From positions 1-56,770 of the IMG/VR virus record IMGVR_UViG_3300037423_000513: a stretch of 56,770 bases of DNA. The stretch is one strand, 5' to 3'. Within the stretch, counting starts at the first letter, position 1. Each line of letters opens with the position of its first letter. The translations under genes and the position numbers were made by a program. Positions 1 through 56,770 of this stretch are shown in pieces. The notes beneath the pieces were generated by a model. It was not told where the DNA came from, did no database searches, and saw only the letters and a program-made list of their open reading frames with translations. This DNA is from a virus. Its lineage: Duplodnaviria > Caudoviricetes.

Positions 1-727
1 CGTAACCGGGGAGTTGATTGGGCTTCTCTACAACTTTGATAAGAAAAGCGGAGTCTTTGCCAATAATCTGATCGCCAGCGGCCCTGGCATCATGACAACG
101 GCTTCTTATCCCCAGATTAAGGCCACCGACAGGCTCATATCTATCGTGGGCACATCGGTCAAGAAGCGCGCGATCGATGGCAGCGATTCGGCTTGGGTTG
201 TCGAGTCCACGTTGACTGCCGGGCCGAACTACCCGATCTACCAGGGTAGGGCAACTGTTTCAAGGACAACGAATCCTGCAGTTGTTTGCATCATTTACCC
301 GGGTGGTGGAATCCTCTTTTACGATGTGGTCGCGAAACAGCAAGTCTTCAAGCCAATAGCGCGCATCGGCGCCAACAATGGTGCCTGGTACAGCCCGAAA
401 TTCGATATCTACATTAGCTACACAACCACAGACAGCGATTGGCAAATCAGCGTTTGGGCCAACGCCGTTCGTCCAGGTAGCCTGAGTAACCCCGTGGCTG
501 CGCCGTCGCTCGTTCAGGGCAAGGTGTCGCAGGTAATGGTTCGTTTGCTGGGCGCAGATGACGAACCCTGCGTGGGCGAGTTGGTTTCGTGGGCAATCAC
601 CGGTGGTTTGGGCTCATTGACTGCAGCGCAGTCCGTTACCGATGCGGATGGGTATGCCCACATCGGCTATATCTCACCCCTTTCAGCCGGATCGTCGCCG
701 ACCATTCAGGCAAGCGTGGAGTTCTGA
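1..727 (+). CDS. 3' part of a tail tip protein (begins at 56490, wraps the window origin); C-terminal Big_1-type Ig-like domain
   Basis: Frame from ATG 56490 is open to 56770 and continues CCC-GTA-ACC-GGG-GAG-TTG into this ORF; C-terminus VSWAITGGLGSLTAAQSVTDADGYAHIGY resembles invasin/intimin Big_1. Confidence 0.7.
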   Translation, partial: VTGELIGLLYNFDKKSGVFANNLIASGPGIMTTASYPQIKATDRLISIVGTSVKKRAIDGSDSAWVVESTLTAGPNYPIYQGRATVSRTTNPAVVCIIYPGGGILFYDVVAKQQVFKPIARIGANNGAWYSPKFDIYISYTTTDSDWQISVWANAVRPGSLSNPVAAPSLVQGKVSQVMVRLLGADDEPCVGELVSWAITGGLGSLTAAQSVTDADGYAHIGYISPLSAGSSPTIQASVEF

Positions 728-3700
728 TGTACAAGCAAATCTTTCAGGCTCCTGTGCCGTACCGCATGCCGGACGACCCGACGCTCACCGGCCCGTTCGG
801 GCAGCTGGTCTATCCGCCGCTCCTGGCCTATTTCACGACGCCGCCGCGCATGTATGGCGAGGAATTTTACGTAATCACCGCCATGTTCGTGAGGAAGGAG
901 GCGACAGCAACCAGCCCGAACACGATCACGCTCAACGTAATCAGTAAAAACATCTACTGGCCGGACGCCGCACAAACGATCAAGTTTGACGGCGCAACCG
1001 GGGCGCTCATCGGATACGGGGGCTATATCGGCGACGCGGTGCTAGTGCTAGACAAGGAGATTGTTCAAAGCACGGATGGATCATTGTGGAGCGTGCGGGA
1101 TGCCGTTCTGAAGGAACTGGATCCGGTAACGCATACGGTACTGCAAACGATCCCGGCCGATTTCTTCGAAATCCCGGCGGACCAACTGTTTCATGGCATC
1201 GCTCACCCGATGATCGACCGCGCGCGCGGCCTGATCGTGATGTCAGGCTATCCGACAAGTACGGATGGTCGATATATCCTCGTCAATGACTTCAAAACCG
1301 GTGCTTTGATTCGTCGTATTTGGGTATCCGGCCCGGTGACTCAGATCATGCAGGAGGATGATCGCCGCTGCTTCGTTATCTGCTCCAATAGCATCATGAA
1401 TGTGGTGGATTACACAACAGGGGAAATCCTCTCGACAACGCGGACTCCGCTAGCGGGTATGGTTAACCCGTTCAAAGTGGCCTATGCATGGGATCCAACA
1501 TTGCGCCGCCTTCTTGGATTTAATTTCGAGGATGTGGCAAATCCCGATGGTTCCTCGCCAAACTCGATTGTCGGGTTCTACCCGGTGCCGCTCGCAACCA
1601 ATATCACCAAGCCGATCCCGATCAAGCCGCCGCGCAAGGGCCGGACGGTGCCAATGCTGGTGCGCGCCGTGGGCGATGCAGGCGAGGCAATTCCAAGCCT
1701 GCCAATTACTGCCACCGCGACTGCGCCCGGCCAGATTGGATCCGGCTCGCGAATCACGGACTCATGTGGGTACGCTATCATTAACCTGATCGGCACTGAC
1801 GCCGGATCGAGCGAAGTCACCGTCACCGCAAACGTGGATGATGGCGCATCAGGCGTGGTGGTCGGCGGCGGTACTGGCGGTGATACTGGCGGCGGCACCG
1901 GAGGAGGCACCGGAGGAGGTACTGGCGGAGGCTCCGGTCCTGTCGCCCCGACCCTGTCCGCAGCTACTGCTACACAAACGGGAACTACGACGGCTACCGG
2001 CACCGTGTCGACCAATCAGGACAACGGAACGCTCTATGCCCTATTCTCGACCAACGCGAATGCAACCGAGACGGAAGTCGAGGCAGGGCTCGCTCAAAGC
2101 GTGACGGCGACTGGCACGCAAAGCGTGAGCGTCACCGGCCTGACTGCCGGGACGACGTATTACCCGCACTATTTGCATCGCAATAGTTCTGGGCTGAAGT
2201 CCGCCGTGGTGACTGGAGCAAGCTTCACGACCGCAGCCGGTAGCGACGGAACCGGCACCGGCGGCGGCCAAAGTGGGCAACCGGTCGACGTCGGCAGTCA
2301 AATCGCCCCGCTGTCGGTCGAGAACACGTCGACCAGCGTAGCCACGAACCAGCCGTTCACTATTGGTCACGTGTTCGCGCAGGGCCACCTGCCGAGTAGC
2401 GGCGCCGCGATCACGCTGCACCTGCCGAATGGCAGCCAGATCGCCGCCCAGTTGAACGTGAAGGCAAAACACGCAGACGGATCCGTGCGCCACGCCATTG
2501 TTAGTGGCGTGATCCCGAGCATCGCAGCCGGCGCCATCGTGCCGCTGTCGATGAAGCGAGCCAGCACTGCCGGCGCGGGTCAGAATGTCGGCCTGCCGGC
2601 ATCCTTGCCATCGGCTCGGCTCGTGATCGGTGGCGTGCAGTACACCGCCGCACCAACCAGCGCGACCGCCTACGACACGTGGTTCTCAGGACCTGTGGCC
2701 AGTGACTATATTTTCAACGTGCCGTTCGTGAATGGCAGCGGCACCCCACATCCGACCCTGACGGCGCAGTTCTCGGTGCGCGTGTTCAGTACTGGTCATG
2801 TTCGTGTCGACTACGTGATCGAACACTGCAAGGCCTATGCCTCGGCTGCTGACATTACCTACGACGCTAGCCTGATCGCCGGCGGCTCCACGGTCTACAC
2901 CCGGACCGGCCTCGTACACACCCCGGCCGCACGCTGGAAGCGGACAATCTGGCAGGGCGCGGCCTCAACTCTGCACGTAAAACACGACATCAACTACCTG
3001 ATCGACAGCCGGCAGGTACCGAACTACGATCGCAGCGTCACGATCAATGAATCGGTACTAGCTGGCTACACGACGAGCCTGGCGACCACGAAATTCGACC
3101 CGATGGGCTTCGGCACGCTGCAACCCGCAATGCCCACCACAGGTGGGCGCCCGGATCTAGGGATTATGCCGGACACCTATGTCTCCACAATCCTGTCGAT
3201 GGATAAGCGGGCCAAGGCGATCATGCTGGCAACCGCCGACATCGGCGGCACCTGGCCGATGTGCCGGCGCGACGACAGCAGCGGCCCGGGCGCCGGCTAT
3301 CCGCTGTCAGTCGTCAATTTCCCTTATGCCTCGATCAACGGCAACCCGGGTGACTGCGTGAACCCGGCCACCGGCAAGAACGAGAAACTGCCGGTCCTGT
3401 CCACGGTTACCAAGGCTGTGGCCGACAGCTCGCACCAGCCGGACATGTACTACCTGCCATACCTACTCACCGGCGACCTGTTCTATCTGGAGGGCTTGCA
3501 GTTCTGCGGCACGTTTAACCATTACCAGGACAACCCGTACTACCGCGAGTTTGCCAAGGCGCTGGTCAAGGGCGATCAGGTGCGTGGTCAATCGTGGAGC
3601 CTGCGCACGATGGCCGAGTGCGCCGCCATTACGCCAGACGACCACCCGCTCAAGTCGCACTTCATCGGCTGGTACAACAACAACATGAAGTGGTATCTGG

Positions 3701-5337
3701 ACACCTACCTCGACGCCCCGAGCACCCTCTACGCCAACCAGTTGGGTGTCATCACCAACGGTTCGGCGGTCGTGTACAGCATCAACGGCGGCACGACCAA
3801 CGGCTTGGCCCCGTGGCAGGACGACTTCTTCGCGCAATCGCTGGGCCACGGCTATGAACTGCTGGGGCTGGACACCACCAAGCGCCTGCTGACATGGAAG
3901 GCGAAGTTCCAGATCAGCCGCCTGATGGGGGATGGCGTGTGCATCCAGAACGCCTGCATCTACGCGCTGGGCGTGCGCTCGACCTCGACATCGCCGTATT
4001 TCTCGACCATCGGCGATTGCATGGCTTTCAGCGTTCCGTCAGACCAGCAGGCCTACCCCTGCAACTCGCCTCAGCGCCTGGTCCTGATGAACCAGAACCT
4101 GCAGCCTGGAGACATTGGTGGATACCCGGCCTCCGCCGAAGGTTATCCGTCGAACTACCAGCCAGCCCTGTCGTACTGCGTCGACATTGGCTACCCCGGT
4201 GGCGCGCAGGCCTGGACCAAGTTCATGGCGCGACCGACGAAGCCGAACTATGGACTGGACGGCGCACAGTTCGCTATCGTTCCGCGCCAGCCTGCCACTA
4301 ACGCCGTGACCCGCGACCCGCTGAAGCAGCCGTTCGCCGCCAACTCGATCTGGAACATGCCCATCGGCTCGGGCGCTGTGTACGTCCCCGCTAATCTCGA
4401 CCCGAATCCGGCCAACAACCAGTACGCGTACATGCCAGCCGGTGACGAGGAGCAGATCGTGCTGACGCCGACCGCGCCGCTGACCGACATCAGGTACAGC
4501 AGCGTCGCGTGGAGCGGTGGCGACCGCTGCGTGAGCGGCGGCGCGGTGCTCACTCAGGTACCGATGCCGTCCAACTTCGTGGTGCCGAACTCGACCCACA
4601 ACAACGGTGCATCGTTCCTGATGCCGGACAACCGCACCATCGTGCAGGTCCAGCCGCTGGCGCGCTGCACCGCTGGTGGGTACGCAACCGCCCTGACTAA
4701 TCCGGTCAGCGTGGACCTGTACGGCGACGGCATCGCAGGCATGCACGGCGGATCCGGACTGTCCTCCATCGGCGGCTCGATCCGCGTAGGCGAGCTGCGC
4801 CCTGGTCAGCAGGGGCCGAAGCACGCCCTGAAGATCAACGTCTATGCGAAGGGTGCGCTATTCAAGGCAACCATCCGTGCCGAAGGTTTCCGCTGGCCCG
4901 CCACCACCTGTGACAGCTATGCCATAGGCTGGTATGGAACGGACGGCGACAACACGAACACTGCCATGAAGCAGGGTTCGCTGCTGGCGATTCCGGCCAA
5001 TGTGTCCGTCGACTCGCTTGGCCTGGTGACCGAGCCAGCGAAGCAACTGGCATGGACCCTCCAGAACTATGGTGGGTACATCGTGGACGACACCTACGCA
5101 CCGGGCTTCAACTTCAGCGTTGAAGAGGGGCCGGGCGGCAGCAAGAAGGCCGAGTTCCTCGCCGACTATGGTTTCGCCTTCGACCAGAAGGTGGAAGCGC
5201 AGAGCACATGGGTCAAGGACATCCAGAAGATCGTCGCAGCCCTGCATGTGGTCGACAACAACGGTCCAGGCAACATTGGCGGCGGTGGCACGCCACGTCA
5301 AGCCTTGGCACAGGCGATCAACGCGCCGGCGCCATAG
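727..5337 (+). CDS. Large multidomain tail/receptor-binding protein: beta-rich N-terminus, Big_1 Ig, Gly linker, FN3-like domain, PcRGLX/YetA-like lyase-type domain, C-terminal domain
   Basis: ATG 727 overlaps upstream stop (TGATG); RITDSCGYAIINL Ig motif; GGTGG repeats; GLTAGTTYY FN3 motif; PFTIGHVF...KHADGSVRHA RIFT-barrel-like motif; tail context. Confidence 0.75.
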   Translation: MYKQIFQAPVPYRMPDDPTLTGPFGQLVYPPLLAYFTTPPRMYGEEFYVITAMFVRKEATATSPNTITLNVISKNIYWPDAAQTIKFDGATGALIGYGGYIGDAVLVLDKEIVQSTDGSLWSVRDAVLKELDPVTHTVLQTIPADFFEIPADQLFHGIAHPMIDRARGLIVMSGYPTSTDGRYILVNDFKTGALIRRIWVSGPVTQIMQEDDRRCFVICSNSIMNVVDYTTGEILSTTRTPLAGMVNPFKVAYAWDPTLRRLLGFNFEDVANPDGSSPNSIVGFYPVPLATNITKPIPIKPPRKGRTVPMLVRAVGDAGEAIPSLPITATATAPGQIGSGSRITDSCGYAIINLIGTDAGSSEVTVTANVDDGASGVVVGGGTGGDTGGGTGGGTGGGTGGGSGPVAPTLSAATATQTGTTTATGTVSTNQDNGTLYALFSTNANATETEVEAGLAQSVTATGTQSVSVTGLTAGTTYYPHYLHRNSSGLKSAVVTGASFTTAAGSDGTGTGGGQSGQPVDVGSQIAPLSVENTSTSVATNQPFTIGHVFAQGHLPSSGAAITLHLPNGSQIAAQLNVKAKHADGSVRHAIVSGVIPSIAAGAIVPLSMKRASTAGAGQNVGLPASLPSARLVIGGVQYTAAPTSATAYDTWFSGPVASDYIFNVPFVNGSGTPHPTLTAQFSVRVFSTGHVRVDYVIEHCKAYASAADITYDASLIAGGSTVYTRTGLVHTPAARWKRTIWQGAASTLHVKHDINYLIDSRQVPNYDRSVTINESVLAGYTTSLATTKFDPMGFGTLQPAMPTTGGRPDLGIMPDTYVSTILSMDKRAKAIMLATADIGGTWPMCRRDDSSGPGAGYPLSVVNFPYASINGNPGDCVNPATGKNEKLPVLSTVTKAVADSSHQPDMYYLPYLLTGDLFYLEGLQFCGTFNHYQDNPYYREFAKALVKGDQVRGQSWSLRTMAECAAITPDDHPLKSHFIGWYNNNMKWYLDTYLDAPSTLYANQLGVITNGSAVVYSINGGTTNGLAPWQDDFFAQSLGHGYELLGLDTTKRLLTWKAKFQISRLMGDGVCIQNACIYALGVRSTSTSPYFSTIGDCMAFSVPSDQQAYPCNSPQRLVLMNQNLQPGDIGGYPASAEGYPSNYQPALSYCVDIGYPGGAQAWTKFMARPTKPNYGLDGAQFAIVPRQPATNAVTRDPLKQPFAANSIWNMPIGSGAVYVPANLDPNPANNQYAYMPAGDEEQIVLTPTAPLTDIRYSSVAWSGGDRCVSGGAVLTQVPMPSNFVVPNSTHNNGASFLMPDNRTIVQVQPLARCTAGGYATALTNPVSVDLYGDGIAGMHGGSGLSSIGGSIRVGELRPGQQGPKHALKINVYAKGALFKATIRAEGFRWPATTCDSYAIGWYGTDGDNTNTAMKQGSLLAIPANVSVDSLGLVTEPAKQLAWTLQNYGGYIVDDTYAPGFNFSVEEGPGGSKKAEFLADYGFAFDQKVEAQSTWVKDIQKIVAALHVVDNNGPGNIGGGGTPRQALAQAINAPAP
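1864..1936 (+). repeat. Gly-rich linker repeat (GGTGG/GGGT)n
   Basis: Tandem degenerate 12-bp units such as ggcaccggagga. Confidence 0.8.
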
Positions 5338-5364
5338 CGTCTTCTCGGCAGCGATATTCAGCCA

Positions 5365-5387
5365 GAGCCACCTTCGGGTGGCTTTTT
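5365..5387 (+). terminator. Rho-independent terminator
   Basis: GAGCCACC-TTCG-GGTGGCTT followed by T tract. Confidence 0.8.
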
Positions 5388-5399
5388 AATGGGATACCT

Positions 5400-6848
5400 A
5401 TGGATATGACATGGGAGCCGTACCCGCTTGACAGCGTACGGGCTACGACGGTGTTCGTCCATGCGGCGACCCCACTGGAGGTTTTGCAGGGCACGTCAAC
5501 GACTCCGTACGAGATCACGCGGTTCTGCACGTCGGTTCGACAGTCTCCGAACGAGGTGTCTGTTGGGCTGGCATGGCACGACGAACTGTACGGAGAAAAC
5601 CAGCCGCGATTCGGCCAAATCCTTGAGGTCAAGCTGGAGGAGCGTGGTTTCTGGATCGGGATTATCCAGTCAATCAACGATTTCCGCCTGTCGTCTGGCC
5701 AGAAGTCGATGACGCTTGTCGCGCGATCGCGCGATGCCTCACCGCTCTGGCGAGAAACGCGTCGCCTGACTGATATCTACCCGGTATCGACGCCACTCGA
5801 TTACATTGCGCGCCAAATCTGCCGCGGAATCGGAGTTGCCGACGCCGAGATCGGCCCGCTGAATATCCCAGGCTACACGGTGCACTCGAACACGCAGCTG
5901 GCCGACCTGCCGCCGTGGCAGATGTTGACGGTCCTGATGCAGCCTTCGGGACTTGAGCCATACGTCGATGCGCTTGGACGACTGAAGTCCATTTCGCGTG
6001 ATACGACGCGGGCGGCAGACATCGAGTTGGCTGACAACACCCGGCTGCTCAGCGTGAATGGCTCGAAATCGCGTTCACCGGTTACCGAAGTAAAGATCAA
6101 GTGGCTCGACCCGAATCTCACTGAGGTCTCGCAGCAGGACCGGATCCTCGACAAAGCTACGATGACGGCAGGATTTTTCAAGTTGAGGCTGGAGCGCGAA
6201 GTCACCTTCAGCCAGGACGGCACACAGCGTGCGCGAAACACGCATATGGTGGTGCGGCAATCGGCTAACGCCGGCCTACTACCCGTCTGCAGTGAGAACT
6301 ACAGCCAGAAGAGCATCACTTCCGGGCAAATCGTGCTGACGACGTCCGCATGGGCGCCGGGACTCGCGACAGCATCCATCGCAGCAAAACTTCTGGCACA
6401 CAAAATACCCGACGGCGTGGTTGGCGGCATAACGATCCCAAGGGGACGCATAGTAGAAGGTTTCGCCGACGTCTCAATCATGGTGACGATGATGTCGATC
6501 GGAACCGGCGTCTATGAAATATGGGGTACGCCCTACGACATGGTGCATGCCCGGAATACCACCACAGCCTACGGCAAGACCGTCAAGGATTGGGAAGTCA
6601 ACGTCTCCGAGATCGAGAACGACTTCGTGATGAACCAGGAGCAGTCCGAGGGATTCGCGGTCAGGGAACTGACTTACTCCTACCGCGCCGCCAGTTCCTA
6701 CAACATCTCGATTGTCGATGACCCGCGTATCGAACGCGGCGACATCATTTCACTGAAGGACGGTAGCCGCGTGTACGTCACGGACTATGCACGCGACCTG
6801 TCGCATGGCTCGCCGGCGAAGCTCGATATCACCGGATTCAGGTGCTAA
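5400..6848 (+). CDS. Tail tip/baseplate hub-like protein
   Basis: Long ORF in tail cluster; C-terminal DPRIERGDIISL typical of hub proteins; ATG 5400 after terminator. Confidence 0.6.
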   Translation: MDMTWEPYPLDSVRATTVFVHAATPLEVLQGTSTTPYEITRFCTSVRQSPNEVSVGLAWHDELYGENQPRFGQILEVKLEERGFWIGIIQSINDFRLSSGQKSMTLVARSRDASPLWRETRRLTDIYPVSTPLDYIARQICRGIGVADAEIGPLNIPGYTVHSNTQLADLPPWQMLTVLMQPSGLEPYVDALGRLKSISRDTTRAADIELADNTRLLSVNGSKSRSPVTEVKIKWLDPNLTEVSQQDRILDKATMTAGFFKLRLEREVTFSQDGTQRARNTHMVVRQSANAGLLPVCSENYSQKSITSGQIVLTTSAWAPGLATASIAAKLLAHKIPDGVVGGITIPRGRIVEGFADVSIMVTMMSIGTGVYEIWGTPYDMVHARNTTTAYGKTVKDWEVNVSEIENDFVMNQEQSEGFAVRELTYSYRAASSYNISIVDDPRIERGDIISLKDGSRVYVTDYARDLSHGSPAKLDITGFRC

Positions 6849-6852
6849 GGCC

Positions 6853-7365
6853 ATGAGCGTACTTACCTATCTGATCGAAGCGCAGCAGCGCGATTCGCAG
6901 CAGGAACTTGACGGCAAGGTACTCACCCGGCCGACGCTGAGCGTGACCGATGGACTATCCACGACTTACGCATGTGACGTCGACATCGGAATTACCAACC
7001 AGCAGGGCAATGACCAGAGTACGAACCTGCTGAATGTTGGCTCTATAGGGTCGGTGCTGCACAACGTCCCGATCGCACGCGGAAACATGGACGTGATCTA
7101 CGCCGATGCCGGGGCAGCAGTTCGCCTACGACGGTCCGCTTCCGGGCGCTACGAAATCATCGGCTTCTCGAAACAGATGCCAGGCACGTATATCAGGGTC
7201 CCGGTCGATCTTGAAGACTTTACTTTCGGCGCGATCGAGGATCTATCGATCACTTCGCGCGCGGTTGCCTATGGGGACCTGGTCAATTTCGGCGGATACG
7301 GAACCGCAGCATACGGAACCGTCGTTATTTACCAGGGCACCAACTTGATTAAGGTCACGGCATGA
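6853..7365 (+). CDS. Tail protein, unknown function
   Basis: ORF coupled between hub and fibre genes (ATGA overlap with next). Confidence 0.6.
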   Translation: MSVLTYLIEAQQRDSQQELDGKVLTRPTLSVTDGLSTTYACDVDIGITNQQGNDQSTNLLNVGSIGSVLHNVPIARGNMDVIYADAGAAVRLRRSASGRYEIIGFSKQMPGTYIRVPVDLEDFTFGAIEDLSITSRAVAYGDLVNFGGYGTAAYGTVVIYQGTNLIKVTA

Positions 7366-10049
7366 ACGAACTTCAGACGTTTAGCAGCGGCGATACCAAC
7401 TACATCCAGAAGCACAACGCCAACTATGCCAACCTCAAGGCGGCGGTTGACGCGTTGGAAACTAACCTGGCAGCACAGGTCGCCGCGGCTTCGGGCCCAG
7501 GCTCGGCATTTGATGCACTGTTTGGGCCAACGGCGGCAATCATCGGCGCTGACAGTTATGCCATGACTGGTAGTGGCGATGTCCTTACCGTAGCTGCCGG
7601 ATTTAACTGGAAGCCATCAATCCCGATGGTGGTGCGTAACCCGGCGTCGACAACGCTGTCCTTCACTGGCCTTGCTGCAGGCACGTACTACATCTACGCG
7701 GACAAGACAGGCGCACCGGTGCGTAGTACGACCGCCGGCGCCGAAGATATTTACTCGGTAGCGTGGACTGGATCGGCTTTCGGGGCGATCGTGCGTCTCG
7801 CGCCTATCGTGTGGGGGGCAGCAGACGATTTTGCGGCTCAGGTTAGCGCAGCACTCGGCCAGACGTTCACTACTCTAGACGCCCGACTGGAAGCGGGCGA
7901 GGCAGCCGCAGCTGGTGGCGCCTTGGCGCGTGCGTGGCAAATCGGAAAACTAGACAAGGATATCTCCGGCAGCACAGATGTCACGCTGTCAGCGGTAGAA
8001 GCGAACAACACGGTGATCAACCTCACCGGGGCGCTGACTGCCAATATCAACGTAATTCTTCCCGTCGGAGCCAACTCCAGGCTATGGGCCGTCACGAACA
8101 ACACAATCGGCGCCTATACGGTGACGATGAAGGGTGCTTTGGGGGCTGGCGCAGTAGTTGCACAAGGTAGTAAAGCACTTTTCGGACAGGATGGCACAAA
8201 CGTATTTGCCTTAGGGCTCAGCCAGCAGGCGATTAATGATGCGGTCACCGCACACGAAGCGGAGCCAGACCCGCATCCGCAATATCTGACGCAAACCGAG
8301 GCAGATTCGCGCTATACGTCGTCAACAGCCGCGACAGGCGTCTCAAGCGTGAATGGTCATGCAGGAGTAGTCACGCTAGGGGCGTCTGACGTTGGAGCGG
8401 TGGCAAGTAGCGCGCTTGGCGCAGCAAACGGCGCAGCATCACTGGATTCCGGTGGCAAGCTGCCAGCTTCTCAGTTGCCGGACCTGGCAATCATTGACTT
8501 TCTCGGCACTGTGGCGAATCAGACTGCCATGCTTGTCCTATCCGGCCAAAAAGGGGACTGGTGCGCACGATCGGACAACAGCAAGGTCTACGTCATCACC
8601 GGCTCCGATCCGACGCAAGTAGGGTCGTGGACTGCGCTGAGTTACCCAACCGGAACAGGGGGCACGGTCACGAGCGTGGCGCTGACCACGCCGGGACTCT
8701 TATTCAATGTATCCGGATCTCCTGTAACCGGCGCTGGGACATTGGCGTTCTCACTCAAGACCCAGACCGCCAACACGTTCCTGGCTGGGCCGACGACGGG
8801 CGCGGACGCCACGCCGACGATGCGCGCACTTACCGCAGCCGATCTTCCGGTGATGGTGGCATCTGGGGCGGGTCACGCAGGCGGGGCGGTCCCCGATCCA
8901 GGGTCGACTGCGGGGACAACAAGGTATCTCCGCGAAGACGGTACATGGCAAGCCCCATCAGGCAGCGGAACACCGGGCGGATCGACCACGCAACTTCAGT
9001 TCAATGACGCCGGCGGTCTTGGTGGTGCCTCGGCATTGAACTGGGACAAGGCGAACAACATCCTCTATGTCGGCGCTGGAGCAACAGCTGGCAATATCCA
9101 GGGCGGCGCTCCGGCAGCAGATATCAGCACCGGAGTTTCCGTCACCGTCAAAGGTGGTACCGGGGGTGTCACGAACGGAACTGGAGGCGCGGTCAATATC
9201 ACGGGCGGAACTGGTGGTGGCGGTAGTGCGGCGGGCGGAGATGTCGTGATCACTGGTGGGCAAGGCGTTGGCGCCGTGACCAGCTCTTCTGTCCGCATCA
9301 ATGGCGGTCCCGCTCCTGCCACTGCCGGATCCAGGGGCGGCGGCGTACTCATTACCGCAGCAAACGGAACTTCTACCGGAACCGGCAGCGGGGGCGGCGA
9401 TGTCACTATCACGGCCGGCAACACCGTTGGCACGGTCGGAGCCACGGCTGGTGGCGTATCCATATCGGCAGGCAGTGGGAACAGTTCGGGCACCAGCCTC
9501 GGCGGATCTGTCACCATTAGCAGCGGCAACGGCGGTGCCAACGTCAATGCCGGCGCAGTCAACATCACAGGCGGATCGGGCGGTACCACTAACGGTATCG
9601 GTGGCGCAATCAACATCACGGCTGGCAGCTCCGGAACATCTAAGGACGGCGGCGTCGTCACGATCAAAGGCGGCACTGGTGGCACAACTACTGGTAACGG
9701 CGGCGCGGTCAACGTAACTGCCGGCTCGCCGGCTGCGGGTAACGGTGGCGCGGTAAATATCACCGCCTCCGCTGGTGTCGGCACCAACAAGAACGGCGGT
9801 AACGTCAATCTGACGCCGGGCGCTGCAACGGGTACCGGGACCCCCGGTAACGTCGTCCTCAACAACAGTGGAGCGGCCCTTGCAACAACGGCAATCGGCG
9901 GCTTCACTTGCATCCCGACCTGTGCCGGCGCCCCAACTGGTACGCCGGCCAATATCCCGACCGGGACTGTGCCGATGGTGTTCGACACTACCAACTCAAA
10001 GTTTTGGATTTATACCGGTGGCGCCTGGAAGGGCGCTGTCCTCTCTTAA
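7362..10049 (+). CDS. Tail fibre protein with Gly-rich GGxVxIxxG repeats
   Basis: AHEAEPDPHPQY fibre motif, VSSVNGHAGVVTL motif, many Gly-rich repeats in the C-terminal third. Confidence 0.8.
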   Translation: MNELQTFSSGDTNYIQKHNANYANLKAAVDALETNLAAQVAAASGPGSAFDALFGPTAAIIGADSYAMTGSGDVLTVAAGFNWKPSIPMVVRNPASTTLSFTGLAAGTYYIYADKTGAPVRSTTAGAEDIYSVAWTGSAFGAIVRLAPIVWGAADDFAAQVSAALGQTFTTLDARLEAGEAAAAGGALARAWQIGKLDKDISGSTDVTLSAVEANNTVINLTGALTANINVILPVGANSRLWAVTNNTIGAYTVTMKGALGAGAVVAQGSKALFGQDGTNVFALGLSQQAINDAVTAHEAEPDPHPQYLTQTEADSRYTSSTAATGVSSVNGHAGVVTLGASDVGAVASSALGAANGAASLDSGGKLPASQLPDLAIIDFLGTVANQTAMLVLSGQKGDWCARSDNSKVYVITGSDPTQVGSWTALSYPTGTGGTVTSVALTTPGLLFNVSGSPVTGAGTLAFSLKTQTANTFLAGPTTGADATPTMRALTAADLPVMVASGAGHAGGAVPDPGSTAGTTRYLREDGTWQAPSGSGTPGGSTTQLQFNDAGGLGGASALNWDKANNILYVGAGATAGNIQGGAPAADISTGVSVTVKGGTGGVTNGTGGAVNITGGTGGGGSAAGGDVVITGGQGVGAVTSSSVRINGGPAPATAGSRGGGVLITAANGTSTGTGSGGGDVTITAGNTVGTVGATAGGVSISAGSGNSSGTSLGGSVTISSGNGGANVNAGAVNITGGSGGTTNGIGGAINITAGSSGTSKDGGVVTIKGGTGGTTTGNGGAVNVTAGSPAAGNGGAVNITASAGVGTNKNGGNVNLTPGAATGTGTPGNVVLNNSGAALATTAIGGFTCIPTCAGAPTGTPANIPTGTVPMVFDTTNSKFWIYTGGAWKGAVLS

Positions 10050-10065
10050 TCCCTGAAAGGGCAAC

Positions 10066-10455
10066 ATGAATATCGCCATATCGATCACCGATCCAAAGCA
10101 ACAACTTGGACTGCAACGAGCCCTTGCGGCTCAGAACGCGCAGCGCTCGACCCCATTGACCACGGACGAGTTCGTGCAGGGGCTGGTCGCGGACATATGC
10201 GCGGCGTTCGCCCGACAGCATTTGGTTACGCAGATGGACCGCATCACATGGCTCAAGGAGCGATTCACGCAAACTGAGCGAGCAGCTATCCGGCAGGCAG
10301 CAATGACCAATGGCGGCATCGCAGACCTGTGCTCGCTCGTTGATGGCGCAACGGTAGTTCATTTTGATGATCCCGTAACGATCGGCGGAGTCGCGGCTCT
10401 TGAGGCCGCTGGTCTGATCGCTCCTGGCCGCGGCGCTGAGATCCTGGCGATGTAA
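10066..10455 (+). CDS. Tail fibre-associated/chaperone-like protein
   Basis: Directly after fibre; C-terminal ERFTQTERAAI...AAGLIAPGRGAEIL motif seen in fibre-adjacent phage proteins. Confidence 0.55.
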   Translation: MNIAISITDPKQQLGLQRALAAQNAQRSTPLTTDEFVQGLVADICAAFARQHLVTQMDRITWLKERFTQTERAAIRQAAMTNGGIADLCSLVDGATVVHFDDPVTIGGVAALEAAGLIAPGRGAEILAM

Positions 10456-10477
10456 TTACAATCCATCCTGTTCGAAT

Positions 10478-10505
10478 GAGCCGCCTACGGGCGGCTTTTT
10501 CTTTT
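10478..10505 (+). terminator. Rho-independent terminator
   Basis: GAGCCGCC-TACG-GGCGGCTT plus T tract. Confidence 0.8.
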
Positions 10506-10516
10506 CCGAGGTCGCT

Positions 10517-10792
10517 ATGGCGCGTGTTCGTCTCTTTGGTATTTGGCTGGTGTGTGTTCTTTGCGTGGCGCTCGCGGTGCCATGGATGTTCGTTGCTATC
10601 CTGACTGGCTCGCCGCGGGCCTGGACGTTCGCCAAAGCCTTTGATCGCGTCGGCAACGTAACGGCTGGCGGCATCGACGAAGAATACCTGAGTGAAAGGG
10701 CGCAGCGCGTCCGAAAAGAGGGCAGGCGATGGGCGTGTGTGCTTTGCAGGCTACTCGACGTTTTCGACAAGGGGCATTGTGACCGCTATTAA
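10517..10792 (+). CDS. Small phage membrane protein
   Basis: N-terminal TM segment; DRVGNVTAGG..EYLSERA...WACVLCRLLD..DKGHC pattern typical of tail/lysis-adjacent proteins; GAGG RBS. Confidence 0.65.
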   Translation: MARVRLFGIWLVCVLCVALAVPWMFVAILTGSPRAWTFAKAFDRVGNVTAGGIDEEYLSERAQRVRKEGRRWACVLCRLLDVFDKGHCDRY

Positions 10793-10867
10793 CACGAATC
10801 CTTGCTACTGCTGTTCAAAATAGGTGAATATACGGTTGTGTCCGGTAACTCACAGGAGTGCAACCGT

Positions 10868-11782
10868 ATGATATTGGCTAACCTCAGTGCATGGCGCGCT
10901 CGGCCGCTATCGCACAAGCTGAATTTCCCTGAGTTGGTGGTCGCCCTCGGAATCCTCGTTGCTGAGCTTGTGCTTGGGTCAATACTGGGGTTTGAGTTCG
11001 ACTACGAGATTAACCTCCGATTAGCCTTGCCGCTTCTAATTGGTGCTGCGTTATCTTCAATACTGGGTCTTAGTCGGCAAATCATAGATACGTTTTACTT
11101 CGTTGGACTGTGGCTCATCGCAGTTGCGGTTGGTGGACCACTTGCATACTTCGCGGCCATGCCAGGATTTGCGCTACAGGACACCACTTTGGCAGCGGCG
11201 GATCGTTTGATCGGATTTCACTGGCCGGACTGGGCAGCATTCATCCATTCGCATGCCCTTATCGAGAAAGTGCTGAAATTGAGCTATGCAAGCATCGGGC
11301 TCCAGGCGTTTGCATCGGCCTTCTACTTCGGTGCGCGCAGTATGACCGTAAGGAATCTTGAGCTGTTTTGGATCGGGCTGGTATCCCTATCGATTACGCT
11401 AGCTGTGTTCGCGCTCTACCCAGCGCTTGGACCGATTCCATTTTTCAATGTTAAGTCCGAGACGGCGCCGTATCTAGCACACCTGCTGCAGCTTCGCGAT
11501 GGGGCGTTGCACAGCTTGATTTCCGAAAAAATGCAAGGCCTCGTGTCCTTCCCGTCCTATCACACAGCTTGCGCTTGCACGTTCATGTATGTGCATCGCC
11601 GGCAGCGTTACCTATTCCCCGTGGTAGTTGCGCTGAATACCCTGATGCTGCTGTCTACGCCGTCGACGGGCGGCCACTACCTGATTGATATCCCGGCCGG
11701 GTTCGTCGTGGCGGCGGGATCCATCGCGATAGTGCGTTATGCGCTTTCGAAGAGGCTAAAACCAAATATCAACAGATATTAA
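10868..11782 (+). CDS. PAP2-superfamily (Aur1/PAP2_3-like) integral membrane phosphatase/phosphotransferase, moron
   Basis: Multiple TM helices, SFPSYH and GGHYLIDIPAG motifs; CAGGAG RBS before ATG 10868; visibly lower GC; own terminator. Confidence 0.8.
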   Translation: MILANLSAWRARPLSHKLNFPELVVALGILVAELVLGSILGFEFDYEINLRLALPLLIGAALSSILGLSRQIIDTFYFVGLWLIAVAVGGPLAYFAAMPGFALQDTTLAAADRLIGFHWPDWAAFIHSHALIEKVLKLSYASIGLQAFASAFYFGARSMTVRNLELFWIGLVSLSITLAVFALYPALGPIPFFNVKSETAPYLAHLLQLRDGALHSLISEKMQGLVSFPSYHTACACTFMYVHRRQRYLFPVVVALNTLMLLSTPSTGGHYLIDIPAGFVVAAGSIAIVRYALSKRLKPNINRY

Positions 11783-11823
11783 TTCAACTTCGCCGGCAAC
11801 AGCCGGCAGTCACTTCCTCAACC

Positions 11824-11847
11824 AGCCCGCCATGTGCGGGCTTTTTT
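11824..11847 (+). terminator. Rho-independent terminator after moron
   Basis: AGCCCGC-CATGT-GCGGGCT plus T tract. Confidence 0.75.
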
Positions 11848-11858
11848 ACGGGCTCACC

Positions 11859-12122
11859 GTGAATGATCAACTCAACCAAGTAGAAGCCCTCGCTACCGCA
11901 AGGGTCTCCATCGCACGCCTTGAAGTGGAGGTGGCGCATTTGCGCATGGGCCTTGCGGCCGTCGAAGAGAGTAACCAGCAACTGACCGCCAAGCTCGATC
12001 AAGTGCTGCTTACTCTTTCCGAGGCCCGGGGCGGCTGGAAAACACTGATGGTCGTTGGCGGGGCTGCCTCAGCCGTCGGCGCTGTCATCACATGGATCGT
12101 GCAGCATTTCTACAAGGGGTAG
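11859..12122 (+). CDS. Holin/antiholin-like coiled-coil protein with C-terminal TM
   Basis: Coiled coil followed by GGWKTLMVVGGAASAVGAVITW; start of lysis cassette. Confidence 0.6.
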   Translation: MNDQLNQVEALATARVSIARLEVEVAHLRMGLAAVEESNQQLTAKLDQVLLTLSEARGGWKTLMVVGGAASAVGAVITWIVQHFYKG

Positions 12123-12125
12123 GGC

Positions 12126-12353
12126 ATGCGGATCAATCTCGTAGATGACTGGCGGACGATCCTGCGTAAAGCGTGGTCGGTGAAGTTCAATGTGCTCGCA
12201 GCAATCTGCAGTGGCGCCGAGATTGCGGTTCAGATCTGGCAGCCGGCAGGGGTTCGCCCAGGCGTCTTTGCGAGCATCGCGGTTTGCATATCGATCGCCG
12301 CGGCTGGCGCCCGGGTGATGGCACAGAAGGAGCTTAGCAATGACGCCAAGTAG
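12126..12353 (+). CDS. Holin
   Basis: LVDDWRTILRKAWSVKF start, two hydrophobic segments, directly before lysozyme. Confidence 0.7.
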   Translation: MRINLVDDWRTILRKAWSVKFNVLAAICSGAEIAVQIWQPAGVRPGVFASIAVCISIAAAGARVMAQKELSNDAK

Positions 12354-12825
12354 ACCGGGTAAACGCGGCCTCGCCGCCATTGTCGGATCCGTCGCAGCTG
12401 CTAGCCTGCTCGTATTCACGCCAGCCCAAGAGGGCGCCGTCTACGCTACTTACAAAGACGTTGGGGGCGTGCTTACCTACTGTACGGGGGCGACGGAGGA
12501 CGCGCAGTGGGGCAAGACCTACTCGCCTGCAGAGTGTGCGGCCCAGCTTGATCGCGACCTCGAGCGACACGCGGCAGGCATCGCCAAGTGCGTGAATATG
12601 GATCGCCTCACGGACGGGCAGCGCGTCGCATTCGTGGATGCCGCTTTCAATATTGGCGTGCCGGCGTTCTGCGGGTCGAGCATGGTGCGCAAGACAAATA
12701 GTGGCGACATGCGTGGCGCCTGTGATGCGCTCTTGCTCTGGAACCGGGTCGGCGGGCGCGAAGTGGTCGGGCTAACAAAGCGACGGCAGCGCGAGCGCGA
12801 ACTTTGCCTGAAGGGACTGACATGA
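12340..12825 (+). CDS. SAR-type endolysin, GH24 lysozyme
   Basis: N-terminal Ala-rich SAR helix; EG-x7-D-x5-T/C catalytic region; FNIG and GLTKRRQRERELC motifs. Confidence 0.9.
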   Translation: MTPSRPGKRGLAAIVGSVAAASLLVFTPAQEGAVYATYKDVGGVLTYCTGATEDAQWGKTYSPAECAAQLDRDLERHAAGIAKCVNMDRLTDGQRVAFVDAAFNIGVPAFCGSSMVRKTNSGDMRGACDALLLWNRVGGREVVGLTKRRQRERELCLKGLT

Positions 12826-13196
12826 TCGCCGCCCTCATGCTGCGCTTCTCGCCGTACAGGCTGCTGTTGGTCTTGGCCATTGGCTTCGGTGCAGGCTGGC
12901 TCGTCAACGGCTGGCGGCTGCACTCCGCGCTGGCCAAGGTCGAGGCAGCACACGTTAAAGAGAAGGCCGATCAGGCGACTGCCGCTATGAACACACTGAA
13001 AGCCGACGCCGACAAGATCCACCAGGCGGCCACCGAGTACACCGGCATTCAGAACACACTCGCGCCCAAGATTGCGGCGCTCACGAAGGAGCTACGCAAT
13101 GCGCCTCGCCTCCCTGTGGATTGCAAGCCTGACCCTGTACGGGTGCGCAACCTCGACTCCGCCATCGACGCCGCCAATCAGGCCATCCCTCGATAG
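12822..13196 (+). CDS. i-spanin (Rz-like)
   Basis: N-terminal TM then coiled coil, follows endolysin. Confidence 0.75.
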   Translation: MIAALMLRFSPYRLLLVLAIGFGAGWLVNGWRLHSALAKVEAAHVKEKADQATAAMNTLKADADKIHQAATEYTGIQNTLAPKIAALTKELRNAPRLPVDCKPDPVRVRNLDSAIDAANQAIPR

Positions 13197-13341
13197 CGCG
13201 CTCGCCGCTCCATGCCCGGCCATCGTAAAACCTGACGCGCCAGATTACGACGTATGGCAGCTGTGGGCGATCGATCTGCTGCACCAATACGCCAACTGCG
13301 CCGCCCGCCATGCCAAGACCGTCCAGGCTTGGCCTAAGTGA
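13099..13341 (+). CDS. o-spanin lipoprotein (Rz1-like), overlapping Rz
   Basis: Signal peptide with lipobox LYGC, Pro-rich, second Cys in YANCAARH. Confidence 0.75.
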   Translation: MRLASLWIASLTLYGCATSTPPSTPPIRPSLDSALAAPCPAIVKPDAPDYDVWQLWAIDLLHQYANCAARHAKTVQAWPK

Positions 13342-13350
13342 AGGAAAAGC

Positions 13351-14130
13351 ATGACCAAAATTCTGTTCATCCCAGATAGCCAGGTGAAGCCCGGTGATGA
13401 TCTTAGCTTCCTGACGCGAATCGGTCACTACATCGTCGACAAGAAGCCTGATGTTATTGTTCATGCTGGTGATTTCGCGGACATGCAAAGCCTGAGTAGC
13501 TATGACAAGGGTAAGCGCTCCTATGAAGGGCGAAGGTACAAAGCCGACATAAAGGCTGCGCATGATGGGATGGAGGCGCTTCTAGGTCCGCTGCGCGACT
13601 ACAACCTCATGCGAGTGCGGAACAAGAAATCCCCATATCGTCCGCGCATGGTTCTCACGCTCGGCAACCATGAGAACCGCATCAACCGAACCATCGACGA
13701 TGAACCGCTGTTGGACGGCACCATCTCTACCGACGACCTGATGTACGAGCAATACGGCTGGGAAGTCCATCCGTTCCTCGAAGTGGTGGTCATTGAAGGC
13801 ATCGCCTTCGCTCACTATTTCACGACCGGCGCGATGGGGCGACCGGCTTCATCGGCACAAGCCATGCTGAACAAGAAGCATATGTCGTGCATTGCCGGCC
13901 ACCAGCAGGGCAGACAGTCGGCAACTGGCGTCAAGGCAGACGGCCGGCAAATTACCGCAATCATCGCGGGATCCTGCTACGAGCATGCTGAAGAATATCT
14001 GGGACCACAAGGGAATAAGCACTGGCACGGCGTCATCATGCTGCACAACGTGAGCAACGGAGAATTTGATGAGTGCTTCGTGCCCCTGCATTACATCAAC
14101 GAGAGATATGGAGAGGCACATGCTGCGTGA
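13351..14130 (+). CDS. Calcineurin-like metallophosphoesterase
   Basis: IPDSQ, GDFAD, GNHE, AHY and GHQQ motifs. Confidence 0.85.
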   Translation: MTKILFIPDSQVKPGDDLSFLTRIGHYIVDKKPDVIVHAGDFADMQSLSSYDKGKRSYEGRRYKADIKAAHDGMEALLGPLRDYNLMRVRNKKSPYRPRMVLTLGNHENRINRTIDDEPLLDGTISTDDLMYEQYGWEVHPFLEVVVIEGIAFAHYFTTGAMGRPASSAQAMLNKKHMSCIAGHQQGRQSATGVKADGRQITAIIAGSCYEHAEEYLGPQGNKHWHGVIMLHNVSNGEFDECFVPLHYINERYGEAHAA

Positions 14131-14419
14131 GCGAGCAGAAGTGCACAGCCGCGCCAGAAATGCTGGCTCCGTCATAGCCCGGTCATGGTATATTCACTCA
14201 ACGGAACATCGGATGAAAGGCTATGCTTTATGTCTCTCGTTGTTGATCAACTCCAATCTTATTCCAATGAGCTGGACAAGGCCGTGATCGCCCTCGGCTC
14301 GGACAGTATCAGACTGGAACTTGCGTCAATCCGCACGGGAATTGAGCGAGCTAAGCTGCAGCTCAGCTCCTGTGCTATGCCAGTTCTACCGAAGATCATT
14401 TTCGACATCTCCTGACCCG

Positions 14420-14590
14420 CTAGACCGAAAGCCTACGTTCCAAAGGCATGGTCATCACCCGTGCCGCAACCTCAGCCGGCACTCCGCTGGCGGCAAGCGT
14501 GACAGACGTCGCCAGCCAGCCCACCAACGGCAGCAGGATCAGCGCCAGGTCGACCCGGCTGGCGGTGATGTGGTCAATGCGTTCGATCAT
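14420..14590 (-). CDS. Small hypothetical protein (56 aa, MIERIDHITASRVDLAL...MPLERRLSV)
   Basis: Read manually (below ORF-track cutoff); resembles small proteins I associate with Oxalobacteraceae. Confidence 0.5.
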   Translation of the reverse strand: MIERIDHITASRVDLALILLPLVGWLATSVTLAASGVPAEVAARVMTMPLERRLSV

Positions 14591-14640
14591 GGCGGCAGGA
14601 TACAGCCCGACAGCCGTGCGCTAGTTGAGCTCACGCAGGC

Positions 14641-14663
14641 TGCTATACTGTACACATGTACAG
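14641..14663 (+). promoter_or_regulatory. LexA (SOS) box overlapping extended -10 promoter
   Basis: Perfect palindrome CTGTACACATGTACAG (14648-14663); TGcTATACT at 14641-14649. Confidence 0.8.
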
Positions 14664-14946
14664 CATAGTCAAACGCCTACGTGACAAGGGAGTGACGCGC
14701 TCCCGCGACGATATCGCCATTGACCACGGTTACGAAGGCGAACTGCGCTTTGGCGCGGTAGGCCTGGTGCCGACCGCAACGCTGACCGAGTCCGACGACG
14801 AGCACTTCCGACCTATCATTCCTGCGCTCGAGCACGCGGAACTGGTCGTGATGCGCGTGGACATGATGATGTTTCGCGGTATCGAGCGGGACAAGAGCGG
14901 GGCAGGGTACGAGCAGGAGTGGTCAGTTAGAATCGTCGGGTACTAA
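14656..14946 (+). CDS. Probably SOS-inducible small hypothetical protein, likely leaderless
   Basis: ATG lies inside the LexA box, 7 nt after the -10 element. Confidence 0.7.
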   Translation: MYSIVKRLRDKGVTRSRDDIAIDHGYEGELRFGAVGLVPTATLTESDDEHFRPIIPALEHAELVVMRVDMMMFRGIERDKSGAGYEQEWSVRIVGY

Positions 14947-14949
14947 GGC

Positions 14950-15183
14950 GCAGTAATCACATCGCCTCCAGTTACTAAAATACAGGTCTAAGTCCTTGTT
15001 TACATTGGGCCTATACAGTGGGCGAAGGTTGGAATGTTATAATGCTTGATTCGGCATTAAGCCTTTGATCCATTTCAGAAAACTTTCATCTACGAATGTT
15101 AAGTACAGCCAAACACACGAACTAGCATCCATGCGGGTTTCAGCGGGTTTTACAGAAATCCGTAGAAAATCCTACTGAAATCG
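14950..15183. other. Probable attP region
   Basis: AT-rich non-coding gap immediately downstream of the integrase stop; core not identified. Confidence 0.6.
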
Positions 15184-16281
15184 TCACGCAGCAATTACCT
15201 GCCAATCGCCCCTGAGATCATGATATTTGTCGGTCATTGCGGCGGTTTTGTGACCGAGCATCGACTGAGCAAAGGCAGCACCGAATTGCTCCCGGTACAG
15301 GCGCTCGGACAGGCTCCGGATCTCATGGAAACTCGGCGGGGTGCGCCCCTCGGCCGCCTTGATGCCGGCAGCTTCACGGGCATTCTGGAAAGCATTCGAC
15401 AGGCCGTTACTTGTCACCCGATCACCGGGCTTGGCTGATCCCTGATGTTCGACGTGGTGGACGAGATACTGCGTAGTGATCAGGTCCCTACATGCCTGCA
15501 CTGCCTCACCGATAGATACGCCGACCTTGGCCAACCGAATATCTCCGCTCAGCCGGAGTTTGACGGTCCCGTTGCTCTTTCCTTGGGTGACGTGCAAATA
15601 CCCTTCGCGCCAGTCCGAGAACTTCATGCTCGCGATGTCGTCACGGCGTTGGGCCGTGGTCAGTGCCAAGTACATAGCGCGCTGGAGCCACCGTGGCGCT
15701 TTTGCATGGATTGCGTGGAACTGCTCGAGTGACAGACGCTCGCGCTTTACCTGAGGCCGCGGCGCCCTGGTTGCGGAGACTGGATTGCGACCAACGTCGA
15801 TCAGACCTTGCGTTTCGGCCCAGCGGAACACGTCACTCATGCGCGCTCGCACAGCATTGGCTGTCGCTTCTCCGCTTTCTTCCTCAACTTCCTCCAGAAA
15901 CTTCGCCACGTGCGCTGTGGTGATATCCTTCAGCCGGCGCTTGCCGATATCCGCCTCTGTCATCTTTTTGATGTACATCGTGCAGGCGCGAATCGTGTTG
16001 TCGCGAGGCTTCTTTTTCTCCAGCCACAGTTCCTTGTAGACTGGTAGCCAACCCTCAAGCGTGTATTCCGTCTTGCCCATCACCCAATCGACCAGCGATG
16101 ACGGCTCACGCGTTGCCAGTGCCGCATTAGCCTTGCGCGCCTGCTGCACGGCGTGCGCTTTATCCCGCCCAAGCCCTTTTTGCGTCTTCTCGATCGGGTT
16201 ACGGTAGTAGAAGTACCCTGCCGGGTTCTGGTACAGGTTCGGCGGCAGGGCACGGTTCTTGGCTAAACGTCTACGGCCCAT
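15184..16281 (-). CDS. int: Tyrosine integrase, lambda-type with arm-binding domain
   Basis: TAQRRDDI (R), FHEIRSL (H-x-x-R), LGHK, DKY motifs; N-terminal LPPNLY arm domain. Confidence 0.95.
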   Translation of the reverse strand: MGRRRLAKNRALPPNLYQNPAGYFYYRNPIEKTQKGLGRDKAHAVQQARKANAALATREPSSLVDWVMGKTEYTLEGWLPVYKELWLEKKKPRDNTIRACTMYIKKMTEADIGKRRLKDITTAHVAKFLEEVEEESGEATANAVRARMSDVFRWAETQGLIDVGRNPVSATRAPRPQVKRERLSLEQFHAIHAKAPRWLQRAMYLALTTAQRRDDIASMKFSDWREGYLHVTQGKSNGTVKLRLSGDIRLAKVGVSIGEAVQACRDLITTQYLVHHVEHQGSAKPGDRVTSNGLSNAFQNAREAAGIKAAEGRTPPSFHEIRSLSERLYREQFGAAFAQSMLGHKTAAMTDKYHDLRGDWQVIAA

Positions 16282-16282
16282 C

Positions 16283-16474
16283 TTAGTCCGCCACGTATTG
16301 CGCGTCCCGCTTCACTTGCCAGGACTTGCCAATCTTCTTTGGCTGGGGCTGTATCCGGCCATCGTGAACCCAGCGGAGTAGGGTGTTTTCGTGCGGGATC
16401 TTCGAGAACATCATCGCCGCCCACTCGCGGAGCGTCACGTAACGTGACTGCACGACTGGTTTTACTGCTGGCAT
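16283..16474 (-). CDS. xis: Excisionase
   Basis: YVTLREWA...TLLRWVHDGRIQPQPKKIGKSWQV is lambda Xis-like; AAGGAGGAG RBS; adjacent to int. Confidence 0.85.
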   Translation of the reverse strand: MPAVKPVVQSRYVTLREWAAMMFSKIPHENTLLRWVHDGRIQPQPKKIGKSWQVKRDAQYVAD

Positions 16475-16475
16475 A

Positions 16476-16607
16476 TCACTCCTCCTTACAGTTGCATACT
16501 TCATCGCCTTGGGCGCAATCTCCGTCACAGCAAGGCGCCTTGATCAGTTTGTTTGCTGCCCATGTGCCGAGCAGCAGAATGGCCGCGAATAGTAGCGCGT
16601 CAATCAT
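16476..16607 (-). CDS. 43-aa TM plus Cys-rich peptide
   Basis: MIDALLFAAILLLGTWAANKLIKAPCCDGDCAQGDEVCNCKEE, ATGA-coupled to upstream gene. Confidence 0.5.
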   Translation of the reverse strand: MIDALLFAAILLLGTWAANKLIKAPCCDGDCAQGDEVCNCKEE

Positions 16608-16999
16608 GCCGGCTCCTTCCCGGCTTTGGTGTGAGCGCCAATAGATGCGCGCAGTCGGTCGGCGCGGTCCTGTTGTGCGTTGGCAAAAACGGTGCGGCCC
16701 TGCTCGCGGTTGTGCTTCGCGCCCGATTCGAATACAGCAGCGGCTTCTTCGGCCACATCCCGTAGGCGCTCGACTTCGGCGATCAGTTCAAGCACAGTAG
16801 CGGGGGAAGCAGCGGCGATGAATGCGGCGTTGGCCTTGGTACAAACGATGTCGCCCACGCCTCGGTAGCAAGTCCCACTAAGCACGCCGCCGTCCTTCCC
16901 ATCCGCGCCGGTCAGGCGCAACGTGCTATTGCTCGTCCACCATTGCCACGGTCCGGGCGTTGCCGCCAGTGCCAGCGCCTTCATCTTGCCGAGGTCCAT
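16604..16999 (-). CDS. Ead/Ea22-like protein
   Basis: LALAATPGPW...ANAAFIAAASPATVLELIAEVERL signature. Confidence 0.8.
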   Translation of the reverse strand: MDLGKMKALALAATPGPWQWWTSNSTLRLTGADGKDGGVLSGTCYRGVGDIVCTKANAAFIAAASPATVLELIAEVERLRDVAEEAAAVFESGAKHNREQGRTVFANAQQDRADRLRASIGAHTKAGKEPA

Positions 17000-17704
17000 T
17001 TACGTCTCCTTGGTGGCGAGATTTACGCTGCTTGCCTCAAGCAGTCGCCATGCTGTTGCAGCCACGATTGGAACCTGGCCGTTGCCAGTGGCTGCGAGTC
17101 GGTCCATCCGATGGGCCAGCCCATTAACCATTCGTGATTCGTCGGGGTAGGTTTCCCAAATGCGCGGACGAACTCGCGCGCGCACTTCCATTTCTGCATT
17201 GACTTGGCCGCATAGTTCGCCGTACAGGTCGGTGTATGCACGAAGCCAATATCGTTCCCGTTCATGGTCTGCACCCACGTTTGACGCGGAAAGACCGATG
17301 CAACTGACCTCGTAACCCATCGCTTCGAGGTCTTCCGCCGCTCGGTCGATGGCGCGCCGCTGGACGTTTTCGGCGAATACGTACCGGGGAGCGACATCTG
17401 CCACGATCCGTCGCATCTCCGGCCAGAGATCGTCTGCAACGTTTTTCCCCGCAGCTGCGCTGGAATAGGCTTGACAGGGAAACCCGCCTGAAACCACATC
17501 AACAATTCCGCGCCATGGGTATCCGTCGAAGGTACGAACATCATCCCAAACTGGGAACGGTGCAAGATGCCCTTCATTTTGTCGCTGCATGAGTCGTCGA
17601 GCGCAGAAGGCGCTGTATTCCACGGAGACGACTGTGCGCCATCCGAGCAGCTTGCCGCCGAGTATGCCGCCTCCAGCGCCTGCGAAAAGTGCCAGCTCAT
17701 TCAC
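17000..17704 (-). CDS. C5 cytosine methyltransferase, alpha frame (motifs I-VIII and X)
   Basis: FAGAGG, GGFPCQ, ENV, HERER and GNGQVP motifs; GTG start after AAGGAGG. Confidence 0.85.
   Translation of the reverse strand: MNELALFAGAGGGILGGKLLGWRTVVSVEYSAFCARRLMQRQNEGHLAPFPVWDDVRTFDGYPWRGIVDVVSGGFPCQAYSSAAAGKNVADDLWPEMRRIVADVAPRYVFAENVQRRAIDRAAEDLEAMGYEVSCIGLSASNVGADHERERYWLRAYTDLYGELCGQVNAEMEVRARVRPRIWETYPDESRMVNGLAHRMDRLAATGNGQVPIVAATAWRLLEASSVNLATKET
17023..17700 (-). CDS. Overlapping beta-frame polypeptide of the methyltransferase (TRD-like segment plus motif IX)
   Basis: Open 225-codon alternative frame ending EWLMGWPIGWT; conserved with 34651..35478. Confidence 0.7.
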   Translation of the reverse strand: MSWHFSQALEAAYSAASCSDGAQSSPWNTAPSALDDSCSDKMKGILHRSQFGMMFVPSTDTHGAELLMWFQAGFPVKPIPAQLRGKTLQTISGRRCDGSWQMSLPGTYSPKTSSGAPSTERRKTSKRWVTRSVASVFPRQTWVQTMNGNDIGFVHTPTCTANYAAKSMQKWKCAREFVRAFGKPTPTNHEWLMGWPIGWTDSQPLATARFQSWLQQHGDCLRQAA

Positions 17705-18396
17705 GCTTCCTCCTTTCCATTCAGAGGTGTAGGGGCGGCAGCGCGCCATTCCTCTGCCGTACGGCGAACGCCTTCTGCGGTGCCAGGGTTCTTGAGCGCA
17801 CAAGCCAGCACTTCAAGCGTGGTCGCCATGCGGTTGCCGATCTCAACTAGTTCATCTGGCGCTGTTCCAGCGGTGCGACCGTCGATGTAGGCGATGAGGG
17901 CGTTCATCGGTTTCTCGATGCTCTCGTTGTAAGATCCGGCGCGGTACACATCGCCAGCCAGATCCTCAAACGTTGAATCGTCACCGATGCTCTGCACCGC
18001 TCCCCGCGCCCGTTCTGCATCCTTGCGCGCGTTCTCGCTGCCGATAAAGGCGGCACGGGCCTGTTCCAGCTCGCGCTCCAGGTGGCGGATACGCTCGGCA
18101 AATGGGGCGATGGCGTCTTGCTGGGCCTGCCGTAGTTCGATATCGGTATACCCATAGACATCGGGATCGCAAAGAAACACTTCATCCGGCAACGGCGGCA
18201 GGGGGATGGCTTCGCCATTCGTCCCCATAGGGGCGGAGACAGGAGGGGTGCGGGCATTCCATCCAGCAGTGCAATCGTCGGCGTTTGGCCCTTCGTAGTT
18301 CACGCCACATTCGCAAGCCGCCATGAAATACTCTTCCATATCGTGCATCTTGGCAGCGCCGCCACACATCGGGCAAGGTTTCAGTTCATCGCTCAT
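17701..18396 (-). CDS. Lar-like (restriction alleviation) Zn-finger mosaic protein
   Basis: MSDELKPCPMCGG...CECG...WNAR signature. Confidence 0.7.
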   Translation of the reverse strand: MSDELKPCPMCGGAAKMHDMEEYFMAACECGVNYEGPNADDCTAGWNARTPPVSAPMGTNGEAIPLPPLPDEVFLCDPDVYGYTDIELRQAQQDAIAPFAERIRHLERELEQARAAFIGSENARKDAERARGAVQSIGDDSTFEDLAGDVYRAGSYNESIEKPMNALIAYIDGRTAGTAPDELVEIGNRMATTLEVLACALKNPGTAEGVRRTAEEWRAAAPTPLNGKEEA

Positions 18397-18514
18397 GCTT
18401 CCGATCCTTTCTGTGGTTGACTGGCGGCACGACTGATAATCCAATCGACCGCCAAGATGACAACGGCCACACCGACGATGATGCCCGCGATACAGCAGTC
18501 GCGTTCTGTTTCGT

Positions 18515-19162
18515 TCACGTCCGTTTCTCCTTCGCACTGGCGGCGATAGCGGCGTCGAGCACTTGGCGATACTCACCCCATTGGCCCCAAGGCTCGCCGT
18601 CGTCCACCATTTGCCATTGTTCAATCTGTTTCTTCGTGTGGATGCGCCACCGCACCGACCAACGATGATTCGCAATAAGCCAGTTGATACGATCGGTATC
18701 CGCGCCAGCAGGCGCTGCCTGTGCAGCTTCCTGGCTGGGTGCTGGGGCGCGGCGGCGCAGTTCCTCAATGCTGGGAAATTCACGATCAAGGTATTCGTCC
18801 AAGCTCTCGCTCGCGCTTGCCGTGGTGGCCGCAGGGGTGGCGAGAGATTCGAATACTTTGCGCAGGCTCGGTACGCTGGTTGCGGACACCTGCACCGCGT
18901 CGAAACCGTACTTGCTCGGGTAGGTGTCGATACCATTGGCATGCAGCGCGGCGATGATCTGCTCGTCGGTCGGTGCTTCGGGCGCGGCTTGCCGGGTGAG
19001 TGCGGCGCGAGCTTGCCATGCGTCCCATCGGTCTTGGGTCACTTCGTCGAAGTAGTACCAGCCCGTTACGTCATGCTGCGCGCCATGTTTTTGCGCTTGG
19101 GTCAGTTCGGCCCATTCTTCAAATTTCGCCTGCTCGGTGACGCGCTGGTTCTGGTTATCCAT
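18515..19162 (-). CDS. Hypothetical early protein (mosaic)
   Basis: AKFEEWA...WDAWQARA and DTDRINWL motifs typical of lambdoid accessory proteins. Confidence 0.6.
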   Translation of the reverse strand: MDNQNQRVTEQAKFEEWAELTQAQKHGAQHDVTGWYYFDEVTQDRWDAWQARAALTRQAAPEAPTDEQIIAALHANGIDTYPSKYGFDAVQVSATSVPSLRKVFESLATPAATTASASESLDEYLDREFPSIEELRRRAPAPSQEAAQAAPAGADTDRINWLIANHRWSVRWRIHTKKQIEQWQMVDDGEPWGQWGEYRQVLDAAIAASAKEKRT

Positions 19163-19775
19163 TGTTCTGTCCTTTCTCTGCGCCAATGATTTTTGATTCG
19201 TAGCCGCTTGCGCGCTCTTTTGCCTGCTTCTGCGAGATGCCCCAACGCCGGCCAAGCTGACTTGCCGTAAGCCATTCGCCGTCTACGAGGTACTTTCGCA
19301 ACCCGCGCTTGTTGTTTGCCTGGGTTTCATCTGTAGCCCAAACACAGTTGCCCGGCTCGTAATCACCATTTACGTCAAGCCGCTCAATGGATGTGCCGGG
19401 AGGGCGAGCGCCCATATCAGCGATGAAGTTTTCAAACTCGCGCCAACGCTCGCAGACCTTGATGCCCCGAGCGCCATAGTCGGCGTAGGCCGATTTCTTC
19501 GGGTTTGTGCAGCGCGCTACCATATTCGCCCAGCACTGATGCTCCGACGAGCCGTGCATGCCATGCTTTGTCTTGATCCGTGCTGCCACCTCGCGGGCAA
19601 GGCAGCCGCAGCTTTTTGTCGCTCCACGAACGAGTCCGTCAGGATTAACAACATGCTCGTTGCCGCACTCGCACTTAACGATCCATGCGACCCGACCATT
19701 CAAGTCTTCTGCACGGCGGCGAAGAACAGTCAGCCGGCCGAATACGCGCCCCGTGAGGTCTTTAAGCGCGCTCAT
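19155..19775 (-). CDS. HNH-type homing endonuclease-like protein
   Basis: DLTGRVFGRLTVL, CECGN, KSCGC, YGARGIKVCERW, SIERLDVNGDYEPGNCVWA..QANN. Confidence 0.85.
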   Translation of the reverse strand: MSALKDLTGRVFGRLTVLRRRAEDLNGRVAWIVKCECGNEHVVNPDGLVRGATKSCGCLAREVAARIKTKHGMHGSSEHQCWANMVARCTNPKKSAYADYGARGIKVCERWREFENFIADMGARPPGTSIERLDVNGDYEPGNCVWATDETQANNKRGLRKYLVDGEWLTASQLGRRWGISQKQAKERASGYESKIIGAEKGQNNG

Positions 19776-21268
19776 TTGTCCTCCTGCGGGCGCGCAGCAT
19801 TGCGGATTGCCTCGGCGTTCTGTGCGCCAGCCGACTGTTCGCCGATCTCGATGCCAAGGTTGCGCACCAAGGCATAGTCGTATTCCACATCGCCCGGTTT
19901 CAGGCCAGCGAGCAATGCATCGCCCGATGCGCAGATGACTTGGTGCCTGGTAACGACTTGCGCGCCCACTCCTGCGTTCTGTGCGCCGGCCGGGGTGGCG
20001 AACTCGATTGCGTCCAACGCTTCCGACCAAGGGCAGTTCATGTTGCTGTGTTCGCCGATGTCCGCGCCGAAGTACTTGGCGATAGCGGCGGCCAGCTTAT
20101 CGGCCCACTCGGCGTTCGTGTCGCGGTCGCGCAGCGTTTGCTCCCACAGGTCATCATCTGTCGGGCGCGCCACGTCCTTCAGGCAGTGTTCGAACATCGC
20201 TTTCGCCTGATCGTCATTGAAAAGGTTTGTGCCGATGGGCCACAGAAGCGGGTCTTCATAGGGCGTGAACGAAATGCCACTATCTGGCGAGAAGTCCTTC
20301 GGCAGCCTCCAGCCGAGAAAGCGATTTACCGCCGCACGGATGTCGAGCACCGCTTTCGCCTTTTCCGGCATGGCGTTCTGTGCGCTGGCAGGAGCTACCG
20401 GAGCGGCGATCTTGGCGCGCGCATCCCACGCCAGTCGAGCCACGCCGACACCGCTGTAGTCGTTGGCGTGCCACCACTTGAAGAACTCGACTTCTTCGTT
20501 GATCGGCTCGGCCTGAGCCTGTCTTGCGAGGTGGGTTGGCACTTCCCCATGCGCGATCTGCACGACTTGGCCCATTGCTTCAGTGCCGCTGAGCGAGCCC
20601 ATCGCGTATCGCATGCAGATCTGCTGCAACGCGAGAAGCAAGTCGCCGCTCGGTTGCTCTGCTTTCGGTTGGCGTGCGAGGTGATCGACGATCAGGCGCT
20701 TCGCTTCCCAGTCATGCTCCGGAAGGTCGAAATGGCGCAGAATATCGATTACGGTCGCGCGCTGCGTTTTTGCTTCGTCATGCCAGCTCCGGACCTGCTC
20801 GATCAGATTCGCCTTCTCTGCATCATGCCGTGCGAGGTGCGCAGCAATCGCAGCGCGCTCGATGGCGCGGCCGACTGCCAAGCCCAAGCACGGGCCGAGC
20901 CCTTCTTTATGGCAAATTTCGACGATCTGCTCATCTGTCAGATCGCCGGCGCCGTTTTCTTCGCTCGTTATGCCGCCCTGGCGCGCTGCTGGCACCTGCT
21001 CCAGAATCGCCTGCACGCAGTCGAGGAAGTACCCGCGCTTGAAGGTGAGCGTGTCGCCTTCGGTGCGGCTGGCCCACTTCTCGCCGATCGCCAGGATCTG
21101 CTTGTCGGCAGAGGCTTTTGTTTCCTCGTCCCACTTCAGCGGCTCAGTCGGCAATTTGTCTTCGATGCGGCGCTTCTGATTCGTCATGTCTTCTCCAAAG
21201 GTCTCTAGGCGTGCTGTCTTGTATTCGGGGTATAGGGCATCAGCCGTGTAGCGAACGCGAGCAGTCAT
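19772..21268 (-). CDS. Mosaic hypothetical protein with internal short repeats
   Basis: Long ORF with recurring AQNA and HLAR linkers. Confidence 0.65.
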   Translation of the reverse strand: MTARVRYTADALYPEYKTARLETFGEDMTNQKRRIEDKLPTEPLKWDEETKASADKQILAIGEKWASRTEGDTLTFKRGYFLDCVQAILEQVPAARQGGITSEENGAGDLTDEQIVEICHKEGLGPCLGLAVGRAIERAAIAAHLARHDAEKANLIEQVRSWHDEAKTQRATVIDILRHFDLPEHDWEAKRLIVDHLARQPKAEQPSGDLLLALQQICMRYAMGSLSGTEAMGQVVQIAHGEVPTHLARQAQAEPINEEVEFFKWWHANDYSGVGVARLAWDARAKIAAPVAPASAQNAMPEKAKAVLDIRAAVNRFLGWRLPKDFSPDSGISFTPYEDPLLWPIGTNLFNDDQAKAMFEHCLKDVARPTDDDLWEQTLRDRDTNAEWADKLAAAIAKYFGADIGEHSNMNCPWSEALDAIEFATPAGAQNAGVGAQVVTRHQVICASGDALLAGLKPGDVEYDYALVRNLGIEIGEQSAGAQNAEAIRNAARPQEDK

Positions 21269-21831
21269 ATTGGCGCCTCAGGTTCGAGGCCCAAGCTCCT
21301 GCGCAGAGCGTGCAGTTCGGACGATCGCTTGTGTGTGCGCTCCATGTACTGCAGCAGCAAGGTTTGCTCCTCCATCGCGTGAACGCGCCACTGAACAGCC
21401 GTCATGCGCACCGGCTTCGGGTCGACGCGGTCGCAGTCGCAGCCGATCGACAAACCAATGTCTTCCATCAGGCGCGACTTCAATGCGCGGTATGCGGCAA
21501 CATCTGGGTTCCATGCCTGCAGGCGGGCGAGGGAGCCTTCGTAGCGTCGACGAAGCTCAGCCTTAGCGCGCTGGCCAGCTTCCCACTCGGCGCACCGTTT
21601 GGCGTAATCTGCGTCGCAGGCAACCTGTGCCGCGGCTTCGTCCATGCCTTCGAGCTCGACCAGGTACGCCCGCGCTTCCGCCAGTTCCGCAGCAAGCGGC
21701 GATTCGTCGTCGCTCACCACCAACGTGGAGCTACTCAGCCCCAGCTGCGAACCCAGCATCGTGGCACTTTGGAGCACGAACTCTTCGAACGTCACTCCCC
21801 GCGTAATCGCTCCTGCGCATCCTATTGGCAT
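21265..21831 (-). CDS. Hypothetical protein
   Basis: ORF coupled in the operon, GAGG RBS. Confidence 0.6.
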   Translation of the reverse strand: MPIGCAGAITRGVTFEEFVLQSATMLGSQLGLSSSTLVVSDDESPLAAELAEARAYLVELEGMDEAAAQVACDADYAKRCAEWEAGQRAKAELRRRYEGSLARLQAWNPDVAAYRALKSRLMEDIGLSIGCDCDRVDPKPVRMTAVQWRVHAMEEQTLLLQYMERTHKRSSELHALRRSLGLEPEAPI

Positions 21832-21848
21832 GGCATACCTCGTCTTTG

Positions 21849-22310
21849 TCAGGTGAAATTCATTAGTTGGTCAATCACGTTGTCCAGATCGTCCCTGGTG
21901 TAGTTACTTAGAATCTTCGCCAGGATCACGTTGATCACGGCGCTGTAAAGCTTGTCGAACTCGTCCTGCTCCATGTTCGCGAAGCTGATCGACTTGGCTA
22001 CCACGCGAACTTCACCCTTCAGGGTCATCGTTGTCTCGTAATAGCCGGCCAGTACCGTCACGTCGTTCCGAAACTGGTTGAAGTTCTTCGCGACCTTCTC
22101 GCCCTTGTAAGTGGCCTCGGTCGGCTCCCATGCTTCGTAGGCCAGGTTCAGCAGAGCAAAGAGCTTCTTGTGGAACTGGTAGTTCCGCATGCGCTTGACC
22201 TCTGCGCGAACCGGCGCGCCTAGCTTCAGGCCGGCGATGTACTCGGTCGCTTGTGGATCGCAGGGGATTAGGGCGCCACTCGGGGCCTTCATGAGCACGA
22301 TCATGGTCAT
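21849..22310 (-). CDS. DUF1367-family phage protein
   Basis: RNYQFHKKLFALL...AKSISFANMEQDEFDKLY signature. Confidence 0.8.
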   Translation of the reverse strand: MTMIVLMKAPSGALIPCDPQATEYIAGLKLGAPVRAEVKRMRNYQFHKKLFALLNLAYEAWEPTEATYKGEKVAKNFNQFRNDVTVLAGYYETTMTLKGEVRVVAKSISFANMEQDEFDKLYSAVINVILAKILSNYTRDDLDNVIDQLMNFT

Positions 22311-22531
22311 GGCGCCACTACCTCCCGCAGCGAAGCGACGTCCACGCGTGCCAGTCGCTCGGCCATCTCGACCATCGACGTGTCGAACGCTTCCGCCAGC
22401 ACGTAGAGCATTTCGGCGTCGGTCGGAGCATCAGCCATCACATCGGCCATGTCGGCCAGGCGAGGGTAGTCGCCATTGCGGGCGTCGCGCAGGAATTGCG
22501 CTGCCATTTCGTTTGCGTGGTCGAGGGTCAT
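22307..22531 (-). CDS. Hypothetical protein
   Basis: ATGA-coupled on both sides. Confidence 0.55.
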   Translation of the reverse strand: MTLDHANEMAAQFLRDARNGDYPRLADMADVMADAPTDAEMLYVLAEAFDTSMVEMAERLARVDVASLREVVAP

Positions 22532-23178
22532 GCTGCCTCCTGAAGCAGGCGCACATACTGCTGCACCAGGTTGTCGAACTGGCCGAGTCTCTCGACCATC
22601 GCGTCAATAAACTCCTCGTCGCGGAAGATGCGCTTGACGAACAGGTCCTTACCGACGGAGGCGAGATCGGGGACATACATGATGAAGTCGCACCATTTGC
22701 GTCCGGTGATCCAGAGTCCGCCCTGCATCTGGTGGTCGTATTCGGACGTATCGCCAGTCGCCCACATCGCGAGGATTTTGCTGCTGTCGATCGGTGCCTT
22801 TATCTCGATCAGGCCGTCATCGTCGACCAGGCCGTCGGTGCTGTAGCCGAAGATCTCGTCGTCGTTCAGGCAGATACCGGCCTCCGTGACGAACGACTGA
22901 GTACGGGCTTCGTAGTGCATGCGGGCCAAGGCCTCCATTTCGTGGCCGCGCTCGAGAACCCATGCCTTCGGCGGCTCGCCGTGCGGCTTTCCGCTAATGC
23001 GCTCGATGGCCAGGTCGCCGGCATAGCGTTCGGCTACCGCCGTCGGGTCACCGACATTGCGCGTCCCAGACTTCTTCTGGCAAACGCTTATGGCGTCGGC
23101 GAAGCATGAGGCGGTGATCTTGCCGCAGCGAGCGGCGAGCCATTCGGCGGTGCCTTGCGGGCATTCGATGAATTTCAT
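22528..23178 (-). CDS. YqaJ/lambda-exonuclease-family recombination nuclease
   Basis: QGTAEWLAARCGKITAS, STDGLV, EIKAP, QMQGGLW motifs. Confidence 0.9.
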   Translation of the reverse strand: MKFIECPQGTAEWLAARCGKITASCFADAISVCQKKSGTRNVGDPTAVAERYAGDLAIERISGKPHGEPPKAWVLERGHEMEALARMHYEARTQSFVTEAGICLNDDEIFGYSTDGLVDDDGLIEIKAPIDSSKILAMWATGDTSEYDHQMQGGLWITGRKWCDFIMYVPDLASVGKDLFVKRIFRDEEFIDAMVERLGQFDNLVQQYVRLLQEAA

Positions 23179-24179
23179 TCCGATGCTCCTGCAGTACGTT
23201 GATAGTCGGCGTCTTCGGAGCTCATGACAGGGGAGGGCTCGACGACCGGCCTGGCCTCGACATCAACCGTACGGGCAGCTTCCGCGGCGGCACGCAACTG
23301 TGCGCGGTGCGCAGCGATCGCTTCCTTGAGCTTCTTGTGGTCTGCCGGCTGGTTCGCCAGTTGGCCGTTGTGGGCCTTCCAGTAGTTCAGGGCGTCGGCG
23401 TCGGTCTTCGTGCGCAAGGCCTCGGCGATCATAGGAGCCACGTCGATCCAGTCATCCGGATGATCCTGCGCGAGGCCTTCGGCGTTCTCGCCATTCAGGT
23501 GCGTCATGGCGTCATCCAGGCGGTCAGTTTTCGGCCACAGCTTGTAGGCGCGCTTGATCACGGTCTTCTTGATCATTTCGCCTTCGTCGGTCAGCCAGGG
23601 GCAGGTGCTCACCTTCTTCTGCAGGTAGGCTTTCCAGGCTTCGGAGCGATCGCGGATGCTGTGCACGTCTTCGATCGACATTGCAGTAGTCAGGTAATCT
23701 CCGCTGTGCGTCTTGACGACGACATAGGTGCCAACGATATCGCCTCGGTCCTTTCCGAACGGGTTGAACACGTGCGTGGGCGCTTTGTCAAAGCCGTTCA
23801 GGGTGAAGCCATCGTTCTCGCGGACGATCTCGGCCTGGCCCCACAGGATCGAACCCGAGGCGACGGCCAGGTCGAGCAGGCCGATGTAGCTCAGATCCAG
23901 GCAGATTTCCATCTGACCGTTGACCTTGCGTGGGATCAGGTACGCCTGCTTACGCGCCGGGTTCAGGCTGATGCCGATCGCGGCGATATTCGTAACGGCG
24001 TTGATCACCGACTGGCGGCTCTGCATAGCCACCTTCAGCGTAAACTCGTTCTTCTGCAACTGCTGGATTGCGAAACCAGATTCCCGCTCGAAGCTGATGC
24101 TGCGGTCGACCAGGACACGGGAGAAGTCGTCACGCGCTTCTTGTATCGCTCCGGTCACGATTGCGAGGGCATTGCTCAT
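23175..24179 (-). CDS. recT: RecT-family single-strand annealing protein
   Basis: GISLNPARKQAYLIPR, SYIGL, EMIKKTVIKRAYKLWP motifs; paired with exonuclease. Confidence 0.85.
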   Translation of the reverse strand: MSNALAIVTGAIQEARDDFSRVLVDRSISFERESGFAIQQLQKNEFTLKVAMQSRQSVINAVTNIAAIGISLNPARKQAYLIPRKVNGQMEICLDLSYIGLLDLAVASGSILWGQAEIVRENDGFTLNGFDKAPTHVFNPFGKDRGDIVGTYVVVKTHSGDYLTTAMSIEDVHSIRDRSEAWKAYLQKKVSTCPWLTDEGEMIKKTVIKRAYKLWPKTDRLDDAMTHLNGENAEGLAQDHPDDWIDVAPMIAEALRTKTDADALNYWKAHNGQLANQPADHKKLKEAIAAHRAQLRAAAEAARTVDVEARPVVEPSPVMSSEDADYQRTAGASE

Positions 24180-24374
24180 CTGTCTTCTCCTTTTTGCTTT
24201 TGTTGGCCGTTAGCTTTGCTGCTGCCCGCAAATCAGGGCGGGCTTACCATCAGAACCACTGTGCAGATCAGCCCTAGGATCGTCAGGCCAGCCAGCTTCA
24301 CTTTTGCGACAAAGATTTCTGCCTCGGTTACTCGGACGTTTTGTGCGTGGTTCATGGCTTCCTCCTTGGTTGAG

Positions 24375-24581
24375 TTACCAGCCTTCGATCTGGCGACGCT
24401 TTGCGGTCAGTGCGATCTGGCGCTTACGCTCTTCCAGTTCCATCGGGATCGACTGCACGCGCATGACGTAGAAGTGGTCGGCGCGGTATTCGCAGCGGGC
24501 CAGCTGGCGGTCAGTCCACCAGAGGATCAGCGGCTTGGTGATCTTGCGCACCAGGCGGCGGGCGATGCGGGTGGCGATCAT
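24375..24581 (-). CDS. Hypothetical protein
   Basis: Coupled ORF in early-left operon. Confidence 0.5.
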   Translation of the reverse strand: MIATRIARRLVRKITKPLILWWTDRQLARCEYRADHFYVMRVQSIPMELEERKRQIALTAKRRQIEGW

Positions 24582-24886
24582 TGGGCACGCTCCGCTTCGA
24601 GATAGGCGGCCGGGTCATCGATGCCAGTCTCTTCATCGAACCAGTCTTCCCAGCCGGGCGTGCCTTCGCCATCCGAGTCGGAACACCAGCGGCGCAGTCC
24701 GCCGACGTTTGAATAGTCTGGCTTGATGTTGTGCTTAACCTGGAACAGGTCATAGTCAGCGAACACGGTCATCAGCTTCACACCTTCTTCGACACTTGCC
24801 ACGGAAACTTCGAAGCAGCCACGCATCCCGAGCTGCGGAATCCACCAGACCTGTAAATCGCCAACTTGATATTTTTGCTCGCTCAT
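24578..24886 (-). CDS. P22 gp17-like protein
   Basis: LQVWWIPQ...VASVEEG...DYDLFQ..NIKPDYSN matches my recollection of P22 gp17. Confidence 0.7.
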   Translation of the reverse strand: MSEQKYQVGDLQVWWIPQLGMRGCFEVSVASVEEGVKLMTVFADYDLFQVKHNIKPDYSNVGGLRRWCSDSDGEGTPGWEDWFDEETGIDDPAAYLEAERAQ

Positions 24887-24914
24887 CGCTGCTTCTCCTC
24901 GCTATCGTTGTTAG

Positions 24915-25101
24915 GTGTGGCAAACCGGGCTACCATCGCTCTCTCGTGAGTGGCGGCGGTCCTTACTACCCGCTCGCGCTTCCGGTCTGGGTACTAGCCA
25001 GACAGATCCAGTCATGCGGTTCACCACATTGAGTCGGACTGAGTTGGCCTATAAAACCGTAGGGTGCGTACGCCCCGCAGCAATCCGACTCAATGTGGTG
25101 A
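24915..25101 (-). ncRNA. Structured RNA: 18-bp perfect hairpin plus competing 12-bp stem
   Basis: TCACCACATTGAGTCGGA (25021-25038) / TCCGACTCAATGTGGTGA (25084-25101); second stem 25017-25028 with 24916-24927. Confidence 0.55.
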
Positions 25102-25128
25102 CTGGCTTACGACCAGTCAGGCGGCCTG

Positions 25129-25368
25129 CTACTGCTTGAATCGTGCAACTGCCAACTCGTATTGGCGGGAGTACTGCAGTTCGCGCTCGATGGCATTCAG
25201 CGCAATCTCTAGGCCGTCGTTGAGACCGTTGATGTACAGACTCTCGTGCTGATGAACGGCGTTGCGAGCGGCCTGCACGACTTTCTGGAGTGCTTCGAGG
25301 CGCTCGCTGGCAGCGGGCATGATCGACCCCTCGACGCGCTGCTGGCTAATCTGTGGTGTCACATTCAT
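25129..25368 (-). CDS. Hypothetical protein
   Basis: GGAGAGGAG RBS; YINGLNDGLEIAL motif. Confidence 0.6.
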   Translation of the reverse strand: MNVTPQISQQRVEGSIMPAASERLEALQKVVQAARNAVHQHESLYINGLNDGLEIALNAIERELQYSRQYELAVARFKQ

Positions 25369-25413
25369 GTTCTCCTCTCCTTGTCTGTTGAACTGCGCTC
25401 TATCGTTTCAGTC

Positions 25414-25526
25414 ACTAGAGCAAGGGGCTGGGCGCTACTCCGGCAGGACTTCCCGAATCGCTAATTGGCCAATTCGCTGCATCCAGGGACTCTCCGTTCC
25501 GACTTTTACGGTTCCCTTACTCTAGT
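25414..25526 (-). ncRNA. Long hairpin (possible RNase III site)
   Basis: 13-bp stem ACTAGAGTAAGGG/CCCTTGCTCTAGT with one G-U pair on the minus strand. Confidence 0.45.
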
Positions 25527-25659
25527 AACGCCGTCTAGTTCCGGCTGCCAGGCCTGCCACGCGCCCTAGAACCTGCTTTCGCAGGAGGATCAGGCTTCCA
25601 TGACGCACATGCCTGCCGGTGTTATCTGCCCCACTACCGGCTTGGGTCGAAAGCAAGAA

Positions 25660-25920
25660 CTACTCACCAACCACTGCTGCTGCACTTACTCGACGCTGAT
25701 ACGGCTTTGCTGGCGCCTCTGCGCGCATCGCCTTGTGTTCTTCCCAGGCTTCGGCCTGAAGCTCTTCGCTGGGCTGCATGTACTGCACGATGGTTCGGAT
25801 AACCCAATACTTCGCTTCTCGTTCCCACTGCGGGGCAGGGTGGTGCCCCAGGCGCATGTCATCGATCGTGTGGCGCAGTGCGCTGTCGCCGATGTGCTGG
25901 AGGCTCAAAACGACCTCCAC
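25660..25920 (-). CDS. Hypothetical protein
   Basis: ORF in early-left operon. Confidence 0.5.
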   Translation of the reverse strand: MEVVLSLQHIGDSALRHTIDDMRLGHHPAPQWEREAKYWVIRTIVQYMQPSEELQAEAWEEHKAMRAEAPAKPYQRRVSAAAVVGE

Positions 25921-26201
25921 TGGTGGTCATACTTCGCTGCGAGCATGTCGTAGGCGATGCGCTCGGCATTCGCTTCGCGCCGGGCTTCGTCGTACTGCAC
26001 GCGCTTCTCGACGTCGAGCCACAGACCCATTTCATCCAGCGCTTCGTCGTCGAGCAGGTAAGTGACGCTTACCTTCTTGCCGACCAGGGTAACGGTAGTG
26101 ACGACGTGTCCTTCGTCGGGAGTAGCGCGCTGGCCGTACAGGTCCAGCTTCAAGCGGCCATACTCGTAGCCGCTGTACAGGAGTTGTCCGAAGTCGATCA
26201 T
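25905..26201 (-). CDS. Hypothetical protein
   Basis: GAGG RBS, operon context. Confidence 0.55.
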   Translation of the reverse strand: MIDFGQLLYSGYEYGRLKLDLYGQRATPDEGHVVTTVTLVGKKVSVTYLLDDEALDEMGLWLDVEKRVQYDEARREANAERIAYDMLAAKYDHQWRSF

Positions 26202-26208
26202 GGCCGCC

Positions 26209-26346
26209 TCACCGTGCGCACTCGGGCGCCTTGCCGTTGATCAGATGCCAGCCAAGCTGGCGACGCACTTCGGCCGGAGTAGGTGGTGGCTTGTGTTCCA
26301 CCTGGCGCTGCTGCATCCACTGCCTGATCTGCTCTTTGGACGGCAT
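26209..26346 (-). CDS. Small protein, among the first genes after PL (MPSKEQIRQW...)
   Basis: AAGGGAG RBS; PPTPAEVRRQLGW motif. Confidence 0.55.
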   Translation of the reverse strand: MPSKEQIRQWMQQRQVEHKPPPTPAEVRRQLGWHLINGKAPECAR

Positions 26347-26536
26347 GACTAGCTCCCTTATTTGGCATTCAGCGTTTTGGAAACTTCTTGGTCGATGTGC
26401 TTGATCGTATTCACCAGGAGCCACCCGCTTACGGTTCCGAGGGCGATCCCAAGGAGGATCAGGAAAGCTATTTCGTATGCTTGTTTCATGGTCTTGCCCC
26501 ACTCATCCGGTACTACTGTTTGCGCTGCTGATGTGA

Positions 26537-26583
26537 CTAACTATACGCGGATGGATAGGAAAGTCAATACGCGGATGGATAGG
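26537..26583 (-). promoter_or_regulatory. PL promoter with two repressor operators
   Basis: -35 TTGACT (26562-26567) and -10 TATAGT (26540-26545) on minus strand; direct repeat ATACGCGGATGGATAG x2. Confidence 0.85.
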
Positions 26584-26873
26584 TTTCAAAAATATTTTTA
26601 GTGTGGTGCTGGCGCATCGTTCGATCAGGTGATCGATAGGACGAAAAATGAGAACGCCCCGGAAAGCTGGGCTGGAATGATGTGGATATGGAGTCGGGCG
26701 CCAGGCCTGGGGCGGCCTAAGAAGGAGAACTCAGCCGGCGCGGAAGCCAGCTAGACCGCTGGGGGCAATCTTCGGGAACGGTGTATTTCGAGCGAATTTA
26801 GCCCTGAATGATTATCACCAAAAGTCACTTTTGGCTAATATGTGCAGCGGTTTAGCATTCTAAATTATTGGTG

Positions 26874-26920
26874 TTGAAAAACTCTTCAGTTCATGTACAC
26901 TACTGTACATCCATACAGTA
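26874..26920 (+). promoter_or_regulatory. Sigma70 promoter with LexA box over the start site
   Basis: TTGAAA (26874-26879), 16 nt, TACACT (26896-26901); TACTGTACATCCATACAGTA (26901-26920). Confidence 0.8.
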
Positions 26921-27031
26921 ATCACTGGTGAAAAGCCATGTGTTGTGCGGTTACACAAAGAAACAATAGGCGCACAAACCTTATTGCTTTTGGAATAGAC
27001 TTGGTTACTGCGCAGGTGAAGATAGACGATG

Positions 27032-27262
27032 CTAAGGTGGAAGACGGTCCAGCACTTCTCGGATCAACTTCTTGAGTTCTTCGTTTTGTTTCTTTAATTC
27101 GTCAAGAGGAGAGGCCTGGAGCCGATAAAGGATTTCCGCATTCATGGTGCGACCGTTCCTTTCTGCGGCATCCTTTAACTCTTCACGTAGCGAACGCGGC
27201 ATGCGAACAGCTGATTGCACGTAGTCCCTTTGGGTTTGCTTTTTTGGGGGCGGTATCGTCAT
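27032..27262 (-). CDS. Arc-family ribbon-helix-helix regulator
   Basis: VRMPRSLREELKDAAERNGRTMNAEILYRL. Confidence 0.85.
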   Translation of the reverse strand: MTIPPPKKQTQRDYVQSAVRMPRSLREELKDAAERNGRTMNAEILYRLQASPLDELKKQNEELKKLIREVLDRLPP

Positions 27263-27440
27263 CGCCCAATTTTTGCACTTATGGAACAGTTTCTGTTCAA
27301 TATGTTTTCATACTGAAAACAGTAAGTGCGAAAAAATTTGGTTTCCTATTGGAATTGAGGGGTAATTACCCTCCTTTCCTAAAGATTGGCCTGTAGAACG
27401 AAACGTATAGTTACAAAGACCATAACCGAGCAGGTGCCTT

Positions 27441-27611
27441 ATGCCGAACAATCGCGAAGTCGACAAGCCGGAACAACTGGAGGCGAAAGTGCTGCAAAAC
27501 TTGCGGATGATGACGCCCGAGGCGCGAGCAGAGCTGCTTGCCATCTCAGCGCTTTACGTTGAATCATTTCCGCTGCACCCCATTCTCCGCCTGATTCGAT
27601 CCAGTAGCTGA
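27441..27611 (+). CDS. 56-aa putative antirepressor resembling the cI C-terminal domain
   Basis: Read manually: MPNNREVDKPEQLEAKVLQNLRMMTPEARAELLAISALYVESFPLHPILRLIRSSS; AGGTG RBS; converges on and overlaps the cI 3' end. Confidence 0.55.
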   Translation: MPNNREVDKPEQLEAKVLQNLRMMTPEARAELLAISALYVESFPLHPILRLIRSSS

Positions 27612-28046
27612 GTTTTCTTCTGTTGTATCTTCTGCAGTACTTACCAGGCCAGCTGCAATCTTCATATAGCTCATCGCAACGCTCTGCTTGTGCTTAGTAA
27701 GGCTTCGGTACAAGTCAAGCAGCCTAGCCTCGTCTGCATCAACTCGTTGCAGCCAGGTTTCGTTCACTACAGGTGGTGGGGTGGCTACAGGAATCTCCGT
27801 GACCTTGGCAGATCCAGCGCGAGGCGGCTCGCCAGTCCCCTCGTGAAGCCACTCAAACGAGACATTACAAGCTCTAGCCAACTTACGGAGCGTATCCGTT
27901 TCAGGTCCCTGCTTAGTCGGTCCCTTCAGGATTCTGTTGATTGTCGGCTGAGGTACGCCCGACAAGCGCGCCAGCGCATTTTGAGAAAAGCCAGCTTTCC
28001 TCATCGCCTCATCAAGCCGAGTTGACACTGTTGATGGATTGTTCAT
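27564..28046 (-). CDS. cI: cI-like XRE HTH repressor lacking an S24 autoprotease domain
   Basis: SQNALARLSGVPQPTINRIL HTH; short helical C-terminus; divergent from cro. Confidence 0.85.
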   Translation of the reverse strand: MNNPSTVSTRLDEAMRKAGFSQNALARLSGVPQPTINRILKGPTKQGPETDTLRKLARACNVSFEWLHEGTGEPPRAGSAKVTEIPVATPPPVVNETWLQRVDADEARLLDLYRSLTKHKQSVAMSYMKIAAGLVSTAEDTTEENSATGSNQAENGVQRK

Positions 28047-28053
28047 CGCGCGA

Positions 28054-28132
28054 TTATCCACGTGCGTATATGTGTCGCGCAAATTTCTATCCAAGCGCGT
28101 ATTGACTTTCCAATCCAAGCGCGTATAGTTAG
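28054..28132 (+). promoter_or_regulatory. PR promoter and three operators
   Basis: TTGACT (28102-28107), TATAGT (28124-28129); ATCCAAGCGCGTAT x2 plus ATCCACGTGCGTAT; near-identical to the PL block. Confidence 0.85.
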
Positions 28133-28137
28133 GGCGT

Positions 28138-28350
28138 ATGGACAAAGACATCGCGACCCTCCTAGAGGAAATCAGAACTGCATCGGGCTGGAGTCAGGCC
28201 AGGATCGCTTGCGAACTTGGCACTACGCAGCCAACCGTAAATCGCCTTCTTCATGGGCAGTCGGATTGCAAGGCAAGCACCTTGATTGCTATCCGAGCAC
28301 TGCATCAAACACTCATGAGGCGGCGTCGTAGAAGGAACGGTCCGCACTAG
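28138..28350 (+). CDS. cro: Cro-like HTH protein
   Basis: WSQARIACELGTTQPTVNRLL HTH; first gene after PR, short or no leader. Confidence 0.8.
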   Translation: MDKDIATLLEEIRTASGWSQARIACELGTTQPTVNRLLHGQSDCKASTLIAIRALHQTLMRRRRRRNGPH

Positions 28351-28418
28351 CAAAGCACTCCATAGCAATCCCAGTAGTAGCAGTCACCCATCCTTGTAGT
28401 CCGTCATAGGAGCAGTGA

Positions 28419-28676
28419 ATGAAGAACCCGAGGAATGTTGTTGTGAAGGCTCTGTTCAACGCCGACGAATTTGTGGCCTTGAACGATGCATGCGCCAGAG
28501 AGGACGTGTCACACAGCAGGCTCCTTCGGAAGTTGGCGATGGAATTTGTGAAGCAACGCCAGTCTACCGAAGTTGCAAGCACAGAGAAATGTGCAGGCCC
28601 TGGCCAAAAGCTGGCCATGCCAAATCCGCACTCCAGGGTGAACTACGGCATAGCGCCGGTGCGGTTAAGGGTTTGA
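28419..28676 (+). CDS. RHH-like regulator at the cII position
   Basis: VVVKALFNADEFVALNDACAREDVSHSRLLRKL; AGGAG RBS. Confidence 0.5.
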   Translation: MKNPRNVVVKALFNADEFVALNDACAREDVSHSRLLRKLAMEFVKQRQSTEVASTEKCAGPGQKLAMPNPHSRVNYGIAPVRLRV

Positions 28677-28783
28677 GGCAGCGATGTACGCATGGCGTGG
28701 CTGATTCCCGGTTAGGCGGGAATGTCCTTGAAACAAGGAGCCCGCCATAGCGCGGGCTTCCGATTACATAACACGGGAGGGTT

Positions 28784-28969
28784 ATGACAGAGGAAACCCA
28801 AACAGCACTTGAGAGAAAAGTAGTGCGTTACGCCCGCTTGTGGCGAGAGACCGAAAAATCGGCGATATGCGCTACCAAGGAGCAGAAAGAAACCGCGAAC
28901 ACGAAGCATTGGGAAGCAAAAGTAGCTCTTCGCGATGCCGTCGACAGACTGACCAGGAGCGAGTCATGA
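28784..28969 (+). CDS. Hypothetical protein
   Basis: GGGAGG RBS, ATGA-coupled to next gene. Confidence 0.55.
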   Translation: MTEETQTALERKVVRYARLWRETEKSAICATKEQKETANTKHWEAKVALRDAVDRLTRSES

Positions 28970-29274
28970 GTTTGAACCAGTTCACCTCGCGTAGCCGCGA
29001 TGAAGTGCTCGAAACGATCCAGCGTATGCCGAACATCACGGCAGGCGAGATCGCCAAGGAAGTCGGCCTATCGTCCGGCCGCGTCTTGTCGATCCTGTCC
29101 GAGCTGAAGGAACAGGGACGCATCGACTGGAAGATGCTGCCGCCCGAGCAAGGCATCCGCAACAACCCGCGCCGCGGTTATTTCGTCGGCGAGTACCGGG
29201 GTTCGGCAATCCCGAAGGCATGGGACGTCCTTGCGCACTTCTTCGGCCGCTTCGCAGAACCAGCAGCAGCGTAA
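28966..29274 (+). CDS. Winged-HTH protein
   Basis: ITAGEIAKEVGLSSGRVLSILSELKEQGRI. Confidence 0.7.
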   Translation: MSLNQFTSRSRDEVLETIQRMPNITAGEIAKEVGLSSGRVLSILSELKEQGRIDWKMLPPEQGIRNNPRRGYFVGEYRGSAIPKAWDVLAHFFGRFAEPAAA

Positions 29275-29391
29275 TCAAGCCCGATGGCGCGGCACCAACA
29301 CCGCGCCATCTTTTTCACCAGCGGGAGTCACCATGCAACGTTTTGAGCAAAGCTTTCCTGATCGTCGCGACAGCCTGGTGCGGGGCATGCC

Positions 29392-29841
29392 ATGACCACG
29401 TTACGCATCGCTCGTTCGGCGCCGATGAAGCGCACGAAACCGCTGCAACAGAAGACTCCCTTGAAGCGTACCGGCTTCCTGCGCCGCGCCAAGGAGCAGA
29501 TTACCAAGCGCGTCACTGGCTTGAAGACTCGCGGCCCAAAGATGACGCCTATCCGTCGAGCCGCACGCAACCAGGACTGCCAGCTGCAGATCCTTGGCGT
29601 CTGCAACGGCGACCCGGCCACCACCGTCCTCTGCCACTCCAACCTGCTCGCTGCTGGTAAGGGCATGGGCCTGAAGGCGCCAGATACAGAGGCGTGCTTC
29701 GGTTGCTCGTCCTGCCATGACGTTCTCGACGGCCGCGCCAAGCGTCCTGCAGGCATGACGATCGACGACCTCCACGAACTCTTTGCTTATGCGCGCGAGC
29801 GTACCCACGCCATTCTGCGCGCCAAGGGGCTGATGTGCTGA
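29392..29841 (+). CDS. YbcO/DUF1364-like nuclease-domain protein
   Basis: ARNQDCQLQILGVCNGDPATTVLCH...GMGLKAPD...CSSCHD. Confidence 0.8.
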   Translation: MTTLRIARSAPMKRTKPLQQKTPLKRTGFLRRAKEQITKRVTGLKTRGPKMTPIRRAARNQDCQLQILGVCNGDPATTVLCHSNLLAAGKGMGLKAPDTEACFGCSSCHDVLDGRAKRPAGMTIDDLHELFAYARERTHAILRAKGLMC

Positions 29842-30074
29842 CCTACGAAGTCAAAGGCCCGACCGAGAGCGGCCATTACCTGGTTGGCTACCCGACGCCG
29901 GGTGCTGAACATGTCTTCACGCTGGCCGGCTGCGCTACGAATGAGGCGCTTGCTAAGCGCGAGTGCGCGCGTCTGAACGAAGAGCAGGTGGTCGACCGCC
30001 GCCAGAGCATCGTCCGCACCGCAAATACGATTTCCAACGACCTGCGCTCCGAGGCAGAAGGGAGCGAGCCATGA
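29835..30074 (+). CDS. Hypothetical protein
   Basis: Coupled ORF between neighbours. Confidence 0.45.
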   Translation: MLTYEVKGPTESGHYLVGYPTPGAEHVFTLAGCATNEALAKRECARLNEEQVVDRRQSIVRTANTISNDLRSEAEGSEP

Positions 30075-30877
30075 ATTTCTATCCGTTCCACCTGGGCGAC
30101 TACGCCGCCCACACGCGTCACCTGAGCCTTATGGAAGACCTGGCGTACCGCCGCATGCTCGACCTGTACTACACATCTGAAGCACCGCTGCCAGCCGATC
30201 CTGCAAAGGTGGCCCGTCTGATCGGTATGCGCGACTACATGCAAGAAGTGACCGATGTGCTGTCTGAGTTCTTTGTGAAATCAGATGCAGGTTACAAGAG
30301 CGCGCGCTGCGAGCGTGAAATCGAAGCATACAAGGCAAAGGCGGAGAGGGCGAAATCTGCAAACAAGGCGCGTTGGAATGCGAAGCATGACGGGGAAGGA
30401 TCTAAGCCTGATCTGAAACCAGATGCGAAGTCAGATGTTAAATCAGATGCGGATCAGGTCCCAACCAATAACCAAAAACCATTACCAGAAGAAGAACCCC
30501 CCAAACCCCCCGTTGGGGGGCTCACTGTGGTCGCCAAGCCCGAAAGCAAACCCAAGACCCGCGGCGTCGCCCTGAAGACCTTCCTTGCTGACTGCAAGGC
30601 GAACGACATTCGACCGATCCGCGACTACGAACCGCTGTGGACCTACACCCGCACTGCCAAACTGCCTGACGACTTTGTCGCCCTGGCCTGGGTCGAGTTT
30701 TGCCGGCGCTTTGGTGCTGGAGGCGTGAAGGAGGCGAACGTGCAGAAGGACTGGCGCAAGACGTTCCGGAATTACGTCGAGAACAACTACCTGAAGCTCT
30801 GGGCGGTCAATGCCGATGGCGAGTATTACCTGACCACGCAGGGCAAGCAGGCTCAAACCGTAGCGGAGGCAGCATGA
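30071..30877 (+). CDS. Replication initiator, YdaU/DUF1376 family
   Basis: MNFYPFHLGDYAAHTRHLSLMEDLAYRRMLDLYY signature; internal iterons. Confidence 0.85.
   Translation: MNFYPFHLGDYAAHTRHLSLMEDLAYRRMLDLYYTSEAPLPADPAKVARLIGMRDYMQEVTDVLSEFFVKSDAGYKSARCEREIEAYKAKAERAKSANKARWNAKHDGEGSKPDLKPDAKSDVKSDADQVPTNNQKPLPEEEPPKPPVGGLTVVAKPESKPKTRGVALKTFLADCKANDIRPIRDYEPLWTYTRTAKLPDDFVALAWVEFCRRFGAGGVKEANVQKDWRKTFRNYVENNYLKLWAVNADGEYYLTTQGKQAQTVAEAA
30401..30520. other. Probable replication origin (iterons inside initiator gene)
   Basis: Four 12-bp units ending CAGAT/CTGAT at 30401-30448, then an A/C-rich tract and a C/G hairpin. Confidence 0.6.
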
Positions 30878-31599
30878 ATCATCAAGCCGCAATGATCGGC
30901 AACGCCACGCTATACCACGGCGACTGTCTCCAGATTCTTTCAAGCTTGGACAAAGTTGACGCGGTGATCGCCGATCCACCCTACGGCATCAACTTAGGCA
31001 AGATCAGCGGTGCCGGCCGTAACCGCTGGAATGAGGGCACGAACTACGGCTTCAACATCATCGGCGATGACCATGATTTCGATCCGACGCCGTGGCTCGG
31101 CTTTGGCAAGGTCGTGCTCTTCGGCGGCAATCATTTCGGCAGCCGTCTGCCTGATGCCTCCTGCTGGCTGATCTGGGATAAGCGTGATGGCGGCACGTCC
31201 GACAGCTGCGCCGACTGCGAATTAGCTTGGACAAACTTGAAGGGCCCGGCCCGCCTGTTCTCGCAGAAGTGGCGCGGCATGGTGCGCAGCGGCGAAGAGA
31301 ACGTTTCGCGCGGCGCGGTACGCCTGCACCCAGCACAAAAGCCTGTCGCGATGCTGGCCTGGGTCATTGAGCAGTGCAAGCTTCCGGCAGGGGCCGTCAT
31401 TCTCGACCCCTACATGGGCAGCGCCTCGCTCGGCATCGCTGCGCTGCGCGGCGGGTACCGCTATATCGGCATCGACATCGAGCGCCGCTGGTTTGACGTC
31501 GCATGCGCTCGCCTCGAGCAAGAAGTCTCACAAGGGCAGCTCTTCACTCCAGAGCAGATCAAGCAAGAGCAGTTAGGGATATTTGGAGAACTTGCATGA
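30874..31599 (+). CDS. N6-adenine/N4-cytosine DNA methyltransferase, beta class
   Basis: DPPY, HPAQKP and DPYMGS motifs. Confidence 0.9.
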   Translation: MNHQAAMIGNATLYHGDCLQILSSLDKVDAVIADPPYGINLGKISGAGRNRWNEGTNYGFNIIGDDHDFDPTPWLGFGKVVLFGGNHFGSRLPDASCWLIWDKRDGGTSDSCADCELAWTNLKGPARLFSQKWRGMVRSGEENVSRGAVRLHPAQKPVAMLAWVIEQCKLPAGAVILDPYMGSASLGIAALRGGYRYIGIDIERRWFDVACARLEQEVSQGQLFTPEQIKQEQLGIFGELA

Positions 31600-32948
31600 G
31601 CGACATCAAACCGCCACCGCACAGCATCGAGGCCGAGCAGAGCGTCATCGGCGCCCTGTTACGCGACAACGACGCCATCGACCGCATGGGTGACCTGCGC
31701 TCCGAGCACTTCTACCTGGGCGACCACCAGGTCATCTTCGCCGAACTGATCAAGCAACTGAACGCCGGCCGCTCCTGCGACGTCATCTCGCTGATGGTCG
31801 CACTCGACGGCAAGATCAGCGAGCCCGGCAAGTACCTGAACCAGATGGCGCAGAACACGCCGTCATCGGCCAGCATCGGGCGCTACGCCGCGATCGTGCG
31901 CGACAAGGCTGTCAAGCGTGGCCTGATCGGCTTCGGGCGCGACACCGCAGATTTGGCGCTCAATTCGCCCGAAGACTCCGGCGCACTGGTCGACCGCGCA
32001 TCGTCGCGCCTGGAGCAGCTGGCCGTATCTCGCATCACCGTAGAACCCGTCCGCGCTGGCGACGAAATGGCCGCGCACATCGACCTGCTGCAAAAACGCG
32101 AGGCGGGCGGCGTCAAGGCGATCCCGACCGGCTACGAGGATGTCGACACGAAGTTGAGCGGGGGACTGCACCGCGGCTGCCTGTACGTGGTCGCTGGCCG
32201 CCCGAAGATGGGTAAGACCGCATTCGTCCTCAACATTGCCAACAACGTGGCTGAGGAATACTCAGTCGCAATCCTGTCGATGGAAATGCCGAAGAGCCAA
32301 ATCCACGACCGGAACCTTGCGAGCCTCGGCAAAATCCCCTTGCAGCACGTGGTCGAGCCGAAGTACATGACCGACGCGGACTGGGCCGGACTGACCGCCG
32401 CAACCCTCAAGATCGATCGCCTGCACCTGTACCTCGACGACCAGGGTGGTTTGCGTCTGCTGGACGTGCGCATGAAGGCCAAGGGCGTCAAGCGCCGGCA
32501 CGGTCTGGACCTCCTGATCATCGACTACCTGCAACTCATGGAAGGCGACGGCGACAACCGCAACGCGCAGATCGAAGGCATCACGCGCGGCCTGAAGTCG
32601 CTCTCCAAGGAACTCGACATTGCGGTGGTCCTGCTGTCGCAGCTGAATCGCAAGCTCGAGGAGCGCCCGAACAAGCGCCCGCAGCCATCCGACCTGCGCG
32701 ACTCCGGTGCCATCGAGCAGGACGCCGACGCAGTGATCTTCCTGTATCGCGATGAGGTCTACAACCCCGATTCGATCGACAAGGGCATCTGCGAGGTCGA
32801 CATAGCTCTTTGCCGCCAGGGCGCGCCGGGCAGGGTGGCTTTGACCTACCTGGGCGAGTACACGCGATTCGAGAACTGCGCCAGGTGGGTCCAGAGAGCG
32901 CCTGAAGACAGGCGCAAGCCGGGTAACGGGCTGTCGAAATATCTGTGA
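31596..32948 (+). CDS. dnaB: DnaB-like replicative helicase
   Basis: PPHSIEAEQSVIG, GRPKMGKT, DYLQL, SQLNR, DLRDSGAIEQDAD. Confidence 0.95.
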   Translation: MSDIKPPPHSIEAEQSVIGALLRDNDAIDRMGDLRSEHFYLGDHQVIFAELIKQLNAGRSCDVISLMVALDGKISEPGKYLNQMAQNTPSSASIGRYAAIVRDKAVKRGLIGFGRDTADLALNSPEDSGALVDRASSRLEQLAVSRITVEPVRAGDEMAAHIDLLQKREAGGVKAIPTGYEDVDTKLSGGLHRGCLYVVAGRPKMGKTAFVLNIANNVAEEYSVAILSMEMPKSQIHDRNLASLGKIPLQHVVEPKYMTDADWAGLTAATLKIDRLHLYLDDQGGLRLLDVRMKAKGVKRRHGLDLLIIDYLQLMEGDGDNRNAQIEGITRGLKSLSKELDIAVVLLSQLNRKLEERPNKRPQPSDLRDSGAIEQDADAVIFLYRDEVYNPDSIDKGICEVDIALCRQGAPGRVALTYLGEYTRFENCARWVQRAPEDRRKPGNGLSKYL

Positions 32949-33002
32949 GATGTAGCTAGACAATTTCGCGCGTGAGCGCATAACAACAACGAGGAGCTAA
33001 AC

Positions 33003-33554
33003 ATGGGACTGGATATCACCGCCTACAAAGGCATCGAAAAAGTTGACTGCGTATTCGATGAAGATGGGCAGCCGCTTAATCCGATCACGCGCGAGGCGCT
33101 CGACTACGGCGACGATTATGTCACGCAGGCTTTCATTAATTCAGACTACCCAGAGCGCGCAGAAGGCGTCGTGCATAAGGGCGTCTACAGGGCTAAGGAC
33201 AGCATGGGTTTCCGTGCCGGTAGTTACAGCGGTTACAACGGCTGGCGCGAAGATTTAGCGAAGCTAGCTGGGTACCCGGCAACGGCCTTCACCGCTTATG
33301 GCCGAACCACCCATCGTCACGACGCCGGCGCGTGGGCAGCGAGCGAAGGGCCATTCTGGGAGTTGATTTGCTTCAGTGACTGCGAGGGGGTGATCGGGCC
33401 CGTCGTTAGCGCAAAGCTTGCTAGAGACTTCGCCGAATGGGATGAGCGTGCCAAAGCGTACAGCGAAGGCCCGAGCTGGTTTTACGAGCGCTTCCAAGAA
33501 TGGCGCGCGGCCTTCGAGATGGCTGCTGACAGCGGCATGGTCAACTTCCATTGA
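33003..33554 (+). CDS. Conserved phage hypothetical protein
   Basis: MGLDI start, FRAGSYSGYN and FSDCEG motifs; GAGGAG RBS. Confidence 0.7.
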   Translation: MGLDITAYKGIEKVDCVFDEDGQPLNPITREALDYGDDYVTQAFINSDYPERAEGVVHKGVYRAKDSMGFRAGSYSGYNGWREDLAKLAGYPATAFTAYGRTTHRHDAGAWAASEGPFWELICFSDCEGVIGPVVSAKLARDFAEWDERAKAYSEGPSWFYERFQEWRAAFEMAADSGMVNFH

Positions 33555-33567
33555 TCGAGGATCGATC

Positions 33568-33993
33568 ATGAGTACAAAGAACCGCACTATCGACAGGCGC
33601 CACATGATCGTCCCGATCGCTCGACTGGCCGGCAAACAGCGGGTAGGGCAGGAAGACGCCGACGATCTGACTTTGCCAACCCTGATCTACCTAGACGCCG
33701 CAAAGCGAGGTGTCTGCCCACACGCCGGCTACAACTCGCTGGCGACGACTTTGCTCGCCGCTGCCAGCATCGCATCGCAGACGCAGTCCAAGCGCTTCTA
33801 CGACATGGTGCATAGCGCCTACAACATGCTTGTAAAAGCCGGCTTGCGTCCGACGCCGCTGCTCGACCTGACGACGACCGAGTACCAGTCAATCCGCTCG
33901 GCGATCGCGTGGTACGTGCGCTCGCTGCCAGTGATCGAGATCGGCGTTCTGAGCTGGGCCTATGCCCGCGCACAGGCAATGATGGCGCACTGA
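33568..33993 (+). CDS. Hypothetical protein
   Basis: GAGG RBS; nin-region ORF. Confidence 0.6.
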   Translation: MSTKNRTIDRRHMIVPIARLAGKQRVGQEDADDLTLPTLIYLDAAKRGVCPHAGYNSLATTLLAAASIASQTQSKRFYDMVHSAYNMLVKAGLRPTPLLDLTTTEYQSIRSAIAWYVRSLPVIEIGVLSWAYARAQAMMAH

Positions 33994-34003
33994 GGAGTGT
34001 CAG

Positions 34004-34426
34004 ATGGGTGCATCCAAACGTAATGAAGTCCTTGCGGCCCTGCGAACAGCCGAGCAGGAATCGACCTGCCCACACCAGAAGGGTGATGGAACTGCCATGC
34101 GCATCCACCGCGAAACCGGAATGGGCGAGCAGAACGTGCGCAACCATCTCCAGAAGCTGGCAGTAGCCGGAGAAGCGCACATCTTCTGCTGGACCGAGGG
34201 TCATTCGACCGCACCAGTATGGGTGTCCGGCCCTGGTGAGAATGCCCCGAAGCCTGCACCGATGACCGCAGAGGAACTCAATGCGCGCAAAAGGGAGTCG
34301 CGTAGAAGGTGTGATCGGGAAGAAGTAAGGGAGCCGGGTTGGGCAAAACGTGCGACGTACGAGTGCATAGAGCGTGTACGCCAAGTCCCGCAATCGTGGT
34401 GCTCGCCATTAATGGGTGCCGTATGA
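34004..34426 (+). CDS. HTH-containing hypothetical protein
   Basis: TAMRIHRETGMGEQNVRNHLQKL; GAGGAG RBS. Confidence 0.6.
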   Translation: MGASKRNEVLAALRTAEQESTCPHQKGDGTAMRIHRETGMGEQNVRNHLQKLAVAGEAHIFCWTEGHSTAPVWVSGPGENAPKPAPMTAEELNARKRESRRRCDREEVREPGWAKRATYECIERVRQVPQSWCSPLMGAV

Positions 34427-34650
34427 GTCTCTACGGATGCCACAACAAGCCGCGGCCAACTAGCAAAACGACACATCTGGCGCAAAGCGGCTACGTCGAC
34501 AGTTGGAAGCCGGAGTATGTCGCAACCGCACGCACGCCGGTATGGATCGTGGTGCCGCATGTGATGAGCACCGATTGCAAGTACACCCAGCAGCACGCCA
34601 GCGATCCGCAGTGCTCGGGGTGCGTGCACAAGAGCAAGGAGGAAGCGTGA
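34423..34650 (+). CDS. Small Cys-rich protein
   Basis: MSLYGCHN...CKY...DPQCSGC; coupled both sides. Confidence 0.6.
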   Translation: MSLYGCHNKPRPTSKTTHLAQSGYVDSWKPEYVATARTPVWIVVPHVMSTDCKYTQQHASDPQCSGCVHKSKEEA

Positions 34651-35486
34651 ATGAGTTGGCTCTTTTCGCAGGCGCTGGTGGAGGAATACTCGGCGGGCAC
34701 CTCCTTGGCTGGGAGACCAAGTGCGCAGTTGAACGTGACGCCTACGCAGCACAAGTTCTGGCGCAACGACAAAACGATGGAATCCTCGCGCCTTTCCCAA
34801 TTTGGTCTGACGTTACAACTTTTGACGGAAGACCTTGGAGAGGAATTATTGATGTCGTATCTGGCGGCTTCCCATGCCAGGACATCAGCGCAGCCGGCAA
34901 AGGCGCTGGAATTGATGGCGCCAGAAGCGGCATGTGGCATCACATGGCCCGCATCATTCGCGAAGTACGACCCAAACGCGGGGTCCTCGTGGAGAACTCA
35001 CCAGTTCTCACTTCTCGGGGGCTTGGACGAGTTCTCGGCGACTTGGCCGAGATGGGGTTCCATGCGGAATGGGGAGTCATATCTGCGCTCGACACCGATG
35101 CTCAGCATGAGCGAGAGCGCATCTGGATTGTGGCCTACCCCGACAGTATGCGGGAATTACAACCGACCAGGTGCAAGCCCGACAAGCGGGCTTGGTCTCG
35201 CATCGGCGGTGAGATACAACCCGTCAGGAAAACCGATCTGGCGCACACCGAATGCTTCGGATGCAAGCAAGTGGAACAAGGAAAGAATCGAGGACAGGGT
35301 TGCCAAAGGGCGTCAGATCCGTCTGAACAACCAGATCTCTCCCGATGGTTCCCAAGCTGGCCAGATGAACCCGGAGTGGGTCGAGTGGCTGATGGGGTGG
35401 CCCATCGGGTGGACCGAATTAAAGCCCTTGGCAATGGCCAGGTTCCGCGAGTGGCAGCAGCAGCATGGAGGATTTTGACGTCATGA
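34647..35486 (+). CDS. C5 cytosine methyltransferase, alpha frame (motifs I-VIII and X)
   Basis: FAGAGG, GGFPCQDIS, ENS, HERERIW and ALGNGQVP motifs; GTG start after AAGGAGG. Confidence 0.9.
   Translation: MNELALFAGAGGGILGGHLLGWETKCAVERDAYAAQVLAQRQNDGILAPFPIWSDVTTFDGRPWRGIIDVVSGGFPCQDISAAGKGAGIDGARSGMWHHMARIIREVRPKRGVLVENSPVLTSRGLGRVLGDLAEMGFHAEWGVISALDTDAQHERERIWIVAYPDSMRELQPTRCKPDKRAWSRIGGEIQPVRKTDLAHTECFGCKQVEQGKNRGQGCQRASDPSEQPDLSRWFPSWPDEPGVGRVADGVAHRVDRIKALGNGQVPRVAAAAWRILTS
34651..35478 (+). CDS. Overlapping beta-frame polypeptide (TRD-like segment plus motif IX)
   Basis: 275-codon open alternative frame; LWPTP, WRTP and MNPEWVEWLMGWPIGWT. Confidence 0.75.
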   Translation: MSWLFSQALVEEYSAGTSLAGRPSAQLNVTPTQHKFWRNDKTMESSRLSQFGLTLQLLTEDLGEELLMSYLAASHARTSAQPAKALELMAPEAACGITWPASFAKYDPNAGSSWRTHQFSLLGGLDEFSATWPRWGSMRNGESYLRSTPMLSMSESASGLWPTPTVCGNYNRPGASPTSGLGLASAVRYNPSGKPIWRTPNASDASKWNKERIEDRVAKGRQIRLNNQISPDGSQAGQMNPEWVEWLMGWPIGWTELKPLAMARFREWQQQHGGF

Positions 35487-35725
35487 GATGCCAGAACCCC
35501 GATCAAATCTGCGGCATGTGCGTCGACTTCACCCGAAAGGACGCAGAGCCGCAGTACACCGCCCTAGGCATGGGCCGGTGCCACGGCTACGACCAGGATG
35601 CCACGTCACCAGTGCGCTACGTCGCTTGGAACGAGAGCTGCATCCTGTTCGACAAGGACAAGGCCAACGTTCATACGCGTCGCCGGTTCGTCGAGAAGTG
35701 TCGCGCTGAAGGAGTAAGCGAATGA
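35483..35725 (+). CDS. Small Cys-rich hypothetical protein
   Basis: CGMC...GRC...C; ATGA-coupled. Confidence 0.55.
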   Translation: MRCQNPDQICGMCVDFTRKDAEPQYTALGMGRCHGYDQDATSPVRYVAWNESCILFDKDKANVHTRRRFVEKCRAEGVSE

Positions 35726-36177
35726 TCCTCGCAATCGACCCCGGCACTACGGAAAGCGGCTGGTGCATCTATGACGGCAAGCGCGTCGTCGACTCCGGCA
35801 TAACGGCGAATGCCGAGATGTTGTACGCGATCCCTTACGTCCCGGCCGACCGCCTCGCGATCGAGATGATTGCCTCCTATGGCATGGCTGTGGGTCGCGA
35901 GGTATTCGAGACCGTTTGGTGGATTGGGCGCTTCACCCAGGCCTATCACAAGCCCGAGGAAGTAATTCGCATCTACAGGCAGGAGGTCAAACTCTTCGTT
36001 TGTAAGGATACGCGCGCAAAGGATTCGAATATTCGCCAAGGCTTGATCGATATGCTCGGACCGCCAGGAACAAAGAAAAATCCAGGGCCGACATATGGGA
36101 TTAAGTCTCATGCGTGGGCGGCTTTAGGAGTTGCGGTGACTGCAGCATCAAAACTTGGAGTCAGCAGCCATGGATAG
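35722..36177 (+). CDS. RuvC-like Holliday junction resolvase
   Basis: ILAIDPG and AIEM acidic motifs, HAWAALGVA. Confidence 0.7.
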   Translation: MILAIDPGTTESGWCIYDGKRVVDSGITANAEMLYAIPYVPADRLAIEMIASYGMAVGREVFETVWWIGRFTQAYHKPEEVIRIYRQEVKLFVCKDTRAKDSNIRQGLIDMLGPPGTKKNPGPTYGIKSHAWAALGVAVTAASKLGVSSHG

Positions 36178-36733
36178 CAAGACATGCACATCGTGCAGAA
36201 ATGAATTACCTCTTGATAGCTTCCATATCAATCGGAAGGGGAAGGGCGGCAGACAGGCAAGGTGCAAGGCTTGCACCAGCGCCTTGTACTACCAGCCCAA
36301 CAAGCAGTATGTGATCGAGTCGACGCGCTTGCGACGCTTAACCGACGAGGGAAAGGCGCGAGAGAAGGAATGGCGAAATGGGAGGCGCCGCAACAATCCT
36401 CTCGTTCGCATCGTCCAAGAGGCCAAGGTGCGTGCGACCAAGCGCGGGCTGCTGTTTTCGATTACAGCCGAGGATCTGTCGATTCCAGAGGTTTGCCCCG
36501 TCCTGAATATACCTATCGGGATGACGTATGGAGCGCGCTCAGATAACTCGCTCTCAATCGATCGAATTGACAGCAAGAAGGGGTACGTGAAGGGCAATGT
36601 TCGAATCATCAGCTGGAGGGCAAATAGACTCAAGAATGACGCCACACTCGACGAATTGCGCGCCATCGTCTCCTACATGGAGAACGCCCTTGGCGCTACT
36701 ACTGAAGTAGAACAACAGAGGGGGAGATCATGA
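36170..36733 (+). CDS. HNH endonuclease-like protein
   Basis: CTSC/CKAC Zn finger; SIDRIDSKKGYVKGNVRIISWRANRLK. Confidence 0.8.
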   Translation: MDSKTCTSCRNELPLDSFHINRKGKGGRQARCKACTSALYYQPNKQYVIESTRLRRLTDEGKAREKEWRNGRRRNNPLVRIVQEAKVRATKRGLLFSITAEDLSIPEVCPVLNIPIGMTYGARSDNSLSIDRIDSKKGYVKGNVRIISWRANRLKNDATLDELRAIVSYMENALGATTEVEQQRGRS

Positions 36734-37026
36734 GCTTCAAAGACAATCCAAAGTTTGCTGAATTACAGATCGAAGTAGAGCGCGACATCACGCCGGGATT
36801 ACCGGCAGTCCAGCGCGCAATCGAGTTCGTGCGCACTCGCGGCAGGGCGACATCGACCGAAGTTCATATCGTTCTGGGGCTCGATCCGGACGAACTGGCG
36901 TCGGTGCACCTTGCTGACGAGTTGGAGCGAGGTGTGCTGGTCAAGCAGGGTAATGAATGGACACTGGGTGCGGCGGCGCTGTCGTCGGTTGGTTTGATTG
37001 ATGTTGTTGAGCGGGAGGCAGCGTGA
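36730..37026 (+). CDS. Hypothetical protein (possible wHTH)
   Basis: Coupled ORF. Confidence 0.5.
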   Translation: MSFKDNPKFAELQIEVERDITPGLPAVQRAIEFVRTRGRATSTEVHIVLGLDPDELASVHLADELERGVLVKQGNEWTLGAAALSSVGLIDVVEREAA

Positions 37027-37451
37027 GCTATTGCAGATTCAGCAGTGACAATTGGAGGTCCGACGTCTACGTGTATGAGCACGTTAGCGGTGGCTTCGTC
37101 ACTCACGTGGCAGGCAATAAGCGGATCTTCCCGCCAATCCCTGAGATCCCACTCTCTTGGCTGCCTCGCTTTGGTGGCGAGTTTTCAATGGCGGAGCGGC
37201 GGGTTATCTACCCAAGTAGGTGGCATTCGTTCGCCGCCGGATGCTGTTACCGGGCATATGCGCTATCGCATCGCCTTAGCATGTGGTCGCTGAGCGTAAT
37301 CCCATCGAAGAATATCGGCCTTCCGCATGACGGTGCAGCATTCCATGATGAAACGGCGGGCGAATGCGCGGACCGCCTGCGAGACCTGCGCGCCATGGGT
37401 TATCACGTTCCTCAACACGCGATTGATGCGCTGACCGAGGAGGTAGCATGA
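37023..37451 (+). CDS. Conserved phage hypothetical protein
   Basis: MSYCRFS...SDVYVY...GYHVPQHAIDAL pattern. Confidence 0.6.
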   Translation: MSYCRFSSDNWRSDVYVYEHVSGGFVTHVAGNKRIFPPIPEIPLSWLPRFGGEFSMAERRVIYPSRWHSFAAGCCYRAYALSHRLSMWSLSVIPSKNIGLPHDGAAFHDETAGECADRLRDLRAMGYHVPQHAIDALTEEVA

Positions 37452-37798
37452 ACGCGCCAACCACCCAAGCAATCCTCGAAAAAGCTCCGCAAGCCGACAG
37501 CCCATTCGTCACCGTCATGAAGCTATGGGCGCGCTGGATGACACTAACCGACAGACAGCACGCTGGTGGCTGGGCTCATCCGCAAGACGTTAAGGAGTTC
37601 ATGCGCGCAGGGGAGGCGGTCGACACGATGGTTAACGATCTGCCAAGTTCGCACCGGTGGGCAATCTACCGGGCGTACGGCATCGCGACCGTGTGGCGGT
37701 TCCCGGCTTTGTCGCTTGCCGACGTCGTGATCGAGGCCGAAAATATTTTGACGCCGAGGATGCTGAGAAATGTTGACGTCAGGAGATATTTCAGTTAG
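37448..37798 (+). CDS. Late-gene antiterminator (Q-like)
   Basis: WARWM...EAVDTMVNDLP..HRWAIYRAY; position before late promoter and terminator. Confidence 0.65.
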   Translation: MNAPTTQAILEKAPQADSPFVTVMKLWARWMTLTDRQHAGGWAHPQDVKEFMRAGEAVDTMVNDLPSSHRWAIYRAYGIATVWRFPALSLADVVIEAENILTPRMLRNVDVRRYFS

Positions 37799-37801
37799 GC
37801 T
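37773..37801 (+). promoter_or_regulatory. Late promoter pR'-like
   Basis: TTGACG, 17 nt, TAGGCT. Confidence 0.65.
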
Positions 37802-37839
37802 ACTATTGCTAGATGTCACAACTGCGCTCTAGCGAAACG

Positions 37840-37870
37840 AAGCCCGCCCCGAAAGGTCAGCGGGTTTTTG
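37840..37870 (+). terminator. tR'-like terminator
   Basis: AGCCCGC-CCCGAAAGGTCA-GCGGGTT plus T tract. Confidence 0.65.
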
Positions 37871-38009
37871 TCGTTTACGGCGTCATCTAGTACACGGGCA
37901 ATAAACCCACTCTGGCACCGGCACGCCGCCAACTGCCGGTGACACCTAAATCATAGGAGTGAGCCATGAAGCGAGAAGGTATCGGTTTGGCTGACGGCAT
38001 CGGCGGCGC

Positions 38010-38240
38010 ATGAAAATCTCTATGTCCACCGTTCTGATCTACTTCGGCATGCTGATCTTCGATACTGCTGTACTTGGCGGCTTCGCCTACCTCGTTGCCG
38101 AGAGGGGCTGGTCGGCATGGTGGATGCTGTTGGCAGTCCTGATGTGCTCTGGATCGAATCCAAGCAAGATTATCGAAGCAAATAAGGAGGCGTCATGCGC
38201 AACGAAGGTGCAGGAATCGCCTGAAAATAAGGCCAAGTAG
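38010..38240 (+). CDS. Small two-TM membrane protein
   Basis: Hydrophobic ORF, GWSAWWMLLAVLM. Confidence 0.6.
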   Translation: MKISMSTVLIYFGMLIFDTAVLGGFAYLVAERGWSAWWMLLAVLMCSGSNPSKIIEANKEASCATKVQESPENKAK

Positions 38241-38283
38241 CGCGTAACTTCGGGAGAAGCGCGAGCCTAGGAGAGCCTAGGCG

Positions 38284-38352
38284 CCACACTGCTGTTGCCT
38301 GTTCTTCGGATTGGACCGAGTTTAGCGACGGGCGCAGGCAGCAGCAGTGTGG
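38284..38352 (+). ncRNA. 18-bp hairpin preceding tRNA-like elements
   Basis: CCACACTGCTGTTGCCTG / CAGGCAGCAGCAGTGTGG with one G-U pair. Confidence 0.55.
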
Positions 38353-38479
38353 TAAATGCGTAGGGAATTCCGGTTGATGACCGGCTAAGCCGTAGTCCAT
38401 TACGCCGTACGCGACGGCAAACTCCTCTTTAGAAGTAATGGCGACCACACGCTTCACTGGCGTAACCAGTGGCCACACA
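38347..38479 (+). ncRNA. tRNA-like element 1
   Basis: 7-bp closing stem GTGTGGT/GCCACAC, terminal hairpin CACTGG-CGTAA-CCAGTG, internal stems. Confidence 0.45.
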
Positions 38480-38574
38480 GAAGCGCGCGGCGTGGGTGGG
38501 TACACGCGGGTAGTGGAAAAGGATAGCGCTGTCCGCCATGATCCTAAATCCCCGTTCGACTCGGGGCCGCTTCA
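38480..38574 (+). ncRNA. tRNA-like element 2 (non-canonical anticodon arm)
   Basis: GAAGCG/CGCTTC acceptor, D-like arm GCGTG-GGTGGGTA-CACGC, canonical T arm CCCCG-TTCGACT-CGGGG. Confidence 0.6.
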
Positions 38575-38575
38575 G

Positions 38576-38698
38576 TGTGGTGAAAGCGCATAGCTGGTGC
38601 GCCTTAGTCCTTGAGCCGTCAATGCTGCAGCATTAAGGAAAGCGTGGGCCGAAAGGTCAGAGACGGACGCCGGAGATCAGCACCGGCCACCACAACCA
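38576..38698 (+). ncRNA. tRNA-like element 3 with encoded CCA
   Basis: TGTGGTG/CACCACA acceptor + A + CCA; GCGCA/TGCGC D-like arm; GCCGG/CCGGC T-like arm. Confidence 0.6.
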
Positions 38699-38729
38699 GT
38701 CTCCTCCAACCTACCAAGGCTTGGACTTT

Positions 38730-38767
38730 GCCGTGACCGCAGAAATGCGCTCGCGGCTTTTTTATTT
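38730..38767 (+). terminator. Terminator-like hairpin
   Basis: GCCGTGA...TCGCGGC followed by T tract. Confidence 0.55.
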
Positions 38768-38821
38768 AGAGGTTCGCCGCACGAAGCAGCGCGGATAGCC
38801 TCAACACGATTGAGGCAACCA

Positions 38822-41194
38822 ATGCCGTTCCCGCAAGAGCTAGTAGCCCCGACCTACGCGAAGGGCACGATGCCCGTTGGTACGCCGGTCAAAGTGTTCG
38901 CGCCGTATGTGGCGCCTGCATTTACCACGCCGGCAGTACCGCTGGGCGGAATCGTCACCAGCGTGACGCTGCAAAGCACGACAGCAATGGATCAGGCCAA
39001 TGTGCCGTTCACGTTTGGGCAGCCCTTCAAGCGCGGCGACCTGGCTCCGGACTGCGCTCTCGTCGGCGCGTTCGCTGGCAAGGCTGATCTGCCGCTGCAG
39101 GTGAACGTCAAGGCCACGCACGACGACGGTTCGGTGCGACATGCGATCATCAGCGGCGTGTTGCCGAGCCTGCCTGCCGGCGCGTCGGTGGTGATGGGGC
39201 TGAAACGCGCTGCTCGCGTAGTGGATGGCGGAAGCATGTCGTTACCCGCCTCGCTGCCGGCTGTCGCCTTGAATATTGCAGGTGTCGCATACACGGCAAC
39301 GCCTAGGGCCAGCGCTTTTACCTGCGTCTGGCTGGCCGGTTCGCTACTAACTGACTATGTGGCGAACGTGCCATTCGTCGACGCGTCTGGGAGCGCGCAC
39401 CCGACGCTGACCGCGCAATTTTCCGTTCGCTCCTACAGCTCCGGTGCCGTCCGCGTGGATGCCATCATCGAGCACTGCAAAGCCTACGCTTCGACTACCG
39501 ACGTCACCTACGACGTCACTATCGCAGCCAATGGCGCGACTGTGTACAGCCAAACCGGCCTTGTGCACACCCCGTGCGCTCGTTGGAAGAAATCGTTCTG
39601 GTACGGCACCGCCCCGGCTCTGCACATCAAGCACGACACCGCATACCTGATCGCGTCTCGCGCTGTGCCGAACTACGACCAGGGCATCAAGATCCCGGAA
39701 TCCGTGCTGGCCGGGTACGCGACGCAACTCGCGAGCGGCAAGTTCGCTCCGATGAGCTTTGGTAACCTGCAGCCAGCAATGCCGACGACAGGCGGGCGTC
39801 CTGATCTCGGCATCATGCCCGATACCTACGTCGCAGCAGTCCTCTCGATGGACAAGCGCGCCAAGGACATCATGCTCGCTTCCGCCGATGTGGCGGGAAG
39901 CTGGGCTGCGCATCGCCGCGACGACAGCAGCGGCCCGATGAAGGGCATGCCGCTCAGTGTCCTGTGCTTCCCGTACGCCACGGTCTACGGTAGCTCAGGA
40001 GACTGCGCAAACCCGATGACGGGCAAAAACGAATATCTGCCGAAGCTGGTAACGACGTCGAAGGGCAACTTCGACAGCAGCCACCAGCCCGGGTTGTACT
40101 ACCTGCCGTACCTCCTGACCGGTGATTTCTACTACCTCGAAGGCCTGCACTTCTGGTGCGCCTGGAACGCCTACAACTCGAACTGCGCTTACCGCGGCTA
40201 CGAGAAGGGGCTGGTGACTCCGGACCAGATGCGCGGCCAAGGCTGGAGCCTACGCACGCTCGCCGAATGTGCCGCAATCACACCAGACGACTGGCCGACA
40301 AAGCAGCAGTACGTGTACTGGTACGAGAGCAATATGAAGTGGTATCTGGACACGTATCTGGATGCCACAAACCCCATCTACGCCAACCAGCTCGGCATCA
40401 TCACGAATGGTGCGGTCGTCTACCCAATCAATGGCGTCGGCAGCACCGGTATCGCGCCGTGGCAAGACGACTTCTTCACGCAGGCCCTCGGTCATAGCGT
40501 CGAGTTGTTGGGCTACGACTCGGCTAAATGCCTCCTGAAGTGGAAGGCCAAATTTCAGGTCGGCCGGATGATCGGCGATGGCGTCTGTCAGATGGACGCG
40601 GCAGTGTATTCGCTCGGAGTGCGCTCGACCGCCACCTCGCCTTATTTTGCATCCCTGGCCGAGTGCTACAAGTTCACGCTGTCCGCAGACATGCAGACGT
40701 ATGCGTGCAACTCGCCCGAGCGCATTGCAGTCGTACTGAAAGAGCGTGGAGATACCATCAAGGCAGGGGATGTAGCTGGATATGCAACCAGTACCGAGGG
40801 CTACCCGGCAAACTATCAGCCGGCACTGGCCGCAGCTGTCGATTCCGGTTACACGGACGGCCTGAAAGCCTGGAGCATGTTCGCAGCACGACCGACCAAG
40901 CCGGATTACAGCACTGGCGCACAGTTCGCCATTTTGCCGCGACTGGTAACGGAAGCTGTGACCGCTCCAGCTCCAGCTCCAAGCCCAACGCCAGTACCTG
41001 CGCCGACTCCCATGCCCGACCCAGCCCCGATCCCTGTCGTTACCGTCCGCTACCAAGAGGCCAAGGCTGTCGATGTGATGGCAGCTTACGCCAAGAGCCT
41101 GACTGTTCCGACCGGCGAGACGGTATCTGGCAGCGACTGGTTCTTTGACGCAGCCAAGGGCGTTGTCGTCTTCAAGGTTACGACCACGAAGTAA
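38822..41194 (+). CDS. Free-standing paralog of the tail protein's PcRGLX/YetA-like domain, with Pro-rich linker
   Basis: Long collinear similarity to the part of 727..5337 encoded at about 2310-4290 (e.g. LQPAMPTTGGRPDLGIMPDTYV identical). Confidence 0.8.
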   Translation: MPFPQELVAPTYAKGTMPVGTPVKVFAPYVAPAFTTPAVPLGGIVTSVTLQSTTAMDQANVPFTFGQPFKRGDLAPDCALVGAFAGKADLPLQVNVKATHDDGSVRHAIISGVLPSLPAGASVVMGLKRAARVVDGGSMSLPASLPAVALNIAGVAYTATPRASAFTCVWLAGSLLTDYVANVPFVDASGSAHPTLTAQFSVRSYSSGAVRVDAIIEHCKAYASTTDVTYDVTIAANGATVYSQTGLVHTPCARWKKSFWYGTAPALHIKHDTAYLIASRAVPNYDQGIKIPESVLAGYATQLASGKFAPMSFGNLQPAMPTTGGRPDLGIMPDTYVAAVLSMDKRAKDIMLASADVAGSWAAHRRDDSSGPMKGMPLSVLCFPYATVYGSSGDCANPMTGKNEYLPKLVTTSKGNFDSSHQPGLYYLPYLLTGDFYYLEGLHFWCAWNAYNSNCAYRGYEKGLVTPDQMRGQGWSLRTLAECAAITPDDWPTKQQYVYWYESNMKWYLDTYLDATNPIYANQLGIITNGAVVYPINGVGSTGIAPWQDDFFTQALGHSVELLGYDSAKCLLKWKAKFQVGRMIGDGVCQMDAAVYSLGVRSTATSPYFASLAECYKFTLSADMQTYACNSPERIAVVLKERGDTIKAGDVAGYATSTEGYPANYQPALAAAVDSGYTDGLKAWSMFAARPTKPDYSTGAQFAILPRLVTEAVTAPAPAPSPTPVPAPTPMPDPAPIPVVTVRYQEAKAVDVMAAYAKSLTVPTGETVSGSDWFFDAAKGVVVFKVTTTK

Positions 41195-41200
41195 CAGATC

Positions 41201-41461
41201 ATGACCGCCAGCTTCGACATCTTCCGCTCCCAAATAATCCATGCCGTGACTGGAAAGGAACATGTCGCTGTTGAGAATCCAGGCGCGTTGGACCGCTTTT
41301 GCCAGCGCTTAGTAGAAGCGGAAGAAGTGCACACGATCCTGAAAAACTGCGGTTATGGTTGTTCGTGGAGTTCGTTTGTGGAGCGAGCCAGGCTGATACC
41401 TGATTCGACAACCATGTTGATACGGGCGAAGAAGCGGCGCGAAGATAGTCGAGACGTTTGA
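41201..41461 (+). CDS. Hypothetical protein
   Basis: ORF between paralog and terminase. Confidence 0.5.
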   Translation: MTASFDIFRSQIIHAVTGKEHVAVENPGALDRFCQRLVEAEEVHTILKNCGYGCSWSSFVERARLIPDSTTMLIRAKKRREDSRDV

Positions 41462-41505
41462 TATTTGGTCGTCGAGGTGAATTTCTAAAGTAGATAGGAA
41501 TAGAA

Positions 41506-41817
41506 ATGGTAGGACGCCCCAAGGGACTGCCCAAGACCGGTGGTCGAGCGAAGGGCGTGACCAACAAAGTAGCGGCCGACATAAAGGCGCTTGCACAGGA
41601 ACATGGACCCGACGCCGTGAAGACACTTGCCGAGATTATGAAAGACGTCTCGGTCTCGCCAGCAGCCCGTGTCGCTGCCGCCAAGGAGTTGATCGACCGC
41701 GGATACGGCAAGGCGATGCAGACAACGGAGCTTACCGGCAAGGACGGCGCGCCGTTCCAATCCGGCCCGCCAGTGATCCAGATCCTCCGGTATGACGACG
41801 CAAATCCGGCTGAGTGA
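41506..41817 (+). CDS. terS: Terminase small subunit
   Basis: GRPKG..KTGGRAKG, ARVAAAKELIDRGYGK, ELTGKDGAP; overlaps terL. Confidence 0.75.
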   Translation: MVGRPKGLPKTGGRAKGVTNKVAADIKALAQEHGPDAVKTLAEIMKDVSVSPAARVAAAKELIDRGYGKAMQTTELTGKDGAPFQSGPPVIQILRYDDANPAE

Positions 41818-43054
41818 CCCTCAGTTCGAGTTCGTCACGTGCGCGGACCAGTTCCCAGCATTTGTCGCCGGCTTCGGTAGCGGCAAGACGCACGCCGCCG
41901 TAACGCGCTCGCTGATCAAGAAGCTCGCATACCCGGGGCAGAACATCGCCTACTACCTGCCGACCTTCGACCTGGTGCGCAATATCGGCTTTCCGCGCTT
42001 TGCGGAGATGCTCGAGCAGCATCAGGTGCCGTACCGGATCAACAAGTCCAACGCAGTGATCGAGCTAGAGAACGCTGGCGAGATCATCTTCCGCACGATG
42101 GACACGCCGGAGCGCATCGTTGGCTACGAGGTGGCAGATAGCCTCGTCGACGAGCTGGACACACTCAAGCCGACGCAGGCTAAGGAAGTCTGGAACAAAA
42201 TCATCAGCCGTAACCGGCAGAAGAAGCCGGATGGATCGCTGAACACCGTAGGGGTGGCGACGACCCCTGAGGGCTTCCGCTTCGTCTACGAGCGCTGGAA
42301 GAAAACGAGCGCGCCAGGGTATCGGCTGATCAAGGCAAGCACCTACAGTAACAGCCGGAACCTTCCGGAAGGCTATATCGACAGCCTAAAGGCGTCGTAC
42401 CCGAGCAATCTACTGGCCGCCTACCTGGACGGCGAGTTCGTCAACCTGACCTCCGGCAGCGTCTACGCCGAGTTCGACCGCGTGAAGAACGCAACGGGCG
42501 AAACGATCAAGGACGGCGAGACGCTTCACATTGGCATGGACTTCAACGTCGGCCAGATGGCTGCGGTGATCTTCGTGATGCGTGACGGAGATCCGCACGC
42601 GGTGATGGAGCACGTCGAGATACTCGATACGCCTGCGATGGCCGCAGTGCTGCGCGCCCGATACAAGGACTGCGGCCACAGCATCATGGTCTATCCCGAC
42701 GCCTCTGGTAATAGCCGCAAATCCAACAACGCATCCGAATCCGACTTGGCTGTATTGAAGCAGGCCGGCTTCCAGGTATGCGTCAACAGCCGCAATCCAG
42801 CCGTCAAGGATCGCGTGCTCAGCTACAACAAGATGATTCATAGCGAGGGAATCAGGCGCTTCCGCGTGAACGTTGACACCTGTCCGCACCTGGTGGAATC
42901 GCTCGAGAAGCAGGCGTACGACAAGAACGGTGAGCCGGACAAGTCTGGCGGCCTGGATCACGTACTCGACGCCTCCGGCTATTTCATCGTCTACAAGTAC
43001 CCGCTGATCGTGCGGCCGGCGATGAGCATGAACCTACGTAGCGCAACCAACTGA
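41792..43054 (+). CDS. terL: Terminase large subunit
   Basis: AGFGSGKT Walker A, VDE Walker B, TTPEG, GMDFN nuclease motif, DHVLDA. Confidence 0.95.
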   Translation: MTTQIRLSDPQFEFVTCADQFPAFVAGFGSGKTHAAVTRSLIKKLAYPGQNIAYYLPTFDLVRNIGFPRFAEMLEQHQVPYRINKSNAVIELENAGEIIFRTMDTPERIVGYEVADSLVDELDTLKPTQAKEVWNKIISRNRQKKPDGSLNTVGVATTPEGFRFVYERWKKTSAPGYRLIKASTYSNSRNLPEGYIDSLKASYPSNLLAAYLDGEFVNLTSGSVYAEFDRVKNATGETIKDGETLHIGMDFNVGQMAAVIFVMRDGDPHAVMEHVEILDTPAMAAVLRARYKDCGHSIMVYPDASGNSRKSNNASESDLAVLKQAGFQVCVNSRNPAVKDRVLSYNKMIHSEGIRRFRVNVDTCPHLVESLEKQAYDKNGEPDKSGGLDHVLDASGYFIVYKYPLIVRPAMSMNLRSATN

Positions 43055-43062
43055 CCGAACCC

Positions 43063-44496
43063 ATGGCCGATAACGACATCACTTACAACCGCATCCCGGC
43101 CAAAGTGCTTAAGCGGTGGAAGACAGTACGCGATGTGTGCGGGGACGGAGAAGAGTTACGCGACCCTAAAGCCGATTACCTGCCTTATCTAAATAGGGAC
43201 GACACGTCGGACGAGAATATCGAGCGTAATCGCGCCTATCGAGAGCGCGCAGTTCTGTACGGCGCAACCGGTTTTACGCTGGCCGGCTTAATCGGCCTGG
43301 CGTTCCGTCACCAACCAAAGCACGCGTTGCCAGAGAAGTTGAAATACCTGCTCAAGAATGCGGACGGAGCAGGCGTTAGCATCTACCAGCAGTCGCAGGC
43401 TGCACTAGCGAACGTGCTTGGACCGGGGCGCCATGGTCTGTACACCGATTTCAGCAGTGAGCTTAAACGCCCTAATATCAAGGCGTATCTGGCCGAAGAC
43501 ATCATAAATTGGCGCCATAAGACTGTTGGCGGGAAAACCGTCCTATCGCTAGTGGTGCTTCGCGAGGACATACAGGTAGAAGACGGCTACGCAACCAACA
43601 CTGAATCGCAGTGGCGCGAGCTGTTCTTGAACGACAAGGGCCAATGCGCCTGCCGACTCTGGCAGCTTGACGACGCAAAAAAGCCCGTTGTCGTCCTGGT
43701 TCAAGACGCCGAAGGAAGGATGGTCAGCGAATTGGTGCTTCGTTCTGTGAAAGCGCCTCTCGACTACATCCCATTCGAGTTCGTCGGCAGTCAGAATAAC
43801 GACGCTTCGATCGATGAAAGCCCGCTCTACAGCCTGGCAAAGGTCAATGTCGGTCATTTCCGCAATTCTGCCGACTACGAAGACGCGGCTTTCATGCACG
43901 GCCAGTCGCAGTTCTGGATATCCGGCCTGACCGAAGAGTGGCGCGACCACCTCGAGAAACAGGGCATGTACATTGGCGCACGTAAGCCCATGCTGCTGCC
44001 GGTCGATGGTGCGTGCGGGTTCGCCCAGGCGCAGCCGAACATGGTTGCCAAGGAGGCGATGGAGCACAAAGAGGCGCAAATGGTTGCGCTCGGCGCTCGT
44101 CTGATCGACAAGAAGTCGGCCGTGAAGACGGCAACGCAGTCCGAAGGCGAGCGCGAGGCGTCGACCTCGATCCTGGCGCTGTGCGTATCGAACGTGAGCG
44201 AGGCGTACCAGCGCTCGATCCGTTCCTGCGCACGTTATCTCGACATCACTTTGCCAGAAGGCGAAGACCTGTTCGAGATTAACCAGGACTTCACGACCGT
44301 CTCCAACGACCCGCTGACGATCTCCGCGCTTGTGGGCGCGTGGCAGCAAGGGTTGATGGCAAAAGAGGACGTGCGCAGCTACTTCCGGCGCCAGGGAACA
44401 ATCGATCCCGAGCGTACTGACGAGCAGATCGACGCGGATCTCAAGAAATCGCCGCCACCCACGCCAGCCGCGGAGAAAGCGCTGACACCTGAATGA
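43063..44496 (+). CDS. Portal protein (DUF4055-type)
   Basis: Follows terL; HFRNSADYE and LGARL motifs. Confidence 0.85.
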   Translation: MADNDITYNRIPAKVLKRWKTVRDVCGDGEELRDPKADYLPYLNRDDTSDENIERNRAYRERAVLYGATGFTLAGLIGLAFRHQPKHALPEKLKYLLKNADGAGVSIYQQSQAALANVLGPGRHGLYTDFSSELKRPNIKAYLAEDIINWRHKTVGGKTVLSLVVLREDIQVEDGYATNTESQWRELFLNDKGQCACRLWQLDDAKKPVVVLVQDAEGRMVSELVLRSVKAPLDYIPFEFVGSQNNDASIDESPLYSLAKVNVGHFRNSADYEDAAFMHGQSQFWISGLTEEWRDHLEKQGMYIGARKPMLLPVDGACGFAQAQPNMVAKEAMEHKEAQMVALGARLIDKKSAVKTATQSEGEREASTSILALCVSNVSEAYQRSIRSCARYLDITLPEGEDLFEINQDFTTVSNDPLTISALVGAWQQGLMAKEDVRSYFRRQGTIDPERTDEQIDADLKKSPPPTPAAEKALTPE

Positions 44497-44673
44497 TTTT
44501 GCACGCTGGCGAGGCCGCCAACCAATGAGGCCGTCAGCCTCGTAGCCACTTGACGCTATCACTGGGATTTGCACCCCGGCGCAAGTCAAGACCAATTTTC
44601 AGCCTCGGTTAAGCCGGGGCTTTTTTTGTTATCCGGCCTAAGGCCAACTATCAACCTATCCCAAGGGGATCAC

Positions 44674-45444
44674 ATGTACCGTCCTAATCTTTTCGGCAAA
44701 ACCTATCGTAACGAGGCTGATGGTAACGGCGATGGTGGCGGTGGCCCGGCAATTACTCCGGAGCTGCAAGCCATCATCGACGCCAAAGTCAACGATGCTG
44801 TTACCGGGCTTAAGGCCAAGAACAGCGAGCTGATCGGCAAGCTGAAAGACGCGTCAACCAACCTGCAACGCTTCGACGGTATCGATCCAGACGCCGTGCG
44901 TACCATCCTGGCGAAATTCGCCGACGATGAGGAAGCGGGCCTGATCAAGTCAGGCAAGATTGATGAGGTGCTCAACAAGCGCACCGAGCGCATGCAGGCT
45001 GAGAACGCCAAGGCATTGAAAGCCGAGCAGGAAAAGTACGAGCGCGCCGAATCGAAAGCTTCGAAGCTGGCCGCACGCACCCTGTCCGCCGCGATCAAGG
45101 ACGCCGGCATCAAATCCGGAGCCTACCCGGAAGCGCTCGACGACATCGTTCTGCGCGGTCAGAACCTCTGGCGCCTGAACGACGACGGCGAGCCGGTTGC
45201 GATGAATGGCGATGAAGTCGTGCTCAGCAAGGACGGCAAGACCCCGCTCACTCCGCTGGAGTGGGCTGAATCCCTACGGGAATCCGCACCGCATCTGTGG
45301 CCCAAGGCCCAGGGCAGCAACGCACCAGGCAGCAACGGCGACAAAGGCGCACCGAAGAAGGGTAAGGCCCCGGAGCGCAAGGATTTCGCTGACGACGTCT
45401 CTTATATGAAGGCGGCAGCACGCTATCACGCGGCAGCCGACTAA
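44674..45444 (+). CDS. Capsid scaffolding protein
   Basis: GLKAKNSELIG coiled coil; APHLWPKAQGS. Confidence 0.8.
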   Translation: MYRPNLFGKTYRNEADGNGDGGGGPAITPELQAIIDAKVNDAVTGLKAKNSELIGKLKDASTNLQRFDGIDPDAVRTILAKFADDEEAGLIKSGKIDEVLNKRTERMQAENAKALKAEQEKYERAESKASKLAARTLSAAIKDAGIKSGAYPEALDDIVLRGQNLWRLNDDGEPVAMNGDEVVLSKDGKTPLTPLEWAESLRESAPHLWPKAQGSNAPGSNGDKGAPKKGKAPERKDFADDVSYMKAAARYHAAAD

Positions 45445-45487
45445 CCAATTACTGCCCTTGATAGGGCGACTCTGAAAGGTCAGCAAC

Positions 45488-46489
45488 ATGGCTATCGGCA
45501 AAGCAAGCGATTTCAAGATTTACAACGACCAGTTCTTCGGTGGTCTGGTCGAAACCATGACCCAGGACACCAAGGCGCTGGGCAGCGTCGGCATTCGCGT
45601 CAGCGGCCGTGCGATCAAGGGTGACTTCGAGCTGCAAAGCTTCATGAAGAAGATCAGCGGCATCATCACCCGCCGCGATACCACCGTGGTGACCGCTGCG
45701 ACCGACCTGTCGATCGGCATGGACGAGAACATCAGCGTCAAGCTGAACCGCAAGATCGGCCCGATCGCGCAGACCCTGGACGCCTGGAAGAAGGCTGCAC
45801 TGCCGTTCCAGACTGATTTCGACGTCGACGGCGCGCAAGGCTTCTCGCGCTACCTGGGTAGCATGATCGCCAAGGACATCGAGGGCGACATGCTGAACAC
45901 CGCGCTGCTGGCCGGTCGTACCTTCCTGGAGGGCGCCGCGGGCGGTGCAAACCTGTACACCATTCCGTCGAACGGCACCATGAATACCGCCGCCCTGATC
46001 TCGCTGCTGGCGAAAATGGGCGACGCATCGAGCAAGGTCAAGGCCTGGGTTATGCACTCGAAGGTCTACTTCGACCTGATCCAGTATCAGGTGGCTGCCG
46101 CCAACAACGGCTCGGATGCCGCCTACGGTGTGATCCAGGCTGCAATGCCGCTGACCCTGAATCGCCCGGTGTACGTCACCGACTCGCCGTCGCTGGTCGT
46201 CCCTGGCACGCCGGATCTATACCGTACCCTGGGCTTGGTCGACGCGGGCATCGACATGATCAACAGTGAAGAGCAGACCGTCGTTCTGGATACCGTGACC
46301 GGCCTCGAGAACCTGGTCTCTCGCATGCAGGGTGAGTTCGCCTACAACCTGGCGATCAAGGGCGCCAAGTGGGACACCACCAGCGGCGGTGCGAACCCGA
46401 ACCAGACCGCGATCGGCACCTTCGCCAACTGGGACCAGACCGCGACGTCGAGCAAGGACTTCGCCGGCTGCGTCTGCATCTCGGGCTAA
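45488..46489 (+). CDS. Major capsid protein
   Basis: Size, strong codon bias, WVMHSK motif, position after scaffold. Confidence 0.85.
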   Translation: MAIGKASDFKIYNDQFFGGLVETMTQDTKALGSVGIRVSGRAIKGDFELQSFMKKISGIITRRDTTVVTAATDLSIGMDENISVKLNRKIGPIAQTLDAWKKAALPFQTDFDVDGAQGFSRYLGSMIAKDIEGDMLNTALLAGRTFLEGAAGGANLYTIPSNGTMNTAALISLLAKMGDASSKVKAWVMHSKVYFDLIQYQVAAANNGSDAAYGVIQAAMPLTLNRPVYVTDSPSLVVPGTPDLYRTLGLVDAGIDMINSEEQTVVLDTVTGLENLVSRMQGEFAYNLAIKGAKWDTTSGGANPNQTAIGTFANWDQTATSSKDFAGCVCISG

Positions 46490-46546
46490 CCGCCCGTCAC
46501 CATGCCGGCCTGTGGCGATCCTGCGGGCCGGCAGTCAAGGACAACT

Positions 46547-46852
46547 ATGCGGAAAAACATTGGCATCTACGCGTCGAATGATTGGCCTGACGCGAAAGTG
46601 TTCGCTGATCAGTTGCGCGCCGAAGGTCCGTGCACCGTCCGGATCCGCGACGGGAGGCTGTTCACCCCGGATCAGCGCGAAAACTTCGACATCGTGTTCG
46701 TCAAGGGAGATTTCTCGGCTGTCATGGATGCATATCCGGATGTGCGACGGATCGACGAGCCTTCCGACGTTGAGGCGGGCGAACCATCGCATGCGCCGAG
46801 TAGGTCGAAGCGTGGAGCCAGATCCAAAGACGCCGCAGCAGATACTGAATAA
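46547..46852 (+). CDS. Head-associated hypothetical protein
   Basis: AAGGA RBS, directly after MCP. Confidence 0.55.
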   Translation: MRKNIGIYASNDWPDAKVFADQLRAEGPCTVRIRDGRLFTPDQRENFDIVFVKGDFSAVMDAYPDVRRIDEPSDVEAGEPSHAPSRSKRGARSKDAAADTE

Positions 46853-46861
46853 GGCAACACC

Positions 46862-47254
46862 ATGCTCACCGACGCACAAAAGATCGATGTTCGCCGCTGG
46901 ATGGGCTACCCGACGCTGAATGCGGGCTACCCGGACACTGTCTACACCGTCGCCTGGAATCGCTCGACATTTCCGGTATCGATCACCGACAAGCTCGCGA
47001 ACCTCAGCGATAGCGAGGAAACAGTGCTGGTCGATAAGTACCTTACGCCGCTGGAGCAGTTGGAAGCCGCGATCCTGACCGTGAGCGACAACCTCGACAC
47101 CAACAAGGCAGCTGTTTGGGAGCGCAACACCAACGAGCAGGCTGACCGCGAGCGTCTGTTCGACTCGGTGCGTCGTCGCATGTGCGCGTTCCTCGGTTTC
47201 AAGCCGGGGCCGGAGCTGGGTGGCGGTAACGGCATTTCGTTGGTGCGAGCATGA
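46862..47254 (+). CDS. Head-tail adaptor
   Basis: MLTDAQKIDVRRWMGYP...NLDTNKAAVWERN...RRRMCAFLG. Confidence 0.7.
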   Translation: MLTDAQKIDVRRWMGYPTLNAGYPDTVYTVAWNRSTFPVSITDKLANLSDSEETVLVDKYLTPLEQLEAAILTVSDNLDTNKAAVWERNTNEQADRERLFDSVRRRMCAFLGFKPGPELGGGNGISLVRA

Positions 47255-47691
47255 GCACAAACCCGACCATGCACAAGGAGGCGTTCAACCTCCTGTGCGA
47301 GGACCGGATCTACACCGGAATGTCGCGGGAGGTCTGGTCGAGCTTGCTTCTACCCGACTGCGTCATCAAGGTTGAAGACCGTAGCAGATATTTCCAGAAC
47401 GTGATCGAGTGGGAGACTTGGCAGCGCGTGAAGGATACGCCGCTCGCTCGTTGGTTCGCTCCGTGTCGCTGGATCAGCCCTAGCGGATCGGTCCTTGTGA
47501 TGGAACGCACGCGCCCGGCAAGCGACCGCGATTACCCCGAAAAGATGCCGATCTTTCTGAACGATTTCAAGCGCCGTAATTACGGCATGCTCGGAAAGCG
47601 GCTGGTCTGCCACGACTACGGCATCAGCAACCTCATGGATTGGGGCATGTCGAAGCGCATGGTCAAGGCAAACTGGAGTGATAACGCATGA
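47251..47691 (+). CDS. Minimal protein kinase-like protein
   Basis: Ordered motifs TGMSREV (Gly loop), VIKV, QNVIEW, LVMER, DFKRRNYG (catalytic loop), DYG. Confidence 0.75.
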   Translation: MSTNPTMHKEAFNLLCEDRIYTGMSREVWSSLLLPDCVIKVEDRSRYFQNVIEWETWQRVKDTPLARWFAPCRWISPSGSVLVMERTRPASDRDYPEKMPIFLNDFKRRNYGMLGKRLVCHDYGISNLMDWGMSKRMVKANWSDNA

Positions 47692-48302
47692 TGACCGGCG
47701 ACCGCCTGCAAAACCTGCTCTATGCCGGCTATGCCAAGCTCGCAGCAAAGGCCGGCTTCATGTTCGACGTCTACCGCTTCGATGAGCCGATCGCCGTCAC
47801 GGACGAGCTCTACAAGATCGCGCGCATTCCGGTAGCGCTGGCAGCCGAGAAGAAGTTCGCGATCCCGAACAAATACCAGACGCCGACTTGGTACTGCTAC
47901 GCCGACGGTCGGATCCTGCGCCCCCGCGACATCCTAAAGGGACCGGCGGGCACGTTCTACATCGGCGACATGCAGCCGAACCTGCCGATCCAAGCAGTAT
48001 CGACGAACCACGTGATTTCCATCGGCCGCGGCTCCTACGAGGGCGGCGACCAGTCAATCGAGTTCTACGCCACCGGCATCCCGGTCTTCATGCAGTTCAA
48101 GCGCGAGGACATCAAGCAAGCGCAGTACGCAACGACGATGGGGCAGGCGATCACGCACTGGACCACGTTCATTCCGCTGCCTGAAGGGATGCTGAAGCAA
48201 GACGACGTTGTGGAGGATGAGGAAGGTATCCGGTACATCGTCGATGCGCCGGACTTCACCAGCATCGGCTATGTCGCTCACCTGAGGCTGATCACGATAT
48301 GA
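47688..48302 (+). CDS. Head closure/neck protein
   Basis: GYAKLAAKAG..FDVYR, YIGDMQPNLPIQAV; position. Confidence 0.65.
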   Translation: MMTGDRLQNLLYAGYAKLAAKAGFMFDVYRFDEPIAVTDELYKIARIPVALAAEKKFAIPNKYQTPTWYCYADGRILRPRDILKGPAGTFYIGDMQPNLPIQAVSTNHVISIGRGSYEGGDQSIEFYATGIPVFMQFKREDIKQAQYATTMGQAITHWTTFIPLPEGMLKQDDVVEDEEGIRYIVDAPDFTSIGYVAHLRLITI

Positions 48303-48724
48303 CGATGACTATCGATCTGGGCCAGGCGCTCGCCGCGTTGAACCGGCTCGCCATGCTCAACATGTCGCCTTGGCTGGATTCGGTCGGCCAGAAGGCGCAA
48401 CAAGATGTGCAAGCGCGTATTCAGCAGACCAAGCACGACCCGGAGAGCCAGCCGTGGTCGCCCTGGCAACCGCGCACCGAGAAGCAACGCCTCAAGAAGG
48501 GCAACGCGGGTCAGGGGCTGCTGTGGGACGAGGGGACGCTGCTCAACACCATCAAGTTCAGCGCGGACAGCGGTGGCGTGACGATCGGTACGGAAGTCGG
48601 TTACGCCGGCTACCTGCAGGACGGCACTCAACGCATGGCCGCGCGTCCGTTCCTGGGTTGGTCCGATGCCGAAACGACAGCACTTGAGTTCAGCGCGATT
48701 GCATTCATTGAGGCGATGCTGTGA
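48299..48724 (+). CDS. Virion morphogenesis/tail completion protein
   Basis: DPESQPWSP, YAGYLQDGT..MAARPFLG. Confidence 0.8.
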   Translation: MTMTIDLGQALAALNRLAMLNMSPWLDSVGQKAQQDVQARIQQTKHDPESQPWSPWQPRTEKQRLKKGNAGQGLLWDEGTLLNTIKFSADSGGVTIGTEVGYAGYLQDGTQRMAARPFLGWSDAETTALEFSAIAFIEAML

Positions 48725-48924
48725 AAACAGTGCGTCTCTTCCAAAACCATGACCAGCACATCGACGGCAAGGTGATCCGGCACAAGGCGGGTTCGACGGT
48801 CGATCTGCCGGACGATGAGGCGGACTTCGTGATCCGAGCCACGTTAGGCATCAGGGCCGCTCGCATCGAGCTGGCCGAAAACACGCCGGGAACGCCGGAA
48901 AGGGAGCGCAAGAATGATCGCTGA
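48721..48924 (+). CDS. Small structural hypothetical protein
   Basis: HKAGSTVDLPDDEADF; coupled. Confidence 0.55.
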   Translation: MKTVRLFQNHDQHIDGKVIRHKAGSTVDLPDDEADFVIRATLGIRAARIELAENTPGTPERERKNDR

Positions 48925-49360
48925 GAATGCCAGAGACCTCGTTGAGCGCGTGAACTCCGTGCCCGGGATCCTGTCTGCTGGCCTGGCGCTCGGCGGGCGC
49001 GGTTCCGACCCCGCGATGACCAAGATTCCACTGCCAGCGGCGTGGATCATGTTCGGCAAAGACCGGGTGAATGAGGAGCCTTATGGCTCGTCGCAGAGCA
49101 GTAGATTCGGCGGCATGGTCCCGATGGGCGAAAACGTCCAGCAAATCTACAGCGTCGTGATCTACATCCCGTACCAGAGCCAGGACGATCTCCTGACCGT
49201 GCAGTTTCCGCTGCTGGAGTCCGTGATCGAAGCCGTGCGCGGAGGCGGCAAAGAAGCGCCGTCCGGCCACCGCTGGCGGTACATCGGCCAGAAACTCGCG
49301 ATGGTCTACCCGGACCGCCTCGCCTACGAACAAAGCTACACCGTCGACGCTTTCATGTAG
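48914..49360 (+). CDS. Tail terminator-like protein
   Basis: LPAAWIMF motif; position before tail tube. Confidence 0.6.
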   Translation: MIAENARDLVERVNSVPGILSAGLALGGRGSDPAMTKIPLPAAWIMFGKDRVNEEPYGSSQSSRFGGMVPMGENVQQIYSVVIYIPYQSQDDLLTVQFPLLESVIEAVRGGGKEAPSGHRWRYIGQKLAMVYPDRLAYEQSYTVDAFM

Positions 49361-49415
49361 CAGCATCCCGCCCGCCATGAGCGGGTTTCTCTACCTCCGA
49401 AGATAAGGAACTTCT

Positions 49416-50204
49416 ATGCCTCTCATCAGTAACGCCGCCCTGCAGGATATCGGCGACAAACTCGCACGCTTCGCCGCAATGTCGGTGGGTGACCCGAATT
49501 TCGACGACTCCTTCACCGCCGGCCTGGATGCCGCCAGCAATGCCGTGCTTTCGGGCTCGAACAGCATCGCGCAATATCTGCTGGATTCCAACGACGAAGC
49601 CGTGACCGCGGATCTGCTGCCGGCCGCACGTGACCTGGACGAGGCGCATCCGGCGATGCCGAACGGCTTCCTGCTGGGCATCCCGGGCATCAGCGCGATG
49701 ATCAAGGCGCTGGACAGCCACCTGAAACGCTACGCCGGCGTGACGAACTTGGATGCGTACCTGTCGACCCTGAACGCAAGCGCTCCGACGCTGCGCTTCC
49801 ACGCTGCCTTTACCGATCACCTGAAAACGCTGTCGGCCAAGAACGTCTTCATCGGCGCGGATCTGGACCTGGCTCGCGTGAACGTCTCTGGCGCCGCAGC
49901 CGGCACCTTTACCCACCTGGCCGCAATCGACAAAACCAAGTACTCGGGCGCGAAGCTGGTCGCGAAAAACGTCGGCGCGCTGACCTCGAGCACGAACCTG
50001 TCGATCACCGGCAAGAAGTTCGACGGCACCACGGCGACCCTGACTGCCGCGATCACGACCCTGACCGACGGCGCCGAGACGAACCTGTCGGACGTTACCA
50101 AGGTCTTCATTGACGTGACCGGCATTACCGTCACCTCGGGCGGCACCGCTGGCAACGTCGTCAAGATCGTTGCTAAGACCGACCGCAGCATCGCAGCTGC
50201 TTAA
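49416..50204 (+). CDS. Structural protein, unknown function
   Basis: Strong codon bias, AAGGA RBS. Confidence 0.6.
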   Translation: MPLISNAALQDIGDKLARFAAMSVGDPNFDDSFTAGLDAASNAVLSGSNSIAQYLLDSNDEAVTADLLPAARDLDEAHPAMPNGFLLGIPGISAMIKALDSHLKRYAGVTNLDAYLSTLNASAPTLRFHAAFTDHLKTLSAKNVFIGADLDLARVNVSGAAAGTFTHLAAIDKTKYSGAKLVAKNVGALTSSTNLSITGKKFDGTTATLTAAITTLTDGAETNLSDVTKVFIDVTGITVTSGGTAGNVVKIVAKTDRSIAAA

Positions 50205-50229
50205 TAAACTCCCCGAAAGGTAAATCACC

Positions 50230-50988
50230 ATGGCATTTAACGACAATTCCTACGGCCTGTTCCAGGGGCAGTTGTTCCTCGCTGCGCGCACCATGAACGG
50301 CCCGATGACCGGCGGCTATATGCCGGTCGGCGATGCGGACATGTTCACCATCGACCCGAAGCAGAAGTTCGAGGACATCGAAGAGAGCCAGACTGGCATG
50401 GGCCTGACCTCGGCGCACATTCCGACCCAGACCTCCGTCTCAGCCAAGATGCGCCTGCTGAACATCAAGATGGACAACTGGGAGCGCGCTGTCTGGGGCA
50501 CCAAGTCTGGAGCTGTCGCTGGCGGCACCGTCTCGGGCGAGCCGGTCGTGGTGTACGCAAACTCGATGGTGCCGCTTGCACACCCGGGCGTGTCGAACGT
50601 GGCAATCGCCGGCCTGACTGAAGGGACCGACTACGTCGTCGATGCGCGCCAGGGTGCCGTTACCATCCTGCCGACCTCGACCGCCACCTTCCCGATGACC
50701 ACCACGGCGTCGTACTCCTACGACGCGTACAGCGGCAAGGTCGAAGCGTTCACCCAAAACCAGCCGGTGTTCTCGGTCATGCTGCTTGGCATCAACACTG
50801 CGAACTCGAACCAGCCGGTGCGCGTCGAGTGCTACCAGTGGGCGCCGGACATGGCGAAGGTGCTGAACATGATCGAAAAGAAACACATGAACTTCGAACT
50901 CGACGGCATGCTGCTGCAGGATCAGTCCCGCCCGCTGCCGACCGCTGATTCTCCGCTGTCGCAGTTCTTTACCGTAATGAAGGCATAA
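50230..50988 (+). CDS. Major tail tube protein
   Basis: YGLFQGQLFLA start, EGTDYVVD Ig-like insert; precedes chaperones and TMP; no sheath gene seen. Confidence 0.8.
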   Translation: MAFNDNSYGLFQGQLFLAARTMNGPMTGGYMPVGDADMFTIDPKQKFEDIEESQTGMGLTSAHIPTQTSVSAKMRLLNIKMDNWERAVWGTKSGAVAGGTVSGEPVVVYANSMVPLAHPGVSNVAIAGLTEGTDYVVDARQGAVTILPTSTATFPMTTTASYSYDAYSGKVEAFTQNQPVFSVMLLGINTANSNQPVRVECYQWAPDMAKVLNMIEKKHMNFELDGMLLQDQSRPLPTADSPLSQFFTVMKA

Positions 50989-50991
50989 CCA

Positions 50992-51411
50992 ATGAGCGAA
51001 GACCTGAAAGCCCTTTTCCCGGGCCAAGAGGTCGTCGCTGGCGGGGAGACGATCGTCGTTTCCCCGTTCGTGTTCGGCCAACTCCCGAAGGTTGCCAAGT
51101 GCTTCGCATCGATCAAGAGCGTCATCGAGGACGGCAACCTGATCGAGATCGCGTCGGCCGGCGGCGAAGACCTGCTCGCCCTGCTGTGTCTCGCAGCGAA
51201 CAAGCCGCGGGCATGGTTCGACAAGCTGCCATCTGACGAAGGCTTGAACCTGATGGCGGCCGTCATCCAGGTGAACCGGGATTTTTTCGTCCAGCGGATG
51301 TCTCCCGTACTCCAACGCCTCACTCAGGCCGTGAATGGGACTGGGGCGCCATCGTCGCCAGACTCATCCGCGCCGGCCACCGATGGGGCGACATCCCCGG
51401 CTACACCCTGA
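50992..51411 (+). CDS. Tail assembly chaperone (G)
   Basis: VIQVNRDFF motif; between tube and TMP. Confidence 0.8.
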   Translation: MSEDLKALFPGQEVVAGGETIVVSPFVFGQLPKVAKCFASIKSVIEDGNLIEIASAGGEDLLALLCLAANKPRAWFDKLPSDEGLNLMAAVIQVNRDFFVQRMSPVLQRLTQAVNGTGAPSSPDSSAPATDGATSPATP

Positions 51412-51557
51412 GCCAGATCAAACTGTTTATCCGCGAGGCAGCAGTTCTTGAGCGCGAGGAGGCGGCGCAAAGGCTGGCCCACGGGTTCATGGCAGCGAAC
51501 GCGGATGGCGACAAGATCAACGATGCGATCAGGTCGCTCACCGAGCTGCGCGACTAG
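51282..51557 (+). CDS. -1 frameshift extension of tail chaperone (GT)
   Basis: Slippery T TTT TTC at 51282-51288; -1 frame open to TAG 51557, encodes WGAIVARLIRAGHRWGDIPGYTLSQI. Confidence 0.7.
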   Translation, partial: FFRPADVSRTPTPHSGREWDWGAIVARLIRAGHRWGDIPGYTLSQIKLFIREAAVLEREEAAQRLAHGFMAANADGDKINDAIRSLTELRD

Positions 51558-52095
51558 CGCCGCCCGGGATTCTCGCCAGCCATTCCAACTGCGGCAACTG
51601 GTCATGATGGAGAAGTAGCACCTGCGTGCTGGCGGCAAGTGCGTAAGCGGAGGCCGTGTATGTGGCTGTGCTGACGACGACGGCAAGATGCGCGCCGTAG
51701 TGCAGCCGTCCGGCGACGACTTCCTGCACAGCCCGGTTTCCAACCGGATGCGTGTACATCTTGCATTGGATTGCAACCTTGGTGCCGCGCATAACCGCGA
51801 TCACATCTACGCCCTGATCCTGCAACGGTGTCGTATGCGTCTGCCAGCCGGCATCGCGCAGCAGCAGGGCGCAGTATTCCTCGTAGGCAAGTGGTGATAA
51901 GGCCCCAACGTCTGCCATGCGCAGGCGATCGGTTTTTGCGTCGAGTTCAGCGCGCGCCTTACGTACGGCGAAGGCCAAAACGAGGAAGCCAATGATTGTG
52001 TAGAGCAAAGGAAGGCGCGAGAGTATCCACACGGCACACGCGGCAATGATGCCGAGCCACGAGTAGTAGCAAAGCTTTTTCAGCAGCCACAGCAT
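51538..52095 (-). CDS. Membrane-anchored Mrr-like restriction endonuclease domain protein (moron)
   Basis: Two N-terminal TM segments; YEEYCA, DQGVDV, IQCK, AVQEV, VVST motifs. Confidence 0.8.
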   Translation of the reverse strand: MLWLLKKLCYYSWLGIIAACAVWILSRLPLLYTIIGFLVLAFAVRKARAELDAKTDRLRMADVGALSPLAYEEYCALLLRDAGWQTHTTPLQDQGVDVIAVMRGTKVAIQCKMYTHPVGNRAVQEVVAGRLHYGAHLAVVVSTATYTASAYALAASTQVLLLHHDQLPQLEWLARIPGGASRAAR

Positions 52096-52127
52096 TTCGT
52101 AAATCTAGCACAACCGAGCGAGCACAC

Positions 52128-55100
52128 ATGGCATCCATGAACATCGATATGCGCCTGAACCTGGTCGACACGGCCAGTGCTCCGGTAAAGGCGTTCATCT
52201 CGACGCTCGAAAGCTTGGAAGCAGCAGTTTCTGGCGTATCCAGTCGTATGACTGGTCTTGCAGCTGGCATGGATGCTCTTGGCGCATCGCTAGGCCTCAT
52301 CAAGACCAATTCTGCCGGCGCCGCGGCTGAACTCGGCACGATCGGCGCGCAGGCCGGTACTGCCGCGGGTGAAACTGCGCGCCTGGAAACCACCATGGCA
52401 GCCCTGTCGCTGTCTCTGGAGCGCATCGTCGGCCAACTTGTCGCGACTACCGCTGGGCTTGCCAGGATGGGCGGCGCAGCGGTTGCCGCTGGCACGGAAG
52501 CCGGTGCCGCCATGAATGGCGTTGGCGTTGGCGCCCAAGGTGCGACTACCCAGGTGAATACGCTTGCGTCGTCGATTCAGGGCATGGCCGCACTGTGGGC
52601 CGCCTTCAAGATCGAGAAAGGCCTGAAAGCGTCGATCGAAGACGCCGCCGAGTACGAGCGCACCGACAACCGCCTGCGCAATATGAATCTGCGTCCGGAT
52701 GAGTCCGACGCGATCCACCAATCCGTGCGCCAGACCGGGCGTGAGTTCCACCAATTCGACCAGAACGAACTGCTGGAGATGGCGATCGACCTGCGCAACG
52801 CCACCGGCAGCGCGCACGAGGCAGCCACCGGCCTGAAAGGCTTCGCCGAGTCTGTCTTCGCGATCAACCTGTCGATGCCGAGCGGGAAAAAGCTCGATGA
52901 GCAGGGCACGCTGAACTTCGCGAAGTTCCTCGAAGGCCGCGGCGTCACGATGGATCCGGCGGCAATGGCTGCGCAACAGGATCTCGTTACCAAGATCGTC
53001 GCGACCACGCAAGGTCGCGTGAACCCGAACAACCTGTTCGGCAACCTGACCTACGCCAAGGGTGGTCTCGGCCGCACGATGGACGACGACGCGCTGGTGA
53101 CGTTCGCCGCAATGATCGAGCAGGATACGATCGGCGGTGGAACGGGGGGGCGTGTCGGAACAATGCTGACCTCGTTCGTCAACAGCATCACGAAGGCGAA
53201 CGCGATCACGACCAAGAACCGCGACGAGTGGATGAAACTCGGCCTGGTAGACCCGGGCAAGGTCAACGTCAACGAGAATACGAATCGCGTGACAAGCATC
53301 CAGGCGGGTGCCATTGCCGGCACGGATATCGTCGGCAAGAACTTCAAGCGCTGGGTCGACGAATACCTGCGTCCCGCGCTGATTGCTGCAGGCGTCAATA
53401 TGGACGACCTGAACGAGGTCAAGTCCAAGACCGATGTGCTGTTCCCGAACAGGAATGCATCTGAGGCAGCGTTCCAGTTGCTGTCGAAGAAGGAACTGAT
53501 CGAGAAGGACTCGGCCAACATCAATCAGGCTGCCGGCAAGGATCAGCAGGTCAAGAACGGTGAAGCCCTGTCCGCGGCGAATTGGGAGCGCTTTCACAAA
53601 GCGATCAATGACCTGGCAATCGCCATCGGTACAACCTTGCTGCCTGTCCTGAATCCGCTTCTGGAAGGTTTTACGAAGGTTATCGAGGTGATCGGCCGTC
53701 TGAGCCAGGATCACCCTGTCTTCGGCTTCTTGATCGGACTGACTGGCGGCTTGGGCAGCCTTTCGCTCTTGATCGCTGGCGTGACTCGCCTGTTCGGTCC
53801 GCTCGGCGCAATGCTTGGCGTGACCGGCGCATCGTTTGGCGGCTTCGGCGCCATGGTAAGTGGCGCGGGCGCTGTCGTATCCACTGCAATCGGCTTCATC
53901 CTCCGGTGGCTGCTGCGTTTGATCGGCCCGATCGGCCTGATTCTGCTGGCGTGGGACGCCGGCCTTGGCGACTGGATCTCGAAGCTCAATGTGTTCGGCC
54001 ACTCAGTCGGCGATTGGGCATCCTCCCTGTCCGACACCGTCGTCACCGCATTCAAGAACATGTGGGTGCGCACGAAGCAGTACTTCGGCTTCCTGTCGGA
54101 CGATGCAGCGGCTGCACAAATCGAAGCAAACAACAAGGCGAGCGCTCAGAAGCAAGGGAAGCTCGGTTTCGGCCCCAAACCCGTCGAAAAAGCGCCGACT
54201 ACACCAGCAACGCGCGGCGGCGCATCGGGCGATTGGGGCCGCGGCGAGGAAATTTCGCCAGAGTCCAAGGCAACCGAGGATAAGGTTAAGCGCGAAAAGG
54301 CAATTGCCAAGCAGCGAGAGGAGAACCAGGCGGCAGCCGCAGGTCTGCTCGGTGGCGGCAAGAAGGGTGGTCGCTTCAAGAACTACGACGCCAATCTCGA
54401 CGACGCCAAGAACGATCTGCGCCTGGAAGAGGATGAACTCGCCCGCCACATGAAGGCCGAGGACGAGCTCTACAAAGCGGGCAAGCTGTCGATCGACGAG
54501 TATTACGACGACAAACTCGCCACGATGCGCAAGAGCGTCAACTTGCAGATCGCTGAACTGGAGCGCGAGAAGGCTGCCTACCAGAAGCAGGGCGACAAGG
54601 CAGGCGTCAACCGCGCCAGCACCGAAATCGAACTCCGCAAGCGCGACCTGTCGGATAACGAGAAATCGGTCGAGGTGCAGCGCGAGAAGGACCTGAATGC
54701 GCTGAAGGAGCGCGGCCTGCAGCTTGACGCTCAACAACTGCAGGCAGAGGGCAAAAAGAATCAAGCCGCTCTCGCCCGTGAAATTCAGCGACTCAAAAAG
54801 GACCAGGAAGAGTACCTGCGTAATGGCGATTACGAGCATGCAGTGCTCGCGCAGCAGGCCATCGACACCGCCAAGCTGACGGCATCCTGGGAGGCGTATG
54901 GCGATGCGGTTAAGAAGGTGCAGGAAGGTACGCAGACAAAGGAAGCCGAGGTTGACGCCGAAGTCAGGTCTGGCGCCCTAACGAAATACCAAGCCGAGCA
55001 AAAGGTGTTTGCGCTCCGCCAGCAGGAAGCCCAGCAACTCGATGAGCTGATTGCCAAGGAAAGGGCGCTGATTCAGGCGTCCGACGCGCCGCAAGGCGTG

Positions 55101-55733
55101 AAAGACCAGCGCCTCAAGACGCTCGATCTGTCGCAAGCCAAGGCACGTTCGACGCTGTCCGAAATGAACCCAGAGGATATGCGCGTCAAGCAAACGCTTG
55201 ATAGCAGTATCGAGGGCAGCTTCGCCAACTTCTTCAACAGCGTCATCAGCCGGTCGAAGTCGGCCAGCGATGCCATCAAGGATTTCGGCGAGAGCATCAA
55301 GAACACGTTCACCAAGCTGATCTCGGAGCAATTGGGGCGCAGCCTGTTCCAGTCTCTGTTCGGCTCGGGCGGCGTGAATATGGGTTCTGGTGGCGGTCTA
55401 GGCTCGCTATTCGGTTCGGGCGGCTTCTTCGGAAGCCTGTTCGGATCGTCTGGCGGCTCCGGCGTGGCGTCAAGTGCAACGTATGCAGCAAACGATTTCC
55501 TCTCGTTCGACGTTGGTACCGACCGCGTTCCTGCAGACATGCTGGCGATGATCCACAAGGATGAAATGATCGTGCCGGCGTACGACGCAGAGCGTCTACG
55601 CAACTTGCAGCCTGGTGGCGGTCGAGCAAGTGTCGCGCCCGCGCCTGTGTTGCAGATTCACCCGGACGCTTTCCACATGAAGCTCGGCGACTGGTTTGAG
55701 TCAGAAATGGCACGTCAACTGGCAACGCGATGA
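52128..55733 (+). CDS. Tape measure protein
   Basis: 1201 aa, Ala/Gly-rich helical, central hydrophobic stretch, FDVGT..VP.DM.A.IHKDE C-terminal motif. Confidence 0.9.
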   Translation: MASMNIDMRLNLVDTASAPVKAFISTLESLEAAVSGVSSRMTGLAAGMDALGASLGLIKTNSAGAAAELGTIGAQAGTAAGETARLETTMAALSLSLERIVGQLVATTAGLARMGGAAVAAGTEAGAAMNGVGVGAQGATTQVNTLASSIQGMAALWAAFKIEKGLKASIEDAAEYERTDNRLRNMNLRPDESDAIHQSVRQTGREFHQFDQNELLEMAIDLRNATGSAHEAATGLKGFAESVFAINLSMPSGKKLDEQGTLNFAKFLEGRGVTMDPAAMAAQQDLVTKIVATTQGRVNPNNLFGNLTYAKGGLGRTMDDDALVTFAAMIEQDTIGGGTGGRVGTMLTSFVNSITKANAITTKNRDEWMKLGLVDPGKVNVNENTNRVTSIQAGAIAGTDIVGKNFKRWVDEYLRPALIAAGVNMDDLNEVKSKTDVLFPNRNASEAAFQLLSKKELIEKDSANINQAAGKDQQVKNGEALSAANWERFHKAINDLAIAIGTTLLPVLNPLLEGFTKVIEVIGRLSQDHPVFGFLIGLTGGLGSLSLLIAGVTRLFGPLGAMLGVTGASFGGFGAMVSGAGAVVSTAIGFILRWLLRLIGPIGLILLAWDAGLGDWISKLNVFGHSVGDWASSLSDTVVTAFKNMWVRTKQYFGFLSDDAAAAQIEANNKASAQKQGKLGFGPKPVEKAPTTPATRGGASGDWGRGEEISPESKATEDKVKREKAIAKQREENQAAAAGLLGGGKKGGRFKNYDANLDDAKNDLRLEEDELARHMKAEDELYKAGKLSIDEYYDDKLATMRKSVNLQIAELEREKAAYQKQGDKAGVNRASTEIELRKRDLSDNEKSVEVQREKDLNALKERGLQLDAQQLQAEGKKNQAALAREIQRLKKDQEEYLRNGDYEHAVLAQQAIDTAKLTASWEAYGDAVKKVQEGTQTKEAEVDAEVRSGALTKYQAEQKVFALRQQEAQQLDELIAKERALIQASDAPQGVKDQRLKTLDLSQAKARSTLSEMNPEDMRVKQTLDSSIEGSFANFFNSVISRSKSASDAIKDFGESIKNTFTKLISEQLGRSLFQSLFGSGGVNMGSGGGLGSLFGSGGFFGSLFGSSGGSGVASSATYAANDFLSFDVGTDRVPADMLAMIHKDEMIVPAYDAERLRNLQPGGGRASVAPAPVLQIHPDAFHMKLGDWFESEMARQLATR

Positions 55734-55948
55734 CTATTTCAGCTTACCCAGCAAACGTCGCCGTCGACGCAACCTCCCTACTGATCTTCTCGGGGCCGCC
55801 GAACGTCACCGTCCAATGGACACTGACTGGAAGTGGCCTCTTGGAGCAGAAAGAGGCCTACACGGACGCAAACGGCAACGCCCACGCCATCTATACGCCC
55901 GGGACCGTTGGCGATACGGTGACGATCGAAGTAACGCATGGTATCTAG
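55730..55948 (+). CDS. Stand-alone Big_1-like Ig domain protein
   Basis: VQWTLTGSG...AYTDANGNAHAIYTPG; ATGA-coupled to TMP. Confidence 0.65.
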   Translation: MTISAYPANVAVDATSLLIFSGPPNVTVQWTLTGSGLLEQKEAYTDANGNAHAIYTPGTVGDTVTIEVTHGI

Positions 55949-55957
55949 GAACCTGAA

Positions 55958-56488
55958 ATGACGACTCTCACCAGTTCGGCAACGATCACGGTCGGCGGTG
56001 GCGCAACCGCCGTCGATTCCGTGCAGGTGACGGTGCTGCCGGCCGTCAGTGCGCCAAACGGCCGCGGTCGCCTCGTCCATCCTTCGCTTGGTACCTACGA
56101 CTATATCCGCGGCCCTGACGAATGGACCAATATCGACGGCGACGTCATCATCGCGCCAACCTGGGCGAGCTCCAAGACCCTGCTCGGTTCTGCAAATACG
56201 CTTTTCGTAGGCGATATCCGTGACGTTACGGTGGAAGAGCGTTGGGTGCAATCGGTAGCTGGCGAACTGTCGCTGGTGCGGGCCCTGCTCGCGTTCTGGA
56301 TGAACCCGCCCGATCCGTCGCTGGCCTACGTCGAGTGGTATCCGACCTATACCAGCAATCTCGGCTTCAAGGTGATCCTGCTCGGACTGACGGTAGGTGG
56401 CAAGGAGGTAACGCTTTCCTCGCTTTCACATCAAGGCTGGGTGCGCGGGCCAATCGTGCTGCGCATGAAGATCGCGGGACGGGTTTGA
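55958..56488 (+). CDS. Distal tail-like protein
   Basis: Position after TMP; AGGA RBS. Confidence 0.55.
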   Translation: MTTLTSSATITVGGGATAVDSVQVTVLPAVSAPNGRGRLVHPSLGTYDYIRGPDEWTNIDGDVIIAPTWASSKTLLGSANTLFVGDIRDVTVEERWVQSVAGELSLVRALLAFWMNPPDPSLAYVEWYPTYTSNLGFKVILLGLTVGGKEVTLSSLSHQGWVRGPIVLRMKIAGRV

Positions 56489-56489
56489 C

Positions 56490-56770
56490 ATGATGGAGCT
56501 TCTGGCTGGACCTAATACCGTCGCCCGATTTGGCGCAGGCAACCGCGATACGTCACCATGGAGCAATAGCGGCATATTTTGGGATGATGAGCTCGGTATC
56601 GGATCGATCGCGCCCATGACTATTGTTGGCGATGTATTCGGATATGGTCCGAATTATTTTATTGCCCAACTTGACGGAACCTGCGGCGCGCGCGGAAGTA
56701 CGATGGCGGCTATCTTGCTTGATGTCTCCGGGCAGGGTGAGTGGGCAGCCTACAACTTCACTAACGATCC
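56490..56770 (+). CDS. 5' part of tail tip protein continuing at position 1
   Basis: ATG 56490, open to window end, in frame with ORF 14..727. Confidence 0.7.
   Translation, partial: MMELLAGPNTVARFGAGNRDTSPWSNSGIFWDDELGIGSIAPMTIVGDVFGYGPNYFIAQLDGTCGARGSTMAAILLDVSGQGEWAAYNFTND

What the first reader, a model, noticed from the sequence alone, without database searches (positions are those of the whole stretch)
34647..35486. Dual-frame C5 methyltransferase, copy 2: selection switches frame along the gene
Seen by comparing the two copies: near the 5' end all five differences are synonymous in alpha. Across EWLMGWPIGWT the differences (GAG/GAA, CTG/TTA, GGG/GGC, GGG/GGA) are synonymous in beta but change alpha (VADGVAHRV vs MVNGLAHRM). 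In motif X, AAT/AAC is synonymous in alpha again. This is direct evidence that both overlapping frames are functional. Beta also has two tandem W[PR]TP TRD-like units. Inference: a heterodimeric enzyme from a fully nested gene pair (or a double frameshift), with possible cross-pairing of subunits between the two copies to give extra specificities.
Basis: partly seen in the sequence, partly recalled or inferred. Interest (0 to 1): 0.85.

Follow-up and report, generated by a model that had tools for sequence, protein, structure and literature searches.

The report
Two-frame phage cytosine methyltransferase gene
One stretch of phage DNA is read in two frames to make what are most likely the two halves of a single DNA cytosine methyltransferase, an arrangement proven once before in E. 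coli but far more widespread in phages than gene annotation shows.

Summary
Window 34647-35486 holds a C5 cytosine methyltransferase ORF (alpha, 279 aa). A +1-frame ORF (beta, 275 aa) starts 4 nt later and ends 8 nt earlier. Copy 1 (17000-17704, minus strand) has the same layout.

- **Both frames stay open.** Beta is open over at least 90% of alpha in 84 of 87 relatives (GC 0.45-0.63). Shuffling alpha's synonymous codons predicts about 5 stops per gene.
- **Selection switches frame along the gene.** The N-terminal 160 codons are alpha-dominated. The middle is beta-only, with alpha evolving neutrally yet never interrupted. The C-terminus is constrained in both frames.
- **A single-chain relative gives the order.** P0157 carries alpha 4-174, beta 100-273 and alpha 234-279 in one frame. 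This is the canonical order: motifs I-VIII, variable region with motif IX, then motif X.
- **A predicted complex passes.** It scores 0.88 against 0.02 for the best control.

The best reading is a two-polypeptide enzyme. Alpha is the catalytic domain plus motif X. Beta is the recognition domain plus motif IX. A double frameshift is disfavoured.

The kind is known. M.EcoHK31I has a nested beta, and "total overlap" was noted in Streptococcus phages. Beta relatives number at least 6915, and every source name among the 120 listed reads "hypothetical protein". No experiment was done here.

The parts
34637..34643 (+). Shine-Dalgarno-like AGGAGGA shared by both starts. Its GGAGG core ends 4 nt before the alpha GTG and 8 nt before the beta ATG.
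   Evidence: Read from the sequence. G-rich boxes lie at the same place in most of the 26 representatives (by eye).
34647..35486 (+). Alpha, copy 2: 279-aa C5 MTase large-domain subunit. It holds motifs I-VIII, an unconstrained linker and motif X.
   Evidence: PF00145 9.2e-28 over residues 5-176. phrog_363 2.7e-62 over the full length. The family profile matches M.HhaI residues 16-176, 1.5e-20.
34651..35478 (+). Beta, copy 2: 275-aa +1-frame subunit. It holds an N-terminal leader, a conserved module, WPTP-type variable region, a motif IX-like helix and a tail.
   Evidence: ORF. phrog_1008 7.8e-24. At least 6915 relatives. In-frame homologue inside the single-chain MTase P0157.
34665..34685 (+). 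Alpha motif I (FAGAGGG)
   Evidence: the motif name is recalled.
34866..34880 (+). Alpha motif IV (GFPCQ, catalytic Cys)
   Evidence: Aligned to GFPCQ of M.HhaI; coordinates.
34992..35000 (+). Alpha motif VI (ENS). The same bases give beta SWRT.
35112..35126 (+). Alpha motif VIII (RERIW)
35127..35345 (+). Alpha linker (about residues 161-233). It evolves neutrally but is kept free of stops.
   Evidence: omega_alpha 0.96 [0.85-1.09], close to the beta-only simulation. 0 stops against 2.8 expected per gene in 26 of 26 representatives.
35430..35447 (+). Alpha motif X (GNGQVP)
   Evidence: N263 and Q265 are invariant in A1; G264 is invariant and N263 and Q265 nearly invariant in A3. Predicted to contact beta 244-250.
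34948..35100 (+). Beta conserved module, residues 100-150 (KYD..SWRT..TWPRWG.MRNG). It overlaps alpha motifs V-VII.
   Evidence: hhalign 99.4% to P0157 residues 184-232.
35131..35250 (+). Beta variable (recognition-like) region, bounded by WPTP (35131-35142) and WRTP (35239-35250).
   Evidence: omega_beta 0.41 [0.31-0.54]. The number of such units is 0-5 in 84 beta proteins.
35383..35454 (+). Beta motif IX-like EWLMGWPIGWT (35383-35415) and tail PLAMARFREW (35425-35454). They overlap alpha RVADGVAHRV...GNGQVP.
   Evidence: Conservation z of 25-33 above the alpha-shadow null. Codon-identity excess of about 0.5 at all depths of divergence. Predicted interface.
17000..17704 (-). Alpha, copy 1 (234 aa, ENV subtype)
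   Evidence: (PF00145 1.7e-21).
17023..17700 (-). Beta, copy 1 (225 aa). It has HTPT, EWLMGWPIGWT and PLATARFQSW.
34339..34650 (+). Upstream ORF in the beta frame. Its TGA stop (34648-34650) lies inside GTGAATG, so it overlaps the alpha start and abuts the beta start.
   Evidence: Copy 1 has the same layout (ORF 17701-18942). The family as a whole does not: 31 of 84.

Best explanation
The locus most likely encodes a two-polypeptide C5 DNA cytosine methyltransferase. Both chains are read from the same DNA in two frames.

Ribosomes start at one ribosome-binding site, either at GTG 34647 (alpha) or at ATG 34651 (beta).

**Alpha** is the catalytic, AdoMet-binding large domain. It has motifs I-VIII, then a spacer of about 70 residues whose sequence does not matter, then the helix carrying motif X.

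**Beta** has a loosely constrained leader of about 95 residues. After that come a conserved module, a variable WPTP-type recognition region, the motif IX-like helix EWLMGWPIGWT and a short tail.

The two chains then assemble so that beta's motif IX region packs on alpha's motifs X and I. This rebuilds the usual order I-VIII / variable region + IX / X.

The gene is an orphan phage methyltransferase. The phage carries two diverged copies, one in each early operon, presumably to protect phage DNA from restriction.

**Shown:** both ORFs, their conservation, frame-specific selection, and the in-frame fusion in a relative. **Inferred:** translation of both frames, binding, the division of labour and the biological role.
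For: 1. **Both frames stay open.** 84 of 87 relatives chosen by alpha similarity keep beta open. Expectation is 4.9 stops. 65 of 70 loci chosen by beta patterns keep alpha open, and 67 of 70 have PCQ.
2. **The beta start is conserved.** ATG at +4 occurs in 86 of 87. AATGAGYTGG occurs in 82 of 84, with a G-rich box upstream.
3. **Selection is frame-specific** (30 disjoint pairs).
   - Middle region: omega_alpha 0.96, omega_beta 0.41. This matches the beta-only simulation (0.81, 0.34).
   - C-terminus: 0.34 and 0.37, which fits neither single-frame simulation.
   - N-terminal region: omega_alpha 0.16.
   - Codon-identity excess in the C-terminal region stays near 0.5 even below 45% alpha identity.
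4. **Alpha is never interrupted in the middle**, despite neutrality: 0 stops against 73 expected in 26 representatives.
5. **Alpha lacks the variable region and motif IX by sequence.** Pfam and M.HhaI alignments stop at about residue 177.
6. **A single-chain relative fuses the parts in canonical order.** P0157 (its DNA is L178) has alpha 4-174 (hhalign 100%), beta 100-149 (99.4%), beta 112-273 (tblastn 1e-19) and alpha 234-279 (3e-8) in one frame. Its own +1 frame is full of stops.
7. **Complex prediction passes.** Score 0.88 (three runs: 0.89, 0.88, 0.88); best of 3 controls 0.02. That mark was reached by 58 of 80 solved complexes and 2 of 110 mismatched pairs. Runs agree in at least 72% of contacts and partner pLDDT is at least 63. 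Contacts join alpha 251-268 and 10-19 to beta 237-262.
8. **There is a precedent.** M.EcoHK31I needs an alpha chain and a beta chain, and beta is encoded in another frame inside alpha (PMC2836561 passages; PMC3404938 passages).
Against: - No direct evidence of translation of either frame, of binding, or of methylation.
- The complex score may reflect the model's memory of solved single-chain C5 MTases. My own alignments were used, so the calibration counts hold only roughly.
- Beta alone folds poorly: AF2 pLDDT 54, pTM 0.25; Atlas model pTM 0.26.
- Beta has no Pfam, NCBIfam or PDB sequence match. Calling its helix "motif IX" rests on recalled resemblance, on the position in P0157 and on predicted contacts.
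- In the N-terminal 160 codons the omega_beta estimate (0.59) equals what alpha-only selection gives in simulation (0.60). The excess codon identity there decays from 0.35 to 0.11 with divergence. Sequence constraint on beta residues 1 to about 95 is therefore weak.
- The alpha structure could not be predicted.
- Exceptions exist: L012, L030 and L075, L179 with a stop in alpha's middle region, and 5 of 70 loci with a truncated alpha.
Confidence: 0.8

Rival explanations
1. One hybrid chain is made by two programmed ribosomal frameshifts. The ribosome reads alpha through motifs I-VIII, shifts +1 into beta for the variable region and motif IX, then shifts -1 back to alpha for motif X.
For: The selection profile (alpha in the N-terminal part, beta in the middle, alpha motif X at the end) would fit on its face. 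The canonical order in P0157 is alpha, then beta, then alpha.
Against: - Beta is kept open from a conserved ATG through 160 codons that a hybrid would not use. Joint log10 P is -7.9, -13.5 and -23 for the three sub-regions.
- Alpha is kept open through the middle.
- Beta's tail after motif IX stays constrained where it overlaps motif X.
- A canonical slippery heptamer occurs in 1 of 26 representatives.
- The beta 100-149 module present in P0157 overlaps alpha motifs V-VII. One pass of a ribosome cannot deliver both.
Confidence: 0.04
2. Beta is a non-functional shadow ORF. It is open and looks conserved only because alpha's amino acids and codon usage happen to allow it.
For: omega_beta in the N-terminal region is no lower than under alpha-only simulation. 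Beta alone has no confident fold.
Against: - Synonymous permutation predicts about 5 stops per gene against about 0 observed.
- P0157, a relative with about 50% alpha identity, has many stops in its +1 frame.
- The middle region shows beta-only selection.
- EWLMGWPIGWT is identical in the two copies while alpha differs there.
- The beta sequence occurs in frame inside single-chain MTases.
Confidence: 0.02
3. Alpha is a complete methyltransferase on its own. Beta is an overprinted protein with a separate job, such as regulation or counter-defence.
For: phrog_363 covers alpha end to end. Beta has no recognised domain.
Against: - Alpha has only a neutral spacer where the recognition domain and motif IX should be.
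- In copy 1 only about 50 residues separate motif VIII from motif X.
- P0157 places the beta parts between alpha's two parts in one chain.
- The predicted interface is the one expected for motifs IX and X.
- phrog_363 is built from the same dual-coded genes, so its full-length match is not independent evidence.
Confidence: 0.1

Closest known systems
M.EcoHK31I (E. coli; alpha + beta; recognises YGGCCR)
   Same: It is a C5 MTase that needs two polypeptides. Beta is encoded entirely inside the alpha gene in another reading frame. [quoted passage not shown] Source: passages of PMC2836561 and PMC3404938.
   Different: - There beta is the smaller chain, and the TRD is assigned to alpha. I recall the chain lengths as 176 and 309 aa; no call showed them.
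- Here beta is as long as alpha and starts 4 nt after it. The constrained variable region lies on beta, and alpha's middle is neutral.
- M.EcoHK31I belongs to a restriction-modification system, whereas these are orphan phage genes.
- Sequence homology to M.EcoHK31I could not be tested.
C5 MTases of S. thermophilus 5093-group phages, a pneumococcal phage and Tn5252
   Same: [quoted passage not shown]
   Different: This is only an annotation remark in that paper. The text I read gives no selection analysis and no assignment of domains. I did not test relatedness to the window's family. The first tblastn tally of window beta listed no Streptococcus phages among its ten named groups.
Paenibacillus phage Leyra gp61/gp62 (NC_048692) and similar records annotated with two overlapping MTase genes
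   Same: A nested +1-frame CDS lies inside a C5 MTase CDS, and both are annotated. Leyra beta has the same WPTP-type units and an EWVECLMGFPIGWT helix. Leyra-type beta matches 105 phage records, including phage N15 gene 58.
   Different: Leyra beta starts 184 nt into alpha, with stops upstream in that frame. It ends before alpha's motif X, so the overlap is partial.
M.AquI (two-subunit C5 MTase)
   Same: It consists of two polypeptides split within the variable region (PMC3404938 passage).
   Different: In M.AquI the small subunit carries motifs IX and X. Here motif X stays on alpha. I recall that the M.AquI genes are essentially consecutive rather than co-extensive.
Single-chain relative P0157 / L178 (586 aa; IMG/VR and metagenome record)
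   Same: It has the same alpha and beta sequence modules: hhalign 100% and 99.4%, tblastn 1e-19 and 3e-8.
   Different: All modules are in one frame and laid out one after another. Its +1 frame is closed by many stops. It has about seven WPTP-type units.

Membership tests
C5 cytosine DNA methyltransferase (Pfam PF00145) | N-terminal catalytic core: motifs I (FxGxG), IV (PCQ with the catalytic Cys), VI (ENV) and VIII (RxR) | tested here: met
   Alpha copy 2 scores 98 bits against a cut-off of 22, over residues 5-176. Copy 1 scores 71.6 bits. The alignment to M.HhaI 16-176 shows GFPCQ, EN and RxR.
C5 cytosine DNA methyltransferase (Pfam PF00145) | Variable (target-recognition) region and motif IX in the same chain, between motifs VIII and X | tested here: not met
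   The Pfam and M.HhaI matches to alpha end at about residue 177. Alpha residues 161-240 evolve neutrally. The homologous in-frame region of P0157 corresponds to beta, not alpha.
C5 cytosine DNA methyltransferase (Pfam PF00145) | Motif X (GN..V.P) at the C-terminus | tested here: met
   GNGQVP lies in alpha of both copies. N263 and Q265 are invariant in A1; G264 is invariant and N263 and Q265 nearly invariant in A3. The motif label is recalled.
M.EcoHK31I-type two-polypeptide C5 MTase | Beta ORF lies wholly inside the alpha gene in another frame | tested here: met
M.EcoHK31I-type two-polypeptide C5 MTase | Motif IX is carried by beta | tested here: inconclusive
   No profile names it. Support comes from its position just before the alpha motif X segment in P0157 and from predicted contacts of beta 241-255 with alpha motifs X and I.
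M.EcoHK31I-type two-polypeptide C5 MTase | TRD on alpha, as reported for M.EcoHK31I | tested here: not met
   Selection in the variable region is on beta only.
M.EcoHK31I-type two-polypeptide C5 MTase | Both polypeptides are required for activity | not testable with these tools
   This needs expression and methylation assays.
M.EcoHK31I-type two-polypeptide C5 MTase | Sequence homology to M.EcoHK31I alpha and beta | not tested
   No sequence of M.EcoHK31I was available from any tool, and PMC306636 is not held.
Programmed ribosomal frameshift gene | Conserved slippery site at the frame junction | tested here: not met
   A canonical X_XXY_YYZ heptamer lies within 90 nt after MG[WF]P in 1 of 26 representatives. 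+1 shift sites were not scanned.

The most novel reading that the evidence does not exclude
In this clade the fully overlapping state may be ancestral. The recognition subunit beta would then have arisen, at least in part, by overprinting on the catalytic-domain gene itself. Beta's SW(K/R)T lies on alpha's ENx, and beta's EWLMGWPxGW lies on alpha's RVxDGVxxRV. Single-chain enzymes such as P0157 would be later "unfolded" derivatives made by segmental duplication. That would make this one of the longest overlaps (230-300 codons) and one of the most widespread same-strand overlapping gene pairs in prokaryotic viruses. It would also be a case where one DNA segment encodes two interacting domains of one enzyme.
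Probability: 0.2. Interest if true: 0.8.

Novelty: new member of a known kind. Interest (0 to 1): 0.55.

Why it matters
- **Annotation.** Annotation pipelines call only one of the two frames. In the 12 phage records first fetched, beta alone was annotated in 3: L005, L007 and L009. PGAP names only alpha in E. coli prophages. At least 6915 beta proteins sit in public collections; none of the 120 listed has a Pfam family, and every source name among them but one UniRef "Transposase" reads "hypothetical protein". Recognising them as the recognition subunit of a split methyltransferase explains a large family of phage dark matter.
- **Specificity prediction.** It changes how the specificity of these enzymes should be predicted: from beta, not alpha.
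- **A test system.** It offers a natural, deeply sampled system for studying how two proteins share 800 bases. Single-chain and partly overlapping relatives are available for comparison.

Tried and rejected
**Analyses that did not deliver**
- +2 frame as a control for conservation. It also exceeded the permutation null (z 41). Any constraint on alpha's third positions raises it, so it is not an independent control. Only its stop count (about 16 per gene) is used.
- OLGenie-like omega_beta in the N-terminal region. It first looked like purifying selection (0.58). Simulation showed that alpha-only selection gives the same value (0.60), so it was dropped as evidence.
- Residual out-of-frame similarity and DNA similarity between the "unfolded" segments of L178. 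Out-of-frame tblastn hits had E 0.05-2.6 and are explained by the genetic code's shadow. Local DNA alignment was no better than codon-shuffled controls, p = 0.19 and 0.34. The direction of evolution is left open.
- The upstream stop inside GTGAATG as a general coupling device. It applies to only 31 of 84 loci.

**Searches that found nothing useful**
- Beta fold alone: pLDDT 54, too poor for a fold search, so none was run.
- PDB profile search with beta: nothing below E 0.25.
- Pfam PF00145 six-frame search of the window at E up to 10: only the two alpha N-terminal halves.
- ESM Atlas: no usable named cluster.

**Literature searches** found no paper in the held library that analyses this phage family. 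They did find the M.EcoHK31I papers and the S. thermophilus remark. Supplementary Figure S2 of PMC2836561 (beta start sites) could bear on start-site use and was not seen.

**Tools and jobs not available**
Full report
**What is at the coordinates.**
Window 34647-35486 (+) is an ORF that starts with GTG and encodes a 279-aa protein, alpha. Pfam matches the C5 DNA methylase family PF00145 (9.2e-28) over residues 5-176 only. The phage family phrog_363 covers alpha end to end (2.7e-62).

A second ORF, beta, lies in the +1 frame at 34651-35478 (275 aa). It starts with ATG four bases after the alpha start and ends eight bases before the alpha stop. Beta has no Pfam or NCBIfam match. It does match phrog_1008, "DNA methyltransferase" (7.8e-24).

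A diverged second copy lies on the minus strand. Alpha runs 17704-17000 and beta 17700-17023, with 43% and 28% identity to copy 2.

The window is a complete IMG/VR virus record. Copy 1 sits next to an integrase (15184-16281) in the leftward early genes. Copy 2 sits between a DnaB-like helicase (31503-32948) and a RuvC-like resolvase and an HNH endonuclease (35722-36733).

- The first five differences between the copies are synonymous in alpha.
- The five differing bases across EWLMGWPIGWT are synonymous in beta and change alpha.
- AAT/AAC in motif X is synonymous in alpha.

**Is it more than chance? Relatives chosen for alpha similarity.**
I collected relatives without regard to beta:
- 12 GenBank phage records. 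These came from the best rows of the tblastn search with beta; the same records also topped the search with alpha. They were fetched.
- 80 IMG/VR loci found with an alpha alignment, out of 577 confirmed relatives.

Of the 80 IMG/VR loci, 5 lacked the N-terminal pattern used to anchor the gene (L028, L048, L058, L076, L092). One ran off its contig (L047) and one was mis-anchored (L052). This left 87 genes, counting the two window copies.

Results for the 87 genes:
- Beta is open over at least 90% of alpha in 84, and ATG stands at +4 in 86.
- The exceptions are L012, L030 (the frame relation changes after about 20 codons) and L075 (88%).
- GC ranges from 0.45 to 0.63.
- The +2 frame has about 16 stops per gene.
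- Permuting alpha's synonymous codons within each gene gives 4.9 beta-frame stops on average against 0.25 observed.
- Alpha never places Met before I/M/T/N/K (0 of 381), a pair that would force a TGA in beta.

Stop avoidance holds in every sub-region of beta, including residues 2-42. Joint log10 P over 26 representatives with less than 65% alpha identity is -7.9. For residues 43-100, 101-160 and 161-240 it is -13.5, -23.0 and -13.9.

**Is it more than chance? Relatives chosen for beta patterns.**
The converse also holds. Of 80 loci picked from species genomes by beta patterns, 70 could be analysed. In these 70:
- alpha is open in 65
- alpha has PCQ in 67
- alpha has a GN-type motif X in 64

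**Which frame is selected where.**
I used 30 phylogenetically disjoint pairs with 73-95% nucleotide identity and an OLGenie-like estimator. I calibrated it by simulating alpha-only and beta-only selection.

| Region (alpha residues) | Observed omega_alpha / omega_beta | Alpha-only simulation | Beta-only simulation |
|---|---|---|---|
| 1-160 | 0.16 / 0.59 | 0.04 / 0.60 | 0.22 / 0.06 |
| 161-240 | 0.96 / 0.41 | 0.34 / 0.72 | 0.81 / 0.34 |
| 241-279 | 0.34 / 0.37 | 0.06 / 0.41 | 0.49 / 0.06 |

- **Residues 1-160.** The beta value is not evidence for selection, because alpha-only simulation gives the same value.
- **Residues 161-240.** The profile fits beta-only selection.
- **Residues 241-279.** Neither single-frame model fits, so both frames are constrained.

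At columns where alpha residues agree, codon identity exceeds the permutation null. In the C-terminal region the excess is about 0.5 at every depth of divergence. In the N-terminal region it falls from 0.35 to 0.11.

Alpha's middle region evolves neutrally, yet it has no stop in 26 of 26 representatives. Permuting beta's synonymous codons predicts 2.8 stops per gene.

Conservation of beta over the alpha-shadow null peaks at EWLMGWPIGWT, z 25-33. The same test on the +2 frame is also high, so it is not an independent control.

**What beta is.**
Beta-like proteins are abundant. At least 6915 were found among 8000 scored candidates. None of the 120 listed carries a Pfam family. Every source name among them reads "hypothetical protein", apart from one UniRef label, "Transposase".

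A search for longer proteins with beta residues 100-268 found 43. Five of them have PF00145 on record: P0133, P0157, P0160, P0162 and P0164. Two were read in detail.

P0157 (586 aa) and P0160 (669 aa) have an alpha-like N-terminal catalytic core: PF00145 over residues 13-193 and 9-172. By eye, P0160 shows the same order of modules as P0157.

In P0157 the modules lie in this order, all in one frame:

| Module (window numbering) | P0157 residues | Support |
|---|---|---|
| Alpha 4-174 | 16-186 | hhalign 100% |
| Beta 100-149 | 184-232 | hhalign 99.4% |
| Beta 112-273 | 348-520 | tblastn 1e-19 |
| Alpha 234-279 | 527-573 | tblastn 3e-8 |

The +1 frame of its DNA (L178) is broken by many stops.

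This single-chain relative shows three things:
- Beta's second half is the variable region plus the motif IX-like helix of an ordinary methyltransferase of this clade.
- It belongs between alpha's two conserved parts.
- The beta 100-149 module and alpha motifs V-VII are both needed, although in the window they are read from the same bases.

One ribosome pass with two frameshifts cannot deliver both. A canonical slippery heptamer is present in only 1 of 26 representatives.

**Do the two chains fit together?**
The complex prediction gave 0.88 (three runs: 0.89, 0.88, 0.88) against 0.02 for the best of 3 controls. That mark was reached by 58 of 80 solved complexes and 2 of 110 mismatched pairs. 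The runs agree in at least 72% of contacts, and partner pLDDT is at least 63.

The most certain contacts join alpha 257-267 (motif X), alpha 15 and alpha 37 to beta 241-255. Others join alpha 141-143 to beta 135-136.

Because solved single-chain C5 methyltransferases exist, this pass may come from likeness to them. My own alignments were used, so the calibration counts hold only roughly.

Beta alone folds poorly (pLDDT 54). That fits a subunit that needs its partner but proves nothing. The alpha model could not be made.

**Starts.**
The box AGGAGGA (34637-34643) ends 4 nt before the GTG and 8 nt before the ATG, by its GGAGG core. The spacing suits the beta start at least as well as the alpha start. 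The judgement on spacing is mine, from general knowledge.

The codon before AAT GAG is ATG, GTG, TTG or CTG in 66 of 84 genes. It is the non-start codon TTA or CTT in 18, where alpha must begin further upstream.

In both window copies the stop of the upstream ORF is the TGA inside GTGAATG. In the family this holds for only 31 of 84.

**Variation.**
- Beta carries 0-5 units of the WPTP type, and its length follows their number (r = 0.69).
- Other families place the beta start elsewhere. It lies 184 nt into alpha in Paenibacillus phage Leyra, where both CDSs are annotated, and after motif IV in L181.
- L179 has a stop in alpha's middle region while beta is intact.

**What is known.**
- M.EcoHK31I needs an alpha chain and a beta chain. 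Beta is encoded within alpha in another frame and carries motif IX. Alpha is said to carry motifs I-VIII, X and the TRD (passages of PMC2836561; passages of PMC3404938).
- The original 1995 paper is not held.
- A 2017 survey remarks that C5 methyltransferases of S. thermophilus 5093-group phages show "apparent total overlap" in different frames. It says the same for a pneumococcal phage and Tn5252 (PMC5601072, section 19 read in full).
- My six searches of the held library found no evolutionary or structural treatment of the phage family. This is not proof that none exists.

**Verdict.**
The finding is real. It is best explained as a two-subunit cytosine methyltransferase read from two frames of one gene. 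It is a new member of a known, though obscure, kind.

It has three features not reported for the prototype:
- complete co-extension of the two ORFs from one ribosome-binding site
- the recognition region on beta
- a neutral but uninterrupted spacer in alpha

The direction of evolution between overlapping and single-chain forms is unresolved.

Noticed in passing
window 34339-34650 (+) and 17701-18942 (-): In both copies the upstream ORF is in the beta frame. It ends at the TGA inside GTGAATG, so its stop overlaps the alpha start and abuts the beta start. This could couple translation. In the family only 31 of 84 loci have an upstream open frame of at least 40 codons there.
   Followed up: partly
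L179:301-1533: This relative has an intact full-length beta, but its alpha frame has an in-frame stop in the middle region. It could be a three-piece enzyme, a decaying gene or a sequencing error.
   Followed up: no
L030:542-1489: The frame that starts with the alpha N-terminus becomes the beta frame after about 20 codons. This looks like a one-base indel and would fuse alpha motif I to beta. The true beta start frame has 11 stops.
   Followed up: no
proteins P0162 and P0164 (958 and 1074 aa): These relatives have PF00145 and a Hint domain on record for both. In P0162, the only one of the two I scanned, a LAGLIDADG domain was also found inside the PF00145 core. This suggests an intein in the methyltransferase.
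   Followed up: no
protein P0133 (496 aa): This chain has alpha motif I, then an insertion with an HNH-like Cys/His pattern. It passes from GGFP straight into beta-like sequence without the PCQ cysteine. It is either a frameshifted gene call or a degenerate fusion.
   Followed up: no
L178-L181 and P0157: A module reading QDMEQARFAGN..KRPKY recurs in the variable region of beta proteins (L179, L180, L181) and of the single-chain P0157. This hints at shuffling of recognition modules between the two architectures.
   Followed up: no
phage records (e.g. NC_001901 gene 58; PV764600): The Leyra-type nested beta matches the cytosine methyltransferase genes of 105 phage records. These include Escherichia phage N15 gene 58 and phages of Salmonella, Burkholderia, Xanthomonas and Lactobacillus. 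Several are annotated with two overlapping MTase CDSs.
   Followed up: partly
window 34651-35478: The protein collection holds the window's beta sequence itself, on 2 contigs. The gene caller used for this record therefore chose the beta frame. Among the first 12 GenBank phage records, beta alone is annotated in 3 (L005, L007, L009). Closely related Vibrio phages differ in which frame is annotated.
   Followed up: yes
window 17000-17704 versus 34647-35486: The two copies belong to two subtypes. Copy 2 has PCQDIS...ENSP. Copy 1 has PCQAYS...AENV with a short variable region containing HTPT..ANY..SMQKW. The second subtype is shared with L004, L007, L008, L011 and Pseudomonas phage Marin.
   Followed up: partly

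Follow-up and report, generated by a model that had tools for sequence, protein, structure and literature searches.

Phages are known to carry tRNA genes, and a handful of small RNAs have been described in them. Lambda 6S RNA is a lambdoid late-leader transcript, and the T4 tRNA cluster includes the co-processed stable RNAs species 1 and 2. Among bacterial RNAs, 3'ETS-leuZ of E. coli is an sRNA derived from a tRNA 3' external transcribed spacer, and the bacterial Y RNA YrlA has a tRNA-like module without an anticodon. StxS of Stx phages is a terminated late-leader transcript that acts as a regulatory sRNA (PMC7547250); phage regulatory RNAs can be RNase P substrates, the C4 antisense RNA of P1 and P7 being matured via a tRNA-like feature (PMC4919922); GOLLD and ROOL are large ornate phage-associated RNAs that adjoin tRNA genes (10.1101/2024.12.08.627333); and members of RF02278 are expressed CU-rich double-hairpin sRNAs in Burkholderia (PMC5688073).

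The window (the whole 56,770-nt stretch of temperate-phage DNA that was analyzed) contains, at 38239-38765, an ORF-free, strongly structured RNA region of ~530 bases on the plus strand ahead of the late genes, which appears to represent an undescribed family of phage RNAs. The array consists of a 5' module, two tandem units and a CU-rich double-hairpin sRNA-like module with an intrinsic terminator. In each unit a small hairpin is followed by a long cassette hairpin, which CCACAC/GUGUGG closes, and then by a tRNA-like domain. Its best explanation, to which we assign a probability of about 0.5, is a modular phage RNA array in the late leader that is processed via tRNA-like punctuation and releases an anti-Shine-Dalgarno (anti-SD) sRNA. 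Searches of Rfam 15, of 50,697 isolate phage records by blastn and of the literature recovered no description of an array that mixes anticodon-less tRNA-like domains, an exact rRNA hairpin loop and an anti-SD sRNA. Below, W denotes the window copy, and L### labels denote related loci in viral-metagenome contigs. The features of the region and its surroundings are:

37448..37798, plus strand: 116-aa ORF, possible Q-type antiterminator (a lead from a protein-atlas feature search)
37773..37801, plus strand: weak, putative promoter-like site (TTGACG, 17 nt, TAGGCT), from an alignment of W, L012 and L003
37806..37868, plus strand: conserved hairpin (37806-35), then an intrinsic-terminator-like hairpin with a U run (37839-68); fold z = -2.5
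38010..38240, plus strand: 76-aa hydrophobic small ORF, conserved in L003 and L012, whose stop codon adjoins the RNA array
38239..38283, plus strand: 5' module, a hairpin with a 16-nt loop identical to a 23S rRNA hairpin loop plus a second covarying hairpin (alignment A2, model R1)
38284..38352, plus strand: cassette hairpin 1 (element 1), CCACAC 38284-89 with GUGUGG 38347-52, from folding
38347..38451, plus strand: conserved segment C, closable by GUGUGGU/ACCACAC, from folding and comparison with L012
38455..38471, plus strand: small hairpin CACUGG-CGUAA-CCAGUG directly before the next CCACAC, from folding
38473..38580, plus strand: cassette hairpin 2 (element 2) with a tRNA-derived cloverleaf tip (38480-38574), from folding and relaxed ARAGORN
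38576..38698, plus strand: tRNA-like domain (element 3) with acceptor-like stem, D-like hairpin, branched middle, T-like hairpin, A and CCA, from folding and the family alignment
38698..38765, plus strand: CU-rich double-hairpin sRNA-like module, from its RF02278 score and fold
38769..38825, plus strand: conserved leader hairpins before the ATG (38823) of a 794-aa gene; fold z = -3.0

Like the lambdoid late-leader transcripts lambda 6S RNA and StxS, the array is a structured RNA with an intrinsic terminator at its end; upstream of it stand a possible Q-type gene and a putative late promoter, and downstream the late genes. It differs in that it lies ~900 nt from the promoter-like site, is preceded by a small ORF and a first terminator, and consists of repeated modules with no sequence likeness to either RNA. 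With phage tRNA genes and the T4 cluster it shares a slot that real tRNAs fill in relatives, an acceptor-like stem beside a T-like hairpin and, in the window copy, a terminal A-CCA; unlike them, its conserved domain has neither a 7-nt anticodon loop nor the T-loop consensus, and the tRNA covariance model is silent on it at E<=10. RNase P maturation through a tRNA-like feature, as in the C4 RNA of P1 and P7, would by analogy be the processing logic of the array; in contrast to C4, however, the window has no Rfam C4 match in any search, the array lacks an immunity-region context, and no antisense target was found in the phage. As in 3'ETS-leuZ, the putative CU-rich sRNA would begin no more than ~10 nt downstream of the 3' end of a tRNA or tRNA-like element and run to a terminator, whereas the element upstream of such sRNAs in this family is often a tRNA mimic, and sponge activity and RNase E cleavage would be hypothetical here. 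GOLLD and ROOL are likewise several hundred nucleotides of structured phage RNA near tRNA genes; the array is set apart from them and from YrlA by its modular tandem build. None of the Rfam covariance models for GOLLD, ROOL and YrlA matched the window, and no Ro/Rsr-like gene was found among ~30 ORFs scanned.

Several observations characterize the region as a structured RNA. A 570-nt gap (38241-38810) contains no credible ORF, and the overlapping reading frames (111 aa on the minus strand; 51, 41 and 36 aa) matched no PHROG family at E<0.06. The whole region has an MFE z of -4.13, with 0 of 100 shuffles folding equally well. ARAGORN at default settings called 0 tRNA and 0 tmRNA in the window, and Rfam returned 0 matches in the region at gathering score; even at E<=10, the Rfam search gave no tRNA, tmRNA or Y-RNA match (tRNA gathering score 29 bits). 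Three extra ARAGORN calls at 80% score were dismissed, as that setting gave 98 matches in 300 shuffles; the sole tmRNA call also came at this threshold. The earlier note had described three abutting tRNA-like RNAs. While the structured RNA region is real, it resolves into two tandem units, and element 1 is a plain hairpin. The elements do not abut: a conserved 120-nt segment (38353-38472) separates elements 1 and 2. The unit at 38455-38698 carries 4 of the 4 proposed family features—a small hairpin directly 5' of CCACAC, a long hairpin closed by CCACAC/GUGUGG, a GUGUGG that also opens a 7-bp stem closed by a hairpin-abutted CRCCACA, and a D-like hairpin after the 5' strand—and the first unit (38265-38451) is a variant of the family unit.

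Cassette hairpin 1 is a continuous 19-bp stem with a variable tip (-43.5 kcal/mol, z = -7.3), so that the tRNA-like description of element 1 holds for its 6-7-bp closing stem followed by A and fails elsewhere: the stem is the base of the 19-bp hairpin, and a T-arm-like hairpin is absent. Compared with L012, the closest relative, it has an unrelated interior between identical flanks, matching the earlier suggestion of variable inserts on a scaffold, in that the long hairpins keep conserved bases and their tips are swapped wholesale. The proposal that this scaffold is a tRNA did not survive for elements 1 and 2, whose scaffold is a separate conserved hairpin motif. Of 95 candidate X..Y stretches, only five contained a T-arm hairpin, and these five came from four sources (W, L024, L286 and L306). 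Across 13 instances found independently of the base sequence, all have 7 of 7 outer pairs at the cassette base, with 24 G·U against 1 A·C. In the inner helix, 316 of 340 cells are paired, a U·G is conserved in 26 of 34, and G·U outnumber A·C by 38 to 6, these counts covering the 34 of 37 distinct cassettes that pass a filter of at least 7 of 10. The 2x2 internal loop seen in the common cassette type is absent from those of the window. The small hairpin type recurs 5' of cassettes in L012, L028, L277, L295, L296, L299, L303 and L304. Segment C, with CUCCUC (38422-27) in an unpaired loop, is 96% identical in W and L012 amid replaced neighboring modules; over 131 nt of 38347-38478 the two copies show five differences, among them the compensatory replacement of U-A by G-C within the 7-bp stem. 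A complementarity search of 38241-38770 against the rest of the phage gave nothing longer than 12 nt (E>=1.4), leaving the suggested antisense inserts with no target above that length within the phage itself.

Within cassette hairpin 2, CCACAC (38473-78) pairs with GUGUGG (38575-80) and encloses the cloverleaf at 38480-38574. The textbook T loop attributed to element 2 was found in the T arm CCCCG-UUCGACU-CGGGG (38550-66), and an A stands at 38574. Its reported lack of a 7-nt anticodon loop was likewise borne out: with a relaxed score and introns allowed, ARAGORN reads a tRNA-Thr(AGU)-like gene whose anticodon loop contains a 16-nt insert (2 matches in 300 dinucleotide shuffles at the same setting), and a 7-nt loop appears only when this insert is removed. 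The cloverleaf with the UUCGACU T loop has six acceptor pairs only. Because it is unique to this phage, it offers no covariation and is indistinguishable from a decaying tRNA.

Element 3, noted earlier as tRNA-like and ending in CCA, proved to be a conserved, covarying domain. Its 7-bp stem pairs UGUGGUG (38576-82) with CACCACA (38688-94), and the T-like hairpin GCCGG-AGAUCAGCA-CCGGC (38669-87) adjoins the 3' strand, followed by A (38695) and, in the window copy, CCA (38696-98). The 38576-38694 stretch has a 7+5-bp acceptor/T-like geometry with a loop, AGAUCAGCA, outside the T-loop consensus, and a branched middle takes the place of a 7-nt anticodon loop in the domain as a whole (38576-38698). 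All seven acceptor pairs together with the abutting hairpin were present in 26 rows among 56 family sequences. Acceptor pairs 1, 2 and 6 and the T-like pairs covary; 3 of 5 pairs of the D-like hairpin are compensatory (18 sequences). Conservation among relatives does not extend to the CCA that follows the domain. The covariation check across phages that the earlier note proposed found compensatory changes in the 5' module, the cassette, the tRNA-like domain and the sRNA module. Elements 2 and 3 have the GUGUGG strand in common, so their closing stems exclude each other. When the tRNA-like closure was imposed on the fold, the cost was 0 to 11 kcal/mol across eight loci (+3.1 in W). In these fold models, the pairing of GUGUGG with either upstream CCACAC or downstream CCACA suggests an ordered or switchable fold.

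We recovered the modules on the plus strand of >50 viral-metagenome contigs of uncultured phages, where they show both compensatory changes and an excess of G·U. These family sequences represent a few lineages rather than independent events, and part of their conservation is by construction, because many family alignments were seeded by exact motifs. Neither the region (631 nt) nor the canonical unit (156 nt, E<=1) matched any of the 50,697 isolate phage records in blastn. In most of 34 additional loci the cassette and tRNA-like unit stands outside such a leader and has no 5' module beside it (R1 matched 2 of the 34), and a natural variant that lacks 37870-38736 exists, relatives managing without the block. 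Real tRNAs, which the earlier note described at this position in lambdoid phages, are present in the same slot in relatives, where they replace or follow the tRNA-like domain: a tRNA-Tyr sits exactly in the slot of the window domain in L002, and in L294 the first nucleotide of a real tRNA-His falls 4 nt into the GUGUGG strand. Of 22 loci, 7 have a canonical tRNA no more than 800 nt away on the same strand; of a further 34, 4 have one close to the cassette. L003 carries a T arm that the detector left uncalled, and tRNA-like genes with 15-26-nt anticodon-loop inserts occur in W, L025 and L026.

The 5' module shares with a 23S rRNA hairpin (which we take to be helix 62 with the base of helix 63) the 16-nt loop GUAACUUCGGGAGAAG, a 4-5-bp stem and a following GGUGAAA hairpin. 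The likeness stops after 25-37 nt, however, and the module differs from its 23S counterpart in the stems, which covary independently, and in the lack of any rRNA context; an rRNA origin of the whole array was rejected, as the likeness is confined to these first 25-37 nt. Alignment A2 (21 sequences) has 92.5% of cells paired, compared with 13-41% in slid controls, and compensatory change in 7 of 10 pairs. Model R1 scored 54.8 bits in W and 54.6-72.6 bits across the family; 23S loci reached 20-36 bits over the whole model. Scans with the 5' motif were dominated by LSU rRNA in both genome contigs and metagenomes, with L197 the only gain; in the metagenome scan, 107 of 118 matches were flagged as rRNA-like and all but one of the remainder looked like rRNA. 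R1 matched none of 151 genomes sampled from one class, for each of which only 40 candidates were scored, so that this sample is not proof of absence.

At the 3' end, an anti-SD-like sequence had been noted near 38700, and TCTCCTCC indeed lies at 38700-38707. The sRNA-like module comprises UCUCCUCC (38700-07), a hairpin (38705-25), a terminator (38730-57) and U6 (38758-63), with a fold z of -4.2 and 6 of 16 pairs compensatory (8 sequences). It scored 29.6 bits (E = 0.0012) against RF02278 in W and 41.9, 40.0 and 24.3 bits in L012, L033 and L036, all below the gathering score of 50. The RF02278 layout is present: a CU-rich unpaired motif and two hairpins, the second a terminator. With this Betaproteobacteria toxic small RNA the module shares a single-stranded CU-rich 5' end, a first hairpin and a terminator with a U run, with model positions 1-64 all aligned; in contrast, it has one CU motif instead of two, is phage-borne, and is fused behind a tRNA-like domain rather than standing alone. 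A tRNA or tRNA-like 3' end lies at most ~10 nt upstream in 7 of 8 loci with the GUCUCCU module; an exact 23-mer of the window module had 0 matches in viral contigs.

The late-leader placement given in the earlier note agrees with the gene context, with a Q-like ORF (as a lead), a promoter-like site and a first terminator upstream and late genes, including terminase and portal, downstream. The 116-aa ORF belongs to no Pfam or PHROG family; its protein-atlas feature search placed an antiterminator Q family cluster (PF06530 59%, PF06576 43%) at rank 4, with a score of 0.90 and 175 shared features. The putative -10 element is TAGTAT in two relatives, the window hexamer matches the consensus at only 3 of 6 positions, and a consensus promoter scan did not flag 37773..37801. 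The downstream hairpins (37806..37868) are nearly invariant among W, L012 and L003, with the same piece upstream in L002 and L004. Hairpins that resemble terminators and carry U runs stand at both 37839-68 and 38730-63. The sole family match of the 76-aa ORF is a faint holin (E = 0.13). The leader at 38769..38825 is nearly invariant among W, L002, L003, L004 and L012, and its AGCCUC could pair with the upstream GAGGUU or with the GAGG right before the start codon. The best match of the portal protein among isolate phages has 49.2% identity, which leaves no close named phage.

We propose that the array would be transcribed as part of the late transcript and cut into stable pieces by host tRNA-maturation enzymes, with RNase P acting 5' of the acceptor-like stems and RNase E/Z-type cuts falling 3'. 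The anticodon-less tRNA-like domains would serve mainly as processing punctuation, and their anticodon region would consequently be free to vary. A cut after the last tRNA-like domain or tRNA would expose a single-stranded CUCCUCC 5' end of the sRNA, which, once freed, would pair with Shine-Dalgarno sequences and damp translation. If a Q-modified polymerase reads through the terminators, the sRNA 3' end would not be made by termination. A more ambitious version, which we put forward only tentatively and regard as rather doubtful, would be a new class of phage RNA: a tandem, switchable tRNA-mimic array combining mimics of a 23S hairpin, an anticodon-less tRNA and the 16S anti-Shine-Dalgarno, in which each GUGUGG strand would have two possible partners, closing a display hairpin whose tip is exchangeable or else a tRNA-like minihelix. 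Late in infection, tRNA-maturation enzymes would cut this array into pieces that take over translation or shield it, for instance as decoys for RNA-targeting defenses.

Readings other than processing with sRNA release account for parts of these data. The array may be a bulk source of tRNA-mimic decoys, late RNAs that would soak up tRNA-targeting defense nucleases, sensors or tRNA-binding enzymes, with processing secondary. The acceptor/T-like minihelix with its variable or disrupted anticodon region, the recurrence of 15-26-nt anticodon-loop inserts in W, L025 and L026, the real tRNAs in the same slot, and a rapid turnover and module swapping among near relatives of the kind an arms race predicts would all fit; yet anticodon-loop nucleases usually read the anticodon loop, the very part absent, the conserved T-like loop is not tRNA-like, and no defense or counter-defense gene was found among the nearby ORFs scanned. 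Decoys are an unlikely primary role. Somewhat harder to sustain is a tRNA-gene graveyard: recombination would feed tRNA genes into the slot, and what stands there now would be their decaying remains and residual leader, with no role in themselves. Default ARAGORN and Rfam are silent, the tip of element 2 is tRNA-like at relaxed settings only and without relatives, L003 carries its uncalled T arm, and some natural relatives lack the whole block, as such decay would have it; what decay leaves unexplained is that non-tRNA parts are conserved over many divergent contigs with compensatory changes, a conserved U·G and far more G·U than A·C, and that segment C stays 96% identical between W and L012 amid replaced neighbors.

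A purely cis-acting leader, which would act on the late operon through antitermination, mRNA stability or translation without any trans RNA, appears improbable to a similar or marginally greater degree. Most of the 34 additional loci have neither this leader context nor the 5' module, relatives survive without the block, and a cis role leaves the tRNA-like minihelix and the tRNA interchange unexplained, even though the array sits between a promoter-proximal terminator and the late genes, has a second terminator at its end, and is followed by conserved hairpins that could mask or expose the GAGG preceding the first late gene. The disfavored case, and a very remote one, is a DNA-level element (an attachment, packaging or recombination site) whose inverted repeats merely resemble RNA helices. 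CCACAC/GTGTGG inverted repeats do flank the swapped inserts, and in L028 the array lies directly 5' of a terminase small-subunit-like ORF, as read from the sequence alone; however, the G·U to A·C ratios of 24 to 1 and 38 to 6 fit only plus-strand RNA, a terminator and sRNA-like module complete the unit, and the integrase is 22 kb distant, which also led us to reject an attP reading.

If the modules are processed and active, the punctuated array would provide a new route for temperate phages to tune or protect translation and, if the proposal is true, a natural case of tRNA-like punctuation freeing an sRNA. The family definition (model R1 and curated motifs) is sufficient for searching, expression and probing, and natural variants with swapped tips are ready-made comparisons. 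The stretch itself was found in three soil DNA sequencing runs, whose contigs show module-level variants.

The RNA region lies in a 570-nt gap (38241-38810) bounded by a 76-aa ORF and the gene for a 794-aa protein, and ORFs overlapping the gap have no match to any phage protein family. Over the window, which makes up an entire virus record of 56,770 bases, gene order is of the temperate lambdoid siphovirus type, with the following landmarks:

15184-16281 (-): integrase, followed by RecT-like and exonuclease genes
27564-28151 (-): CI-like repressor, followed by primosomal protein and DnaB-like helicase
between helicase and RNA region: methyltransferase, Holliday-junction resolvase, HNH/endonuclease VII, then small ORFs
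overlapping the 3' end of a 116-aa ORF (37448-37798): promoter-like TTGACG-17-TAGGCT (TAGTAT in two relatives)
37806-37868, 3' of the promoter-like site: conserved hairpin, then terminator-like hairpin with a U run
38810-41194: first gene after the array, 794-aa protein with PcRGLX-like N-terminal domain
41792: terminase large subunit
43063: portal
52128: tape measure

The RNA region as a whole has a folding z of -4.13 and comprises:

38239-38283: 5' module, two hairpins
38284-38352: cassette hairpin 1 (element 1), a continuous 19 bp closed by CCACAC/GUGUGG; z = -7.3
38347-38451: conserved segment C, closable by GUGUGGU/ACCACAC, with CUCCUC in an unpaired loop (38422-27)
38455-38471: small hairpin
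38473-38580: cassette hairpin 2 (element 2), the second CCACAC/GUGUGG hairpin
38576-38698: tRNA-like domain (element 3), with 7-bp stem UGUGGUG/CACCACA, D-like hairpin and branched middle
38698-38765: sRNA-like module, consisting of UCUCCUCC, then one hairpin, then a terminator hairpin plus U6; z = -4.2

The earlier note had described elements 1 to 3 as tRNA-like RNAs, each ending in a T-arm-like hairpin. Element 1 has no such hairpin and is a single uninterrupted one, whereas the textbook T arm reported for element 2 is indeed there (CCCCG-UUCGACU-CGGGG, then A), as part of a cloverleaf at the cassette tip (38480-38574) that also has a 6-bp acceptor-like stem, a D-like arm and a long middle arm. 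The closing stem, T-like hairpin and terminal CCA of element 3 are likewise present, with the hairpin (38669-87) abutting the 3' strand without a spacer and followed by A and CCA. Elements 2 and 3 have a GUGUGG strand in common.

ARAGORN at default settings called neither a tRNA nor a tmRNA in the window, and Rfam 15 gave no match there at gathering scores; searches of 1.2 kb and 366 nt returned no match at E<=10 to tRNA, tmRNA, Y RNA, C4, GOLLD or ROOL. At E<=10 there was just one notable match: 38698-38765 aligns with RF02278, the Betaproteobacteria toxic small RNA, scoring 29.6 bits where the gathering score is 50 (E = 0.0012). With relaxed settings and introns allowed, which yield 2 matches in 300 dinucleotide shuffles, ARAGORN interpreted the cloverleaf as resembling a tRNA-Thr(AGU) gene in which 16 nt are inserted after position 37. 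Extra calls at the 80% setting were discarded because 98 matches arise in 300 shuffles.

We examined the array's parts across related viral-metagenome loci, using several alignments seeded by exact motifs; since the sequences are related, the counts that follow are not independent events. Covariation across phages, proposed earlier as a check, takes the form of compensatory changes in the 5' module, tRNA-like domain and CU-rich sRNA-like module. Past the 5' module, a common cassette base recurs from locus to locus: an outer helix of 7 bp, then a 2x2 internal loop, then the inner helix. The window's two cassettes are variants lacking the internal loop. In instances found without the cassette's own sequence, all 7 outer pairs form in 13 of 13, with 24 G·U against 1 A·C. 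A scan with cassette flanks recovered 39 stretches. Thirty-four are new loci, including three that represent one coding-like sequence and are probably chance matches. Among 37 distinct cassettes, 34 form 7 or more of the 10 inner pairs; within those 34, 316 of 340 inner cells are paired, a figure biased upward by the 7/10 filter. Inner-helix positions 1-2 were set by the scan pattern, and positions 3-9 each show several pair types; a conserved U·G occurs in 26 of the 34, and G·U outnumbers A·C in the inner helix (38 vs 6). Because of this G·U excess, the predicted structure is that of the plus-strand RNA. A small hairpin directly precedes each CCACAC. Just 2 of the 34 new loci carry the 5' module; the modules therefore combine freely. 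Six loci (L278, L284, L293, L301, L303 and L307) share a promoter-like stretch immediately ahead of the small hairpin and some 30-60 nt 5' of the cassette, in which a TTGAAT-like sequence is followed by a hexamer resembling TATGCG/TATGGG; the unit of small hairpin, cassette and tRNA-like domain may there be its own transcription unit.

The tRNA-like domain has the same build in nine instances from eight of the first loci, which show compensatory change at acceptor pairs 1, 2 and 6 and at T-like stem pairs. Relaxing the search criteria across 56 family sequences yielded 68 candidates, false ones included, from 44 of them; 26 candidates combine 7/7 acceptor pairs with an abutting hairpin. Across 18 sequences the D-like hairpin shows compensatory change in 3 of 5 pairs and a conserved loop. 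The GUGUGG strand also closes the cassette, and in L026 both its partners change together. When the tRNA-like closure is imposed on the fold, the energy cost ranges from 0 to 11 kcal/mol across 8 loci and is +3.1 for the window. That both alternative pairings are conserved suggests an ordered or switchable fold.

Genuine tRNAs occupy comparable positions. Of 22 loci, 7 have a canonical tRNA no more than 800 nt past the 5' module, and of 34 further loci, 4 have one close to the cassette; relaxed ARAGORN adds tRNA-like genes in the window, L020, L025 and L026. Anticodon-loop inserts of 15-26 nt occur in the window (38480-38574), L025 (6578-6682) and L026 (501-617 after the 5' module), and the insert-bearing L025 copy scores 31.4 bits on the Rfam tRNA model. 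In L294 (cassette 5859-5948, +), a canonical tRNA-His starts 4 nt inside GUGUGG, the cassette's 3' strand, so that leader hairpin and tRNA-His acceptor stem compete for the same bases. Of 95 candidate CCACAC..GUGUGG stretches, 5 (from 4 sources) contain a T-arm hairpin, where shuffles predict 0.21; the window's tRNA-derived tip is therefore an exception. Decay of former tRNA genes would account for the unique cloverleaf of element 2; the conserved non-tRNA parts do not fit that explanation.

The 5' module is among these parts. A 16-mer scan retrieved 23 viral stretches, read as 16 full two-hairpin modules, 1 partial (L025) and 6 chance matches; a gapped pattern added three loci and a metagenome scan one. 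In an alignment of 21 sequences, both hairpins are supported, with 92.5% of cells paired (13-41% in slid controls) and compensatory change in 7 of 10 pairs. Scans of genomes and metagenomes for the 5' motif matched almost exclusively LSU rRNA. The first hairpin's 16-nt loop is exactly that of a 23S hairpin present in nine 23S loci, which we take to be helix 62 plus the base of helix 63; a GGUGAAA hairpin comes next in 23S and phage alike. The likeness ends after 25-37 nt, and a model built from the 5' module scores the family at 54.6-72.6 bits, the partial L025 copy at 34.4 and four 23S loci at 20-36.

The CU-rich module also recurs, with sub-threshold RF02278-like matches in L012 (41.9 bits), L033 (40.0) and L036 (24.3). 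GUCUCCU does not vary among the 8 aligned copies, in which 6 of the 16 predicted pairs show compensatory change; a tRNA or tRNA-like 3' end lies within ~10 nt upstream in seven, and L004 has an ORF end there. Terminator-like ends occur within 900 nt in 13 of 22 loci, 11 of them with a CU-rich motif in the preceding 100 nt, in a tally made without a control. RF02278 members are, according to PMC5688073, expressed CU-rich double-hairpin sRNAs of Burkholderia cenocepacia, the family being named for E. coli growth inhibition; this Burkholderia occurrence is a hint that the host may be betaproteobacterial.

Nine viral contigs carry genes for relatives of the 794-aa protein. Three (L002, L003, L004) keep the gap's last 114-132 nt at 84-93% identity; L002 and L003 also keep its first 49 nt, and the middle differs. 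In L002, a real tRNA-Tyr sits exactly between cassette hairpin and CU-rich module. Comparison with the closest relative, L012, is mosaic. Near-identity covers the leader, the 5' module and a 131-nt stretch of segment C plus small hairpin, which has 5 differences, one pair of them compensatory; the interiors of both cassettes and the tRNA-like domain bear no relation to those of L012. In soil DNA runs that contain the phage, contigs break at 38738-38766 and show relatives skipping 38479-38668 or all of 37870-38736, and in one a tRNA 3' end precedes 38448. Given this mosaicism and these variants, the array is an exchangeable accessory block built of exchangeable modules. In one related soil contig 37869 is fused directly to 38737, which brings the two terminators together; some relatives thus lack the small ORFs and the entire RNA array. 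The 5' module is preceded by a second cassette in L031 (5712-5779, -) and by the RF02278-like element in L036 (1443-1502, +), and module order is therefore not fixed.

At the level of sequence comparison, then, the array has a conserved, modular, plus-strand RNA structure, parts that interchange with tRNAs, an sRNA-like 3' end, and a leader position. We propose that it would be transcribed with the late operon and cut by tRNA-maturation enzymes at the tRNA-like minihelices, releasing an sRNA whose single-stranded CUCCUCC could pair with Shine-Dalgarno sequences. The earlier suggestion that the tRNA-like RNAs may act as decoys is a possible alternative. sRNAs derived from tRNA 3' spacers provide one precedent for the proposed release. 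Others are phage regulatory RNAs processed by RNase P (PMC4919922) and a terminated late-leader transcript that works as an sRNA (PMC7547250). The cassette and tRNA-like domain have no description in Rfam 15, in isolate phages (blastn) or in the literature searched; of 19 papers there that contain the motif strings, the 10 listed appear from their titles to concern rRNA or primers.

The "late leader" position assigned earlier is a fair description, given a Q-like lead, promoter-like site and terminator-like hairpin upstream of the gap, with promoter and Q themselves only putative. The 116-aa ORF has no Pfam or PHROG match; a protein-language-model search, which offers a lead and no test, places it at 0.90 beside a cluster named antiterminator Q family. 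Its end, the promoter-like site and both hairpins are almost invariant among the window, L012 and L003, and 37760-37870 could form a short lambda-6S-like unit of ~60-70 nt. The hydrophobic 76-aa ORF (38010-38240) ends exactly where the array starts; within its 3' end (38186-38225), a strong AAGGAGG precedes a 9-codon ORF, kept in L003 and L012. The PcRGLX-like N-terminus of the 794-aa protein is of polysaccharide-lyase type, perhaps that of a depolymerase, and the contig of L006, L009 and L012 encodes two diverged copies (57% and 90% identity). The leader ahead of the gene for the 794-aa protein (38769-38825) is near-invariant in five phages and has competing hairpins, in which AGCCUC can pair with upstream GAGGUU or with GAGG 8 nt before the ATG, a predicted arrangement that looks like a Shine-Dalgarno-hiding switch.
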